Shown here piece after piece: positions 1-64,000 of a stretch of DNA of 64,000 nucleotides. The notes beneath the pieces are model-generated. The model ran no database searches. It was not told the DNA's origin and worked only from the letters and a program-made list of their open reading frames with translations. The position numbers were made by a program, and so were the translations under genes. How positions within the stretch are numbered: the stretch's first letter is position 1; each line of letters begins with the position of its first letter. Source of the DNA: Heteronotia binoei (taxonomy: Eukaryota); assembly GCF_032191835.1 (NCBI RefSeq), contig NC_083227.1, positions 116,870,001-116,934,000 on the forward strand. Reading direction: 5' to 3'.

Positions 1-696
1 TGAGGAACACATAAGGAATAAACAAATGAGCAAGCAAAGAAATTTAAAATATGGGCACAGTTTTGTATTTGTTCTAAAGGGCACTTATTTTGAAAGGAGT
101 TCCTACACACATTCTTTTGTGTTTGTATTCCAAACACATCCCCCCACCCCCACTATGCTGCATGCAATGTGTGCACCTGGTTGTGTCACCTACTTGTAAC
201 AAAGGAAGATGAGCCAAAGATGTAGGATATTACATTGGTATCAGATCAACTGCATTGAAGAGATAACCTAACAAAGCAGTTGATCTCATAAGGTCACTGT
301 TCTATAACAGAAATTAAGAACCAAATAAACACAGTGGAGAGATTTATAACATGTTCTGAATGACACTGATTACAGTAATCCAGTAAATAACCACAGTTCT
401 TATTCTGCAATAAACCTATGAGTTGTTTATAGTGTAGATGGTAGACAACTGAGTGACAAATTTTATTTTGCAGCACAAACAAGTCTCACCTTTTGACTTT
501 ATTAAACTTAAGTGTGAATTGGATGAACTCATTTAACACTATTCTGAGTTCACTAAGTACTGTTGGTTTTTAAGACCATATTGTGTGCAGGAAATAAATT
601 TGAGAGCACAGTGTAAGATAATGCAGCAAAACATTTTTTCAGCAGAAAGTTTATTGAAATCATTAGGAACATCTCTCTCTTTTTCCTCCCCTCTGA

Positions 697-822
<126 letters not shown>

Positions 823-1655
823 TAGGGATAGCTTATAGCAAAACCAATAATGTTTAGAGTTTGAGAAGAGCAAATAAATGAGAGTGCCACAGTGTGTGTA
901 GATAGCTATAGATACAGATAGATGTATATAAACACCCACTGAAGATACCATGTCACTATGTTTTAAAACATATATAATGTTTAAAAGGAAATTGAAACTG
1001 GGAACACAAATGTATGCTTTAATTGTTTTGTACATGCATTTATATTTTCAATATGATTTAAATATTTTTTCATTCATAAATGTTAGAAACACTTTGTTCT
1101 GGGTTTAAAAGCTGTGCTAGCTCCTGCAAAACATTTAAAATAAACCAATATATAAGATACTTGAGCACTCTTCAGCGTTTTACTCATCGTATCTAAAACA
1201 AAATGCCCAAATAATTTTTGTTGGGTGAAATTCCAGTTTCATAGAAATTATGGGTAAACTCTCTTGTTTTTATACATAGTTAGAAAACTACCTAAGGGAT
1301 ATTTTTATCCCAGAGACTACTTAGAAGATTCAATATTAGCAGGCTATTATGTAAAGGAAGTGGCCTGCCCTGCCTCAAATAAAGGCTGATAATTAAGGGA
1401 TGAAACTTGTCCTGTTTTCTGTAGGAAGCCTGAAAACCAGACTGTCATCCATTATAGATAAGGCCTTGGCTTAGAGTACCTTTCCACACTAGGCTAAGTG
1501 TGGAGACAAATCTATTATCTAGCAGCCATTTTATCTGTTGAAGTCAGGGCAAAAAAGGCAAGGCTAAACTCAGTGCCTCAAAAGTTTAACTTGAGCATTC
1601 ATACTTAAATGGTACTATTTATGTAGACCATAATGGACATGCTCATATAATACTC

Positions 1656-1857
1656 TCTGGGTTGGGAAATACCTGAAGATTTGGGGGTCAAGTCTGGGGA
1701 AGGTGGGGTTTGGGTCGTGTACGACCGCATCAGGATACAATGCCATAGTTCAAACTCTGAAGGAGCCATTTTTTCCAGGGGAACTGATATCTCTCATCTG
1801 AAGATCAACTGTAATACCAGGAGATGTCCAGGCTCCACCTGGACGTTGGCAGCCCTA
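1656..1857 (+). mobile_element. Eroded hAT-like non-autonomous element fragment
   Basis: Ends in tggcagcccta, resembling the TAGGGTTGCCA-type TIR of other copies. The left end is eroded and no TSD was found. Confidence 0.4.
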
Positions 1858-1961
1858 TGTACTTAAATTTGGTTTATGCTGCTAATCCATCTTGCTCAGT
1901 ATTGTGAACTCTTATTTTCAGTGACTCCTCAAAATCTCAGGCAATCTTTCCCAATACCTAC

Positions 1962-2229
1962 TGCCTGCTTGGTGTAGTGGTTAAGTGCATGGACTCTTAT
2001 CTGGGAGAACCAGGTTTGATTCCTCACTCCACATGCAGCTGTTGGAGTCAGTCATAACCCGCTCTGAGCTGTTCTGCTCAAGAGCAGTTCTTAGAGAGCT
2101 CTCTCAGTCCCACCTACCTCACGGGGTGTCTGTTGTTGGAAGGGGAAGGATCGTGAGCCACTGTAAGGCTCCTGCAGGTAGTGAAGGGCAGGGTATAAAT
2201 CCAGTTTTCCTCCTCCTCCTCCTCTTCTT
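1962..2229 (+). mobile_element. tRNA-derived SINE (Squam3-like)
   Basis: Pol III A-box-like tggtgtagtgg, B-box-like ggtttgattcc and a (cct/ctt)n tail. Homologous to the copies at 53801 and 62926. Confidence 0.8.
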
Positions 2230-2601
2230 AAATTAACACACACACATACACACAAATACATTCTTAGAAAATTCTACTTATTCATGTGGTTTGCTTTCTA
2301 TGCATCCCTCAAAAATTGTGGCTACCAGTGAAAAGCTTTCTCTTTCCCCACATGTGTAATTATCATTAATCATGTTTTTTGAAGGTTGCTATAACAGTAA
2401 ATAAACATTTATGTACCACACAAATTACAATGTACAGTGTCTTGCACAATCTTCTGTGTGGATCAGTACTTAATCCTTAGCTTATTCAGAACTCAAATCT
2501 ATTTAGTCTTGTTCAATTGTTATGAGGGTGATACATTGAACAGCCACCTAACATGAGCACAGTCTAATTAATTACACTGATCTCTGTATGCTTTTCTCCA
2601 G

Positions 2602-2779
2602 GAAATAATCCTGAAAAGAGCAGCTGATATAGCAGAAGCACTCTACAGCGTCCCTCGCAATCATAACCAGCTCCCAGCACTTGCCAACACATCAGTCCAT
2701 GCAGGAATGATGGGTGTGAATTCCTTTAGTGGTCAGCTAGCAGTCAATGTTTCAGAAGCCTCACAGGCAACCAATCAGG
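2602..2779 (+). CDS. EBF1: EBF1 coding exon, second HLH helix copy plus start of the Ser/Pro/Thr-rich region ([59 protein letters not shown]+G), 178 nt
   Basis: cttttctccag acceptor and G|gtaag donor. The peptide [20 protein letters not shown] is what I recognise as EBF1 rather than EBF2/3/4. Confidence 0.97.
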
Positions 2780-4105
2780 GTAAGAAGAATAAATATTTTT
2801 CAGGCAAAAGTTGGAATATTTAAAGAGGGGGTTGTTTGTTTTTTAGTCATAGTATAAGTGAAGAATTCAATGTTTAATAGATTGTACACATATTTCTTGA
2901 ATGTTTATTTTCATTAGAGTAATATGCAGTACAGTCTCATCTGCCTAAGTATGGACCATTTACATTATCAGATATTTCAGGCAGGGCAGGGAGCTAATAT
3001 GTTTCTGTTTGGGGGACACTTTGTCAGGAAGCATATAGCCATTTACTTGGTAAACTGTTACTGAGTTCTGACCAATGAATGCAAAAGTGAAAGTATTCTA
3101 ATTGAATTCCCTACTGTGGAAGAGTGTTTTACACCAAAGTATTTCTAACATTTTACTTGTTTGGAGAACAAAAGCACCCAGTACTCTATTCCTACAGTGT
3201 CTCTGCTCAGAAAAAGAAGCAAGAACCCCAACATTTTGAATACTAACTAAAGTCATGCATACCCTTCCAGACTTTCTGTTGACTATTTAATTGATAATAG
3301 TGCAATAATTGTTATATGTATGAGTGCCAGTGGTGATTAAGGCTGGATCAAATATATTTAAACAGACATTGGTTTGTGATGTCACAAGCTCCAGCAGTCT
3401 AGGATCATTTCCAGACTGACCTAAATTTTCAAGAGTGGATGGTAGTCTCCATAGAGTTGCCATATAACCTTTATTTTAATAGCCTGCACTTTTATTGGAC
3501 TACTGCCTCTCCACAATACCATATGTATGTGTCTTAGATAATATCTCCCACAGCACCTCTACACAGTAAACTTATGAAGACCACCATGTCTTTTCTGTGT
3601 TTTTTTGTTCTGATAACCCTAAGTGTATTTTTCTTTATGGCTACCAAAGTTTCTAATGGCTAAGCACTCTCTGAAAATTAGGGCATACTGAAGCGCCTCG
3701 TTGCATGTCAGAAATGATGCAATTTCTGAGCCAGTCTCTAGTCTTAACAATCAAAGAACTTCATTTTAAATGCCCTAATACTATATATTAGTCACAAATG
3801 GGTAATGACTAAGAAACTGTTTTTCTATGCCAAGTAGATTGTCTTATCAACATGTTTTATAACTCTTTGCAACATTTTTTGTCATCTATGACCCAGTCAC
3901 ATTATTATTCAAAGGCTTTTGACATTTTATAAACTATTTGTACATGGAATTTTATAGAATGAGTGACACATGCACCCTTTACTCTTCCCCAGATGCACAT
4001 GTCTTCTGAAGCCTCCCTCAGTTTTAGTATAGCAGATTTAGGATATTTTAAAATTGGGTGGAGCTCTCTCATGAATAACAGCTGTTCTTCCTGTTTCTGC
4101 AAAAG

Positions 4106-4285
4106 GTTTTACTCGCAACTCAAGCAGTGTGTCGCCTCATGGTTATGTGCCAAGCACTACCCCACAGCAGACAAACTATAATTCCGTCACGACAAGCATG
4201 AACGGCTATGGAAATGCTGGAATGTCTAATTTAGGTGGTTCTCCAACATTCTTGAATGGATCTGCAGCCAATTCTCCCTATGCCA
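4106..4285 (+). CDS. EBF1: EBF1 coding exon ([60 protein letters not shown]), phase 1-1, 180 nt
   Basis: ctgtttctgcaaaag acceptor and A|gtacg donor. The frame continues from the previous exon. Confidence 0.97.
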
Positions 4286-6399
4286 GTACGTACTCTGCAT
4301 GTTAGCTTCAGTGGCAGTTTGCATAGTGATCTGAATAGGCTGAGCTTTCATAAATCTAAGGAATAGACTTCTTTAAAAGCTTTACCATTGCTATCAGTTT
4401 ATTTTTATTATTATTTTCTAATGGAAGTAGACACTATTTTCTGTATCTCAGAAATATGTTCTTGAAATTTTAGTTATCACTGTTTATATATTTATTATGC
4501 TTGTAATTAGAAAAGCTTCAAGTAGCTTACTTGGGTTTGCTTCATGGGCCTGCCAAGGGCCTGCCAGGGGTCTTCCATATAGGACCTTTCTACCTTACAT
4601 GCTGCTATAGCATCAGATGTCCTAAATATAAGTCTGTTTTGTAATTGAGGGGACAGGTAAAATACCCCTTGCTTTTTGCTCTTAGCTTTGATAACATTGA
4701 AATCTGATCGTGGAATACAATGGGAATAAATACAAGATTTGCTCCCCAGGCACAAAAAATTGGGTTATCAACATATTGTTTCAGAAATAATTCCCCCATC
4801 ATATACAAGAATATAGGAAAAGGAGATTTCTACAAATTCCTATTTCCAGGATCATATGCCATGCAATTCCCAAAGGTCTCCTGATTTTTAGGAATGGCTT
4901 TTCAAGGGACACAGAAGCAATGGGAAAGGAAATGTGACAAAGCTTGCTCTATATTAGGCATGACCGCAGTGCTTTTTGAATGGTATTTTGGATTCCCTTG
5001 ACACATTGCAGCAGATGTAAGAATGCCATTTTTGATTGTGTGCACCTTGCACACAATCTAAAAAGTCTGTTGCAAGGAATTCTGGGATGTACAGGAAAGT
5101 GATCTATAGCCAGAAGTTTCTACTTTTAGTTTTAGCTATAGTTTTAATCAGCACTTAGGTGCTAACAGACATGATCGATGAGCCATGATGATGAAAAGCC
5201 TTTCAGTGGCCTGATGATGCTTTCACAACATATGAGCTGCTGCAACAGAACTTTTTTTCAACCTCAATGTTAGGAGTCCTGGGTCATATGAGGTTCCTTC
5301 CCACTGATTCTGGAAACTGAGGCAGTGCTGGTATGGGAAGAAGACACATTATAGACTCAACCTAAATGACCTAGAGCTTTGTTTCTCAGCCTGTGGGTCA
5401 GGATCCAGAAGTGGGTCATGAAGCCTCTGAAAGTAGGTTGCAGGCTAGTCCTCCCTAATGGTGGCTCCTACCCATTACATCTTTCTTTTTTCTTTTGTTT
5501 TAACCAATGTTCCACATTCTCATCTCCAATTCCTTCTTTGTCACAATAATGGGGAGAAAAGAAACCATTAGAAATCTAATAATATCACTGAAGTAGCTGA
5601 AAGAAGGAGGGCTGGTGGAGAGTAGATGGGAGCTGTTTGGCATGCCATGGAAAGGGGAGGATAGAAAGAGGCATCCGCATGCATGTGCTTTTTATTGGTT
5701 CTGCTCCTTTAGTAGCCCAACCTCTTGCCCAGGCCTCTGCGTTGTTTCACTGTCCTTTATTTGCAATGGAAGATGTACTGCACCAAGCTCCTTGCCACAA
5801 ACTTCTTCATTGTCACCTGTCATTTTCATATAGTTCCTCAACCCAGTGACTGCCTGAGTGTGCCTCCTCAAACCAGCTCCAGCAGAGGAAACATGTTGGG
5901 TTTATAGTGACCAAGCCAAAAAGTTACAAGGATAATCACAGTTATATAAACCAATATCAGTACAAAAAAGACTGATTAAAGGCACTACTACACAATTAGA
6001 ATTTTTCTTAAAATCAACTGATCTTTATGTAATTTTTTTTACAATATGCAACAAAGATTAAACATTTATATCATACATTTTGTCTCACTTATTATTTATA
6101 GTGGGACAGCTGCATCTTCTATGTGATGTTTGTTGGTTTCTCAAAAACATCTTGTTGAGCACAGTAGGAAATGGAAAGCTGGAATAGATGGATGCAAAGA
6201 TGATAATTTGCCTAGAGCACAAAAGCTTTGGGCCAGATTTTGATGGGTTACCATACAAAGTGAATTTGGGCATGTGGGTCACCATCCAAAAAAGCATGGG
6301 AACCACTGATCTGGAGGCTTCTGGCTAGGGAGAGAAAAAAAATTGTTAAAACTCTGTTTTGGGTTGATTAAACAAAAAAAAAGTTATTTCATTTGGAAG

Positions 6400-6720
6400 T
6401 CAATTCATATTAGGTAAAGAAAAAAAAAACTGAAAAAAATCGGTATTCCTGATTTTTTCCCGCTCCATTATACTCTACGGGCCATTGTAGTCAATGGCAA
6501 AATCCCATAGAGTACATTCCATGGGCTGGGAGGGAGGGGGTTTGAGTGAGACGCACCAGATTTGCTGTGTACCTGCTGAAGTTTCTCTCCAAAAGAATCC
6601 CCATGTTTCAAAAAGATTGGACCACAGGGTCCAATCTTATGGGCACGCAAAGAGGGTGCCCCTATCCCAGTTGAAATCAATGGCTGCGAAAACTCCATTG
6701 GTTTCAGTTATGGGGGGGAA
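6400..6720 (+). mobile_element. Fragment of hAT-element internal module
   Basis: Shares ccattata...gtcaatggcaaaat and aaagattggacc...ggtccaat blocks with the 25800-27470 element. Confidence 0.5.
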
Positions 6721-7608
6721 ATCACTAAGGTCAAATAAGAGAATCTCTCACCTAAAAACAGTGGGGGGGGGGTTTCAGTCAGCAGCAGTGTATGTGCCCA
6801 GCAGAGCCAATGCTACTATGGCATTGCCAAAAAAAAAAAAACCCAGGACAAAGATCAAATTGGGTAGGAGGCATTTCCTGGGGAACCACTGTTGTCAATC
6901 TCCAGGTGAAGGCTAGAGTGCTCTCCAGGTGGCAGAGATCAGTTCCCCTGGACAAAACAGCTGCTTAAATTAAGGTTGCCAGCCCCCAGGTGGGGCCTGG
7001 AGATCTCCTGCTTTTAAGATACTATCTGGCCTGCTTAGCGGGGAAGTGCTAAAGCCCTATGCCAACAATGTTACTCAAAGAATTTCCTGTCTCAGATCCT
7101 AATTATTTTTAAAAGCCTACTAATACATAATAGCCTTAGGTAAGTTGTAAAAACCCAGAAGCACCCAGTGAACAACACCCTGAAAAGCAACCTTCTGGAA
7201 ATAAAACTAAAAACCTCTTCTAACAGTACCCCCTAAACAGAAATCTTCAAGACCAACTGGCGTCCCCGTGAAAAAGCAACCTTGTAAGACTGAGAAACTT
7301 ACAATAACCTCTATTAACACAACTGGTGCAGTTGCAGTACAATAAATCTGCATAAAAACACAAGAATCACACACTACACAGCCAAACCTAGGACCCAGAA
7401 ACAGTCCAAGTTCAACAGGAAAATTTTAAAAACCTGTGAAACAACTATTGTTATCTAGGCTAACTGAAGGCCTCAGTCAAGCAAGCGGACCACACAAACA
7501 GGCACACAATCTGTGAAGGCACATAATCTGAGGCACACAGCAAAAAACATAAAACCAGAAGGACTACTGTCTCAAGCCTTTTAAGAAATTCCAAGTCAGG
7601 CACAAAAT

Positions 7609-8558
7609 TAGGGTTGTCAAGTCCGACCCCAGAAATATCTGGGGACTTTGGGGGTGGAGCCAGGAGACTTTGGGGGTGGAGCCAGGAGACACTGGGGTGG
7701 AGCTAGGGGGAGGGGGGAAACGGTGCTGGGGAGCATGGTGAGCCGCCCCGTCTTGGAGCGGGCGATGCCGCTGCACAGCTGCCGCCTCTTCTCTGCTCGC
7801 CGTGGCTGCTCCTCCGAGATGGGCTCAGCCTGATGGGCTCAGCCTCAGCTCCCATCTTGGAGGAGCAGCCACGGCAAGCGGAGAAGAGGCGGCAGCGGCG
7901 CGGCAGCCTCGCCCGCTCCGCCTCTGGGGTGGAATCGGAGGGGGGGGGGTGGAGGCAGGCTGGGGGTGTGGCGAGCCGTGAGTCCGGGTCCTAGAAGGGC
8001 CTGGATTCGCAGCTCGCCATGCTCCTGGCCTGCCTCCACCCTTCTCTTCTTTGGTTTTGCCTGCGCTGCTGCCGCCTCTTGGCTGCTCCTCCAAGATGGG
8101 CTCAGCCTCAGCTCCCATCTTGGAGGAGCAGCCACGGCGAGCGGAGAAGAGGCGGCAGCGGCGCGGTGGCCTCGCCCGCTCCGCCTCTGGGGTGGAATCA
8201 GAGGGGGGGGGTGGAGGCAGGCTGGGGGTGTGGCGAGCCGCGAGTCCGGGTCCTAGAAGGGCCTGGATTCGCAGCTCGCCATGCTCCTGGCCTGCCTCCA
8301 CCCTTCTTTTCTTTGGTTTTGCCTGCGCTGCTGCCGCCTCTTGGCTGCTCCTCCAAGATGGGCCCATCTCGGAGGAGCAACTGCGGTGGGCGGGGAGGGG
8401 GCGGCAGCGGCGCGGCGGCCTCATTCGCTCTGGAATGGGATGGCTCGCCATGCTCCCCGGTGCCGTTTCCCCCTCCCCCCTTCTGTTTTTTTGGGGAGCG
8501 GGGGAAGAGGGTGGAAATCCTGGGGTCCCCCGCCAGGGCGGGAGGGTTGGGAAGCCTA
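7609..8558 (+). mobile_element. Non-autonomous hAT element (950 bp) with GC/CpG-rich tandemly repeated interior
   Basis: TIRs tagggttgtcaa and ttgggaagccta. Perfect 8-bp TSD cacaaaat at 7601-7608 and 8559-8566. Confidence 0.88.
7835..8360. repeat. 262-bp GC-rich tandem repeat, about 2 copies plus flanking partial units, each with an internal inverted repeat
   Basis: Identical text recurs with period 262, for example atgctcctggcctgcc at 8019 and 8281. Confidence 0.9.
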
Positions 8559-9704
8559 CACAAAATGGAATTTAAAAAAAATCTCAACCTTATCAACAAC
8601 AAGGCAGAAACTGAGGCACAGGCCATGCACCAGCCTCAGGAGGCCAGGCCAGGCCCACACAGAGAAAGTACAACAGTCTAAGTTTTAAAATCTCTTTAAA
8701 GAAATAGCAAAGTCTAAACTATCACTGACCAGGCAGAGTCAGATTACATAAGATTTAACTTCAGAGTATATATTTTAAACAACAAACAGTGGAAATGATT
8801 ATCAGCTCCTCTCCAGGCTCCCCAACAAAGCAATTAAACCTTTTAAAAAATGCCTAGGCAAGGGTAACCTGACCCCCCCCCCCCAACCCACAGTAACCTC
8901 CCCTTGACAGCCTCCCATTTAACCCACTAGGCAAATTTTAAAAGACCTTAAGAGAAAAATATTTTTAAGCTTTGTCACGCAAACCAGGGGATGCCTTCTT
9001 CCTCTGGCCAGGAACAGGAGTAGTATATTTCTCCAGAGACATCCAAGGAAATCAGCAGCAGGGTAATCCAAAAGGCGGACAATAGTCAGTCAAGTCAAGA
9101 GCAGAGCAATGGCTGAACTAGCAAGCCAGCAGTCTCAGGCAGCCAAACCAAACTCAGGAAACCACCATGGGATCTGGCTCAGATCAGCGCTTTTATGCTC
9201 TCTGCTCTGGCCATGCACAGAAGATTTTCAAAATGTGAAAAATCCTATGACTGGCCAAAGAGTATGCCCCCCCCCCTCCGCTGACTGCTAGCAGCCCAGT
9301 CAGCTAACAAAGGAAAGCAATTTAGCTATACTGTGTAACTAAGGAAACATAAAGAAGCCATGATACATTACATACTAGCCTTGTTTTTAGCTATTGCTTT
9401 ATTTTAGAAGTCCGTTCCTTTGCTAATCCATTCCTGAGTATGTGTGAAATTATAAATATTATAATTTATAATTTATACATTTATAATTTATTCTAAAGCA
9501 TTTGTTCTTATTTGCAATCAAATAATAAACTTACAAGTAACATTGTTGCAATCCCTCCCCCCATTGCCCTGATTGAGTTCATCTTTGTTTTGCTACATTG
9601 ATAAAACAGTTGTTAACTTGTGATGGCTGAGTGATGACTGGTCTTTGTTCAAGCCTTGAAGAACATATTCAGAGTTTTCAGACCTCTAAATGGATTTTAA
9701 TTGT

Positions 9705-11437
9705 AGAGACAAACAAAAGATGAAAGATTTCCTTAAAATATGAAAGAAATATGAAAGAAATCAAGGGAATGTTTTGTGCAAAGATGGCCATGATAAAGGA
9801 CAAAAACAACAGGGACCTAACAGAAGCAGAAGAGATTAGGAAAAGGTGGCAAGAATACACAGAAGAATTATACAAGAAGGATCTCAATGTCCTTGACACC
9901 CATGGAAATGAAATCGTTGACCTTGAGCCAGACATCCTGGAGTGTGAAGTCAAATGGGCCTTAGAAAGCATTACTAACAACAAAGTGAGCGGAGGCGACA
10001 GTATCCCAGTTGAGCTATTCAAAGTCCTAAAAGACAATGCTGTTAAAGTGATGCACACATTATGTCAGCAAATTTGGAAAATGCAACAGTGGCCACAGGA
10101 TTGGAAAAGGTCAGTTCATATTCCAATCCCAAAGAAGGGTAACGCCAAGGAATGTTCAAACTATCGCACCATTGCACCCATTTCACATGCCAACAAGGTC
10201 ATGTTAAAGATCCTACAAGCTAGGCTTCAGCAGTATGTAGATAGGGAACTACCAGAAGTTCAAGCTGGGTTTTGGAGAGGTAGAGGAACTAGAGATCAAA
10301 TTGGCAACTTTCACTGGATTATGGCAAAAGTATGGGAGTATCAGAAAAACGTCTATTTTTGTTTCATTGACTACGCTAAAGCCTTTGATTGTGTGGATCA
10401 CAACAAATTGTGGCAAGTTCTTAAATAGATGGGAGTACCAGACCACCTCACATGTCTTTTGAGAAACCTGTATAAGGGTCAAGAAGCAACTGTCAGAACA
10501 GGATATGGAACAACTGATTGGTTTAGAATAGGAAAAGGATTTCGACAAGGATGTATATTGCCACCCTGCTTATTTAATTTATACGCAGAGTACATCATGC
10601 AGAATGCTGGCCTGGATGAAGCAGAAGCTGGAATTAAGATCGATGGGAAAAACATCAACAACCTCAGATATGCAGATGACACCACTCTAATGGCAGAAAG
10701 TGAGGAGGACCTAAAGAACCTCTTGTTGAGGGTAAAAGAGGAGAGCACAAAAGTAGGCTTGAAACTCAACATCAAAAAAACTAAGATCATGGCATCTGGC
10801 CCCATCACACCTTGGCAAATAGAAGGGGAAGACATGGAAGTAGTGACAGACTTCACATTTCTGAGATCCAAGATCACTGCAGATGGTGACTGTAGCCATC
10901 AAATTAAAAGTTGTTTGCTCCTTGGGAGGACAGCTATGGCGAACCTAGGCAGTATAATAAAAAGTAGAGACATCCTGCCAACAAAAGTCCGTATAGGCAA
11001 AGCTATGGTATTCCCAGTAGTAATGTATGGCTGTGAGAGTTGGACCATAAGGAAGGCCAAGCACAGAAGAATAAATGCTTTCGAGCTGTGGTGCTGGAGA
11101 AGAATCCTGAGAGTTCCTTGGACTACAAGATCCAATCAGTCTGTCCTAAGGGAAATCAACTCTGACTGTTCCCTGGAAGGTCAGATGCTGAAGCTGAAGC
11201 TCAAATACTTTGGCCACCAAATGAGAAGGGTTGCTGGAGAAGATCCTGATGCTGGGAAAGACAGAAGGCAAAAGAAGAAGGGGATGGCAAAAGATGAGAT
11301 GGCTGGACAGCATTACTGATGTAACTAACGAAGATTTGAGCAGACTTCGGAAGATGGAAGACAGGAGGGCTTGGCGTGACTTTATCCGTGGGGTCGCAAA
11401 GAGTCAGACTTGACTGTGCCACTGAACAACAACAACA
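9705..11437 (+). mobile_element. BovB (RTE clade) LINE, 5'-truncated, RT domain with one premature stop and 3' indels
   Basis: ORFs 9751..10428 and 10429..11319 encode an RTE-type RT (NYRTIAPISHANK, FIDYAKAFDCVDH, RYADD). BovB-type 3' end ggggtcgcaaagagtc followed by a (caa)n tail. The 5' boundary is approximate. Confidence 0.92.
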
Positions 11438-12405
11438 TGAAAGAAAGAGGAGGATGTTCCTTGTTAAAATTGTCCCCCTTCCCCCTGCCATTCTCCTGAT
11501 TTCTAGGGGTGGGGGAGCTAATTTTTGGCTGCTTTTTTCTGGTATTCTTAATTCGGCTGCCAGCTCAAATCAGAGAATCTGACTTGGCTTTATAAAAGCC
11601 TAAAATTGCCAAAAAGGACATTTTCCATTCCCCCCCCACACACACATTTTATTTTTACTGAATGCACACCAATACTTCTGATGTTACTCTTGAAATAGGA
11701 GGAACCATGGTAGAGCAGTTCCCACACAATGAGGGTGCTGTTTAAAGGAACCTTCCACCAATCATGAAACTTCAACTTCTTGGTGCATCTGCTAAGCAGG
11801 CCTCACTTGTACACCTTGCTGTCAGTGTTTTTGTCTTATTTCTCCTATAAACAGCAGTGTCAGTTTCCACCAAATCCCACCCCCCAAGAACTTGGGACAG
11901 CCTCGAAAAAGATGCTCATATTCAGCACTAGTGAGTACCATTGCGAAAAAGCCCTCCTTGTAGGTATATGATGATCTCTAGACCAGGACCTATGATGGTA
12001 ATTCAGCGTTTGCTCTTCTTATAGGTAAATAAATGCAAATGGCTAATCATCAGACTTGTCTTTATTTGTAAAATACAATTGCAGACCTAAAAAGATGCCA
12101 CATTTATATTTAAAACAGAATCATGAGCTTAATGCTCTTCAATCAAATTAAACAGAAAGGTCCACATAATTGTAATGTTGTGAATATAAAAATTCTCCAT
12201 CATGATTTACATTTACATTTTGTTAGTGATGTAATAATGCAGATGATCATCACACTTTATAATGTATTGAACTAACTTAAAACTTGATAAGTATGAAATG
12301 ATAATTTACTGTGGTTTGTTGTCCATTAAAATATTTCAGAATTTTAGTTTTTCATAATCATGGACAGAGTTACTTTTAAATATTTTTGTGTAATGCTTTC
12401 CGCTA

Positions 12406-12436
12406 TTAGTAGTAGTAGTAATAATGCCACAACAAC

Positions 12437-12466
<30 letters not shown>
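12406..12466. repeat. Compound microsatellite (agt)n-(aac)n-(aat)10
   Basis: Read directly from the sequence. Confidence 0.9.
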
Positions 12467-12470
<4 letters not shown>

Positions 12471-13669
12471 GTTTCACCTTGGAAGGTGCTCCTTGGTGGA
12501 TCTTGATGTCACATTAATGGGAAATAATATTCAGTCAGAAAATGTTTCAATCATGACCTGAGAATTAGAAAGGTGGCTTTCTTAATTAAATCAATAAACT
12601 AATTGCTGTATAGTAGCAATTCAATTTAGGTACTTTGATTGCTCTGCCTTAACAAGTGCTTGCAGATACTGAGTGACTTTAGACCAAGATCATATCTGTC
12701 GGTCTCTGAAACTTTGAAAGTTTAATTTCCATTAATTGATTTCCTCAGTGTTCACCAATATGTTATCAGATTCTCACACAAGAATTTCAAGAAGGTGATT
12801 TTTATCTACATAAATGCTAATAAAATAATAATCTAAAACTCTGCTGATTTGAATTTTCATCCCCTTCCATTTAATTATTCATAAGTCTCTTTCGAACATA
12901 ACCAGCTTCAAAACAACATGAAAAAATGAGCACTTGGGCCAGTTTAAGGGTCTACTTTTTATAAAGAAGCCAATAATTCTGGAGTAAGTTGAGTTATTTG
13001 ATACTATTTTAAGTAAAATAAGATGCTCTTACCCTAGATAATGAATACATCAGCTAAATACATTAATTATCTTTATACAATACAACAGCCTTTCAAAATC
13101 ACATAACTCATCTGCCACAGTCCATTTTTTAAAAACTTATTTGTAGTTTTAACCATACTAGTAAAAGTGGTAGCTGACAGTTATCAGGCTGGTTTTGATT
13201 GCTGTCTGTCACCATTGCTCTGATGCCTGGCAATATGAGCTAAACAGAAGACTCAACACACATTGATTCTATTGCTGGATTTTTCTCTCTTCCCCTCTTT
13301 CTTGATGTGATGCCTATGAGCTGGTGCATTATTGCTGTCTCCCCACTTTGTAAATTTCTCTCTCTCAAAAACGTTATGAACTGAAAATACTTTTTGAAGG
13401 CACAGTTGAAGCAATGAAGCAAATGACACATTTTTCTCTATTTGTTGTAGCCAGTAAAAATGGCTGGGGGAGGAGGAGGGAATCTTTCAGACTGACTATG
13501 CATGACTAATCCAGCAGTAAGTCCCACTTGGTAAAACAGACCTCACTCTCAAATGACTGTTCATAAGATTGCAACTTTAGTCATGCTAAATAGTAGATAA
13601 TGTAATGATTTTATATAATAGTATTATATTATATAATAGCAGATAATGTAATGAAGATCCTGTGAATTT

Positions 13670-13756
13670 GGGGTGGGTATTTGTGGGTTTCCTGCATTGT
13701 GCAAGGGGTTGGACTAGATGACTCTGGAGGTCCCTTCCAACTCTATGATTCTATTA
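13670..13756 (+). mobile_element. CR1 LINE 3' end fragment
   Basis: ggttggactagatgac...ggtcccttccaactctatgattctatt is the CR1 3' terminus with an ATTCTATG-type tail. Homologues on the minus strand at about 29165 and 50562. Confidence 0.75.
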
Positions 13757-13799
13757 TTCAAAACAATAATATATAATAGCTTCCAGAATGAGACATACA

Positions 13800-16438
13800 T
13801 TTCAGATATGCTCTCAGACTAAATACACAAGCAATCCAGGTGGTTGCCAGGAGTAGCAATGGGTTGGATCTTTAAGAACAATGAATGGAGCAAACTCATG
13901 GAAGAGTCTCCTACATTTCCATCAGCAAAGTCATCAACCTCGACAACCAGAGGTGGCCATTACTGGCCATAACCATTCCAATGCTGAACACCCTCTAAAG
14001 AAAGTGGGCTTGGCATCAAAGTCAGAATCTTCTACACCTGCAAAAATGAGCAGGGAGGATAAAGGGTCACATTCAGAGAAGAAACACAAGTATGACTCCA
14101 ACAAATATTGGAAATGCGACCACCATTCTACTTGTCTGTAATCTTCTGGTGGGGGCACCCTTTCATCCACCAACATCATCTGTCACAGTGACAATCAATG
14201 ACTCCCTCTGGGTATTTGGCGCCCACATGAATCGACTCTATGTGGGGGACCAATGGCTGCCTCATCAGGCCCATCACCACATTAACTTCCTAGAACTATT
14301 AGCAACTAATCATGCCCTGCACTCCTTTCATCCTCTTCTAGTGCCCAAGACAATATCTGTTCTTACAGACAACACAACAGCACCCAGCTACATCAACTGC
14401 CAGTGTGGCACTGTCTCAAAGAAACTATGTGCGTTTGCTCCGGACATATAGGTGGACTGCAGTGCTCTTTTTAGTACCCACCCATCTTCTCAGGAAATTG
14501 AATGTACATGATGACCTCCTAAGCCACACAGGAGCATCCCTCCATGAGTGGGAACTCAACTAGAAATACCTACAGCCAATTTTCCAGACTTAGGGGACTC
14601 CTCAGATTGATGTCTTCGCCACTCATCTGAACATGAAGTGCCCAGAATTTTGCTGCAGAGGGGGGTCTGGCCCAATGTCCCTAGGGGACAGTCTTCTCTA
14701 CTCCGGCACAGTTAGCACTTAAACATTTTTTTCCTTTCCTTCCTGGTGGCCCTGCCAGCGCTGGTTACCTTTAGTCTGACTATCTTGAGGAGTCTTCCAT
14801 TACCTTCCTCCAGCCAAAGTCTTACTGCTCTTTCTTTACATGTGTAAGAAAGGAAAGTCCTTACACAGGAATCATATGTGTAAAAGTGGACTAAATTTGT
14901 TCAGTTTGTTTCTGAGTTTTCCATCTCTTCTACCATGGTGGGTCTCCCTTCAGTTTTTGACTTTCTACTATCCCTAGCAGACACAGGTTGAATCTCTCCT
15001 CTCTCAGAGTTTATCTGGCAGCGGTTTCCACTTACCATGACTCTCTTGATGGCTACTCTGTCTTTGCTCATCTTGATTCTAAGCATTTCCTAAAAGGGCT
15101 TCTCTGGTTATATCCCCCTGTCAGATGCCCTACACCTTTGTAGGAACTGTCATTGGTTCTTCACAAGCTATCAGAAAAACCCTTTGAACCAATGGCTACT
15201 TGCTCTCTACAGCATTTGTCATGGAAAACTGCCTTTCTAGTGGCTATGTCTGCAAGATGGGTCAGTGAACTTATGGTCCTTTGTTGCAATTCTTCTTACC
15301 TTCAGTTCCACTCAGATGGGATTTTCTTGGTTCCAGGTGTTTCTTTCCTCCTGAAAGTGGTATCTGACTTCCACTTGAATTGTGAGGTATCCTTGCCAGA
15401 TTTCTTTCCAACACCTAAGGACAATGCTGAACATAGACTCCACTCTTTGGATGTCAAACAGGCTCTGCTATTCTATTTGAAATGCTCTCACCCATATTGT
15501 AAAGACTAGACTCTTTGTTTGCCACACATCCTTGTCACAAGGCAAAAGGATCTAATCCCAGAGGCTATCCAAATGGCTGACTACCTGCTAGGTAAACAGC
15601 CTCTTCTGGGACTTATAGGGGCTCAGTTGATGAGAGCTATGGCCACATCTACTGCATTTCTCAAGGGCATTCCTCTTCATGAGATCTGCAAGGCTACCAA
15701 GCTGAACATCACTGCGTACCTTTGTGAGGCACTACACTCTAGATGTTCACCTCCATCACCATACTGTCATGGGCCATGCTGTGCTCAAATCAGCTGCTCC
15801 TTGAGTTACCATCAACACTCTTCTCCAGGTAGGCTTAAGCTTGCTATTCTCCCAATGGTGCGATGCACAGAGACCATGAAGAAGATAAACAGTTTGCTTA
15901 CCTGCAACTGATGATCTTCTATTGGTTATCTGTGCATTCACACCACCCACCCTCCTTTCCCATTGCTGTCTGTCTGCAAGTTCTTGAACCATACAGCAGT
16001 CAGCAGAAGAAAGAAGACAATGATGATATTGGATTTATACCCCACACTTCACTTTGAATCTCAGAGTCTCAGAGCGGCTTACAATCTCCTTTACCTTCTT
16101 CCCACACAACAGACACCCTTTCAAGAACAGCTCTGCGAAAGCTATGGCTAACCCAAAGCCATTCCAACAGCTGCAAGTAGAGGAGTGGAGACTCAAACCC
16201 AGTTCTCCCAGATAAGAGTCCATGCACTTACCCACTACACCAAACTGGTGAGATGTCCATGCCCACTCCAGTTAGCATGTGTGGTGGGGCTCCTGCACAT
16301 GTCACAGAAGAGGGCATGAAAATTCCTTAGGCTTTGAAGTTTACCAGTTGGGGTCAGCACAGGCACCCTAATCCCAAGGGTGTGAATGCACAGATGACCA
16401 CTCGAAGATCATCAGTTATACACAAGCAGCCTGTTTTT
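13800..16438 (+). mobile_element. Degenerate DIRS1-like tyrosine-recombinase retrotransposon (RNase H, methyltransferase, recombinase, ICR, right terminus)
   Basis: 14092..14451 has RNase H motifs (HINFLELLA, VLTDNTTA.SYINCQCGT). 14543-14670 reads HEWELN...GTPQIDVFATHLNMKC, the DIRS methyltransferase motif. 15153..15509 is recombinase-like (KTAFLVAMSARWVSEL...HSLDVKQAL). Inverted repeat between 15887-15944 and 16379-16438. The 5' boundary is approximate. Confidence 0.85.
16010..16248 (-). mobile_element. tRNA-derived SINE (Squam3-like) inserted in the DIRS remnant, with an internal deletion of about 43 nt
   Basis: Reverse complement matches the 62926 copy (cactacaccaaactgg at the right end). 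Confidence 0.82.
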
Positions 16439-17344
16439 CCCTGTTCTAGTTACGGCTTTGGTGCCATATGCCGCAGCACACACAGAGCTCTCACCTTTAC
16501 AAGTGGCTTTTCAAAGGATTTAAGGGACTACAGTGGAAAGTGGAGAATGGTGGCAATCTTTTCCAAAAATTCTTTCAAATCATTCAGATACAAGTCCAAA
16601 ATTTCTTAGGGCTAGCAGCGAAACAATGCATTTTGACAAGTGTACTCTTGAATCTTTTGCAATGTTGCAGAAAATACAAGAATGCTAATTTTTTGATTTT
16701 GTATACCTTGAACCCTACAACATTTTGGCAGGTACATTTTTTATTTTACAATGCTGCTTCTTGGGTAAATGAGCTGTACAGCAGGGAACCATATGATGTG
16801 AAATGCACATTTTCACCTTTGAGATGTGTCTTAGAAAAGTGATTTGTATGCAAACCTTCTCTTCTACCAGTTTTAGGGAACACTTACTAGTCAAGTGAGA
16901 ACTATGACAAGATTGACAAACTATGATGAAGATGAAGGGTCTGTGGAGGCCCTGATCATGCCTTCTACTCCCGGGAGCCACTCCAACAGAACTCTTTCTT
17001 GCACCTCAAAGGCAATGTTAGAAGCTTTATGGCACTTCACAGGAGTCTACACATGTTATTCCTTTCCACACCCATATAACTGTTCCTGTAAATTACAGCA
17101 GTATTGGTATGGGAAGGAGACACCTTATGAATTTTATGCACATGACATTACCTTTTCTGAGGAGGAAAGACCATGTTTAAGCAGCTCCCACATTGTGAAG
17201 GTAAGATAAAGCATGTTCTGCAAAAAATAAAACAGCAGTTTCTGACTGCATCTGCTAATAAAACATTACTTCTCCTGGAACTAAGAACTTTCAAGCATTT
17301 CCATTTGAAATCTTAAGACTATCTCTTTCTTTTTTTCACTTTAG

Positions 17345-17539
17345 TTGTGCCATCTAGCCCAACAATGGCCTCCTCCACTAGCCTCCCTTCTAACTGTAGC
17401 AGCTCCTCTGGAATCTTCTCCTTCTCACCAGCCAACATGGTCTCAGCGGTGAAGCAGAAGAGTGCTTTTGCCCCTGTTGTTAGACCGCAGACTTCTCCTC
17501 CCCCTACCTGTACCAGCACCAATGGGAATAGTCTGCAAG
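17345..17539 (+). CDS. EBF1: EBF1 coding exon ([65 protein letters not shown]), phase 1-1, 195 nt
   Basis: Long T/C tract plus tttag acceptor and G|gtaag donor. It overlaps track ORF 17347..17616. Confidence 0.97.
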
Positions 17540-17837
17540 GTAAGCCAATCAGGGCATGTCATTATTTTACAGCACCTTGTGTTCTTGTGTCTTGTTACAA
17601 GAGGGATAAACCTTGAAGGTCTACAGTGTGAAGGCCTATATTGTTCTCATGTTGCTGAAACTCATTATTCCCTTGCTTGGCAAAACATGCCTGCCTTATT
17701 GCACTGTCAAATTGAGATTCTGTGTCTTTAAAAGCACATTCTGAGTGTTTGCTTTAAAAGAACTGATATTGCTGCTTACTAATACCAGCCTCTCTCTTTT
17801 TTTTCCTTTCTTATTCCTTGTTGTTGTCTTTTATCAG

Positions 17838-17906
17838 ACCAGTCTTTTGTGGACTCTAGCAAGTACTCCACTGCAGGGTCTCTCCAGGGTCTGGCCTTCT
17901 CCTGAA
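17838..17906 (+). CDS. EBF1: Putative alternative cassette exon giving the C-terminus DQSFVDSSKYSTAGSLQGLAFS* (stop at 17903-17905)
   Basis: Branch-point-like TTACTAAT at 17776-17783, a long pyrimidine tract, ttatcag acceptor ending at 17837 and a|gtacgt donor at 17907. It is phase 1 and compatible with the upstream exon. The peptide resembles the EBF4-type C-terminus as I recall it. Confidence 0.78.
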
Positions 17907-19162
17907 GTACGTCAGTCAATATTCCCTTGCTTTTTTGCTTTTTCCTTTGTCATGTCCACATGTGCAAGGTCTTTACTAATAGCAGCAATGCTTGTGGGAC
18001 AGGACTCATCACAGAAAACAGGCCATATCAAAGTTGTTTAGCATGTGATAGCAAATTACACATGGCATATTCTCCTGTTGTGTAAGATTTCCTTTCTTTT
18101 AAGCTTGTATAACATCAGTTCCTAATGATTAATATACTGCATGTACACTAATTTATCTTGCAAACATGCAGTTTCCTTGAAAATATCTTCATCTGTTGGC
18201 AGTCTTCACCTTTGTGTCACTTTAGTGGATGCCTTCCCTGGTACTCCATTTCCTTTCCATAATTTACACACCAAGCAGTCACATGAATATGTTATCCTGC
18301 CATGTATGTGTCATGGGGCAACTTGCTGCCTTCAGTAGGCTCAGGTAAACTCATTTGATATCTAGAAAGGCAGATTGTTGTATTTGTACTATCTTGTTCT
18401 GTGATGTCACTCCACTCTTCCAATCTCATTAGAAGAATGTTTTGTTCCGATCGATTTGTGTTGTTGCAGCATTCCAAAAAGAACAAGGCAATCTCCCAAA
18501 AGAACCAGAGGTGCTAGACATGGTTCAGGGAGTGTTGAAGAAAATGGATTTAGACTCTTTCATCACACATAGTGAACCACTAGGGCTGAGGACTATTTAA
18601 TCCACCAACTAGGCAATGGATGCCTAATGCTTCATCTAAATTACAGTTGTATCTTTAATTATGTTACATTTAAGCAAGAGTACTTGGGAAATTTGAACAG
18701 TCGGTTGTGGATTCAGGAGGTCATCTGAGATATTCTATGGCGTGGTCAAACAGTAATTTTGCTTTGGCTGTGAGTGTATGACTGTGAGTGTATGACATGT
18801 GAGTGTATGACTAATAGTTCACAGTTGGATTCTCAGACATGTCATCAGTATGTGTTAAAGACTGCAGGTTAACACTTAAAACTTAATCTATATTATGGGA
18901 TCCATACGTACTTAAACTTTTTTTGGGGGGGCATGATCTGCCACAGAACATCATGCAATGAATTACCAGGCTTTATCTACATTCTGTGACCTGTTTGTTG
19001 TTGTTTAGCATTCCACTTCCTGACTTCTTTGTACTTCAGAGGTTCATGGTCAGGGCAGAAGTCCTGGGCAGGGCAGGGCAGAAATCTCCCATTGTCCTTT
19101 TTTGCTGGTCTTGATGCTCCCCCACATTATTAGACCTTTTTTAAAAAAACAAAAACAGTGAA

Positions 19163-19284
19163 TTATTAGCCACAGTGTATGTGTGTATATAACATTTTTT
19201 GCCACTGTGTGACACAGAGTGTTGGACTTGATGGGCCGTTGGCCTGATCCAACATGGCTTCTCTTATGTTCTTATGTTCTTATG
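19163..19284 (+). mobile_element. CR1 LINE 3' end with (ttcttatg)n tail
   Basis: Nearly identical to the 3' end of the CR1 at 45900-46020. Confidence 0.8.
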
Positions 19285-22200
19285 AATCTGCAGCAGTCTT
19301 GTAAGCATTTTTTAGCATAAGGGAAACCTAGCTCTATGAACTCTACTCCTTTTTACTGTGTGTGTGTGTGTGTGTGTGTTTGGGGACTTCTTTATTGGTT
19401 TGAATACTGAAGCAAATTCTTTATAGAATGCATGGGTGTAATTGTTTCAGTTCAGAAAAAAAAAATTAAAAGAAGATGTGATGTGAGGTGCTGCTTTGGT
19501 TCATACAAATAAGCTTTCCCCAGCCTGGTGGATTTTATTTCCTTTAAAGTTGATTTCCATATCAGATTGCAAATCAGTTGTGAAATTTCTGTCTATTTTA
19601 AAAATAGGTACTGGATTATAGAAGGTGTTACTCTTCAAAAATACTTGTAAAAGTGATATTTTCAGTTTTGGTGGATTCTGGTCCTTGGTCCCAGTTCTGA
19701 GAAGAAAAGTGCATAGTGGAAATGCTTTAAAATTAGTTTAAGAACAGTGAAAGGCAAAAGTAGTGAGGCATTAAAGGCAGCCAAAGGGCAGCTAGTCCTT
19801 AAGGTGAGTAAACTCCAGAGTTGCTGCCTCTATTTTGCATGTTGGAGCATCCATACAACATCCAAATGGACTTGTGGCAACTTCTCCTAATAATTATCAC
19901 CTGAAAAGATCATTTGAGCCCACCCTCATTTTCCATATTTAACTTCTTTAGGGACACAGATGTATCTTCACTGAACTCCATCTAACATTGTAGCTCATCA
20001 TCACTGATCTCATTTAAATAACCACACATTCCTGCATACTTTCATTGACAAATACCATAATAGCCTTTGATAGAATGTATGCCCATTTTAGAATTGTTCT
20101 TCTTGTTCAGATCCAGTAAATGAAAGGTCCATTTAATTCCTGGACCTCTGATGTATATCATAAAAACAAAATTCTTTCATTTCACTGTTGGGTGGCAGTC
20201 CTACTGCATTTAAACCTCCCCCATAATTACACATTCTAAAGTACCTAGAGGAGAATACTTTTTCATGCTCACTTAGACAAGAAGGGTTCTCATAATCACC
20301 AGCTGTCTCAAAATGTGCCAGAGGTGGAGAGGGTTACTGATGCTTGCTATCGTTCACCCAGACCTGAGGTCTTTTTTCTAGCCCAAGTCTGTCTGCATAT
20401 CTCACAGAATTTGATGATAAACAGCAAATTCTTTCCCATTGCCTTTAAGCTATTTCATATGAGCTTTACTTAAGAATCACCTATCCCGAATGTGTCTAAT
20501 GTACTGAAGATTCTCTTGGCCATGCCATATGTCTCTGAGGTTTGCAACTGCAGAGGAAAGAAGGTGATTACTTCTAAACATACAATCAAAATGGAAAGTT
20601 GTTCTCTTTTTTGTTGTTTTTGACACTAATGGTGCCTAAAAATAAAGGCTGCATTCAGTCTAGCAGAGGGCTGAAATAATCCAAAGCATGTTTAATCTAA
20701 ATAGTCAAGAGGTTTTAAAATGGCAATTTTCTTCTTTTTTGTTTTAACCATAAAGGATGCAATTTATCAAGAACTGGTTATGCAAACCACACTTGGATGA
20801 ATGTAGGAGATGTGTATGGGACATTGCAATAAAAGAACTCATGGATTTCTGTAGCATTTTATGGTATTTTGATTTGCAATATCAATTGGAAAGAATTCTG
20901 AGGTGTCAAAAAAAAAATCCCAGCGGTTAAAAATGACTTGACTTTCTTCTAACAGCATGAATCAATAGCAAAAGCAGAAGCATAGTATCAGTCAAAAACA
21001 TTGTTAAACATGGATGTGATGTTAAAAACATGCCATGCATTTAGCCAACAAATGGACCCAATCCTGTGGGCAGATATTGCTTAACCATCTTAGGTTAAGT
21101 GGCCTCAACACTAAAGGGTCAAACTAGATGAGACCTGGAAAATCCACAATTAGATCTTCCCAGCAGTAAATAGTAGTCATGCATATCCTTGATTCAAACT
21201 CGGGCCATACAAGAAAGTGAGAGTGGGTGTAAACTTTCATTCCTACATAGTGTCATGTATCTAAACCAATACATATGCACCCCTCTGCATAATGTTATTA
21301 ACCCTGAAAAGAAAAAAAGGGATAGGCTCTAAGGGGAGACTGGGAGACCAAAATGGCCCTGAAAAAGGACTTTGTATCTGGCAATGCTCCACAACAGAGG
21401 GAAGGAGGAAGAGCTGCCTAAGGGTAAGAGCCACCAAATTGCAGCACCTCTTGTTCACCTTGCACCGGGGGGGGGGGGGGAGGGATGCCAGTTTGTGCCT
21501 GCCCTCTTCATGGTTTGCAGTGGCAACACCAGTTCTGAACTCACTCATGTGGGGAAAGTGCCACCCGTTCACTCTGACCCCAAGCAGGGTGGGGACTACC
21601 AGCTTGCAGTGATGGGTTGTGCCCAACTAACAAGGCTGCTGGTTCATTGTGGCAGTAGTTCTAGCTCATACCAGCCATGTGACAGTGTCACACAGAACAG
21701 GAAGCAGCAACTTCCAGCAGCAATGATACCGGTTACCACCAGCCTCATGCAGAGCAAGGGCTGCTGGCTTGCAAGCTAGAACCATCAAAGTTGCAGGGGA
21801 CCTCCTCTGGATGCTCCTCTCCATGCCCTACAAGTTCCACCCCTGCTGCTTTGATGTTTGGTAGACATTTAGATTGAGCAGACTCTCAGTAGAGACAGTC
21901 TGGAAATTTATCCATTCACGAATCACTACGAACAGCTTGAAAGTTTGTGGGAAGTTCATGTCAGTTGATCTGCCATGAACTTCACTTTGTAAATCACAAA
22001 CTGGCCAAAATTTGTCATAAATTTTAGTTGGTGAGCTGGTTCATGCCCATCCCTAATTGCTCATGTGACATGCAGACATGACTATCATCTACACTGCTGT
22101 GTGTCCTTTTGAATGACATGTATAGCTGAAATCATTGTGTTTATAGTTTACAATAGTGATTCAGGCATACACTTTTAAGTGCTTTTCCTTAGGGAATATG

Positions 22201-22391
22201 ATATGCAATTGCAGATAATGAAAGTCATGCGATGCACAGTTCAGATATGTGTTTTTATGGATAAGTATGCCAATCATGCCATGCCAGTATGGTGGTGATA
22301 ATATCCACAGAAATAAATAGACATGTGTCACATATTCCTAGTAGAGATTAACCACTATATATTGCACATCTTTATTTGAAATGCTCCAAGA

Positions 22392-23348
22392 TAGCCTTCC
22401 CAAGCCTCCCGCCCTGGCGGGAGAATACTGGATTTTCAGCCTCTTTTCCCGCTTTCCATAACTCTGGAAGCGGGGGGAGGAGGGGGGAATGGCGCCAAGG
22501 AGCATTTGCGTCGTCCGGGGAGGAGGTGCTGAGCCTGGCAAGGGAAATCTTGAGAAGGGAGGCTGGCTCGCCAGCGAGCGGGTGGAGGTGGCTGCCGAAC
22601 GCAGGCGGGTCTTGACGGACTCCAATGCCCGATGCTTCTCCTCCTCCCTTCCCTTCCCACCCAGCCCCGTTGCAGCAGCCGTTCTTCCTTTTCGCAAGCT
22701 GCTTCCCGCGCCCAGTCAGCTGGCTGGGGGGGGGGGGGGAGGAGAGAAGCCCCGCCTGCAAAGGACCATGTGCCTTTGCACCTCCGGAGGCTTGATTGCA
22801 AGGCTCCACTTTGGGATGGTGTGACTGCTGCTGTAAAGAAGCTGGCAGCAACTCGTGAGTAGAAAGGCCAGTCCCTCGCTTCAGTTGCCAGAAAGGGGGG
22901 GGGGGGAGGGAGGAGGAGAGGGAAACGTCTTCATTATTCCCTATGTGGAGATCAATTCTCATAGGGTATAATGGGGAATTAATCTGGAGGTTTTGGGGGC
23001 TCTGGGGGAGCTGTTTTTTGAGGTAGAGGCACCAAATTTTCAATATAGTATCTAGTGCCTCTCCCCAAAGTACCCTCCAAGTTTCAAAACGATTGGACCA
23101 GGGGGTCCAATTCTATGAGCCCCAAAAGAAGGTGCCCCTATTCTTTGTTATTTCCTATAGAAGGAAGACATTTTAAAAAGTGTGCTGTCCCTTTAAATGT
23201 GATGGCCAGAACTCTCTTGGAGTTCAATTATGCTTGTCACACCCTTGTTCTTGGCTCCGCCCCAATGTCTCCTGGCTCCACCCCCAAAGTCTCCTGGCTC
23301 CTCCCCCAAAGTCCCCAGATATTTCTTGAATTGGACTTGGCAACCCTA
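22392..23348 (-). mobile_element. Non-autonomous hAT element (957 bp), same terminal family as 7609 and 32120
   Basis: Termini tagccttcccaa and ttggcaacccta. Perfect 8-bp TSD ctccaaga at 22384-22391 and 23349-23356. Confidence 0.9.
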
Positions 23349-24399
23349 CTCCAAGAGCATGCTGACTTCAGCCTCTATCCTGATTTTGACTCAGGACTCA
23401 GTCTTCTTCTATGAGAGAAAAACTAAGGTAGGCAGGTCATTTTGGGAGGGGGGGGGCACAACTGAGCTTCTGGTTATGAATGGAAAGAGATTTCTCTTGC
23501 AGAACTGTGTCATCAAGTCCACCCAGTACATAGAGTGACTATTCAGAAATTCATAATTTCTTCTGTGTATTATTGCTTAAACAAATCACTATCTGTAAGT
23601 TATACCTGCCTTTTTCTTCTTAGGCTTCTAGATACTTCAGAGAGCAATCAAGTTTTGCTTAGAAAGATTAGAGATCAACTGAACTCTTCATTAGAACAAC
23701 AAGTTTTCTTGGTATTCTTGCTGTGCAGTTTGCAAAGATATGAAGGACACGTTTGCTTTCGGGTTTTTTCTTTGATAGAACATCTTCATACATTAGGACA
23801 TAATAGGGAGAAATAATCCTCATTCATGGTTTTTATTTTTTAAAAAATTCTTTCTTTAGTAAGGAGGTTTTGCTGTCATAACTAGAGAAAAAAAATTCTC
23901 TGTGATATTTTATTTTTCAAAATCGATTGCAGGTTGAAGCAGGAAAAAGCCTAAGTGGTCTTGTTACACTCGGCACTTAAAGTACAAAAAGTAGCATGAT
24001 AAGGCCCTGGCAGAATGGAAATATGAAACCTTTTAAGCAGGAGGAAATTCAGAATGTCATTCTGCCTTTTGACTTGTAATTTAATTCAGAAATATTAGGC
24101 TTCTTCTATGGTAATAATAATAATTGGTGTTCTTTTTTGGGGGGGGGACTCTATTTGGGCTATATGTTACACCATTCTTGTTCCATTGGCACAATATCTC
24201 ACTGTTACCTTCAATGAGATATTAAACTTTCCTAAGGAAGAATATTTTAACTTACAAAATTATTGTGGAGTTATCAGAAATGCCCATTACAGAAAATCTA
24301 TAAAAATGCTTTTGGGCAGAACTAGACAAGATACTGGGAGCTCCACTAGACAACATACTGGGAGTTCCTGGTGTTTTTTAAAAAAATGTTGAAATCAGT

Positions 24400-24665
24400 G
24401 GCTGATTTTGCACTCACCTTATGCCTCTCTCACGTCCGTCTTCTCAGTGCGGCGTCCTCCACATTTCCCACTATTTGTGCTGGGTTTGCGACAAACATCA
24501 CGGTTTTCGTGCAGCAAATGGAAACTGGTTTTTAGTGGTTTCCATTTGCTGCACAAAACCCATGATGTTTGCTGCAGCCCTGGCACAAATGGTAGGAAAT
24601 CAGGAGGACGCCGCGTTGAGAAGACAGGTGTGAGAGCAGCATAAGGGTGAATGTGAAATCGGTCC
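24400..24665. mobile_element. Fully palindromic MITE (PIF/Harbinger-like)
   Basis: Left arm ggctgattttgcactcaccttatgc... pairs imperfectly with right arm ...gcataagggtgaatgtgaaatcggtcc across the whole length. Confidence 0.7.
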
Positions 24666-25947
24666 TTTTATGTGTCCCAGATTCTGATTGAGACCACAGA
24701 GTGAAGAGAGATGAAGCTTTCCCTCCACCATCGTATGAAATGGCTCCATAGAACTGCTGTTTGCCCTGATTGGGCGGATATACTGATACAAGCTCATGAC
24801 ATATTTGCTTGCCATAATTGGGCAAATGGGCTTCACTGGTCTCTCTCAACTGAGGAAAACTGCATGGAGAAAATGCTTTATAAAAAAAAATTCTTTCTTC
24901 GTGCTATGGTCCTGATTGGCTTGTGTCCTTGTGCCATCTGATTTTTATAAGGGGGGGAAACGGCTGGGAACTCTGTGGAGCTCCCAGCATCTTATCTAGT
25001 TCTGCTATTGTTCATCACCTGTTATCTTGACAGTTTAATAATAAGGAATGAGAAAGGACAGTATACTTACATGGGAAGGATCACGGTAACTCCATAGAGG
25101 AGTTATCCCGCTACTCCATTGATCAAAGTCTGCAGTTTTCTTCCAGCTTAAGAAGCCTTCCTCCAGTGTAAGTAGCTCCAACTCCTACTGTTGGAAGAAG
25201 AACCAATAAGCTGGAGGAAGACTAGGGTACATGTCAATAATCTTCTTGTGTATCTAATCATTTCTTTCTTGACATAAAGTAAACAGCATTCATTCCTATG
25301 ATGGTCCATCTGTGTTGATTTATTATGAGGACCAGAGCACAGCCATCACTTGTCTAGACCATAACACAGGTACATACATTTTGTAATACAATCCCATGAG
25401 ACATTTTTTTTTTTTAGTTTTAAATAGTTTATTAAAATCTCAAAAGTAATACAAAAATAAAAAATAGAAAAATAAACCTTAGTTTTACAGAGCAAAACTA
25501 AAACAAAATTGATCAAGACTGCAAAATAATTTTCCCTGCTCGTTGGGATTCTACATTCAGTTGGCATCAGAGAGATTGAAAAGTGCAGTATGCAGTACAG
25601 ATTCTTTGTTTATACCCTTCTGAAAAGAGATGGGATGGTGGTGGCAAGGAGCTTAATGACACTGTTCTAAAGGTTTGTGTGTTTTCTATGGAAAGCCTCT
25701 TCGATAATTTTCATGGGTGGCATTTATTTGTAGGGGCATGTAATTCCTATGTACACTACTGACAATTTCACAAAACTACCTTAATGCATATATTAGCACT
25801 AGGGCTGTCAACAACAAAAAATTCAGTAATATCCGGATTTGGAAATATTCGGTAATAAATTTTTTGGTATTCCAGATATTACCAAATAAGGTATTCGGAT
25901 ATATCTTAATATACAGGTATATTCGGATATATTTGGTATTCGGCTCC

Positions 25948-26330
25948 CATTATATCCTATGAGCCATTGAAGTCAATGGCAAAATAGGGTATATTGGAAG
26001 CCACTTGGAGGGGAGGGGATTTGAAGGAGAGCCCCCAAACTTGCAGGGAACCTGCAGGGGACTCATCCCTACAAGACCCCCAATTCTCAAAAAGATTGGG
26101 CCAGGGGGTCCCTTTCCAGGGGCACCCCCATTCCGCCATTATACCCTATGGGCCATTGAAGTCAATGGCAAAATAGGGTATATTGGAAGCTTCCTGGAGG
26201 GGAGGGGGTTTGAGGGAGAGCCCCCAAAATTGCAGGGCAGCTTCAGGGGACTCTCCCCTACAAAACCTCCAAGTCCCAAAAAGATTGGGCCAGGGGGTCC
26301 AATTCCTGGGGCACCCAAAGCCAAACCTAA
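25948..26330. repeat. 189-bp tandem duplication inside the hAT element
   Basis: gaagtcaatggcaaaatagggtatattggaagc occurs at 25969 and 26158. Confidence 0.9.
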
Positions 26331-26473
26331 CTTCAAATCGGAGAATCCTATAGGACCCCAATGCACTAAATCTATTTACCTACTCTATATGCACCCTGGC
26401 CCCAATATAAACTCAGTTGCCTACTTCAGCACCACACAAAACACAATCTGCTCCAGGTCTGCTCTGCAGCAAA

Positions 26474-26940
26474 CCCAGATGCCAGCTCTCCAGGCCAGCC
26501 CCAAACAACACTGGGAGAGTTGCCCAAGCACACCAACCACACTGCTTCCAGGTATCTCACCCAGATGCCAGCCTCCCTGCCACAGAACACACCATCTAAG
26601 GATGCTAGCTCTCCAGGCCAGCCCCAAACAACACTGAGAGAGTTGCCCAAGTGCACCAACCATGCTGTTTCCAGGTTTCTCACCCAGATGCCAGCCTCCC
26701 TGCCACAGAACACACCATCTAAGGATGCCAGCTCTCCAGGCCAGCCCCAAACAACACTTGGAGAGTTGCCCAAGCACACCAAACATGCCGCTTCCGGGTT
26801 TCTCACCCAGATGCCAGCCTCCCTGCTACAGAACATACCATCTAAAGATGCCAGCTCTCCAGGCCAGCCCAAAACAATACTTGGGAGTGTTTCCTAAGTG
26901 CAACAACCATGCCCCTTCTGGGTTTCTCACCCAGATGCCC
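26474..26940. repeat. 123-bp minisatellite, about 4 units, inside the hAT element
   Basis: cccagatgcc recurs at 26560, 26683, 26806 and 26930. Confidence 0.92.
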
Positions 26941-28351
26941 ACAGGAAAATGGTAGGGAATAGTGACCTTGACCCAAGGGACCAGAACAGGCTACCCAAGG
27001 TCCAAAGCATCAGAGCACAGCAAACCAGGAAGGGTTACCAGGCCCCACCCCCCACACCTTCCTCCATTGAAGAATTGCAGTTTCTCCCTTCTCCCGACTT
27101 TGCACAACAAAAAAAAAGCCCTGCAGAGTCCTGCAGAGCCATGTATTTCCAATTTGCAGAAATGCATGTCTCTGATTGGTCAGAGGCCTCCCCCCCCCCC
27201 CATTCCCTCACCCCAGCCAGAGGTAGGAAAAGGCCAGGGAAAGGCAGGAAAGGCAATCATAGACTGCCTTTTCCCTTTTCCCATTGTTTTCTATGGAAGG
27301 AATACCTTTACTTAATATTTCCAAATAATACTGTAATTATTCGGAAATCTGGTATTTGGACTTTAAAAATAGGCTCAGATGCCTATCCAGAATACCTATT
27401 TCCGAATATTTTCCGAAAAGGCTATATTTGGTAAATATTTGGTAAACCTTTATCCGAATTGACAGCCTTAATTGGCACATGTCACATTGGGGAATGTTTC
27501 CCCTTCCATCCTCAACTATAAATAATATATCAATAAATTAGGTGGCAGATTTCTCTAATGTAGTTGATAGGAGAAAACAAACTCTCTCCAAAAACAGATT
27601 TAGGACTCCTATATGGGAATTTATGGGTAGATTGGGGAGGGAGAAATCTAAATTGTTCCCATTACATAGCTATTAAGAATTTTGAAGCTTGGATAGTATA
27701 TTTGGATCCTGGAGTCAAAATATGATATCTGTTCATGGTCAATCCTGTCAATCCTGTGATCTCAGTTTTTGTTGAACAAATTTGGGATATAATTGGCATG
27801 CTCATTAACTGCTGCCTATGTTATCAAGTAGGAGCTTGATGCTTCCATGAGTCCAACAAAAGTGGAAATGTTATCTTCTTCCTATGCTCATTGTATTGTG
27901 TGTTTACATTGTCATGATCACTTTGACTCAGTAATAATGTAAAAATGTTTGGTTTGATATAATGTTTTATCCATGTTTTTGTTTTTGATTTTTTTAAAAA
28001 TATAGTATTTCTTATTATACAATTATATAGGCATGCAATTCAAATTGTATTTTTTTCCAATGATCATTCTCGTGATTTACAAAGTATATCACTGATTATC
28101 CATATAATTTTCAATAATACTTCCATTTTGGCAATATCAAGTGTTGGAATTTCAGCAACTTTCCAATGTCTAATTAAAACAATCTTTGCTACTATTTTTC
28201 AGATTTTCAATAACTAATCTTTAAATGTAGAGTGTTATTAGAAAAGTAAATGATTGAAAATTTAAACCATGAACTATCAGATGTCAGCAAAAAAAATAAA
28301 TAACCAAATTGTTCTTCCACTGTGGTTTTTAAATAAGGGGTTAGATCTAAA

Positions 28352-28531
28352 CAGGGCTTTTTTGTAGCAGGAACTCCTTTGCATATTGGGCCACACTCCC
28401 TGATGTGGCCAATCCTCCAAGAGCTTACAGGGCTCTTATTACGAGGCCTACTGTAAGCTCCAGGAGGATTGGCTACATCAGGGGTGTATGGCCTAATATG
28501 CAAAACAATTCCTGCTACAAAAAAAGTCCTG
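28352..28531. mobile_element. Palindromic hAT MITE (CAGGGCTT-type TIR)
   Basis: cagggcttttttgtagcaggaa ... ttcctgctacaaaaaaagtcctg. TSD gatctaaa/gatccaaa. Confidence 0.85.
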
Positions 28532-29028
28532 GATCCAAAGGGCTATTAGTGTAGCTCTGCTGATCTTTCTTACTTAGTTTCAAGGAGAGCACAGGGCCTG
28601 CAGCTAAACTGTGATCCCTGAAAATAGCTCTGTGGATGTGAGAGAACCCTTGAAGACAGTGCAGGGTATATAATGTGGGCATCTGCATTAAGAAGCAACA
28701 ATCAGTGATCCCCCCCCCCCCGCAGTTTACTTAGCGAAGAGGAAATTCTGATCTGATTTGTGAGAAAATAAGAGATGCAACAGATTTATTTTTAAAAGGA
28801 ATGATTGTTATGCTGCCAGAAGAGGTCTTACCTCTTGGATGCCAAATTCTAGTAGCATAGCTACATGTTGCATCCCTGTCTTACTTTATTTAGTTGCTGC
28901 TGTCTGCTTAAACTACCTTCTCCCTTTGCTGATTGGTCCTATAATTTTTGTGCATATGGTGATGTTTGCAGAGAAAACATTCCCTCTTGCTTCCTAACCC
29001 CCAAGTCTGCAAACCTTTCACTCTAGCT

Positions 29029-30155
29029 CAGGGGTGTCAAACTCATTTGTTATGAGGGCCTAATAAATGAGACTTTGTTGGGCCATCCACGTGTGTCATA
29101 AAATGTAATACCAGGTAGCAGAGATATAAAGTTTATAAAAGATACAGACAAACACAAATATATTATAATAGAGTTGGAAGGGACTTCCAGGGTCATCTAG
29201 TCCAACCCCCTGTACAATGCAGGAATTTTACAAATACCTTCCCCCACACACAATACCCTTTTTTACTTAAAATACAAACATGCTTAAAACATTAACTCTC
29301 TTGCAATATTTTGTTACTGATGTCCCCATGCTTCCTGGAGTGAGGAGTCTACAAAATTAAACAAGTGTTTGTCACATAGCTATAGTCCTCTCCAGAAACA
29401 TAACTGCAACTCCTAACAGGCAGTGCAATAATAAACGGACAGCAATGTATAGTGGTCAGTATGAGCCTACTATTTGGAGGCTTAGGTTCAAAATCACCAG
29501 TCGATAAAATGAAATGTGCTGGGTGAACTTGGTCTGGACAAACACTCTAAGCTTAATGCCCACCTCACTGGCTTTCTTTGCACACACACACAGACCCTCG
29601 GTAGCAAGGCTAGGGGAAGAGGGAGAGGTGGGCCCATGTGCACCTGGGAGAACTACAGCATAACAAGAATACACAAACAGAGAGAGAGAGTAGCAAGGCA
29701 CAGGAAAGCTCATACTTTGAAGAAAACTTTGTTGATCTTAAGGTGCCACTGGACTCAAACTTGGCTTTGAACACACAGTGACATTCGGGGAGGGGGAGGG
29801 AAAGAGGAAGCAGACCCAGCTCCTATCTTAAAGAAAACTTCATTGGTCTTAAGATGCCACTGGACTCAAACTTGGTTTTGTACACACAGAGACCCACAGC
29901 AGCAAGGCAAGGAGAGGCATACCCAAGTATTGAGGGGGGTGGGATTTTCATGGGAAAAGAGGAAGTAGCTGATCAAAACCACCAGGAAAAAGTCAGTCAC
30001 ATGGAGCTGCCAATCTTACTGCTGTTCCCAAGAGTAATTGGCAGTAAATATTTAACTGCCGGAGGGCGATCATGGTGGGGCACTCTACCCATGAGACAAA
30101 TTAACGACCTCAGAGGGCCAGTTCCATCCCACGAGCCATATGTTTGACACCTCTG
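29029..30155 (+). mobile_element. Non-autonomous hAT (Charlie-like) element with nested CR1 tail
   Basis: TIRs caggggtgtcaaac and gtttgacacctctg. Perfect TSD ctctagct at 29021-29028 and 30156-30163. A partial homologue lies at 62140. Confidence 0.88.
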
Positions 30156-32119
30156 CTCTAGCTGGTTCTTATCAAATTATTGCAGTTATAATTAAAGCAC
30201 AATGAATTAGAACCAAGAAATCATTTGCCCAGATGCCTGAGATGGCTCATTTTAAATCATGTGTTTGTGAAGTGCATTGGTCCAAAGACCAGTCCTCTCA
30301 CAAACCAACCATGCAGCCTGCATTTTAAAAAGGCAGTCTTGTTGCAACTATGTGGGCCATGTGCAAGTCCCAGTTACAATTATTGTATTAGCTTCCAGTG
30401 TTTCACTCTGGCATTTCACAGAAAGAGTGGCAATAAGTTATCTCTATGGAGCCTTTTATGTCTAGTGCGCAAACAGCCTGATCCACAGGTGAGTTATATG
30501 TCAGTCCCATGATATGAATCAATTTAGTACAATTGGAGTCGACATGATGGGTAATTGGCCTTAAACTGAAGTAATTGTTTAAACAAGTTGGTGGACTGGA
30601 AGAGTTTATTTCTTACTATATGCTATAGATCACCTTATACATTTTTGAGATTTTGAGGAAACAAGCTGGAACTCAAGTTGAGTGGAAGCCTCATAAATGC
30701 CACCTACAGTTGCCAGCTGGGGATCCCCCAATTTTGCAGGCTCTTGCCTGCCACTGGCCCCAACCCAACAGCCATGACCTGGCATGAAATCCCCAATGTG
30801 ATGACATCATGTGGAAGTGGCATCATCATGACAGCAATGTGAAAGTGACATCATGGCAATGTCACACACAGTGACATTGTCCACTTGCCCCCCACACCCA
30901 GAAAGCTCCCTCCCATCCTGACTGGCAAGAACCTAGAACCTACTACCTCTTCAGGGGCTCATATGGAATATGTTGCATATGTTACAGCAGTGGTGTGACT
31001 ACTGGTGAACAGTTGTTTCTGCCTGCTTGGAGTCCTACATAGTTGTGATAACATTTCTAAGCTTTAATCACATAATTTGTCTACATCATGTGACTACTTC
31101 CTAGGCCAACATCATAGCGATGTGATTTTGAAACTAACTGCACCGTTGAGGTGGCCAAGATGTTCAGTGTTTACATACATTATAACTGCAATGCTATGTG
31201 TGCTATCAAACCATATGAAAACAGATGGTTTGATAGCTATGTGGGCTATCAAACCATATGAAAACAGATTTTCAAAGTCAGCCATGCTACAACATTTATA
31301 TGTAAACCAAATCTGAGTTACAATTAATGTAAAGCACTAATCTCAGACAGTGCAATAGGAAATAGTTTATGAACTGTTGGGGGGGGGGGGTGTTATGTGT
31401 ATGTGAGTCTGTCTGCATTGCAAAGCAAAATACAAAATCAAGGGCTTAGGCAGATGAAATTTGAACTTGCTCAAATTCATGAGTAGTGCAGGAAGTTAAA
31501 ATTGGTTACACTCAAGGGGTTTTCTAGGTGATCAAAGTGTGTTGCAACTTTGCCAAATGTCCTTCGAAGTTCTGAATGAGTAACAGTAGAGTGTTATCTT
31601 CTCCACATGTACATGGGGAAGACAACTTTGCTGCTCATCTCTTTCTGAAAAGTTTACAGAAGATTACAATTCTAAGAATATAATATAAAATAAGCTCAAT
31701 ATGGATGGGAATGGGAAGGGAAGAGATGGCTAGCGATTCAGGTGTTGATGTGTTTTTTTAAATATTGTTGAAAATGGCTTCTGTATATTAGGAGTATATG
31801 AAATCTTAAATAGAAAAAATACCTGAGCAATCAAAACAAGCCCATTTGCCATGGTTTAATGGGGAAATATGCATATTTCAATGTATTCTGGACAGAAAGG
31901 CCCAGTTAGATTGGATTCAATATAGATCATATAATCATCACTAAGAGGGATTCAGTTTTCTCTCCTGCATCTTAAGAGACATTTGGGCCCTGGATCAGCC
32001 GCAGAAAAACATTTGCATTCTCCCCCTTTCCATGCATATGCCTTTCTCCTGAAGCAGGGTCAATATGTACTCAGATTTATGAAATTGTTGTTTTGAATTT
32101 CCTTGCATACAGTTTGGAG

Positions 32120-32956
32120 TAGGGTTGCCAAGTCCAATTCAAGAAATATCTGGGGACTTTGGGGGCGGAGCCAAGAGACTTTGGGGGTGGAGCCAGGAGA
32201 CATTGGGGGGGGGTGGAGCAAGGAACAAAGGTGTGACAAGCATAATTGAACTCCAAGGGAGTTCTGGCCATCACATTTAAAGGGGCAGCACACCTTTTCA
32301 AATGCCTTTCTTCCATAGGAAATAATGAAGGATAGGGGCACCATATTTTGGGGCTCATAGAATTGGACCCTCTAGTCCAGTTGTTTTGAAACTTGGGGGG
32401 CATTTTGGGGAGAGGCACTAGATGCTATACTAAAATTTTGGTGTCTCTACCTCAAAAATAGCCCCCCCCCCGAGAGCCCCCAATACCTGCTGATCAATTC
32501 CCCATTATTTCCTATGGGAATCATTCTCCATAGGGAATAATAGAGTGCCCAGTAGACATTTTCCTCCCCCCTCACACTTTCTAAAGTGGGGTGAAGGCCT
32601 CCAAACTAGGGAATCCCCTGCCCCCTCCCTCTCTCATATGCACAAATACTTACTGGGTCTTGTTCCTGCAGAACTTTACTGGCTCTGAAAATGAAAGCAT
32701 AAGAAAGGGAGGGGCCGTTCTCTGAGGAAACTGTTACTGATCCTTTCCCATGAAGCCCTTCCTGTTCCCTACTTCCTACACAGCCTTAAAGGCACACATT
32801 TTAAAAACTGTTTGCAGGTTTCTAACCCTGCAGGAGCTCTAAATCTACAGAATGACTGTGGGGGCAGGGCTTCCCCTACTGGCCAGCTGGCTGGGGGCGG
32901 GGAGAAGCCTGTCAAAATGGGGGATCTCTGCTGGGACCTGGGGATTGGGAAGCCTA
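32120..32956 (+). mobile_element. Non-autonomous hAT element (837 bp)
   Basis: TIRs tagggttgccaa and ttgggaagccta. Perfect TSD gtttggag at 32112-32119 and 32957-32964. Confidence 0.9.
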
Positions 32957-33044
32957 GTTTGGAGGGTTAGATCCATTGACTTCATTTTACCAAGCAAGGA
33001 GCTTTGCTTCAGCAAAAGCAGACTTCCTGATTTCAACCTAAGAT

Positions 33045-33359
33045 CAGGGCCAACAGTAGGCACAGTGCCTAGGGCCCACAGTACTTTTAGGGGGCCATGA
33101 AAATGTTTTAATTTCTTTTAAAATCAAAAGGAGGAAAATGAACTTTTAGGGTGAAAGTGTTTAAATCTTTGTCTCAAATCAGAAAAAAAAAATGAAATTT
33201 TAGAACCCACGAAAATCTATTACATTTTGTCTAACACAGAAAAAAGCTGAAGTATTTAAAGTTATATCAAAAATAATTTTAATATTGATATTATTGTGGT
33301 GGGAGGGGCCCACAAAGGCAAAAGTGCCTAGGGCCCACAAAAATCATAATGCAATCCTG
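33045..33359 (+). mobile_element. hAT-type MITE (315 bp)
   Basis: Perfect TSD cctaagat at 33037-33044 and 33360-33367. cagg...cctg ends and repeated gtgcctagggcccaca subterminal motifs. Confidence 0.8.
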
Positions 33360-33710
33360 CCTAAGATGTTCACTGATGGTATAAAAGTCACTTCTGATTC
33401 TTATGAATGAGATTTGGATTGAGACTTAACAGATTTTTTGAATATTTTAACTTACATGGGACTACCTTCCTAATATATATTGTCATATTTTTAAGGCTTC
33501 TTGCCACAAACTTTCATTTAATTTTCTAGGGTTACAAAACTTAAATTAAGTTCTTGTCTTATTTTAGTGCATGCCCCCCGCCCCCAAGCTGTTCCTCAGT
33601 GTAGTGTGTAAAATCCTAAATGTATCATATACACAGCTAGTAAATGTTTGACATGGATGATCTCATGCGCAAAGTGACTGATCTTTCCCATCTCTTGCCT
33701 ATTTTAACAG

Positions 33711-33742
33711 CTATATCTGGCATGATCGTCCCCCCCATGTGA
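33711..33742 (+). CDS. EBF1: EBF1 last coding exon segment (AISGMIVPPM*)
   Basis: tctcttgcctattttaacag acceptor, phase 1. TGA at 33740-33742. The peptide is the canonical EBF1 C-terminus. Confidence 0.96.
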
Positions 33743-36700
33743 AAGAATTGCCTTGAAGAATTCTACTAATGAAGAAGGTTGGATTCTGCTTCTGAACAAA
33801 ATCAGACACAAGTCCCAGAGTGGAACTTTTAACTCAGGCCTTTTTCTTTTCTTTCTTTTTTTTTAAAGAGGAAGTTCACAATATTTGCAAAGTTTTTAAA
33901 TAAATACAGTTTAAAGCCTCACCACCATCCTTGCAATATAATACTGAAATTCATGAAGAATCTGGAGGTGCAAGGTGTTCATTCAAGCTGTCCAGCCCAA
34001 GTACTTGGGAGAAAGAATTATTTTGTGTCATGAAGAAAATCCATCCATGTTTCTCTCTCTTTTTTTTCTTTTTGTTTTTCCAGCCTTGATTTAACTCTGC
34101 TGCCATTTGTCTGTTACAAATCATACTGAGAGAAGGGGGCACTATCACAGATGGCCCTTTTATTTAATTAAAAAATATTTTTTAAAGCTGTGTGCAGAGA
34201 AGGCAAGTGGTAACACTTAAAATGAGCTTGTACGGAACAGAAGTAGAAGTGCCAGATAAGGGTGGTTGTTTTCTTTCCTTAGAAGAGTAAAGGGCCATGC
34301 CAGTTAAGGGTTGGCTCATGCGTGTTACTCATCCAGAGAAAGTTTGCTCATCTGACGTTTTGCATTCTTGGTATGTTTGTGTGGAGGTATATATATATTC
34401 ACACACACACACACATACACACACACCATTAATTAGAATTCCAAGTCTATTTTAGAGGCAGTAAGACTTTTTTGACCCTCTGTTTTTTAGAATATCGTAC
34501 TTAGGTGATTGTGTAAATAATGCAAGACAGAAAATTAGCAAAAGTGTAGCTAACGACATGCATATCCCAACTTTACCTTGAAAACCCAGTGCCTCTGGAT
34601 ATAATGCTGAAACTGCAGAATTAGATTAGCATGGCTCTCTATCTTTAGCTTATATCAAAACCTTTCCAAATGAGTGGCCTCCCTTACTCTCTTAAATGCA
34701 GTTTAACCCCAGTCTATGCATACAAATCTCTTTGGGATTTGATGCAACAGAACAAAGGCACAAATGTGAGCCACTTTTATACATTTTTCTTTGCATTTTC
34801 TCAGCCAGAATATAATCCCTAGCTTGTTTCTAGGGTTTTTTTTTCCCTTTGGGGGTCAAAAGGCAGAGACAGGATTCATCCTGCCAGTCCACAGACGGCC
34901 CAGAAGCACACAAACACATTGGTCGGTTTCAAGCTTCGATCGCTTTTGTATTCATGAACCCTTTCAGTTGGAAACATAATCTCTTAAATAAAAGGTAATG
35001 GCTTCTTCAACAACAAATATGAAAGAGAGTTGAAGAAGAGAGAAAAGTATAGGAAGGTTACAGGTCCCATCCTCACTTACAGGAATTTTGCTCCATTTTT
35101 TGGGAAACTATTTGTGACATATTTAGTCAAAGGTGCAGCAAACTTCAGAGGATGCATTACCCAATCTTTTGTCTTTGCCATTGCGTTTTGTACGTAGTTA
35201 TAAATAATGTAGATTTTGGGTGATTTTTTTTGGCCAAAGTTATTGTTATATTTATACATTATAATGTCTTAAGACAGTTTTTCAATCACACACATACACA
35301 CAAAAGAATTACTGCATATTTTGCAAAATGAGCTCACTACCTTTAAGATTGCACATGCTTGCAAATTGAATTAAAGAAAAAAAAGCTTTTTTTAAAAAAT
35401 GAAGGATTTTGTAAAATATCCATATAAATAATGTATTTATCTTTGGAATTTGTACATTGCTTTTCCCCCTGCAGCACCCTCTGTTTATTTTATTGTGTAT
35501 GTTTGCTATGTGAAAAGTGCTAATTCGTTTGGTCACTCACAGGTGTATTAGCTGTTTAAATGTGATTTTAATACAATTCATTTATAGGGTTTTTTAGTAA
35601 TTGTTTTCAACCATGCTTCCATTTTTGTTTAATTTCCACTCAAAAGCCATCGTCTATTTTTGTATTATTTGTAAGTTAAAAAGTTTTTTTCCCAATATAT
35701 GGCAAAAAGTAGCATATTATTCTTGTAGCATTTAGTTAAGTAGATTTTTTAAAAGTATCCTTTGCTTTTGAGGCTTATAAAAAAATCTAATGCTGTTTTA
35801 CTCTATTAATATGCATGGGATCTCTCCCCTTTGGAGTGACGCATTTTTGTGCATTAAATATGGGGAGAAACTTCATAGAAATCAATGAAAATACTTTCTT
35901 TCTTGTCTGCTTGTATATTTCTCTGTCTTTCACATAAATATAAACCAGCAGATTGGATGCCTTAACAATGCAAATCATATTCATTTCACTTGTACATTGT
36001 ACTGCGCACCAGAACTGTCAATCATCACTAACATTCTAAGGAAAAAAATGGAATTTGAAAAGCACAAACGAACTGTTTTGTTACCTTAAGACAATGTGAC
36101 TTTTTCTAGACAAGCAACAATGCTGCAACTGTGCATGCTTTCTGTATGAATTTTGCAATGAATTTCACTCAGATGTCACTGTGTGATCTTTTGGGAAAGG
36201 GAATGGGGTGGGGGAGGACAAAGAAGAGAAAAATTCCAAAAGGTTATTGCCCATGGAATGGTTAAGAACATATTTACACATAAAGAAACTGGAAAATATA
36301 AGGAATATCAATGTATTGCTACTCAATAGTCCATACATTTATTCTAATTCACATAGTGAGCAACAGCACTGCAATGTAATCAAATTTAAAGCCATATTTT
36401 GTCCAGTCATGCCCTTCACTGAATCCCATTCAGACTGATGCATCTGTTTAGATGCCCATGCAAAGTCATGTCCATATGTATCCCTTTCTTTGAACATCCA
36501 AAGATCCTTTGACAAAATGTAGAATTTGTTTCTATCTCCAGCTATTTATAGTGTGCTGATAAAAGGGAATCTATATTTAAAAAGCCCCCTCAGCCCCACA
36601 ACTTTTGTGTGATTATTACAGATGCCGCTCTTTACAGAATATGGCTTTAAGTGGAAATGATCATGTTTTAATCTTTACCAAGTGAAGCCCCACATTGGCT

Positions 36701-37120
36701 GGATTGTGTGAAGGATGCCTATTTCCTCTTCATTGTATCTGACTGCATCTAAAAAGAAAATCATCTCTGATTCTACTAATTTCTCACCTCCTTAACTAAA
36801 CCTTTTGGAATAGATACACACACACTGTACAGTCCTATTGTTAGAGAGAACTAACTACTGTAGAGATTGTTATAATTTTTTTGCAGAAACTCAAGCTGTA
36901 AAAACTTTTCAACTTTCACAATATTTAATTAAAGTTACTTCCTGTCTGTGAGTGCAGCTCCTGGCCGTGTATTTATTCATTTGACTACTGGGTCAACAGA
37001 CAATTAGAAATGCTGAGTGAAAGCCAGCAAGTGACCAGATAGAAATGCCTTCTTTTCTGTATTTTATGCTGCAAAACAAACCAGCAGAAAAAGGAGAATA
37101 AAACTACATTTATTGAACTC
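33743..37120 (+). other. EBF1: Probable long EBF1 3' UTR
   Basis: AU-rich and free of recognisable transposons in an otherwise TE-dense window. AATAAA at 33899, 34987 and 37097. The distal end is inferred. Confidence 0.6.
37097..37102 (+). terminator. Candidate distal polyadenylation signal (AATAAA)
   Basis: AATAAA near the end of the TE-free block, preceded by a U-rich tract. TE-like sequence resumes at about 37480. Confidence 0.5.
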
Positions 37121-38311
37121 ATGGTAAGATTCTTCAAAGCTGTAAGTATGGGTGTTTGAAGAAAATGACTTCCATATTACATATTTACAGCTTCAAATAA
37201 CGCTCATATTTCATATTTACAGCTTCAAAGAGAATCACAATTATCTACAGATTTCGATTATTGTTCAATTATTATAAATGTAACTAGGGGTCTGTGACAG
37301 ACATTTTGACCTCATGGGGACTTGCCTGCCTGGTGCAAAGATTGCGAACATCATGCATTTTCTAGATAGACTGACAGTGCTGGGGAGCAGTCAGTAATCA
37401 CAGTGCACATTGACACCAGTGACATTGAGTAATGTAGCCATGTGGTCCCAGAATAAAAAAATATAGGTTACTAGGCAGAAAGTTAAAGGCCAGGGCAGGT
37501 TCCATATCAGGGCCAGCTAGATAGGCAAATATCAGGGGCCTCAATGTGTGCATAAGAAAGAGGTGCCAGGAGGAAAGGTTTGGATTTGTTAGGCACTAGG
37601 GAACATTCTGAGACAAGCCAGAGACTGGCTTCACTCTAACTGAAAGAGAATCAGGCTGTTGGTGATTAATATCAAGAATGTGGCAGAAGAGATTTTAAAC
37701 TAATCCCAGAGAAAGAGGTGACAGGAGCTGGTGAGGCTCAGTTTTGGGACAAATCAGTCCAAAGGGATGATTGTATAAACACTCAGGGTAGTATTGATGG
37801 AGCATAACAGAACTTGGGAGTGAGGGTAGGATAGCAAAGGAGGGCTATGTGTGGTGGCAAAGGGGCTGAGGAAGGCAAGGGTTGCTGCAGAGGGAAACAC
37901 ATTGTTGGTGTCTATATACCAATGCTAAAAGTCTGCAAGTCAAGATGGGGGAACTGAATTGCTTGGTGTTCAATGACAATTTACATACAGTAGGTGCCTC
38001 AGAAACATGATAGAATGGTGAAAATCTATGGGATACAGTTGTTGCTTGGTATAAGCTCTATGGGCAGGACAGAGAGGGATGGGTTGGCGAAGCAGTGGAG
38101 CCTTTGATGACCAAGGAATAAAAAGGATTGCTAAAGGAAAATGAGGTGATGTCAAAGAAGCTCAATGAATTTTTTGCTTCTGTGTTCATTGTAGAATAGA
38201 AAGTGTGTGGCATGAACCCATGCTACAGCTACTTTTTTTTAGGAAAGGAGTCAGAAGAACTGAGTCAAATTGAAGTGACAAAAGATGAGGTTTTAGACCT
38301 ACTGGGGAAAT

Positions 38312-38509
38312 CAGGGCTTTTATTGAGCAGGAATGCACAGGAACATAGTTCCAGCTGACTTGGTGTCAGAGGGTATGGCCTAATATGCAAAGGAGTTCCT
38401 GATGGACTTTTTCTACAAATAAAAATAGTCCGTTATGAAACAATGGTGATGTCAGGGTGTGTGCAAATGACATCCTGCTGGGGTTTTTCTACACAAAAAA
38501 AAAGCTTCG
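38312..38509. mobile_element. CAGGGCTT-type hAT MITE inserted in the CR1
   Basis: cagggcttt start and eroded aaagcttcg end. CR1 sequence resumes after it. Confidence 0.65.
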
Positions 38510-39240
38510 GGAAAATTAAAAACCAACAAGGCTCCAGGTCCTCATGCCATACACCTGAAAATTCTTAGGGAACACAAAAATGAAATAGTTGATATACTAA
38601 CAAGTATAAGTAACATCACTATAACAGAAGACTGGAAAGTAGCAAACGTTATACTGATTTTTTTAAAAAAGGGGTCCAGAGGAGAACCAGGAAATTACAG
38701 GCCAGTCAGCCTAATGTCTGTCCCTAGCAAAATAGCCACTGTAATCAAATATAGAATTATTAGGCACAAACAGGTTTCCTGCTGAGGGAAAATCAACATG
38801 GCTTCTGCAAAGAGAACTGTCTCACCAACCTTTTGGAGTTCTTTGAGAAAGTGAACAAGAATATAGGCAATAATGACTTGGTAGACATTATATACCAGGC
38901 CTTTCAAAAAGACGTTTGCCAAGGAACCTCACCAAAGACTCCTGAGTAAAAGATTGGTGAGGCAAGACTTTTTTTGACTCAGGAGTTTTGAGGTATGAAT
39001 ACAGGTTCTATTATGAATTAAAAAATGGCTAAATGAAAAAAGCAAATAGGAATAGATGGACAGTTTTCACAATGGAGTGAAGTAACCACTGAGGTCCCAC
39101 AGGGATTGGTATTGAGGCCAGTGCTGTTGAATTTGTTTTTTAAAAAAACAGGTGCTTAATTTGTTTATAAGTTATCTGAAACTAGCGGTGAGTAGTGCAG
39201 TGGTTAAGTCTGCAAAATTATTCAAGACGGTAAAAAAAAT

Positions 39241-40355
39241 CAGGGATGGGCATCAACTGGAAAAATGTGGTTCATGTCGGTCCGTGGTTCATGACTGAAC
39301 CATGAACCAAATCACAAACTGAACCAGGATGTTTGTTTTTGAACTGAACCAGTTCATGGCCCCAAACTCAGTTGAAAGGGACCACAGCCAGTTTAAATGG
39401 GGTTTACCTGAAAAACAACTGAGCTGCAGGCAGGCAGGCCTGGCCTGAGCCCTTCCCCCACCCTAGGCAGCACAGCTGCAGCCACCCCTGATTCCCTGCA
39501 CCTGCCACATACTCGTAAGTGGGCAGTAGGCGCTACTCATGAGTAGGTGGCAGGCGCAGAGCTACTCATGAGTAGCCCCATGCCTGCTGGCCCAAAGGCA
39601 AGTGCCCTCCACCCTCTCCCCCGCTCGCAGTGAGGAGGTCCAGCCATACCGGTCAGAGGTCTGCGTGTGTTTTGAAGAGACCTCTGGAGGAAGTTTCTTC
39701 CCCCTCCTTTCCGGAAAAAAGGGGGGAGAAATTTCCTTCAGAGGTCTCTTCAAAATACACACAGACCTCGGAGCTGGTGTGCTGGACACCCTCGTGGCGA
39801 GCTTCTCGAGGCTGGGTGGGAGCTGGCTGTGGTGGCAGGGTGATCTTCGGGGATGGGGTGGGTGATGGCAGGGCGAGCTTCGGAGGGCAGGAGGTAGAGA
39901 GCTGGCTGTGCCAGCGGTAGGGGAAATGTCGGGGATGGGGTGAGCAGCAGCGGGACGAGCTTCTGGGGTGGCAGGCGGGAGCGCGGCAGGCAGGAAGGAG
40001 CTGGTGATGGCGGTGGGGGGAGGAAGGCAAATTAGGCCATTGTCTTGGACACTGGGAGGGAGCCCAGTTCGATGCTGTCTCACTCCAGGTACCCTAGGCA
40101 AGTGCCCTGTTTGCCTAGTGGGCGAGTTGGCCCTGGCTGCAGGGAAGTGCTCAGTTGTTTAACTTTCTTATGCAGTCCTAAAGGGACTGCATGAGTAAAC
40201 CCAAAAAAGCTGAGCAGCAGAGAGGCACTCCCCACCACTCAGCTGTTTTTGCAGCTTTCCCAGAAATCAAGGACTGAGACTTTGGTTCATGAACCACGAA
40301 CCAGGCAAAATTTGTGACAAATGTTGCTTTGTGGTTCAGTTCATATCTGTACCTA
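39241..40355 (+). mobile_element. Non-autonomous hAT-like element with GC-rich interior, inserted in the CR1
   Basis: cagggatgggca left end, dense tgaacc/ggttca subterminal repeats at both ends and an approximate TSD gtaaaaaa. The CR1 RT frame is continuous across it. Confidence 0.72.
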
Positions 40356-42864
40356 GTAAAAAACAAGAATGACTGTGAATTGCCTCTGGAGGATCTCCAC
40401 AAATCAGATGAGTGGGCAACAATGTAACAGATGAAACTTAAAGCTGGTAAGTATAAGGTGATGCACAATGCAACAAAAAGTTCCAACTTCAGGTATAGAC
40501 TAATGCAAGAACTTGCTGAGACCAAGAGGAAAAAAGATCTTGGGGCTGTAGTAAATAACTCATTGAAAGCATCAACCTAGTGTGCTGCAGCAGTGAAAAA
40601 GGCAAACTTTGTGTTATGGATTATTATAATGCCCCTATATGGTGTGGCCTCATTTGGAATACAATATACAGTTCTGGTCATTGTATCTCCAAAAGGACGT
40701 TGAACTAGAAAAAGTACAGAAGAGAGCAACCAAGATGATTATGGAGCTGGAGCACCTTCCCTGTGAAGAAAGAGACTGGGATTTTTCAGTTTAGAAAAAA
40801 AAGACAACTAAAGGGGGATGTGATAGAAGTTTATAAAATTATGCATGCAGTGGAAGTAGTTAATAAAGATAACTTTCCCCTCTTCTCTCAGAACATGAGA
40901 ACTAGAGGGAACCCAATGCAGCTGATGGACAATAGATTGAGAACAGACAAAAGGAAATGCTTCTTGAGAACAGACAAAAGGAAATGCTTCTTTACATACT
41001 GAGTGATTAAAATGTTGAATTCACTGCCAGAGGATGTAGTGATGGCCATGGCATAGCCAGCTTTAAAAGGGAATTACACAAAGTCATGGAAGATAGGTCT
41101 ATCAGCGGCTGCTAGCCATGGTGTCTAAAGGGAATCTGCGAATTCAGAGACACTAATACTCTGAGTTCCAGAGCCAGGAGGCAACATCAGCCTCAATGCT
41201 GTGTTGCTGGCCCTCCTGAAGAATTGATTGGCCATTGTGTGAGAAAGGATGCTGGAGTAGATGGACCACTGGTCTGATCTGGTAGGACTCTTTTTATGTT
41301 ATGTTCTTATGAGATAAAGAGGGTTGCTAGCTGAAGCTTGGGAAATTCCTGGATGTTTGGAGGCAGGACACTTAGTGAAAATATGATGCACTAGAGTCCA
41401 CCCTCCAAAGCTGCCACTTTCTCTTTGAAGTCTTGAGATCAGTTGTAATTTCAGGAGAACTCCAGGCCCTACTAGGGGGCTGGCAACTCTACCTATAAAG
41501 CAGGGCTGGAAAGAACTAAGGCATTCAAAAACTGATCGTACCAGACTAGATGGGTTTTGATTCAGTATAAGAAAACTTCTCATGTTGAAACATGCAATCC
41601 TAGTGCTTCTGCAAAGCACTTATCAAAACTGAAGCACCACCTCACGTGAATCTTTTTGTATGTTTCAAACAGCCATGTGTCACAAGACATAGATTTGTGG
41701 TCTGTGAAAGCGAATATTCTCTTTTATTACAGCATTTTTTGTTATAATAATAGAGTGTAATCGTTCCAAATGTCAACTGTACCCATTCCGTGGCTAGTGG
41801 TAAGCCATATTCACAATTACCATCAACCAAAAAAAGTCATATGACTACTGTATGACTTGTGCTCTACCCCACCAGACACATAATACAGTAATACGATATA
41901 ACTATAATCTTTTAAATTGCCAGAGTACTTCTGAGTTTGTACAGTTGCCTCTCCTCTCCACAACTGTACTACAACCTGTTCTTGAGTATCAGGAATGAGA
42001 AGTAGTCAAACTTATCACACAAAGCATGTTGCACAAGTTTATTAGGCTGGATGCGAAAAAAAATGCCCTGACATATTTTAAAAAAATATGTTAAAAATTC
42101 TCTCTAGTCTGAACTCTAGTATTATAGATGTGGTTGTGAGAAAGTGATGAAGTGTCCCAACTCCAGTGATAAAGGCGCTCGTGTGTGTGTGTGTATGTAA
42201 ATATAATTCTCTCTCTCTCTCAATATATATTGAACTATATATGTATTATATTATAATTTTATATTATATAAATCGAATGAAATAAATAAATAATATATAT
42301 TATATACAATATAATTATGTATATATCATTATATATATATATATATATCAGTTTGAGCAGCACTTATTGAAAATGGTTAAAATAGTAAAGAGAGCAAATA
42401 GTTGAACAATATCTTTAGCTACCAACATTTTGTAACTTCTCAGTGTTATAGCTGCTCAAACTACTAAGGTGTAGCTAATTTTAGTTCTGTTATAATTTTC
42501 TACTCTAGTTCTAATTTTAGTTCAGTAACTATTCTAGAGGAAATTGGATTAAGACTAGCCACTGAGAGGGTGACAAACAATACCAACTTCTGACAAGGTC
42601 TAGAGGCTACAGGAGGAAGATTGCAGGCCTAATATGTCTGGGAAATTATAGATGTTTACATACAAATGCTAGAAGTTTCCAAGGTAAAATGGGGAAGCTG
42701 GAGTGCTTAGTGTCAGAGGAGAACGCCAACATTGTAGGCATTTCAGAAACATGGTGGGATGAAGGTAATCAGTGGGATATAGTGATTCCTGGATATAAAT
42801 TATACCAAAAGGGCAAGGAGGAAATGGTTAGAGGTGGAGTGACATTGTATGTCAGAAAGAACAT

Positions 42865-43392
42865 AAGAACATAAGAGAAGTCATGTTGGATCAGGCCAGT
42901 GGCCCATCCAGTTCAACACTCTATGTCACACAGTGGCCAAAAACCCCAGGTGCCATCAGGAGGTCCACCAGTGGGGCCAGGATGCTAGAAGCCCTCCCAC
43001 TGTTGTCCCCCAAGCACCAAGAATCATGTGCCCCAGACAGAGAGTTTCATCTATAGCCTGTATCTAATAGCCACTGGTGGACCTCTGCTCCATATGTTTA
43101 TCCAATCCCCTCTTGAAGCTGGCTATGCTTGTAGCTGCCACCACCTCCTGTGGCAATGAATTCCATGTGTTAATCACCTTTTGGTGAAAAGATACTTTCT
43201 TTTATCTGTTCTAACTTGACTGCTCAGTAATTTCATTGAGTGCCCACAAGTTCTTGTAATGTAAGAAAGGGGGAAAAGTACTTCTTTCTCTATCTCCTCT
43301 ATCCCATGCATAATCTTGTAAACCTCTATCATGTCATCTCCTCAGTTGATGTTTTTCCAAGCTAAAGAGCCCCAAGTGCTGTAACCTTTCTC
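42865..43392 (-). mobile_element. Inverted 5'-truncated CR1 inserted into the endonuclease region of another CR1
   Basis: (aacataag)n at the left end is the reverse-complemented tail. The body is the reverse complement of the CR1 C-terminus and 3' UTR. Confidence 0.85.
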
Positions 43393-44491
43393 AATGACTG
43401 TGCTATGGAACAGATGGTCACAGAACCTACCAGGGGGAGGCAATCCTGAACTTGGTCCTAAGTAATGCTCAAGACCTGGTGAGAAATGTAAATGTGATAG
43501 CACCATTTGGGAACAGTGATCGTAATGCTATTAAGTTTAGCCTTTGTGTAAATAGGGAATTCTCTAAAAAGACCAACACAACTGCACTTAATTTTAGAAG
43601 GGGTAACTTCTCTCAGATGAGGGGGATTGTAAAGAAGAATCTGAAAAGAAAGGTAAGTAGGGTAAAATTATTTCAGGAAGCTTGGAAATGATTTAAAGCT
43701 ACAATACTGGAATCTCATAAAATTAATACTTCAGGTTAGGAAAAGTAAATACGTATTTTTAAAAGGCATGCATGGTTAACAAACAAGGTAATGAAATCAG
43801 TAAAAGGTAAGAAGAATTCCTTTTAACTTGATTATTAATTATTTGGAGTTGGGAGTAAACAGTGAAATGGCTAAGTTTGCCAATGACACGAAGTTGTGCA
43901 AGGCAGTGAGAACCAGAGAAGATTGTGAGCCAAAAAATCCTAATTATAACTATACATTGATGGGGTCCAAACTGGTGGTAACTGATTTGGAGAGAGATCT
44001 TAGAGTCATGATAGACAACTTGTTAGACAATGAAGTTAATAAAAGGGAACACAGGCTTTGGCAAAAAAAAAAAAAAATGCAAGTCTGTGATCAGACAGGC
44101 AAAAAGGGAATATGAGAATATTGCAAAAAAACCCATAAAGACTAACAATAAAAAAAATTAGAAGCAGGAAACCAGCCAGGGAGGCAGTGGGGCCTTTGGA
44201 TGACCAAGGGGTAGAAGGGTTACTGAAGGACAATAGGGAAATGGCTGAGAAGCTGAATGCATTTTTTGCCTCAGTCGTCACCGTGGAAGATGAGAAGTGC
44301 TTGCCCACTCCAGAACCACTGATTTTGGCAGGGGTGTTGAAAGACATGAGTCAGATTGATGTGACGAGAGAGGAGGTCCTATGACTGATAGACAATCTAA
44401 GAACTGATAAATCACCAGACCCAGATGGCAAGAGTTCTGAAAGAACTCAAATGTGAACTTATGGATCTCCTGACAAAAAATTGTAATCTTT

Positions 44492-46020
44492 GAACTTGTG
44501 GATCTTCACGTTGAATTTGTGGATCTTCTAACAAAAATCTGTAATCTTTCACTGAAATCTGCCTCCGTTCCTGAGGACTGGAAGGTAGCAAATGTCACCC
44601 CCATCTTTAAAAAGGGTTCCAGAGGAGATCTGGGAAATTACAGGCCAGTCAGTCTGACTTCAATACCGGGAAAGTTGGTAGAAAGCATTATTAAGGACAG
44701 AATGAGTAGGCACATTGATGAACACGGGTTATTGAGGAAGACTCAGCATGGGTTCTGTAGGGGAAGATCTTGCCTCACTAACCTGTTACATTTCTTTGAG
44801 GGGGTGAACAAACATGTGGACAAAGGAGACCCGATAGATGTTGTTTACCTTGACTTCCAGAAAGCTTTTGATAAAGTTCCTCATCAAAGGCTCCTTAGAA
44901 AGCTTGAGAGTCATGGAGTAAAAGGACAGGTACTCTTGTGGATCAAAAACTGGCTAAGTAATAGGAAGCAGAGAGTGAGTATAAATGGGCAGTCTTCGCA
45001 ATGGAGGACGGTAAGCAGTGGGGTGCCGCAGGGTCCCATGCTCTTTAACTTGTTCATAAATGATTTAGAGTTGGGAGTGAGCAGTGAAGTGGCCAAGTTT
45101 GTGGATGACACTAAATTGTTCAGGGTGGTGAGAACCAGAGAGGATTGTGAGGAACTCCAAAAGGATCTGTTGAGGCTGGGTCAGTGGGCATCAACGTGGC
45201 AGATGTGGTTCAATGTGGCCAAGTGCAAAGTAATGCACATTGGGGCCAAGAATCCCAGCTACAAATACAAGTTGATGGGGTGTGAACTGGCAGAGACTGA
45301 CCATGAGAGAGATCTTGGGGTCATGGTAGATAACTCACTGAAAATGTCAAGACAGTGTGCGTCTGCAATAAAAAAAGGCCAACTCCATGCTGGGACTTAT
45401 TAGGAAGGGAATTGAAAACAAATCAGCCACTATCATAATGCCCCTGTATAAATCGATGGTGCGGTCTCATTTGGAGTACTGTGTGCAGTTCTGGTCGCCG
45501 CACCTCAAAAAGGATATTATAGCATTGGAGAAAGTCCAGAAAAGGGCAACTAGAATGATTAAAAGGCTGGAACACTTTCCCTATGAAGAAAGGTTGAAAT
45601 GCTTGGGACTCTTTAGCTTGGAGAAATGTTGACTGTGGGTTAACATCATAGAGGTTTACAAGATAATGCATGGAATGGAGAAAGTAGAGAAAGAAGTACT
45701 TTTCTCCCTTTCTCACAATACAAGAACTCGTGGGCATTCGATGAAATTGCTGAGCAGACAGGTTAAAACGGATAAAAGGAAATACTTCTTCACCCAAAGG
45801 GTGATTAACATGTGGAATTCACTGCCACAGGAGGTGGTGGCGGCCAATAGCATAGCCACCATCAAGAAGGGTTTAGATAAAAATATGGAGGAGAGGTCCA
45901 TCAGTGGCTATTAGCCACAGTGTGTGTGTGTATAATTTCTTTTGGCCACTGTGTGACACAGAGTGTTGGACTGGATGGGCCATTGGCCTGATCTAACATG
46001 GCTTCTTTTATGTTCTTATG
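44492..46020 (+). mobile_element. Youngest CR1 of the nest, with the RT domain largely open
   Basis: 301-aa ORF with NYRPVSLTS, YLDFQKAFDKVPH, SGVPQG and FVDD (FADD variant), then a frameshift to the C-terminus, the 3' UTR and a ttatgttcttatg tail. Confidence 0.9.
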
Positions 46021-46820
46021 TTCATTAAAATCTGCCTCCCTTCCTGAGGACTGGAAGGTGGCTAATGTGATTCCCATCTTTAAAAAGGGTTCCAGAGGAG
46101 ATCCGGGAAATTACAGGCCAGTCAGTCTGATGTCAATATCGCGTAAGTTGGTGGAAACCATTATTAAAGAGAGAATTAGTAGGCACATGGATGAACAAAA
46201 GCTATTGAGGAAGACTTGGCATGGGTTTTCTAAGGGAAGATCTTGTCTCACTAACCTGTATTCATGGTGCTTGGGAGGGGGGGCAACAGTAGGAGGGCTT
46301 CTAGTGTTCTGGCCTCACTGATGGACCTCCTGATGGCACCTGTTTTTTTTGACCGTGTGACAGAATGTTGGGCTATATAAGCCACTGGATTCTCTTATGT
46401 TTTTATGTTCTTAGCTCACTGAAAATATTGACTGAGTGTGTGACTGCAATAAAAAAGGCAAATGCTATGCTAGGGATTATTAGAAAAGGGATTGAAAATT
46501 AATCAGCCAGTATCATAATACCCCTGTATAAACTGGCATCATTTGGAACACTGTGTACAGTTTTGGTCACCAAACCTCAAAAAAAAGATACTATAGAACT
46601 GGGGAAAGTGCAGAAAGGGGCAACTAAAATGTTTAAGGGGTTAGAACATCTTCCCTATGAAGAAATGTTAAAGAAGTTAGGGGTTTTTAGCTTTGAGAAA
46701 TGATGATTGAGGGGTGACATGATATGGGTTTACAAAATTATACATGGGATAGAGAAGGTAGAGAAAGAAGTACTTTTCTGTTTCTCACAATACATGAACT
46801 CATGGAAACTCAATTAAATT

Positions 46821-46991
46821 NNNNNNNNNNNNNNNNNNNNNNNNNNNNNNNNNNNNNNNNNNNNNNNNNNNNNNNNNNNNNNNNNNNNNNNNNNNNNNNN
46901 NNNNNNNNNNNNNNNNNNNNNNNNNNNNNNNNNNNNNNNNNNNNNNNNNNNNNNNNNNNNNNNNNNNNNNNNNNNNNNNNNNNNNNNNNNN
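46821..46991. other. Assembly gap (171 N)
   Basis: Run of N in the sequence. Confidence 1.
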
Positions 46992-49900
46992 AATGGGAGG
47001 TAACAAGGTTCCATTTTATAGTGGAGAAAGTGGACAAACTAAATTCAAAATATAAATGGTTCAGTTAGTTCAAGAAGATTCACTCTGAGAACTGAGGTAA
47101 TAAATTCATGAGGGAAGACTGAGATGGACACCCTAACTTGGACGCCATAGAAAGTCGTTCTACAGTTCTAAATATACTGCAGGAGTGTTAAAATCTAAAG
47201 AACAGTCACTGAGCATCTACGCATATTTCAAAACTAGCATTCTTAGCTAGTGAAATACTTTCCCCTGCTGCATCACTAATCAATGATTTCTTTTCCCCTT
47301 CACAGTCATGTTTAATATGTGATGCAAAATCCTTCAGATTCCTTCCTGCCATATATTATTATACCTATATGCCTCTTGCTTGTACTGCCACAAGCTCCCT
47401 GTGTCTTGATTACATTACCTGTGTCTACTGGCAAACTTCTAGAAGTGATTTTTAAATTATTCTTGTCAGCAGATCACAACTCAGTGACCTTCTCCAACCT
47501 CTGACTAACTATCATGCCAGCATGTCAGTGCTTATATTTAACAAACAAAATGTCCAGCCAGAGGCTTTAGCTTTGCATATGCTGTTGGAGACGTGCTCTC
47601 AATCAGAATCATATATGTGGTCTGATTCTGTATGCTATCCCCTTTACTCAAACCAAACTCAGTCACTGTCAGCTGAACATGTCATCTCCATACATCAAAA
47701 AGCATTCTACTGCATGATACCAACATGTGGTGGCTGAAAAAGGCATGTTCGTCACTTGACAAATGCAAGCAAGTGAATGAACTCAAATTGCCCTTACACC
47801 AATGCTGACATTTTTGTGACATTCGATTACCACTAACTTGGACACTCTAAAAATGTTTTAAATAAAATGAAATAAATGAATTAAAATAAATATCATACTT
47901 TCCAATCAAGATATATTCAGCTGCCAGTCATCCAATGTTGACTAATGAAACAATGAGAAAGCAAGTGATACATAAGCACAGATGGATCAGTCCTCTGTCA
48001 ATGATTGAATCTGTATGGGCAATCCCATACATGCAAGTCATAGTTGACAATGTTGCAGATATCAATTCATGAGTGTACATGTATGATCTCCACGGTGATC
48101 TTAATATCATCAATCTATTACTGTATGGCAATGAGACATATGAAATATAGAATATGCATATTACACAAAAACCATAAGGACACATTTGCATGGTCTATAG
48201 TCCTTTCTTTCTGAATTATTTCCATATTTTCCTTCCATATGCTGTTAATTTATTTTTATTTAATTTATTTCTATTTGTATCCTGCCCTCCCTGCAAATAG
48301 GCTCAGGGCAGCTAACAGCATATTAAGAATAGATGTTCAGAGAAATCTTACAATGAGATGTTATAGTACATCCGACTACACCATGCCAGCTATGTTCTTT
48401 ACTATAGCATTGGAAATGGTTATTTTAAAAATGTGCATATTTAATTTCACATTGACATTTCACTTTAACATATTCCTTTATCTGTAGGTGAAAAAAATGA
48501 GGGGTGAAATGAATGTTTTGAAGATTCTCAGCAGAGCCTGCTTACCCCATGAGTAGTCATACCCTTGCCATACGCTAGTGATAGATATCTTGGTTCCACT
48601 GATCATAACATCAGCAAACTAACCTGAAGTTTCTGCACTTTTCTGCCACAGCCCAAATGCTTGAAGCTTAGCCTGCCTGATGCTTTGAAGTCTTGTTGCC
48701 TTTCATAACTGGAATTTGCTTCTCAAACAAGATGGGGTGCCTCCAGTATGGGATTGTACCAGGACAGGAGACAATTAAGTAGGAATCCCATGATTTGTTC
48801 AGCAAATGAGGTCAAAAGCCTAATGTTCTGGATTGAACCCAGTCATCTTTTATACTCAAGAGGTGTAAGGTGGCTGCATGTCAGACGGTCACCATGGCAA
48901 CCCCGCTGGAGTGCGCGGGTGAGGTGGATGCAGGAGGAGGGGAGGGCCAGCCCAGGCCCCCCAGATTGACCAGGCACCGTGGCAGATGACAGTCGGAGGT
49001 GGGAAGAGGCAGCCCCAGAGAGACTGATGGCTTTCCCCACCCTGCCCCCTGAGCCAATCATGGCCAGATGGTCACAGCCAAGAGCGAGAAGTCCCACCAA
49101 TGCGGCGAGGGAAAAGAATTGGGGCTGGGCATGCATGTGAGAGAGACAGAGAAGCCTGGCTCACTGCCGCAGTGGGGGCGGGGAGAGGAACCCACTGAAA
49201 AAGGGAACACTTCACACAGCACACTTGAAAGGGGGTGGGGCACAGGGAACGTGCAGCAGACACTATGCATGTGAGACAAAGAACGGCACATCTCAAGACT
49301 TTATTAGTGCAACAGTTTCCTAGGAACAACTCGGACAGTCTTGTTGGGTGCGAGGCTTCACTCTGAGAGGAGGGTGGGAACAGCTGAAGGAGTAGATGGG
49401 GGAGGAAGTGCCCCACACGAAAGCTTCTCTGTCGCATTTCCACCTGCAAAACAGAAACAGAGATCAAGAGCACCCGAAGGGGTGGCAGTTGCAGTGTGCG
49501 GCTGTGTTCCGCTGAGGGAATCTCTTAAAGGAACAGGCCCTGGCCCACCTTCCCACAAGCATCGGAGCAGCTGCCAGACCCCCCCCTCCCCCATGCCCTG
49601 CCAGGGGTGGGAACAAGGCAGAGGGCAGACCGAGGGGGGACCTCCAGCGACATGTGGGGGCCACGGCTAGTGCCCCTGCCTGGGCTTGCAGCCTGCGTCA
49701 AATGCCAGAGATGCTGTCACTGTGAACAAGGGGGGGAGGCGAGTTTGGAGTACGTGCTCACACTTACCCATCAATGCACGCCAAGATTTGGGAGGCTGGG
49801 CACCTGTTCAGACTCAGAAATAAGAGGTTAGCCACAGAGGAGAGACCTTGTTCCCCTCCTCACAAGCCAAAGAGCCCACCCTATACTGTCTAAGCAACCT

Positions 49901-50561
49901 CACTGTACAGTGCCCTTCACCAAAGTGCCCTCCTCACTCTAAGTCCACGTGGCAGAGAGCTCCCCAGCAGAGCCCCGTACTGCCCGCCTGGCCCTACCTA
50001 AAGGGTGTATGGGGCAGGGCTGGCAGCCTTTGTAAGAGGATGGGCTGTGATTGGGTGCTGGACAGGGGGCTTGCCCGTTCCAGGGCATGCAGAGATTGGT
50101 GCACCGTCTAGTCAGCTCCCTGAGAGTTTCTGAGGCTGTGCCAGGAGTGTCAGGAAACTTTGTTTTCGAGACACATGGGTCTCTATGGGATCCACCATGA
50201 TTCACCTGTCACAGGGGGCATGCCCAGGCTGAAAGGTCTCAGGAAGCCACCTAACACCAGCCACGCCCCTAGGCCTGTCCCCTCACATGCAGGCATACCT
50301 TCCTACGCCCCAATTGCGCCGCTGGCTGGGCAGGGCACCACTCTGCTGGCAGCCTGGAATGGATGCACACTGTGGCATGCACAGACTGGTGTACGTCCCG
50401 TTTGCACGGGTGTAAGTCCCGTTTGGGGAAGTGGTTAGAGTGGAGTTACTCCCACTTCCTCTGGTGTAATGGTTAGTTTTCTCCCAAAGCACTTTCAGCC
50501 CCCCCCCCCTTAGGATTGCTCTCTTAGTGGGGATGTATAAATACTTTATTCAGCTATTTAT

Positions 50562-50830
50562 AGAATCATAGAGCTGAAAGGGACCTCCAGGGTCATCTAG
50601 TCCAACCACACACACAATGAAGGAATTCACAAATACCTCCCCCTAAATTCACAGGATCTGCATCACCATCAGATGGCCATCCAGCCTCTGTTTAAAAATC
50701 TCCAAGGAAAGAGAGCCCACCACCTCCTATGGAAGCCTGTTCCACTGAGAAACTGCTCTGTCAGGAAGTCCTTCCTAATGTTGAGCTGGAAACTCTTCTG
50801 ATTTAATTTCTTCTGGGGCCACAGAAAACA
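50562..50830 (-). mobile_element. CR1 3' end fragment
   Basis: atagaatcatagag...gggacctccagggtcatctagtccaacc is the reverse complement of the CR1 3' terminus. Confidence 0.78.
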
Positions 50831-51703
50831 ATTCTGCACCATCCTCTATGTTACCTGGATCTATATTAAATTCCCTCTTCCCCCCAGTGTTAATTGTTGA
50901 GTCTTCTTGCAGTTCACAGTATTGCAAATAGTTCTTTTGTGGGTAGGAGCCACATAGCTTCCTGAGAGTCAAAAAGTTATTTTTGTAATGCTTGTCACCT
51001 GCAGGCGATTGATAAGATTATAGGTGAAGGAAGGCAACATGCAATCATGAATATGAATTAATACCCTTTTTTCAGTGTGAGTTTGTGTTCAGGCTAGAAT
51101 GGCAGCTCCTTCCATTTGTTCATAACTAAGTCTGCTCATACACTGAAATTAGCACAATTAGATGGAAACTAAATCTGGCAACCAGCTAGGTCAACCAAAA
51201 CAAGGAGTGCTAGGTCTTCTTGCCTATCCTCACTCAGTCTGATCTCAACTGACAGACCTGCTTGACACAAAGCGGTACACCTTCACATTAGCCAGACTTT
51301 TTATATTGGAAATGGAATGTATGCAGTTACTAGAATTAATTTACATTTTAATTTTACAATTGCCATCCAATTATATGGAGGCCAATTGTGTAAGAACAAA
51401 ATTGACCCCTGTACCAAGAAAGCTCTGAGGGTAGGTAAATTGGCTAATTGAAGTCATGTTAATCCCGTGCTATCAGTGGTGGCATATAACTATATACCTG
51501 ATTTACCTTTCTCCAACATTTAGTATTTGTGCATCCAAATACACATCCATGCATATTTTGAAAGCAATCGTGGTAATGGAGGAGGATGTGGGATGTCCCA
51601 CATTAAAGCCTGGCACTCTACTATAATCATTCAGAAAACAGACCAGTCATATAACAGCTTTGACTTTAAGGTTGGATTGCAAAAGGGCTGGATTATACCT
51701 AGG

Positions 51704-52058
51704 CAGGGCTTTGTTTATAGCAGGAACTCCTTTGCATATTAGGCCAATCCTCCAAGAGCTTACATGGGTCTTATTACAGGGCCTACTGTAAATCCTCCAA
51801 GAGCTTGCATGGGTCTTATTGCCAGGCCTACTGTAAGCTCTTGGAGGATTGGCTACGTCAGGGGTTTGTGGCCTAATATGCAAAGGTGTTCCTGCTACAA
51901 AAAAAAAAAAGCCCTGTACCCCAAACTTTTTTGTAGAAAAAGCCCAGCAGGAACTCCCTTGCATATTAGGCCACATTCCTGATGTCACCATTGTTTCACC
52001 CCTGATGCCAAGCCAGCCAGAACTGTATTCCTGCGTGTTCCAGCTCAAAAAAAGCCCT
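51704..52058. mobile_element. Two adjacent CAGGGCTT-type hAT MITEs; the first has an internal duplication of about 43 bp
   Basis: Homologous to 28352 and 55113. aatcctccaagagctt is repeated at about 51746 and 51791. Confidence 0.75.
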
Positions 52059-53198
52059 TATTGTACCAGAGGAAGAGTGATCTCACTTGGTTCCTCTCCC
52101 CACTTCAACTCCATTGCATGTGTATTTTTTGTGCTGGCAGATCACACAACCTCTGCTATGGTCCTTTTGGAGATCAAAATGAACTCCTCCTTCTTACTGC
52201 TCCACCCCAACCCTGAGAACTCCCAAGGCTCCCTCACTAACAGGCAGAGAAAGTTCACTCCTCACAAAGTGAAACCTACTGGGACTGTTCTCCATTCATT
52301 ATCTCTCTGTTTAGTGGGCTAGTCTTCTCTTTGAGTTGACAGGGGAGGAACATCATTCTGCATGCATATTAGGCAGGCAAATGCTGCAGCCAGGATTTTT
52401 CATCTCCTGAGTGAAAAGCAGCCTTTAGATTTTGCTCTCTGGAGACACAAGCTACCATGGGACTGATATTATCCATTTAGTCATTGAATTTTATTTCTAT
52501 AATGATTACATAATTTCTCTATAAGATATCTGCACAGATTATATCTCAAGGAAAGGTGGTGTATAAATTTTCTAAAGACAAAAATATTTTCCCTGTATAT
52601 TTACAAATTTATCTTGATATAAAACTCATAAAAAGAACCCTCCAAAGTTAATACCAATAAAATAATATCTAAAAGCTTGGGTAATATAAAGCAATAAATA
52701 AAACTAGTGTTCAAATTAAAACATAGGACTTGATCAAGGCCATCTGCTGATAATTGTGTTGAGTTAGGGCTGACAGATTTCCAGAATACAACCCATTGAG
52801 GATTATAGGGATGGGGCTTGGTGATGTCATACTGAATAGCAGTACTAATGGTACTCCTTTCACACACCACTTGGTATCTGAGTCTTGATTCTGGGGAGTT
52901 AAGGTGAGATGTAAATATTTTAAGTAAACAATCAAACTGTATTCTATAGTTATTTATGAATTATGAGTATTTAGTATTTACGAGTGCATACGGTCTTTGC
53001 ATTTACCATGCACAAAAAAACACAACTGGTATTTGAAACCTGTTAGGGTCACAGTACTACTTCCTATCTCCAATTTACACCTGCGGTAGTTACCATAAAG
53101 CAGACATGCATAGCAGCCATCTGTTGCATGAGCTAGAGGGTGTCCTTGAGATGTCAAACTGCTGCCCTGAGACTTTGAGAATGAGCCTTAAAATCTAA

Positions 53199-53477
53199 GG
53201 CTGTTTTCCCACTTACCTTACCCCGGAGCGACGTCCCTCTTCACCGCGCTGCGTCTGCGCGGATTTCGCACAAACTGCTGTGCAACACCAGGAAGAGCCG
53301 CGTAGTCCCGGGGCTTTTGCGTCGCAAATGTAAACCTGCTTTTTGGCGGTTTACATTTGCGACACAAAAGCCCCAGGACTCTTCCTGGTGCTGCGCAGCA
53401 GTTTGTGAGAAATCCGCGCAGACGCAGCGTGGTGAAGAGGGACGTCGCTCTGGGGTAAGGTAAGTGGGAAAACGGCC
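53199..53477. mobile_element. Young, near-perfect palindromic MITE (PIF/Harbinger-like, 279 bp)
   Basis: Arms ggctgttttcccacttaccttacccc... and ...ggggtaaggtaagtgggaaaacggcc, flanked by taa and tca. CpGs are retained. Confidence 0.82.
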
Positions 53478-53800
53478 TCAGAGTCAGAGGCTTGCCAACG
53501 CTACTGATGAATAAAGCACCCCCCCCCCCCAGTCTGTACACACAGATGTGGATACACACAGTGACAGCCATCATTGTAGGAAATCAGTTCTTAATCCCAT
53601 CTCATTCAGGCCTCTCGCCATGTATCATGCAAGTTATCTGTACTCTGGAGCCTGAGTAATTTACATGGATCACAGGCAAAAGGACTAGATAGCTGTCAGT
53701 GAAGAGAAGACTACAGGGTAACAGTGTTCTATTCAGCCTGGTGGAGTTCTTTGCAGATACACACCACAACAAGGCTTGGACTTTCAACACTCTCACACTT

Positions 53801-54078
53801 AGATAGCCAGTTTGGTGTAGTGGTTAAGTGTGCGGACTCTTATCTGGGAGAACCAGGTTTGATTCCCCATTCTTCCACTTGTACCTTCTGGAATGGCCTT
53901 GGTTTAGCCATAGCTCTGGCAGAGGTCCTTGAAAGGGCAGCTGCTGTGAGAGCCCTCTCAGCCCTACCCACCTCACAGGGTGTCTATTGTGGGGGGAGAA
54001 GATGTAGGAGATTGTAAGCTGCTCTTAGTCTCTGATTCAGAGAGAAGGGCAGGGTATAAATCTGCAATTCTTCTTCTT
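53801..54078 (+). mobile_element. tRNA-derived SINE (Squam3-like), full length
   Basis: A/B boxes, shared body and (ttc)n tail. Confidence 0.85.
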
Positions 54079-54738
54079 TATGTCAGAATGTGAAATGATG
54101 CACCTTGTGCTGCTTCTGATATGTAAAAGTGAGATTAATTGAAATGCTTCAATCTGGAACAGCTGTAAAGGTTGCTTTCTAGAAAAATAAAAGAAGTCTG
54201 GTTGCATCTTAAGGTCTAACAACATTTATTTCAATATTTATGTTTGTAGCTATCTATTTAGAACATTTTAAAGGTGCCTTTCCACCTGATCAGTGTCTCC
54301 AATGCAGCACACATAACATTAATACACTTGAAGAATTAAAACCAACATTTCAAATTGTAAAATAGTTCTATAAAAACCCATAACAAACAATACTAGAGCC
54401 AAGGAGGAGGGCCAATAACTTTTTGGGGGGTTATACTGAAGAAAACAGAAATTTTCACCTTTTGGTGGAACATACTGACAGAAGGAGATAAGAGAAATTT
54501 TCCTCACTATATATAAGCTCTTGTGAGTCACATCTCACTTCCTCAGATAGATATTTGAAGGGGAAATCATACTGAAAATTCATATGGGGGAGATTGTGGG
54601 GAAGGGGAGAGGAGCCAAGACTGTATGAATTATATATTGAATTTTTCAAATATAAATTCTCAATGTAAAGGGAAATGGTCTCAAGGCTTCAATGAGAGTG
54701 GAGGCTCTCCTGGAAGCAGCAATAGAAGAAAAAATTAA

Positions 54739-54962
54739 AAGACCTTGTCTACTTACAGGAAATTTTTATCAATGAGTTCCTGGTGATTCCTAGAGCTACT
54801 TGGAAGTGACAAAGTGTTGCTCTAGGAATCACTGGAAGCTATATGGCAAGAATGTCCAGTTGACCATAAGCATTCTGGAGATTCCTAAAGCTATGCCTTG
54901 TTACTTCTGGGAATCACTACCAGCTCTATGTAAAGAAGTTCCTGTAAGTAAATGAAGCCTTA
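54739..54962. mobile_element. Old MITE-like element with nested inverted repeats
   Basis: acttacaggaa and ttcctgtaagt ends. Internal 14-bp stem gtgattcctagagc/gctctaggaatcac. Confidence 0.5.
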
Positions 54963-55112
54963 TTTTTCTTTTCAGTTTCTCTCCCAAGATGTTTTCCCCC
55001 ACCAAACACTCTCATTGGTTGCCAGGAAACCCTAATAAATGGGAGAAGTTAATGTAGAAAGGTTCAGTGTGAATCCCATCATAAATCAACAGAATTACTA
55101 GTTATATATGTT

Positions 55113-55309
55113 CAGGGCTTTTTTTTTTTGTAGAAAAAGCCCAGCAGGAACTCATTTGCATATGAGGCCACACACCCTGACATTGTTTCATACAGCACTG
55201 TTTTGTAGAAAAGGCTCAGCAGGGACTCATTTGCATATTAGGCCCACCTCCCCAATGCCAAGCCAGCTGCAACTGATTTCCTGTGCATTCCTGCTCAAAA
55301 CAAGCCCTG
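55113..55309 (+). mobile_element. CAGGGCTT-type hAT MITE whose right end was duplicated by an L1 insertion
   Basis: Left TIR at 55113, right TIR ending at 55309 and again at 56110. Outer TSD tatatgtt/tatatgct. Confidence 0.82.
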
Positions 55310-55312
55310 TAT

Positions 55313-56097
55313 GAAAATTTTTTTAAACTATTTCACAGATGGTATCTTACCCCGGTACAGATAGCTAAATTTAACCGTGCAATGTCACCTGTATGTTGGA
55401 AGTGCAAAGTAGATATTGGTTCATTTTATCATATGTGGTGGAACTGTAAAGTGGCCAAAACTTTCTGGAAAAAGATACACTGTATGATAAAGGAAATATT
55501 AGCTAGAGATTTTGTCTTTGAACCAGAAGTGATGCTATTATCATTTATTAAGAATACAGTTCCACAAGCAGAAGAATACATGGTGATTTATATTATAACT
55601 GCGGCAAGGATAGTGTACGCTAAGTACTGGCGTCAGGAGAGGGGTCCGAACCTGAGTGAAGTTATCGAAAAAGTCTTGGATGCCGCCGAAATGGATGTAC
55701 TTTCAAATATGTTAAGAGGAGAATCTAAAGATGACGCTGTTAGAAACTGGGGCAAGTTTTATGAATGGTACGAGAAAAAAGAAAATATTTTTATCACTGA
55801 TAAAACCGAAAAAACTTAAAAATAATTATTATCTAAAAATTATCTAAAAATGATTTGTTGTATTTATAATTTGTTCTGAATTCTATAAAGCAGATAAAAA
55901 ATCGTGTAATTGTAATGTAACGATCTAAAGTTAAACACTGTTTGTATTTAAGTTAAGATAGATGCCGCGGACATTCAAGTTTATTCAACTCTACTTATGT
56001 AAATAACGTGTATATATTATGTGACAGTAAGTTGATGAAGTGGGTGTATTAATGCCATTGACATTGATACAAAGAAAATAAAAATTATTATGGCAAA
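55313..56097 (+). mobile_element. 5'-truncated young L1-clade LINE (ORF2 C-terminal cysteine-rich domain plus 3' UTR)
   Basis: ORF to 55819 with LFHRWYLTP...CWKC...FYHMWWNC...ITAARIVYAKYW. AATAAA near 56077. 16-bp TSD aaaacaagccctgtat at 55297-55312 and 56098-56113. Confidence 0.9.
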
Positions 56098-57019
56098 AAA
56101 ACAAGCCCTGTATATGCTGGATAGACAGTCAGGTGAGAGGTTCAAAAAGATAAACAAATAGTGTAAGTGAAAATTAACTGATAGCGATACAAGGTTATAG
56201 TCTGATAAAACACATAAAGAACAGCCATTTAAAATCATTAAAAAGTAGATCCTGTAGAGCTATTAGAAATTATAGCAAGTAAGGAAATCAAAATCTCTGT
56301 TAAAGCCAGGATGGCACTGTGGCTGATTGGGTCACTTCACACAGTTCAGCTGCTGGTGGTGGGGCACTTCTGGCAGCATGGCTGAAAATAAATAGGGCTG
56401 GGCTGGAAGATGAATGCTGCTGCCAATGGAGGAGCAGGACCAGGCCTGTCCACCAGGGTCTTCAAAGGCCAGCAAAGGGAAGCATGGGCCAGGAACCTGC
56501 AGCCACAACGAAGAGCAGTCGGCTGCTTGTGGCGAGAAGGGACAGGCACTAGGAAAGCATGACATCAGAGAGACTGGAGGAGGAGAAGATGCCCCAGAGA
56601 CACTTCCAAGGGCCCAGCAGCAACAGCAGCCCAGAGAAGCAGTGCCCAAGAAGCCACAGGAGGAAGGTGAGCCCAGGGAAGGAAGATGGGTAAATATGCT
56701 CAAATTGGCCAACAATAGAGGACAGGAACAAATTCATAGCCCCCATGGAAGGAAAAGGGAAGCCCCAGGAGCAGAGCAGGTGTCCAGCTGGAGAAGTTGC
56801 CCCAGGGCTGGATTGCAGCAGGGACTACCAGACCTACTAGCTGTGTAGGAGAACTGGAAGCATCAGAAATGTAGCAGGCACAGAGCTGTGAGGGCTTTAT
56901 GAGTGGTTTGGGGGGCATTGTTAAAAAGACTAAGGGACAGGCCAACAAGGAGCCACTGAAGACCCATCCCCATAGTAGGGACTGGAAACAGGTCTGAGGC
57001 CATCACTGATGGTGACAAA

Positions 57020-57564
57020 TATGTAGCATTTCATTTGTTTGATGAATTCTAATTCAGCACTTTCAGGTTGCATATTGCTTTTATCTTCCCCCCCTTCTTT
57101 TTAGAACCATGACTTGCAGGTCTGTAATAGAATGTCTAGGAATATTAAAAATTCCCTTCACTGGTTTCTGAATATTGTGATTTCTTATGCATAGTTTGTA
57201 TTCATTGATTATCTCATGCAGAGACCATGTTTGTCCAAAATAGACACTAGAAGGCATTGTTGTCATATGATGCCATATATTAAATTGAATAATGTGCAGA
57301 TAGATGAGTCCAGACTCATGTTATTAGGTATATTGCCCAAATGTATATGAGGATAAAATTGGCATCTAGGTTTGTCGTAGAATTTGGTTCCTAGGTTTGT
57401 GTCTCTGTAAGATGATCCATGGTTGTTGGTGATAGAGGTGTTTTAAGTTGGAAAGGCTGGTCATTCAAAGCCTGTTAAACAGAAATATTGTTATCCAGGA
57501 GGGACTGTAGGTTCTTGATGATGCATTGAAATTGTTTAAATTGTACACTGTAAGAAATTCTGTT
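57020..57564 (-). mobile_element. Penelope-like element, GIY-YIG endonuclease portion (degenerate)
   Basis: Minus ORF 57081..57266 reads VYFGQTWSLHEIINEYKLCIRNHNIQKPVKGIFNIPRHSITDL. Upstream linker FQCIIKNLQSLLDN. Confidence 0.75.
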
Positions 57565-60500
57565 ATTTTTTAAAATATAAATTGATTTTATTAAAGTATC
57601 AAAATATAACAGTAAGAATCATTACCAAAAGTCAATACAAGTTCAAAGAAATATCATTTGGACAGAAATACAGAATAAAGAGACATCACTGCAAATAAAA
57701 AGAAAAAATTAAGAATCTCCAAAGACTATATCAATATAACTATCAGTTAACAAGTAAACTTTGGGTTTAAAGATATAGGAAAAAACAACCAATATAATAT
57801 TAGCCTAAATAAGATGTCCTAGATATTCTACAAAGAGTTAAGAAACACAAAATGGCCACAACATATTGAGTTCTACCAAGAGTAAATTACCGGAAAATTT
57901 AAAAGTAAACATATTATTGTTCATAATAACACAGTACAGTGTGCATTTATAGATCAACATCTAAAAATTCAGAAGTAATAAACACAGTAAAAAAACAAGG
58001 AATCTGTTCACCTTAGGGTACTGTCCACAAGAAGTTAAAAATATAATAACCATTTATGTACTTGGGACTAGTCTGAGGAAATAAATTGTTTTTGGGTAAG
58101 AAATTACAAAATAGGAAACCATTAGCCTTCAAAATTGGATCTTGGAGAGCACAAAGAGTTATTTATTTTGTCATTAACAGCATCCATAAGATAGTGGTCC
58201 CAGAATTTACAGAACCAGAGAGTTATGTAGAAGGCTATTTATTCTTCCAATAAGAGACTATAGTAGGTTTAGTAGAAACCGGTAAAGTGTCTACAAGATC
58301 AGAGTGCTTCTGAGGTAAAATGAGTAGGCCAAAAGTTGAGAAAAAAGTATTTCAGGAAAGAAAGGAACCTCAACATTGGTGATAAATTTAATACAGGAAA
58401 AAAATGCACTCCAAAATGTATACCCCTGTGTAGATAGACAGAGCTGTACATAGACAGAGCTGCCCACAGTCTCAAGGGAATGGTAGAAAACCCAATTAAA
58501 GCTTGCCTAGAAAAACATTTAGAGGAACAAGCCCTGGAAAGGAAAAGGTGGCCTCAAGGAAATCCTTCCTGAGGCCCTCTGAATTTGTCTGCAGGTCATT
58601 ACAGCCAACCCAGTAGATAATATAAGCTCAGGTTTCCAAAAGAGAGGTTGTCCCTCAAAAAAGACTCTTAAGTAAGCACACAAGAAGATGGTTTGTTAAC
58701 AGGTTGAGAAACAGGGAGCAGTGGAAAAAAAAACATTTTTCCTAAGGAAAGGAGCTGAGTTCCGCAAGAAGCCACCATCATTCAGGATGATGATGGTGAC
58801 GGGGCCTGATCTGGTGGTGACTCCCCAGAAAAGAAACTCCAGGCTTTGGGTAGTCAGCACAAAGGAAACAAGGAGGGCTGGTGAAAGAACTAAATTCCAT
58901 GCCAGAGGTTCTCAGGAAAAGGGATGAAAAGGGAGCAGTGGTACTGGTAGCTTGTGCCCTCATCTCAAAAAGAATATCCTAGAGCAGGAAAAGATGCAGA
59001 AAAGGGCAACCAAGACCACTGAGAATTTGGCAGGCCCTCCCTACAAAGAAAGGTTATAAAATTTGAGACTTCTCAGTTTAAGGTGGGAAGATATTAAAAG
59101 AGGTAGCATGACAAACACAGCATTGTGACTCTCATATAGAGGAAATGGGCAGCTTGTTTTGCTTCCTTGCACTAGAATTTGGGTAATTCACTCCAATGCT
59201 TAATTAACCTGCAGAATTGACTTCCTGAGCTGTAGTCACAGCCACTGGCTTGGGCAAAACAGATTAGTGGAAGACTGATCTAACATTAAGGGTGAGCCAG
59301 GATCACATAACTGAAACCACCCCATTCAGAGGCAGTATACCTCAGAACGTCCCCCACATCACACCCCCTCCCCAGGTCAGTCGCCTTTCTAGAAATCCCC
59401 ATCTCTGGCTGGCTCTGCCTGGGAGCTAGCTGGCACTATGGCCCTCAAATGTTGAGAGGCATGAGAAGGATGGCTGTACACGGGTCCATGAGGTGCACAG
59501 CAGCTTCAACTGGCTCCACTCTGCTCTCCCGGATCCAGCAGTGCCACTGTACCGGCTGGTCAGGGGTGCTGGGCTCAAAGCTGCAGGGCCTTTTGGAGCT
59601 CTGTGGGCTGGGCTCCATGACTTGGCTGGTGATGCAGGTGATATGGCTGCTCAAGCTACTGGAGACTCAGATAGCACCAGGCCCTCCAAGCAGCCACCAC
59701 CACAACAGGATGTGCCAGCAGGGAAGCAGATCAGGTGGCCAACCGTGCAAGTGCTTGGCAGACAGGCTCAAGCCTGGGCAGGTGGAATCTGTAGGTTGGC
59801 CTTGGCACCAAGGTGCCAATGAGGATCCCTTCCTCCATGGGCAGCCTGATAGGGTGAGCTAGCAGGAGAGCTTTCGTTCCCAGGGGTCAGGGTGTTTTCT
59901 CAGCTGTTGTGCACTTCCAGCACTGCTCTGCTCTGGCACTATCCCGAATGTAGTGGGAGTGCCTTGGTAGCATGATGCCATCAGCAAGCTACAATAAGTC
60001 ATGTGGGGGGCATTCAATTTTGCACCCCCCACAGGACCACACCCTAGGAAAATGCCTAATTTGCCGATTGGGAGGGCTGCCTCTGTATGAGTTACATTAT
60101 GTTTTCTCTACAATTTGAATGATGAGGTATCATAGACAGGAGGGAACCAACTTTGGTTCAAAAATACAGAATAACAAGAAATTTTTGGTAGAAGATATTT
60201 ACCTTTTATTTTTCAAAGATAAGGAAAAATAAAATTATTGTGTATTTTTATTATTTATGACATTTGATGAATCATCCTATCCCAGCTGGCGCCAGGCTCA
60301 GGGTGATGTACATTAAAAAATACATATATCTGTATAAAATCAGTTACATTAAAAATTACAAACCCTGATGGTGTCTTTAAAGTGCTCTTATTCAGTCATT
60401 ACATCACATCAGGTGTGGGGGAATCCCCCCAAGAGGGGGTGGAGAGGGAAAAGGTGCCAGCACGGCAACTGTCACTGCCTTATACAAAGGCTTGTATAAG

Positions 60501-60901
60501 GTCTTTGGGCAAGGGACTCTGATTAGACCATATTATGTCCTCCATTGCAGACCTCAGATTCAGTGGGAGCTCACAGGAGCGCAGCTCCTGAACCTTTCTG
60601 AGAGTTCTACCTCCTCCTTCCCACCTTGTCCATTGAATAGTAGGTGCAGCTACACAACAATCCCTAGATGAGCTCCACCACCTATTTTTCTACAAAACGA
60701 CCCCTGCTCCAATGTATAAGGATATAGTAAGTCATTGTAAAGCCAGATCAGACCCTGCATCTTGACCACATTGGACATAAGAATGGCTTCATGATACTTA
60801 AAAAGATCAGAACTTATTCTGGCTTTCTTCCCCTCCCAACAAAATTCATCAAGGTTTCATGCCAACATTTCATAACTGACATAGGAATTTTTATTGGAAT
60901 T
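57565..60901 (-). mobile_element. Decayed L1-like insertion with secondary insertions (CR1 fragment at about 58965-59280, MITEs), splitting the Penelope element
   Basis: Direct repeat agaaattctgtt at 57553-57564 and 60902-60913. T-rich/tttattaaag 3' end at left. Minus-strand IPIKIP...GRKP L1-like motif at about 60800-60900. Confidence 0.6.
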
Positions 60902-61290
60902 AGAAATTCTGTTGTTGATCCTCTGGGAATGTCCTATAGCAGGCTGGCTCTGGGTAGCAATTCGGCTTTGTTGATCTTGTTCCTTTACTTTAGTAGGTGG
61001 GTACTGTAATTAAAAAAAATGCTTTTCGTAAACCCTCCAGGTGCTAGTTCCTGTCTGAGATCAGAATAAATGTAATGGCAATGCTAGACTATGGATTGTT
61101 TTATATGTTGCTGGTGGTAGCCAGAAGTATGCAAGTTACGTCTAATGGTCAGTGGTTTTTCAATGCGTATGTGTCCGTTGTATACTGACAGTGTTGCCCA
61201 GGGAATCTAGTTGTGTGCGGATTTTTTCATGGTGAGGCTGATATTGGGATGACAACTGATGAAGTCCCAGTGGAATCTTTTGACAGCTTC
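60902..61290 (-). mobile_element. Penelope-like element, RT C-terminal portion (degenerate)
   Basis: Frameshifted minus-strand translation segments CHPNISLTM, KQSIV and LQYPPTKVKEQINKA resemble the Penelope/Poseidon RT thumb region. Confidence 0.7.
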
Positions 61291-62139
61291 CTTCCTATGT
61301 GTCCCATGTATTCTCACTTCCCTGGCTGAGGTGAACCAAGGATTTTCTTCCAGATCTCAAAGTGCAAAAGGGAAGGGATATAAAGGGAAGGATTAAGTAG
61401 CTTAAGTAGGGAAGAATTTGAAAGATAAAGAATTCAGGGTCTGGCCCGGGGGGGAAAGCCCCCTTTGCAGATGAAGAGCTATGTTATCACAGCCTACAGA
61501 CCATGTGAATTATAAGCAGTGATATTTCTATCAGATTGTTACATGCCAGAATGTAACATTTTGCTCTTTTTCTGGTTATGGCCTCTGAGTGTTTGAACAG
61601 TACAGAGAAACTTCCCAACAGCTCTTAATATATATTTTATTTCAACTATCACTCTTTTTTGTCAGGTGAGTTCTTCCACACAGCAGGTGTTCCTTAATGG
61701 TGTTAAGGAATAAACAGAACATACTGACGGACTTACATACCCATTAGCTAATGGATTACTAAGCAAAAGGGACTTCTGTTTAACCTCCTTGCGCTTAGCC
61801 CACTGTTGAGGAGAATATGAAAAGACTATCAACTAACACTCCATCTGTGTTCTCCAGACCCATGGGAAGGGAGCTCAAACTTTAATGCAGTTCTTTTGAT
61901 AGACAGGTGAATGACTGTGGCTAGCATTATGTAATCACACAGCCTAGGAACTATTTATCATATTTAACATCTACACAACATTTACTGGTGGATGCCTCAA
62001 AGGTGCTTGACCTGCCCGGCAGAGACAATTCTGTTAGCATTGCTTGATGAGCCATGCCAAAGGGATTCAGAGGAGCAAAGCTGTAGGATTGAGCATGGTA
62101 GTCCTGTCTCTCTGTTCCACCCGTATAATGTTTCTAGAG

Positions 62140-62320
62140 CAGAGGTGTCAAACTCATTTGTTATGAGGGCTGGATCTTACATAAATGAGACCTTGTCAGG
62201 CCAGACCGTGTGTGTCATAAAATGTAATGCCAGGTAGCAGAGATATAAACTTTATCAATGACATAAATACAATTAAAGATTTTTTTTTTAAAAAAAACCC
62301 TTAAAATAAAACATGCTTAA
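62140..62320 (+). mobile_element. Left end of a Charlie-like hAT element homologous to 29029
   Basis: cagaggtgtcaaactcatttgttatgaggg, preceded by the ttctagag target motif. Confidence 0.75.
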
Positions 62321-62925
62321 TAGATTAGTTCATTAGGCAACCTTGGGCCACTCACATACTCTGTGTAACCTACCTCACAGATTTCTTGTGAGGATAAAAA
62401 AAAGGAGGAGAGGAGAATGATGTAAGCTGCTTTGGGTCCCCATAGAGGAGAAAGACAGGATATAAATTAAATAAATAAATAAATAAAAACATTTGAAAAT
62501 GTGGGACAGATAAAAATTAGTTTGAAAAAGAAACAATATGGGGGTTGCCAGGAAGAGGGGGATAGGATGTAGCATGGGGAGGAAGATACAGGGGAAAGTG
62601 AAGTATCCCCATAAGTCCTTGCATGTTCCATACCAAGGAACTGGGCCTGGCCCAACAGCTGTCACCACACAACTGAGCCATGGTTTCCAAGGCTGCTGAG
62701 GGAAGAGATGGAAAGTTGAAGAGAGAGGGCAGATAAAGGCAGGTTGACTATTGGCTGGGAGGAGAGAAGGAAGCAGGAAAAAGGAACAGACTATGGGGGC
62801 TGCCAGGTAAGGGAAAGCAAAAACAGTGGAGGAGGGGAAAATGAGATACCACCACAAGTGCTTGCAGGTCCCCTGCTTATAAATGAATATAAAATGAAAA
62901 GAAATTGAGAGCATTTTCACCATCC

Positions 62926-63200
62926 AGAGCCAGTTTGGTGTAGTGGTTAGGTGTGCAGACTCTTATCTGGGAGAACTGGGTTTGATTCCCCACTCCTCCA
63001 CTTGCACCTGCTGAAATGGCCTTGGGTTAGCCATAGCTCTGGTAGAGGTTGTCCTTGAAAGGGCAGCTGCTGTGAGAGCCCTCTCAGCCCCACCCACCAC
63101 ACAGGGTATCTGTTGCAGGGGAGGAAGATAAAAGAGATTGTGAGCCACTCTGAGACTCTGAAATTCAGAGTGGAGGGTGGGATATAAATCCAATATCTTC
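62926..63200 (+). mobile_element. tRNA-derived SINE (Squam3-like), full length
   Basis: A/B boxes and (ttc)n tail. Probable 10-bp TSD ttcaccatcc/ttcatcatcc. Confidence 0.87.
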
Positions 63201-64000
63201 TTCATCATCCCTACTTAGTTCCTTCTCATCCAGCTTCCAGGTAGCCATGTGGCTAGATGATCATTTTCCCCTGCATCTGTCCAGCTTTGTACTTTTCTCT
63301 TCCTTGCCTAACCCAAGTCTGCTGCTGCTTACTCCATTTTTTAATTCCTTCTGCCCACAGGGCTGGCCAGTGCTTGCAAGCAGGGACCACTTCGCCTCCC
63401 CAAGAAGGAGGGAGAGGCAGGTAACCAGCAACACAGGGCATCTTGGTGTTATAGGGGGGGGGGGGGAGGTTGAGTTGAATGGGATTTTAGCCATCCCTAC
63501 CCGACCTCTTTTGACACATGCTTGACCCACCCTCCCTTCCTATTTGCAGTGCAGGCTTCTGCTGATCACCTTTTGGGAACCAAGTAGGAATTTTTCATAC
63601 TCCCTTGAATTGGCAAGGAATAGGGGGTATTTTTGCCTACCTTGTACTGCCATTGAAGCATGGTGGAACATTGGATCTGGTGGTGCCTTGGTTAGGATCA
63701 GTCACTTCGTAGGTTAGTGCAGGAAAAAGGAAAATAGATCCAGCAAGCACCACATACCATCTTCTCTATTTGGGGTTGTGTGGGGGGGGGGGGGGGTTGT
63801 CAGGCTCTGCCTTTGAGTTGGGTGGCCTAGGGCAGGGAGTGATGGCTGCCTTTGGGACTGCCATGGCTGGGCCTCCCCTCCAAGTTCTGCAGCTTGATGG
63901 GGGAGCTACGTGGTGGTATTCCATTTGCTATGCCAGCTGGTGTGTGAGCCAGAGGGATAGCTTGCATCTGGGGCAATAGCGGCTCACTTGGCATATGACA

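What the first reader, a model, noticed from the sequence alone, without database searches (positions are those of the whole stretch)
17838..17906. Hidden stop-containing cassette exon gives EBF1 an alternative, EBF4-like C-terminus and should escape NMD
Seen: 298 nt after the 17539 donor there is a strong branch point, pyrimidine tract and AG, then an in-phase reading DQSFVDSSKYSTAGSLQGLAFS-stop. A GTACGT donor follows just 1 nt after the stop codon. Established: stops less than about 50 nt upstream of the last junction evade NMD. From memory, human EBF4 ends in a similar DQSFEDSDKF...LQGLAYS peptide. Inference: an ancestral alternative tail predating the COE paralogue duplications, switching the transactivation-domain end (IVPPM versus GLAFS) while keeping the same long 3' UTR. 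It may already be present in predicted isoforms of other species; I cannot check that here.
Basis: partly seen in the sequence, partly recalled or inferred. Interest (0 to 1): 0.75.

Follow-up and report, generated by a model that had tools for sequence, protein, structure and literature searches.

The report
Conserved alternative EBF1 tail exon
A 69-base exon in the last intron of this reptile's EBF1 gene is real, has been kept since before bony fishes and land vertebrates split, and replaces the protein's last 10 residues with a 22-residue EBF4-like tail, but public gene models for hundreds of species already list it, so it is not new.

Summary
The window holds the 3' end of EBF1 (COE1). After exon 15 (ends 17539) come a 298-nt intron, a pyrimidine-rich acceptor, a 69-nt exon (17838-17906) reading DQSFVDSSKYSTAGSLQGLAFS-stop in phase, one more base, then a GTACGT donor.

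It is not a chance ORF.
- Four fish loci have the same layout: AG, 69 nt, TGA, one base, GTAYGT, then the VPPM exon downstream.
- Their introns do not align with the window's.
- dN/dS between the window and fish is 0 to 0.17.

The tail is already annotated as "transcription factor COE1 isoform X.." in mammals, birds, turtles, snakes, lizards, amphibians and fishes. This includes the chicken record NP_001384588.1. The window's exons match the squamate/turtle isoform X1 exactly.

One EBF2 locus and one EBF3a locus lack the exon.

NMD escape follows from the 50-55 nt rule and was not tested. I found no paper on this tail. This scan had not noted this exon before; it has noted a similar stop-bearing exon in NUTF2 in this genome.

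Verdict: real and ancient, already known at annotation level, functionally uncharacterised.

The parts
2602..2779 (+). EBF1 exon (here called E13): end of the HLH region and start of the C-terminal domain
   Evidence: One search shows the splice sites. Its translation is identical to residues 399-457 of COE1 isoform X1 (P0374, P0170).
4106..4286 (+). EBF1 exon E14; its donor is GTACGT, the same hexamer as the cassette donor
   Evidence: Its translation is identical to P0374 residues 459-517. It is 74% identical in DNA to catfish L001 68-251.
17345..17539 (+). EBF1 exon E15, the last constitutive exon before the choice point; it ends in phase 1 with donor GTAAGC
   Evidence: It is 80% identical in DNA to fish loci.
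17775..17837 (+). 3' splice region of the cassette: candidate branch points (A at 17782 and A at 17813), polypyrimidine tract, and AG at 17836-17837
   Evidence: The 48 nt before the AG are 88% pyrimidine, and the four fish loci show 79-98%. The AG is invariant in all 5 loci.
17838..17906 (+). Alternative 69-nt cassette exon. With the preceding G it encodes DQSFVDSSKYSTAGSLQGLAFS, then TGA (17903-17905) and 1 nt
   Evidence: The peptide is identical to the tail of RefSeq COE1 isoform X1 of squamates and turtles and of chicken NP_001384588.1.
17907..17912 (+). 5' splice site GTACGT, one base after the stop codon
   Evidence: GTAYGT sits at the same position in all five loci. Alignability ends just after it.
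33712..33744 (+). Coding part of the last exon (canonical tail AISGMIVPPM-stop). It becomes 3' UTR when the cassette is included
   Evidence: Equivalent VPPM exons lie 1.3-4 kb downstream of the cassette in L002, L006 and L007.
35213..36951 (+). Conserved blocks of the shared 3' UTR
   Evidence: 73-87% identical to L002 32691-36631.

Best explanation
The 69-nt stretch is a genuine, ancient alternative cassette exon of EBF1 (COE1).

- Skipped: exon 15 joins the last exon and the protein ends AISGMIVPPM.
- Included: the protein ends with 22 other residues (DQSFVDSSKYSTAGSLQGLAFS) and translation stops 1 nt before the cassette's donor. The former last coding exon and the long 3' UTR are then carried as untranslated sequence.

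The stop lies far less than 50-55 nt upstream of the last exon junction. The exon-junction complex of that junction would therefore sit inside the reading frame and be cleared by the ribosome, so the included mRNA is expected to be stable and translated (inferred).

The tail is the EBF1 counterpart of the constitutive C-terminal exon of EBF4. The splice choice thus swaps the extreme end of the disordered transactivation domain between a 'VPPM-type' end (EBF1/2/3) and an 'LQGLA[FY]S-type' end (EBF4). My best guess is that the tail is a short linear motif that changes cofactor binding or activation strength. That guess is untested.
For: Shown:
- The anatomy is exact.
- Five loci (this window, catfish L001, a sturgeon-assembly contig L002, eel L006, the goodeid Characodon L007) all have AG | 69 nt | TGA + 1 nt | GTAYGT. 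Where the sequence reaches far enough, a VPPM exon follows downstream.
- The cassette is 87-92% identical to fish, against 80% for exon 15, and the introns do not align.
- All 5 differences from L002 are synonymous. dN/dS between the window and fish is 0-0.17. Invariant columns by codon position are 18, 22 and 12 of 22.
- No AATAAA or ATTAAA lies within 300 nt downstream in any locus.
- All 120 listed hits (of 889) carry a tail of this type: 22 residues in 119 and 21 in the beaver model. They are named COE1 isoforms in mammals, birds, turtles, a snake, amphibians and fishes.
- Both tail types are annotated within the same species, for example grey seal.
- Chicken NP_001384588.1 has the identical tail.
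- The window's exons are identical to the squamate/turtle isoform X1.
- COE4 proteins end in DxxFEDSDKFH..LQGLAYS.

From the literature: EBF4 is reported to transactivate less than the other family members (PMC4312928).
Against: - No transcript evidence was obtained for this species.
- No cDNA contig was found that shows what follows the stop.
- NMD insensitivity is a rule-based inference.
- Nothing here shows that the two tails differ in activity.
- Most database isoforms are automatic predictions, which can be propagated by homology.
Confidence: 0.9

Rival explanations
1. It is an alternative terminal exon with its own polyadenylation site, not a cassette. In that case the isoform would have a different, short 3' UTR.
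For: In the crow EBF4 locus (L003) the homologous exon has no GT donor after its stop, and no VPPM exon was found within 10 kb, although that stretch contains gaps. So a terminal version of this exon does exist in a paralogue.
Against: In EBF1, GTAYGT directly follows the stop + 1 nt in all five loci, and conservation ends right after it. No poly(A) hexamer lies within 300 nt downstream in any of them.
Confidence: 0.06
2. It is a regulatory 'poison' exon. On this view its role is to end translation early or to destabilise the mRNA, and the peptide itself does not matter.
For: It carries an in-frame stop. Its first 26 nt are invariant in five species, third codon positions included, which suggests constraint at the RNA level as well.
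Against: The stop is 1 nt from the junction, the position least able to trigger EJC-dependent NMD. Substitutions are overwhelmingly synonymous. The 22-residue peptide is nearly constant from fishes to mammals and is shared with EBF4.
Confidence: 0.03
3. It is a chance open frame, or an annotation artefact copied from genome to genome by homology-based gene prediction.
For: Most supporting proteins are XP_ or automatic models. No reads were seen here.
Against: The DNA-level conservation does not depend on any annotation. It covers the splice sites and shows a codon-position pattern. An NP_ record exists for chicken.
Confidence: 0.01

Closest known systems
RefSeq 'transcription factor COE1 isoform X1' of squamates and turtles (P0374, e.g. 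XP_013914638.1, Lacerta agilis / Thamnophis sirtalis; P0170, e.g. XP_037762671.1, sea turtles) and chicken COE1 isoform 5, NP_001384588.1 (P0377)
   Same: The 22-residue tail is identical. The window's exons E13, E14, the 3' part of E15 and the cassette translate to exactly these proteins.
   Different: Nothing at the protein level. This is the same isoform in another genome. I could not check whether this species' own annotation lists it.
EBF4 / COE4 C-terminus (e.g. XP_017592862.1 crow, XP_021155890.1 pigeon, XP_045741481.3 elephant seal)
   Same: The homologous exon sits in the same place and phase after the exon-15 homologue. The motif D-x-x-F-[VE]-D-S-x-K-[YF] ... LQGLA[FY]S-stop is shared. 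About 13 of 22-23 residues are identical.
   Different: - The EBF4 tail is 23 residues and appears to be the usual end of the protein.
- In the crow locus the exon has no donor after the stop and looks terminal.
- In EBF1 the exon is optional and internal.
Canonical EBF1/2/3 end, A-[IM]-[ST]-G-[ML]-[IV]-V-P-P-M
   Same: It is joined to the same phase-1 end of exon 15 and uses the same 3' UTR.
   Different: It is 10 residues, hydrophobic and proline-rich, with no similarity to the alternative tail.
Stop-bearing penultimate cassette exons that give an alternative C-terminus and fall under the 50-55 nt NMD rule. An analogous case in this genome is the NUTF2 tail exon, noted by this scan (s1-322570).
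   Same: An internal exon with its own stop next to the last junction, ancient, and already present in automatic annotation.
   Different: A different gene and an unrelated peptide. That note is an unchecked AI note.

Membership tests
Vertebrate EBF1 (COE1) gene, 3' exons | Exon translations match COE1 orthologues in the right order and phase | tested here: met
   E13, E14, the 3' part of E15 and the cassette are 100% identical to P0374 and P0170 at consecutive positions 399-604. The exon-15 search returned COE1 proteins.
Alternative cassette exon | Functional-looking 3' and 5' splice sites, conserved across species | tested here: met
   AG with a 79-98% pyrimidine tract and a GTAYGT donor in 5 of 5 loci.
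Alternative cassette exon | Both the included and the skipped products exist in the same species | tested here: met
   Grey seal, song sparrow and others have models with both the alternative tail and the VPPM tail. These are gene models, not reads.
Alternative cassette exon | Junction reads for inclusion and for skipping in this species | not testable with these tools
No indexed RNA run holds the stretch.
Protein-coding exon under purifying selection | dN/dS well below 1, and variation concentrated at third codon positions | tested here: met
   dN/dS is 0-0.17 between the window and fish. Invariant columns by codon position are 18, 22 and 12 of 22. Only 66 nt and five sequences were used, so the numbers are rough.
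NMD-insensitive stop (50-55 nt rule) | The stop codon lies less than about 50-55 nt upstream of the last exon-exon junction | tested here: met
   TGA is at 17903-17905 and the exon ends at 17906. This holds only if 17906 splices to 33712, which is inferred. The actual stability of the mRNA was not tested.
EBF4-type C-terminal tail | Motif D-x-x-F-[VE]-D-S-x-K-[YF] ... L-[QP]-G-L-A-[FY]-S at the very C-terminus, encoded by the exon after the exon-15 homologue | tested here: met
   EBF1 tails are tabulated and COE4 tails. A tblastn search with the EBF1 tail finds the crow EBF4 tail exon (52% identity, E = 0.004 within the locus).
Tail exon ancestral to all four EBF paralogues | The exon, or a relic of it, is present in the EBF2 and EBF3 introns, or the phylogeny places EBF1 and EBF4 on opposite sides of the root | tested here: inconclusive
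   No cassette-like frame was found in the electric-eel EBF3a locus L004 or in the kangaroo-rat EBF2 locus L005. That is one locus for each paralogue. No tree was built. Daburon et al. 2008 place EBF4 as sister to the rest, with poor support.

The most novel reading that the evidence does not exclude
The EBF1 cassette may be a regulated switch, not just an annotated variant. Two things point that way: its EBF4-type tail could give EBF1 a weaker or differently partnered activation domain in particular tissues, and the 26 invariant nucleotides at its 5' end, synonymous sites included, could be an embedded splicing-control element. If the exon predates the paralogue split, then EBF4 fixed the included form and EBF2/EBF3 lost it. 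That would be subfunctionalisation of an ancestral splice choice among duplicated genes, which no paper found in the held library describes.
Probability: 0.25. Interest if true: 0.5.

Novelty: already known. Interest (0 to 1): 0.3.

Why it matters
EBF1 is the B-cell and neuronal/adipocyte lineage factor, and work on it almost always uses the VPPM-ending form. This alternative end of its transactivation domain has been conserved for more than 400 million years, is shared with EBF4, and is strongly selected. It is listed in databases, but I found no paper on it in the held library. Experiments that express or delete 'EBF1' may therefore overlook one natural isoform.

Tried and rejected
1. RNA reads. 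The look-up of sequencing runs listed three 2026 RNA-seq runs kept as raw reads and several partial holders. There is therefore no junction evidence.
2. cDNA contigs. I looked for contigs carrying tail proteins to see what follows the stop. P0016 and P0017 turned out to be genomic annotations. P0162, P0099 and P0050 are not on record. The turtle genes are too long to fetch, and the frog sample's file was too large to fetch.
3. Literature. Five searches, including the peptide strings themselves, found nothing on this tail. 'glafs' matched only long-s 'glass' in 18th-century scans. Daburon et al. 2008 (PMC2394523) do not discuss a C-terminal alternative exon.
4. Rbfox GCAUG motifs in the flanking introns are not consistently present.
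5. EBF2 and EBF3 introns. No homologous frame was found in one locus of each.
6. Joined model. All searches used single exons by reference or database proteins.
7. Earlier notes. Two look-ups returned no note on EBF1.

Full report
**What is in the window.** The + strand carries the 3' end of an EBF1 (COE1) gene.
- Exons lie at 2602-2779, 4106-4286 and 17345-17539.
- The last coding exon starts at 33712. Joined to the final G of exon 15, it reads AISGMIVPPM-stop.
- 3' UTR blocks are conserved out to about 36951.
- The translated exons are identical to RefSeq 'COE1 isoform X1' of squamates (P0374) and sea turtles (P0170).
- Earlier notes of this scan call the genome a gecko. I did not verify that. 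The exon identities fit a sauropsid but cannot tell squamate from turtle.

**The observation.** It is correct to the base.
- Exon 15 ends at 17539 with donor GTAAGC, followed by a 298-nt intron.
- The 48 nt before the acceptor are 88% pyrimidine. Two branch-point-like motifs are present (CTAAT with A at 17782, CTTAT with A at 17813). The AG is at 17836-17837.
- The 69-nt exon 17838-17906, read in the phase left by exon 15, gives DQSFVDSSKYSTAGSLQGLAFS and then TGA (17903-17905).
- One A follows, then GTACGT. Constitutive exon E14 uses the same donor hexamer.

**Is it more than chance?** A 22-codon open frame alone is not. Conservation settles it.

I searched with exon 15 alone, by reference. 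This was the only way to reach full-length relatives without joining exons. The search returned database proteins in which the exon-15 sequence is followed by exactly this tail.

Four of these, or their relatives, gave genomic loci: catfish L001, a contig of a sturgeon assembly L002, European eel L006 and the goodeid Characodon L007.
- The window aligns to L001 and L002 only in discrete blocks. Exon 15 is 80% identical and the cassette 87-92%. The cassette block begins 2-4 nt before the exon and ends 6 nt after it.
- All five loci share the same architecture: AG | 69 nt | TGA + 1 nt | GTAYGT.
- The upstream intron is short (134-637 nt). A VPPM-type last exon lies 1.3-15.8 kb downstream wherever the sequence reaches that far.
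- All five differences between the window and L002 are synonymous. Nei-Gojobori dN/dS between the window and the four fish is 0 to 0.17. Invariant columns by codon position are 18, 22 and 12 of 22.

With 66 nt these numbers are rough, but the direction is clear: the peptide is under selection. The first 26 nt of the exon after its first two bases are invariant in all five species, synonymous sites included. This hints at additional RNA-level constraint, as is common in regulated alternative exons (an inference).

**Cassette or terminal exon?** I saw no transcript, so this is inferred. Three observations support an internal exon spliced to the normal last exon:
- the donor is conserved at a fixed position one base after the stop;
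- conservation stops right behind the donor;
- no AATAAA or ATTAAA lies within 300 nt downstream in any of the five loci.

The cassette-included mRNA would then carry 1 nt of the cassette, the 33 nt that otherwise encode the VPPM tail, and the shared 3' UTR.

**NMD.** With the stop 1 nt from the last exon junction, the established 50-55 nt rule predicts no EJC-dependent decay. The complex deposited about 20-24 nt upstream of the junction would lie inside the reading frame. This follows from coordinates plus established knowledge and was not tested.

**Already annotated.** A word search used the last 51 residues of the rhinoceros model P0012.
- It gave 889 hits. All 120 listed carry a tail of this type: 22 residues in 119 of them and 21 in the beaver model.
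- The sources name them 'transcription factor COE1 isoform X..'. They come from placentals (aye-aye, sea otter, bat, seal, gibbon, donkey, flying fox, beaver), birds, turtles, a snake, newts, and many ray-finned fishes including bichir-relative, gar, bowfin, sturgeon and paddlefish.
- Cluster look-ups add Lacerta/Thamnophis isoform X1 and chicken NP_001384588.1 'isoform 5', all with the window's exact tail.
- Both tail types are modelled within single species.

So the exon is not hidden. Five literature searches, including the peptide strings, found no paper that describes it. The COE evolution paper (PMC2394523) discusses other splice events only.

**Relation to EBF4.**
- A search with the last 45 residues of crow COE4-like (P0135) found 106 proteins. 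Most are named COE4 (a few are labelled COE1- or COE3-like by their sources). They come from birds, turtles, alligator, caecilians, marsupials, placentals and platypus.
- All but two partial matches end in a 22- or 23-residue tail such as DQSFEDSDKFHSPARGLQGLAYS or DPAFEDSDKFHAPARPLQGLAYS.
- About 13 positions match the EBF1 tail, and the exon sits in the same place and phase.
- In the crow locus the exon has no GT after its stop, and no VPPM exon lies within 10 kb, although that stretch has gaps. There it looks like a terminal exon.
- In one EBF3a locus (electric eel, L004) and one EBF2 locus (kangaroo rat, L005), the intron between exon 15 and the VPPM exon holds nothing resembling the cassette.

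The exon therefore predates the divergence of EBF1 from EBF4 and of ray-finned fishes from tetrapods. Whether it predates all four paralogues depends on a tree that I did not build and that the literature leaves poorly resolved.

**How it most likely works.**
- Shown: an optional, selected 22-residue C-terminus that replaces the 10-residue VPPM end.
- Inferred: the isoform is stable and translated, and it changes the extreme end of the disordered transactivation domain.
- Speculative: the tail is a short linear motif (acidic/aromatic SFVDS..KY, then LQGLAFS) that alters cofactor binding. EBF4, which always carries the related tail, is reported to transactivate less than its paralogues (PMC4312928).

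**What could not be done.**
- N stretches in the window and in fetched loci were left as they are.

**Verdict.** The feature is an already annotated, ancient alternative exon whose function remains unstudied.

Noticed in passing
window 12581-12640: A conserved non-coding block inside the EBF1 intron between E14 and E15. It is 85% identical over 61 nt to catfish L001 733-791. It is AT-rich with TAATTA-type motifs and has stops in all frames. It is probably an enhancer or a splicing element.
   Followed up: partly
window 9724-11316 (+): Two long open frames (234 and 296 aa) that look like reverse transcriptase (YADD motif). This is probably a LINE insertion in the same intron. I did not check it against Pfam.
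   Followed up: no
window about 7600-8700: A GC-rich stretch with internal repeats. The same peptide strings recur in several frames.
   Followed up: no
L003 29284-29355 (crow EBF4): The EBF4 homologue of the cassette has no GT donor after its stop, and no VPPM exon lies within 10 kb downstream, although that stretch has gaps. In bird EBF4 the exon seems to have become the terminal exon.
   Followed up: partly
database proteins P0381 (tenrec) and P0210 (beaver): These models carry deviant alternative tails: one looks frameshifted and one has 21 residues. Placentals generally have LPGLAFS where sauropsids and fishes have LQGLAFS.
   Followed up: no
window 46821-46991: A run of 171 N (a gap or masked stretch). 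I left it as it is.
   Followed up: no
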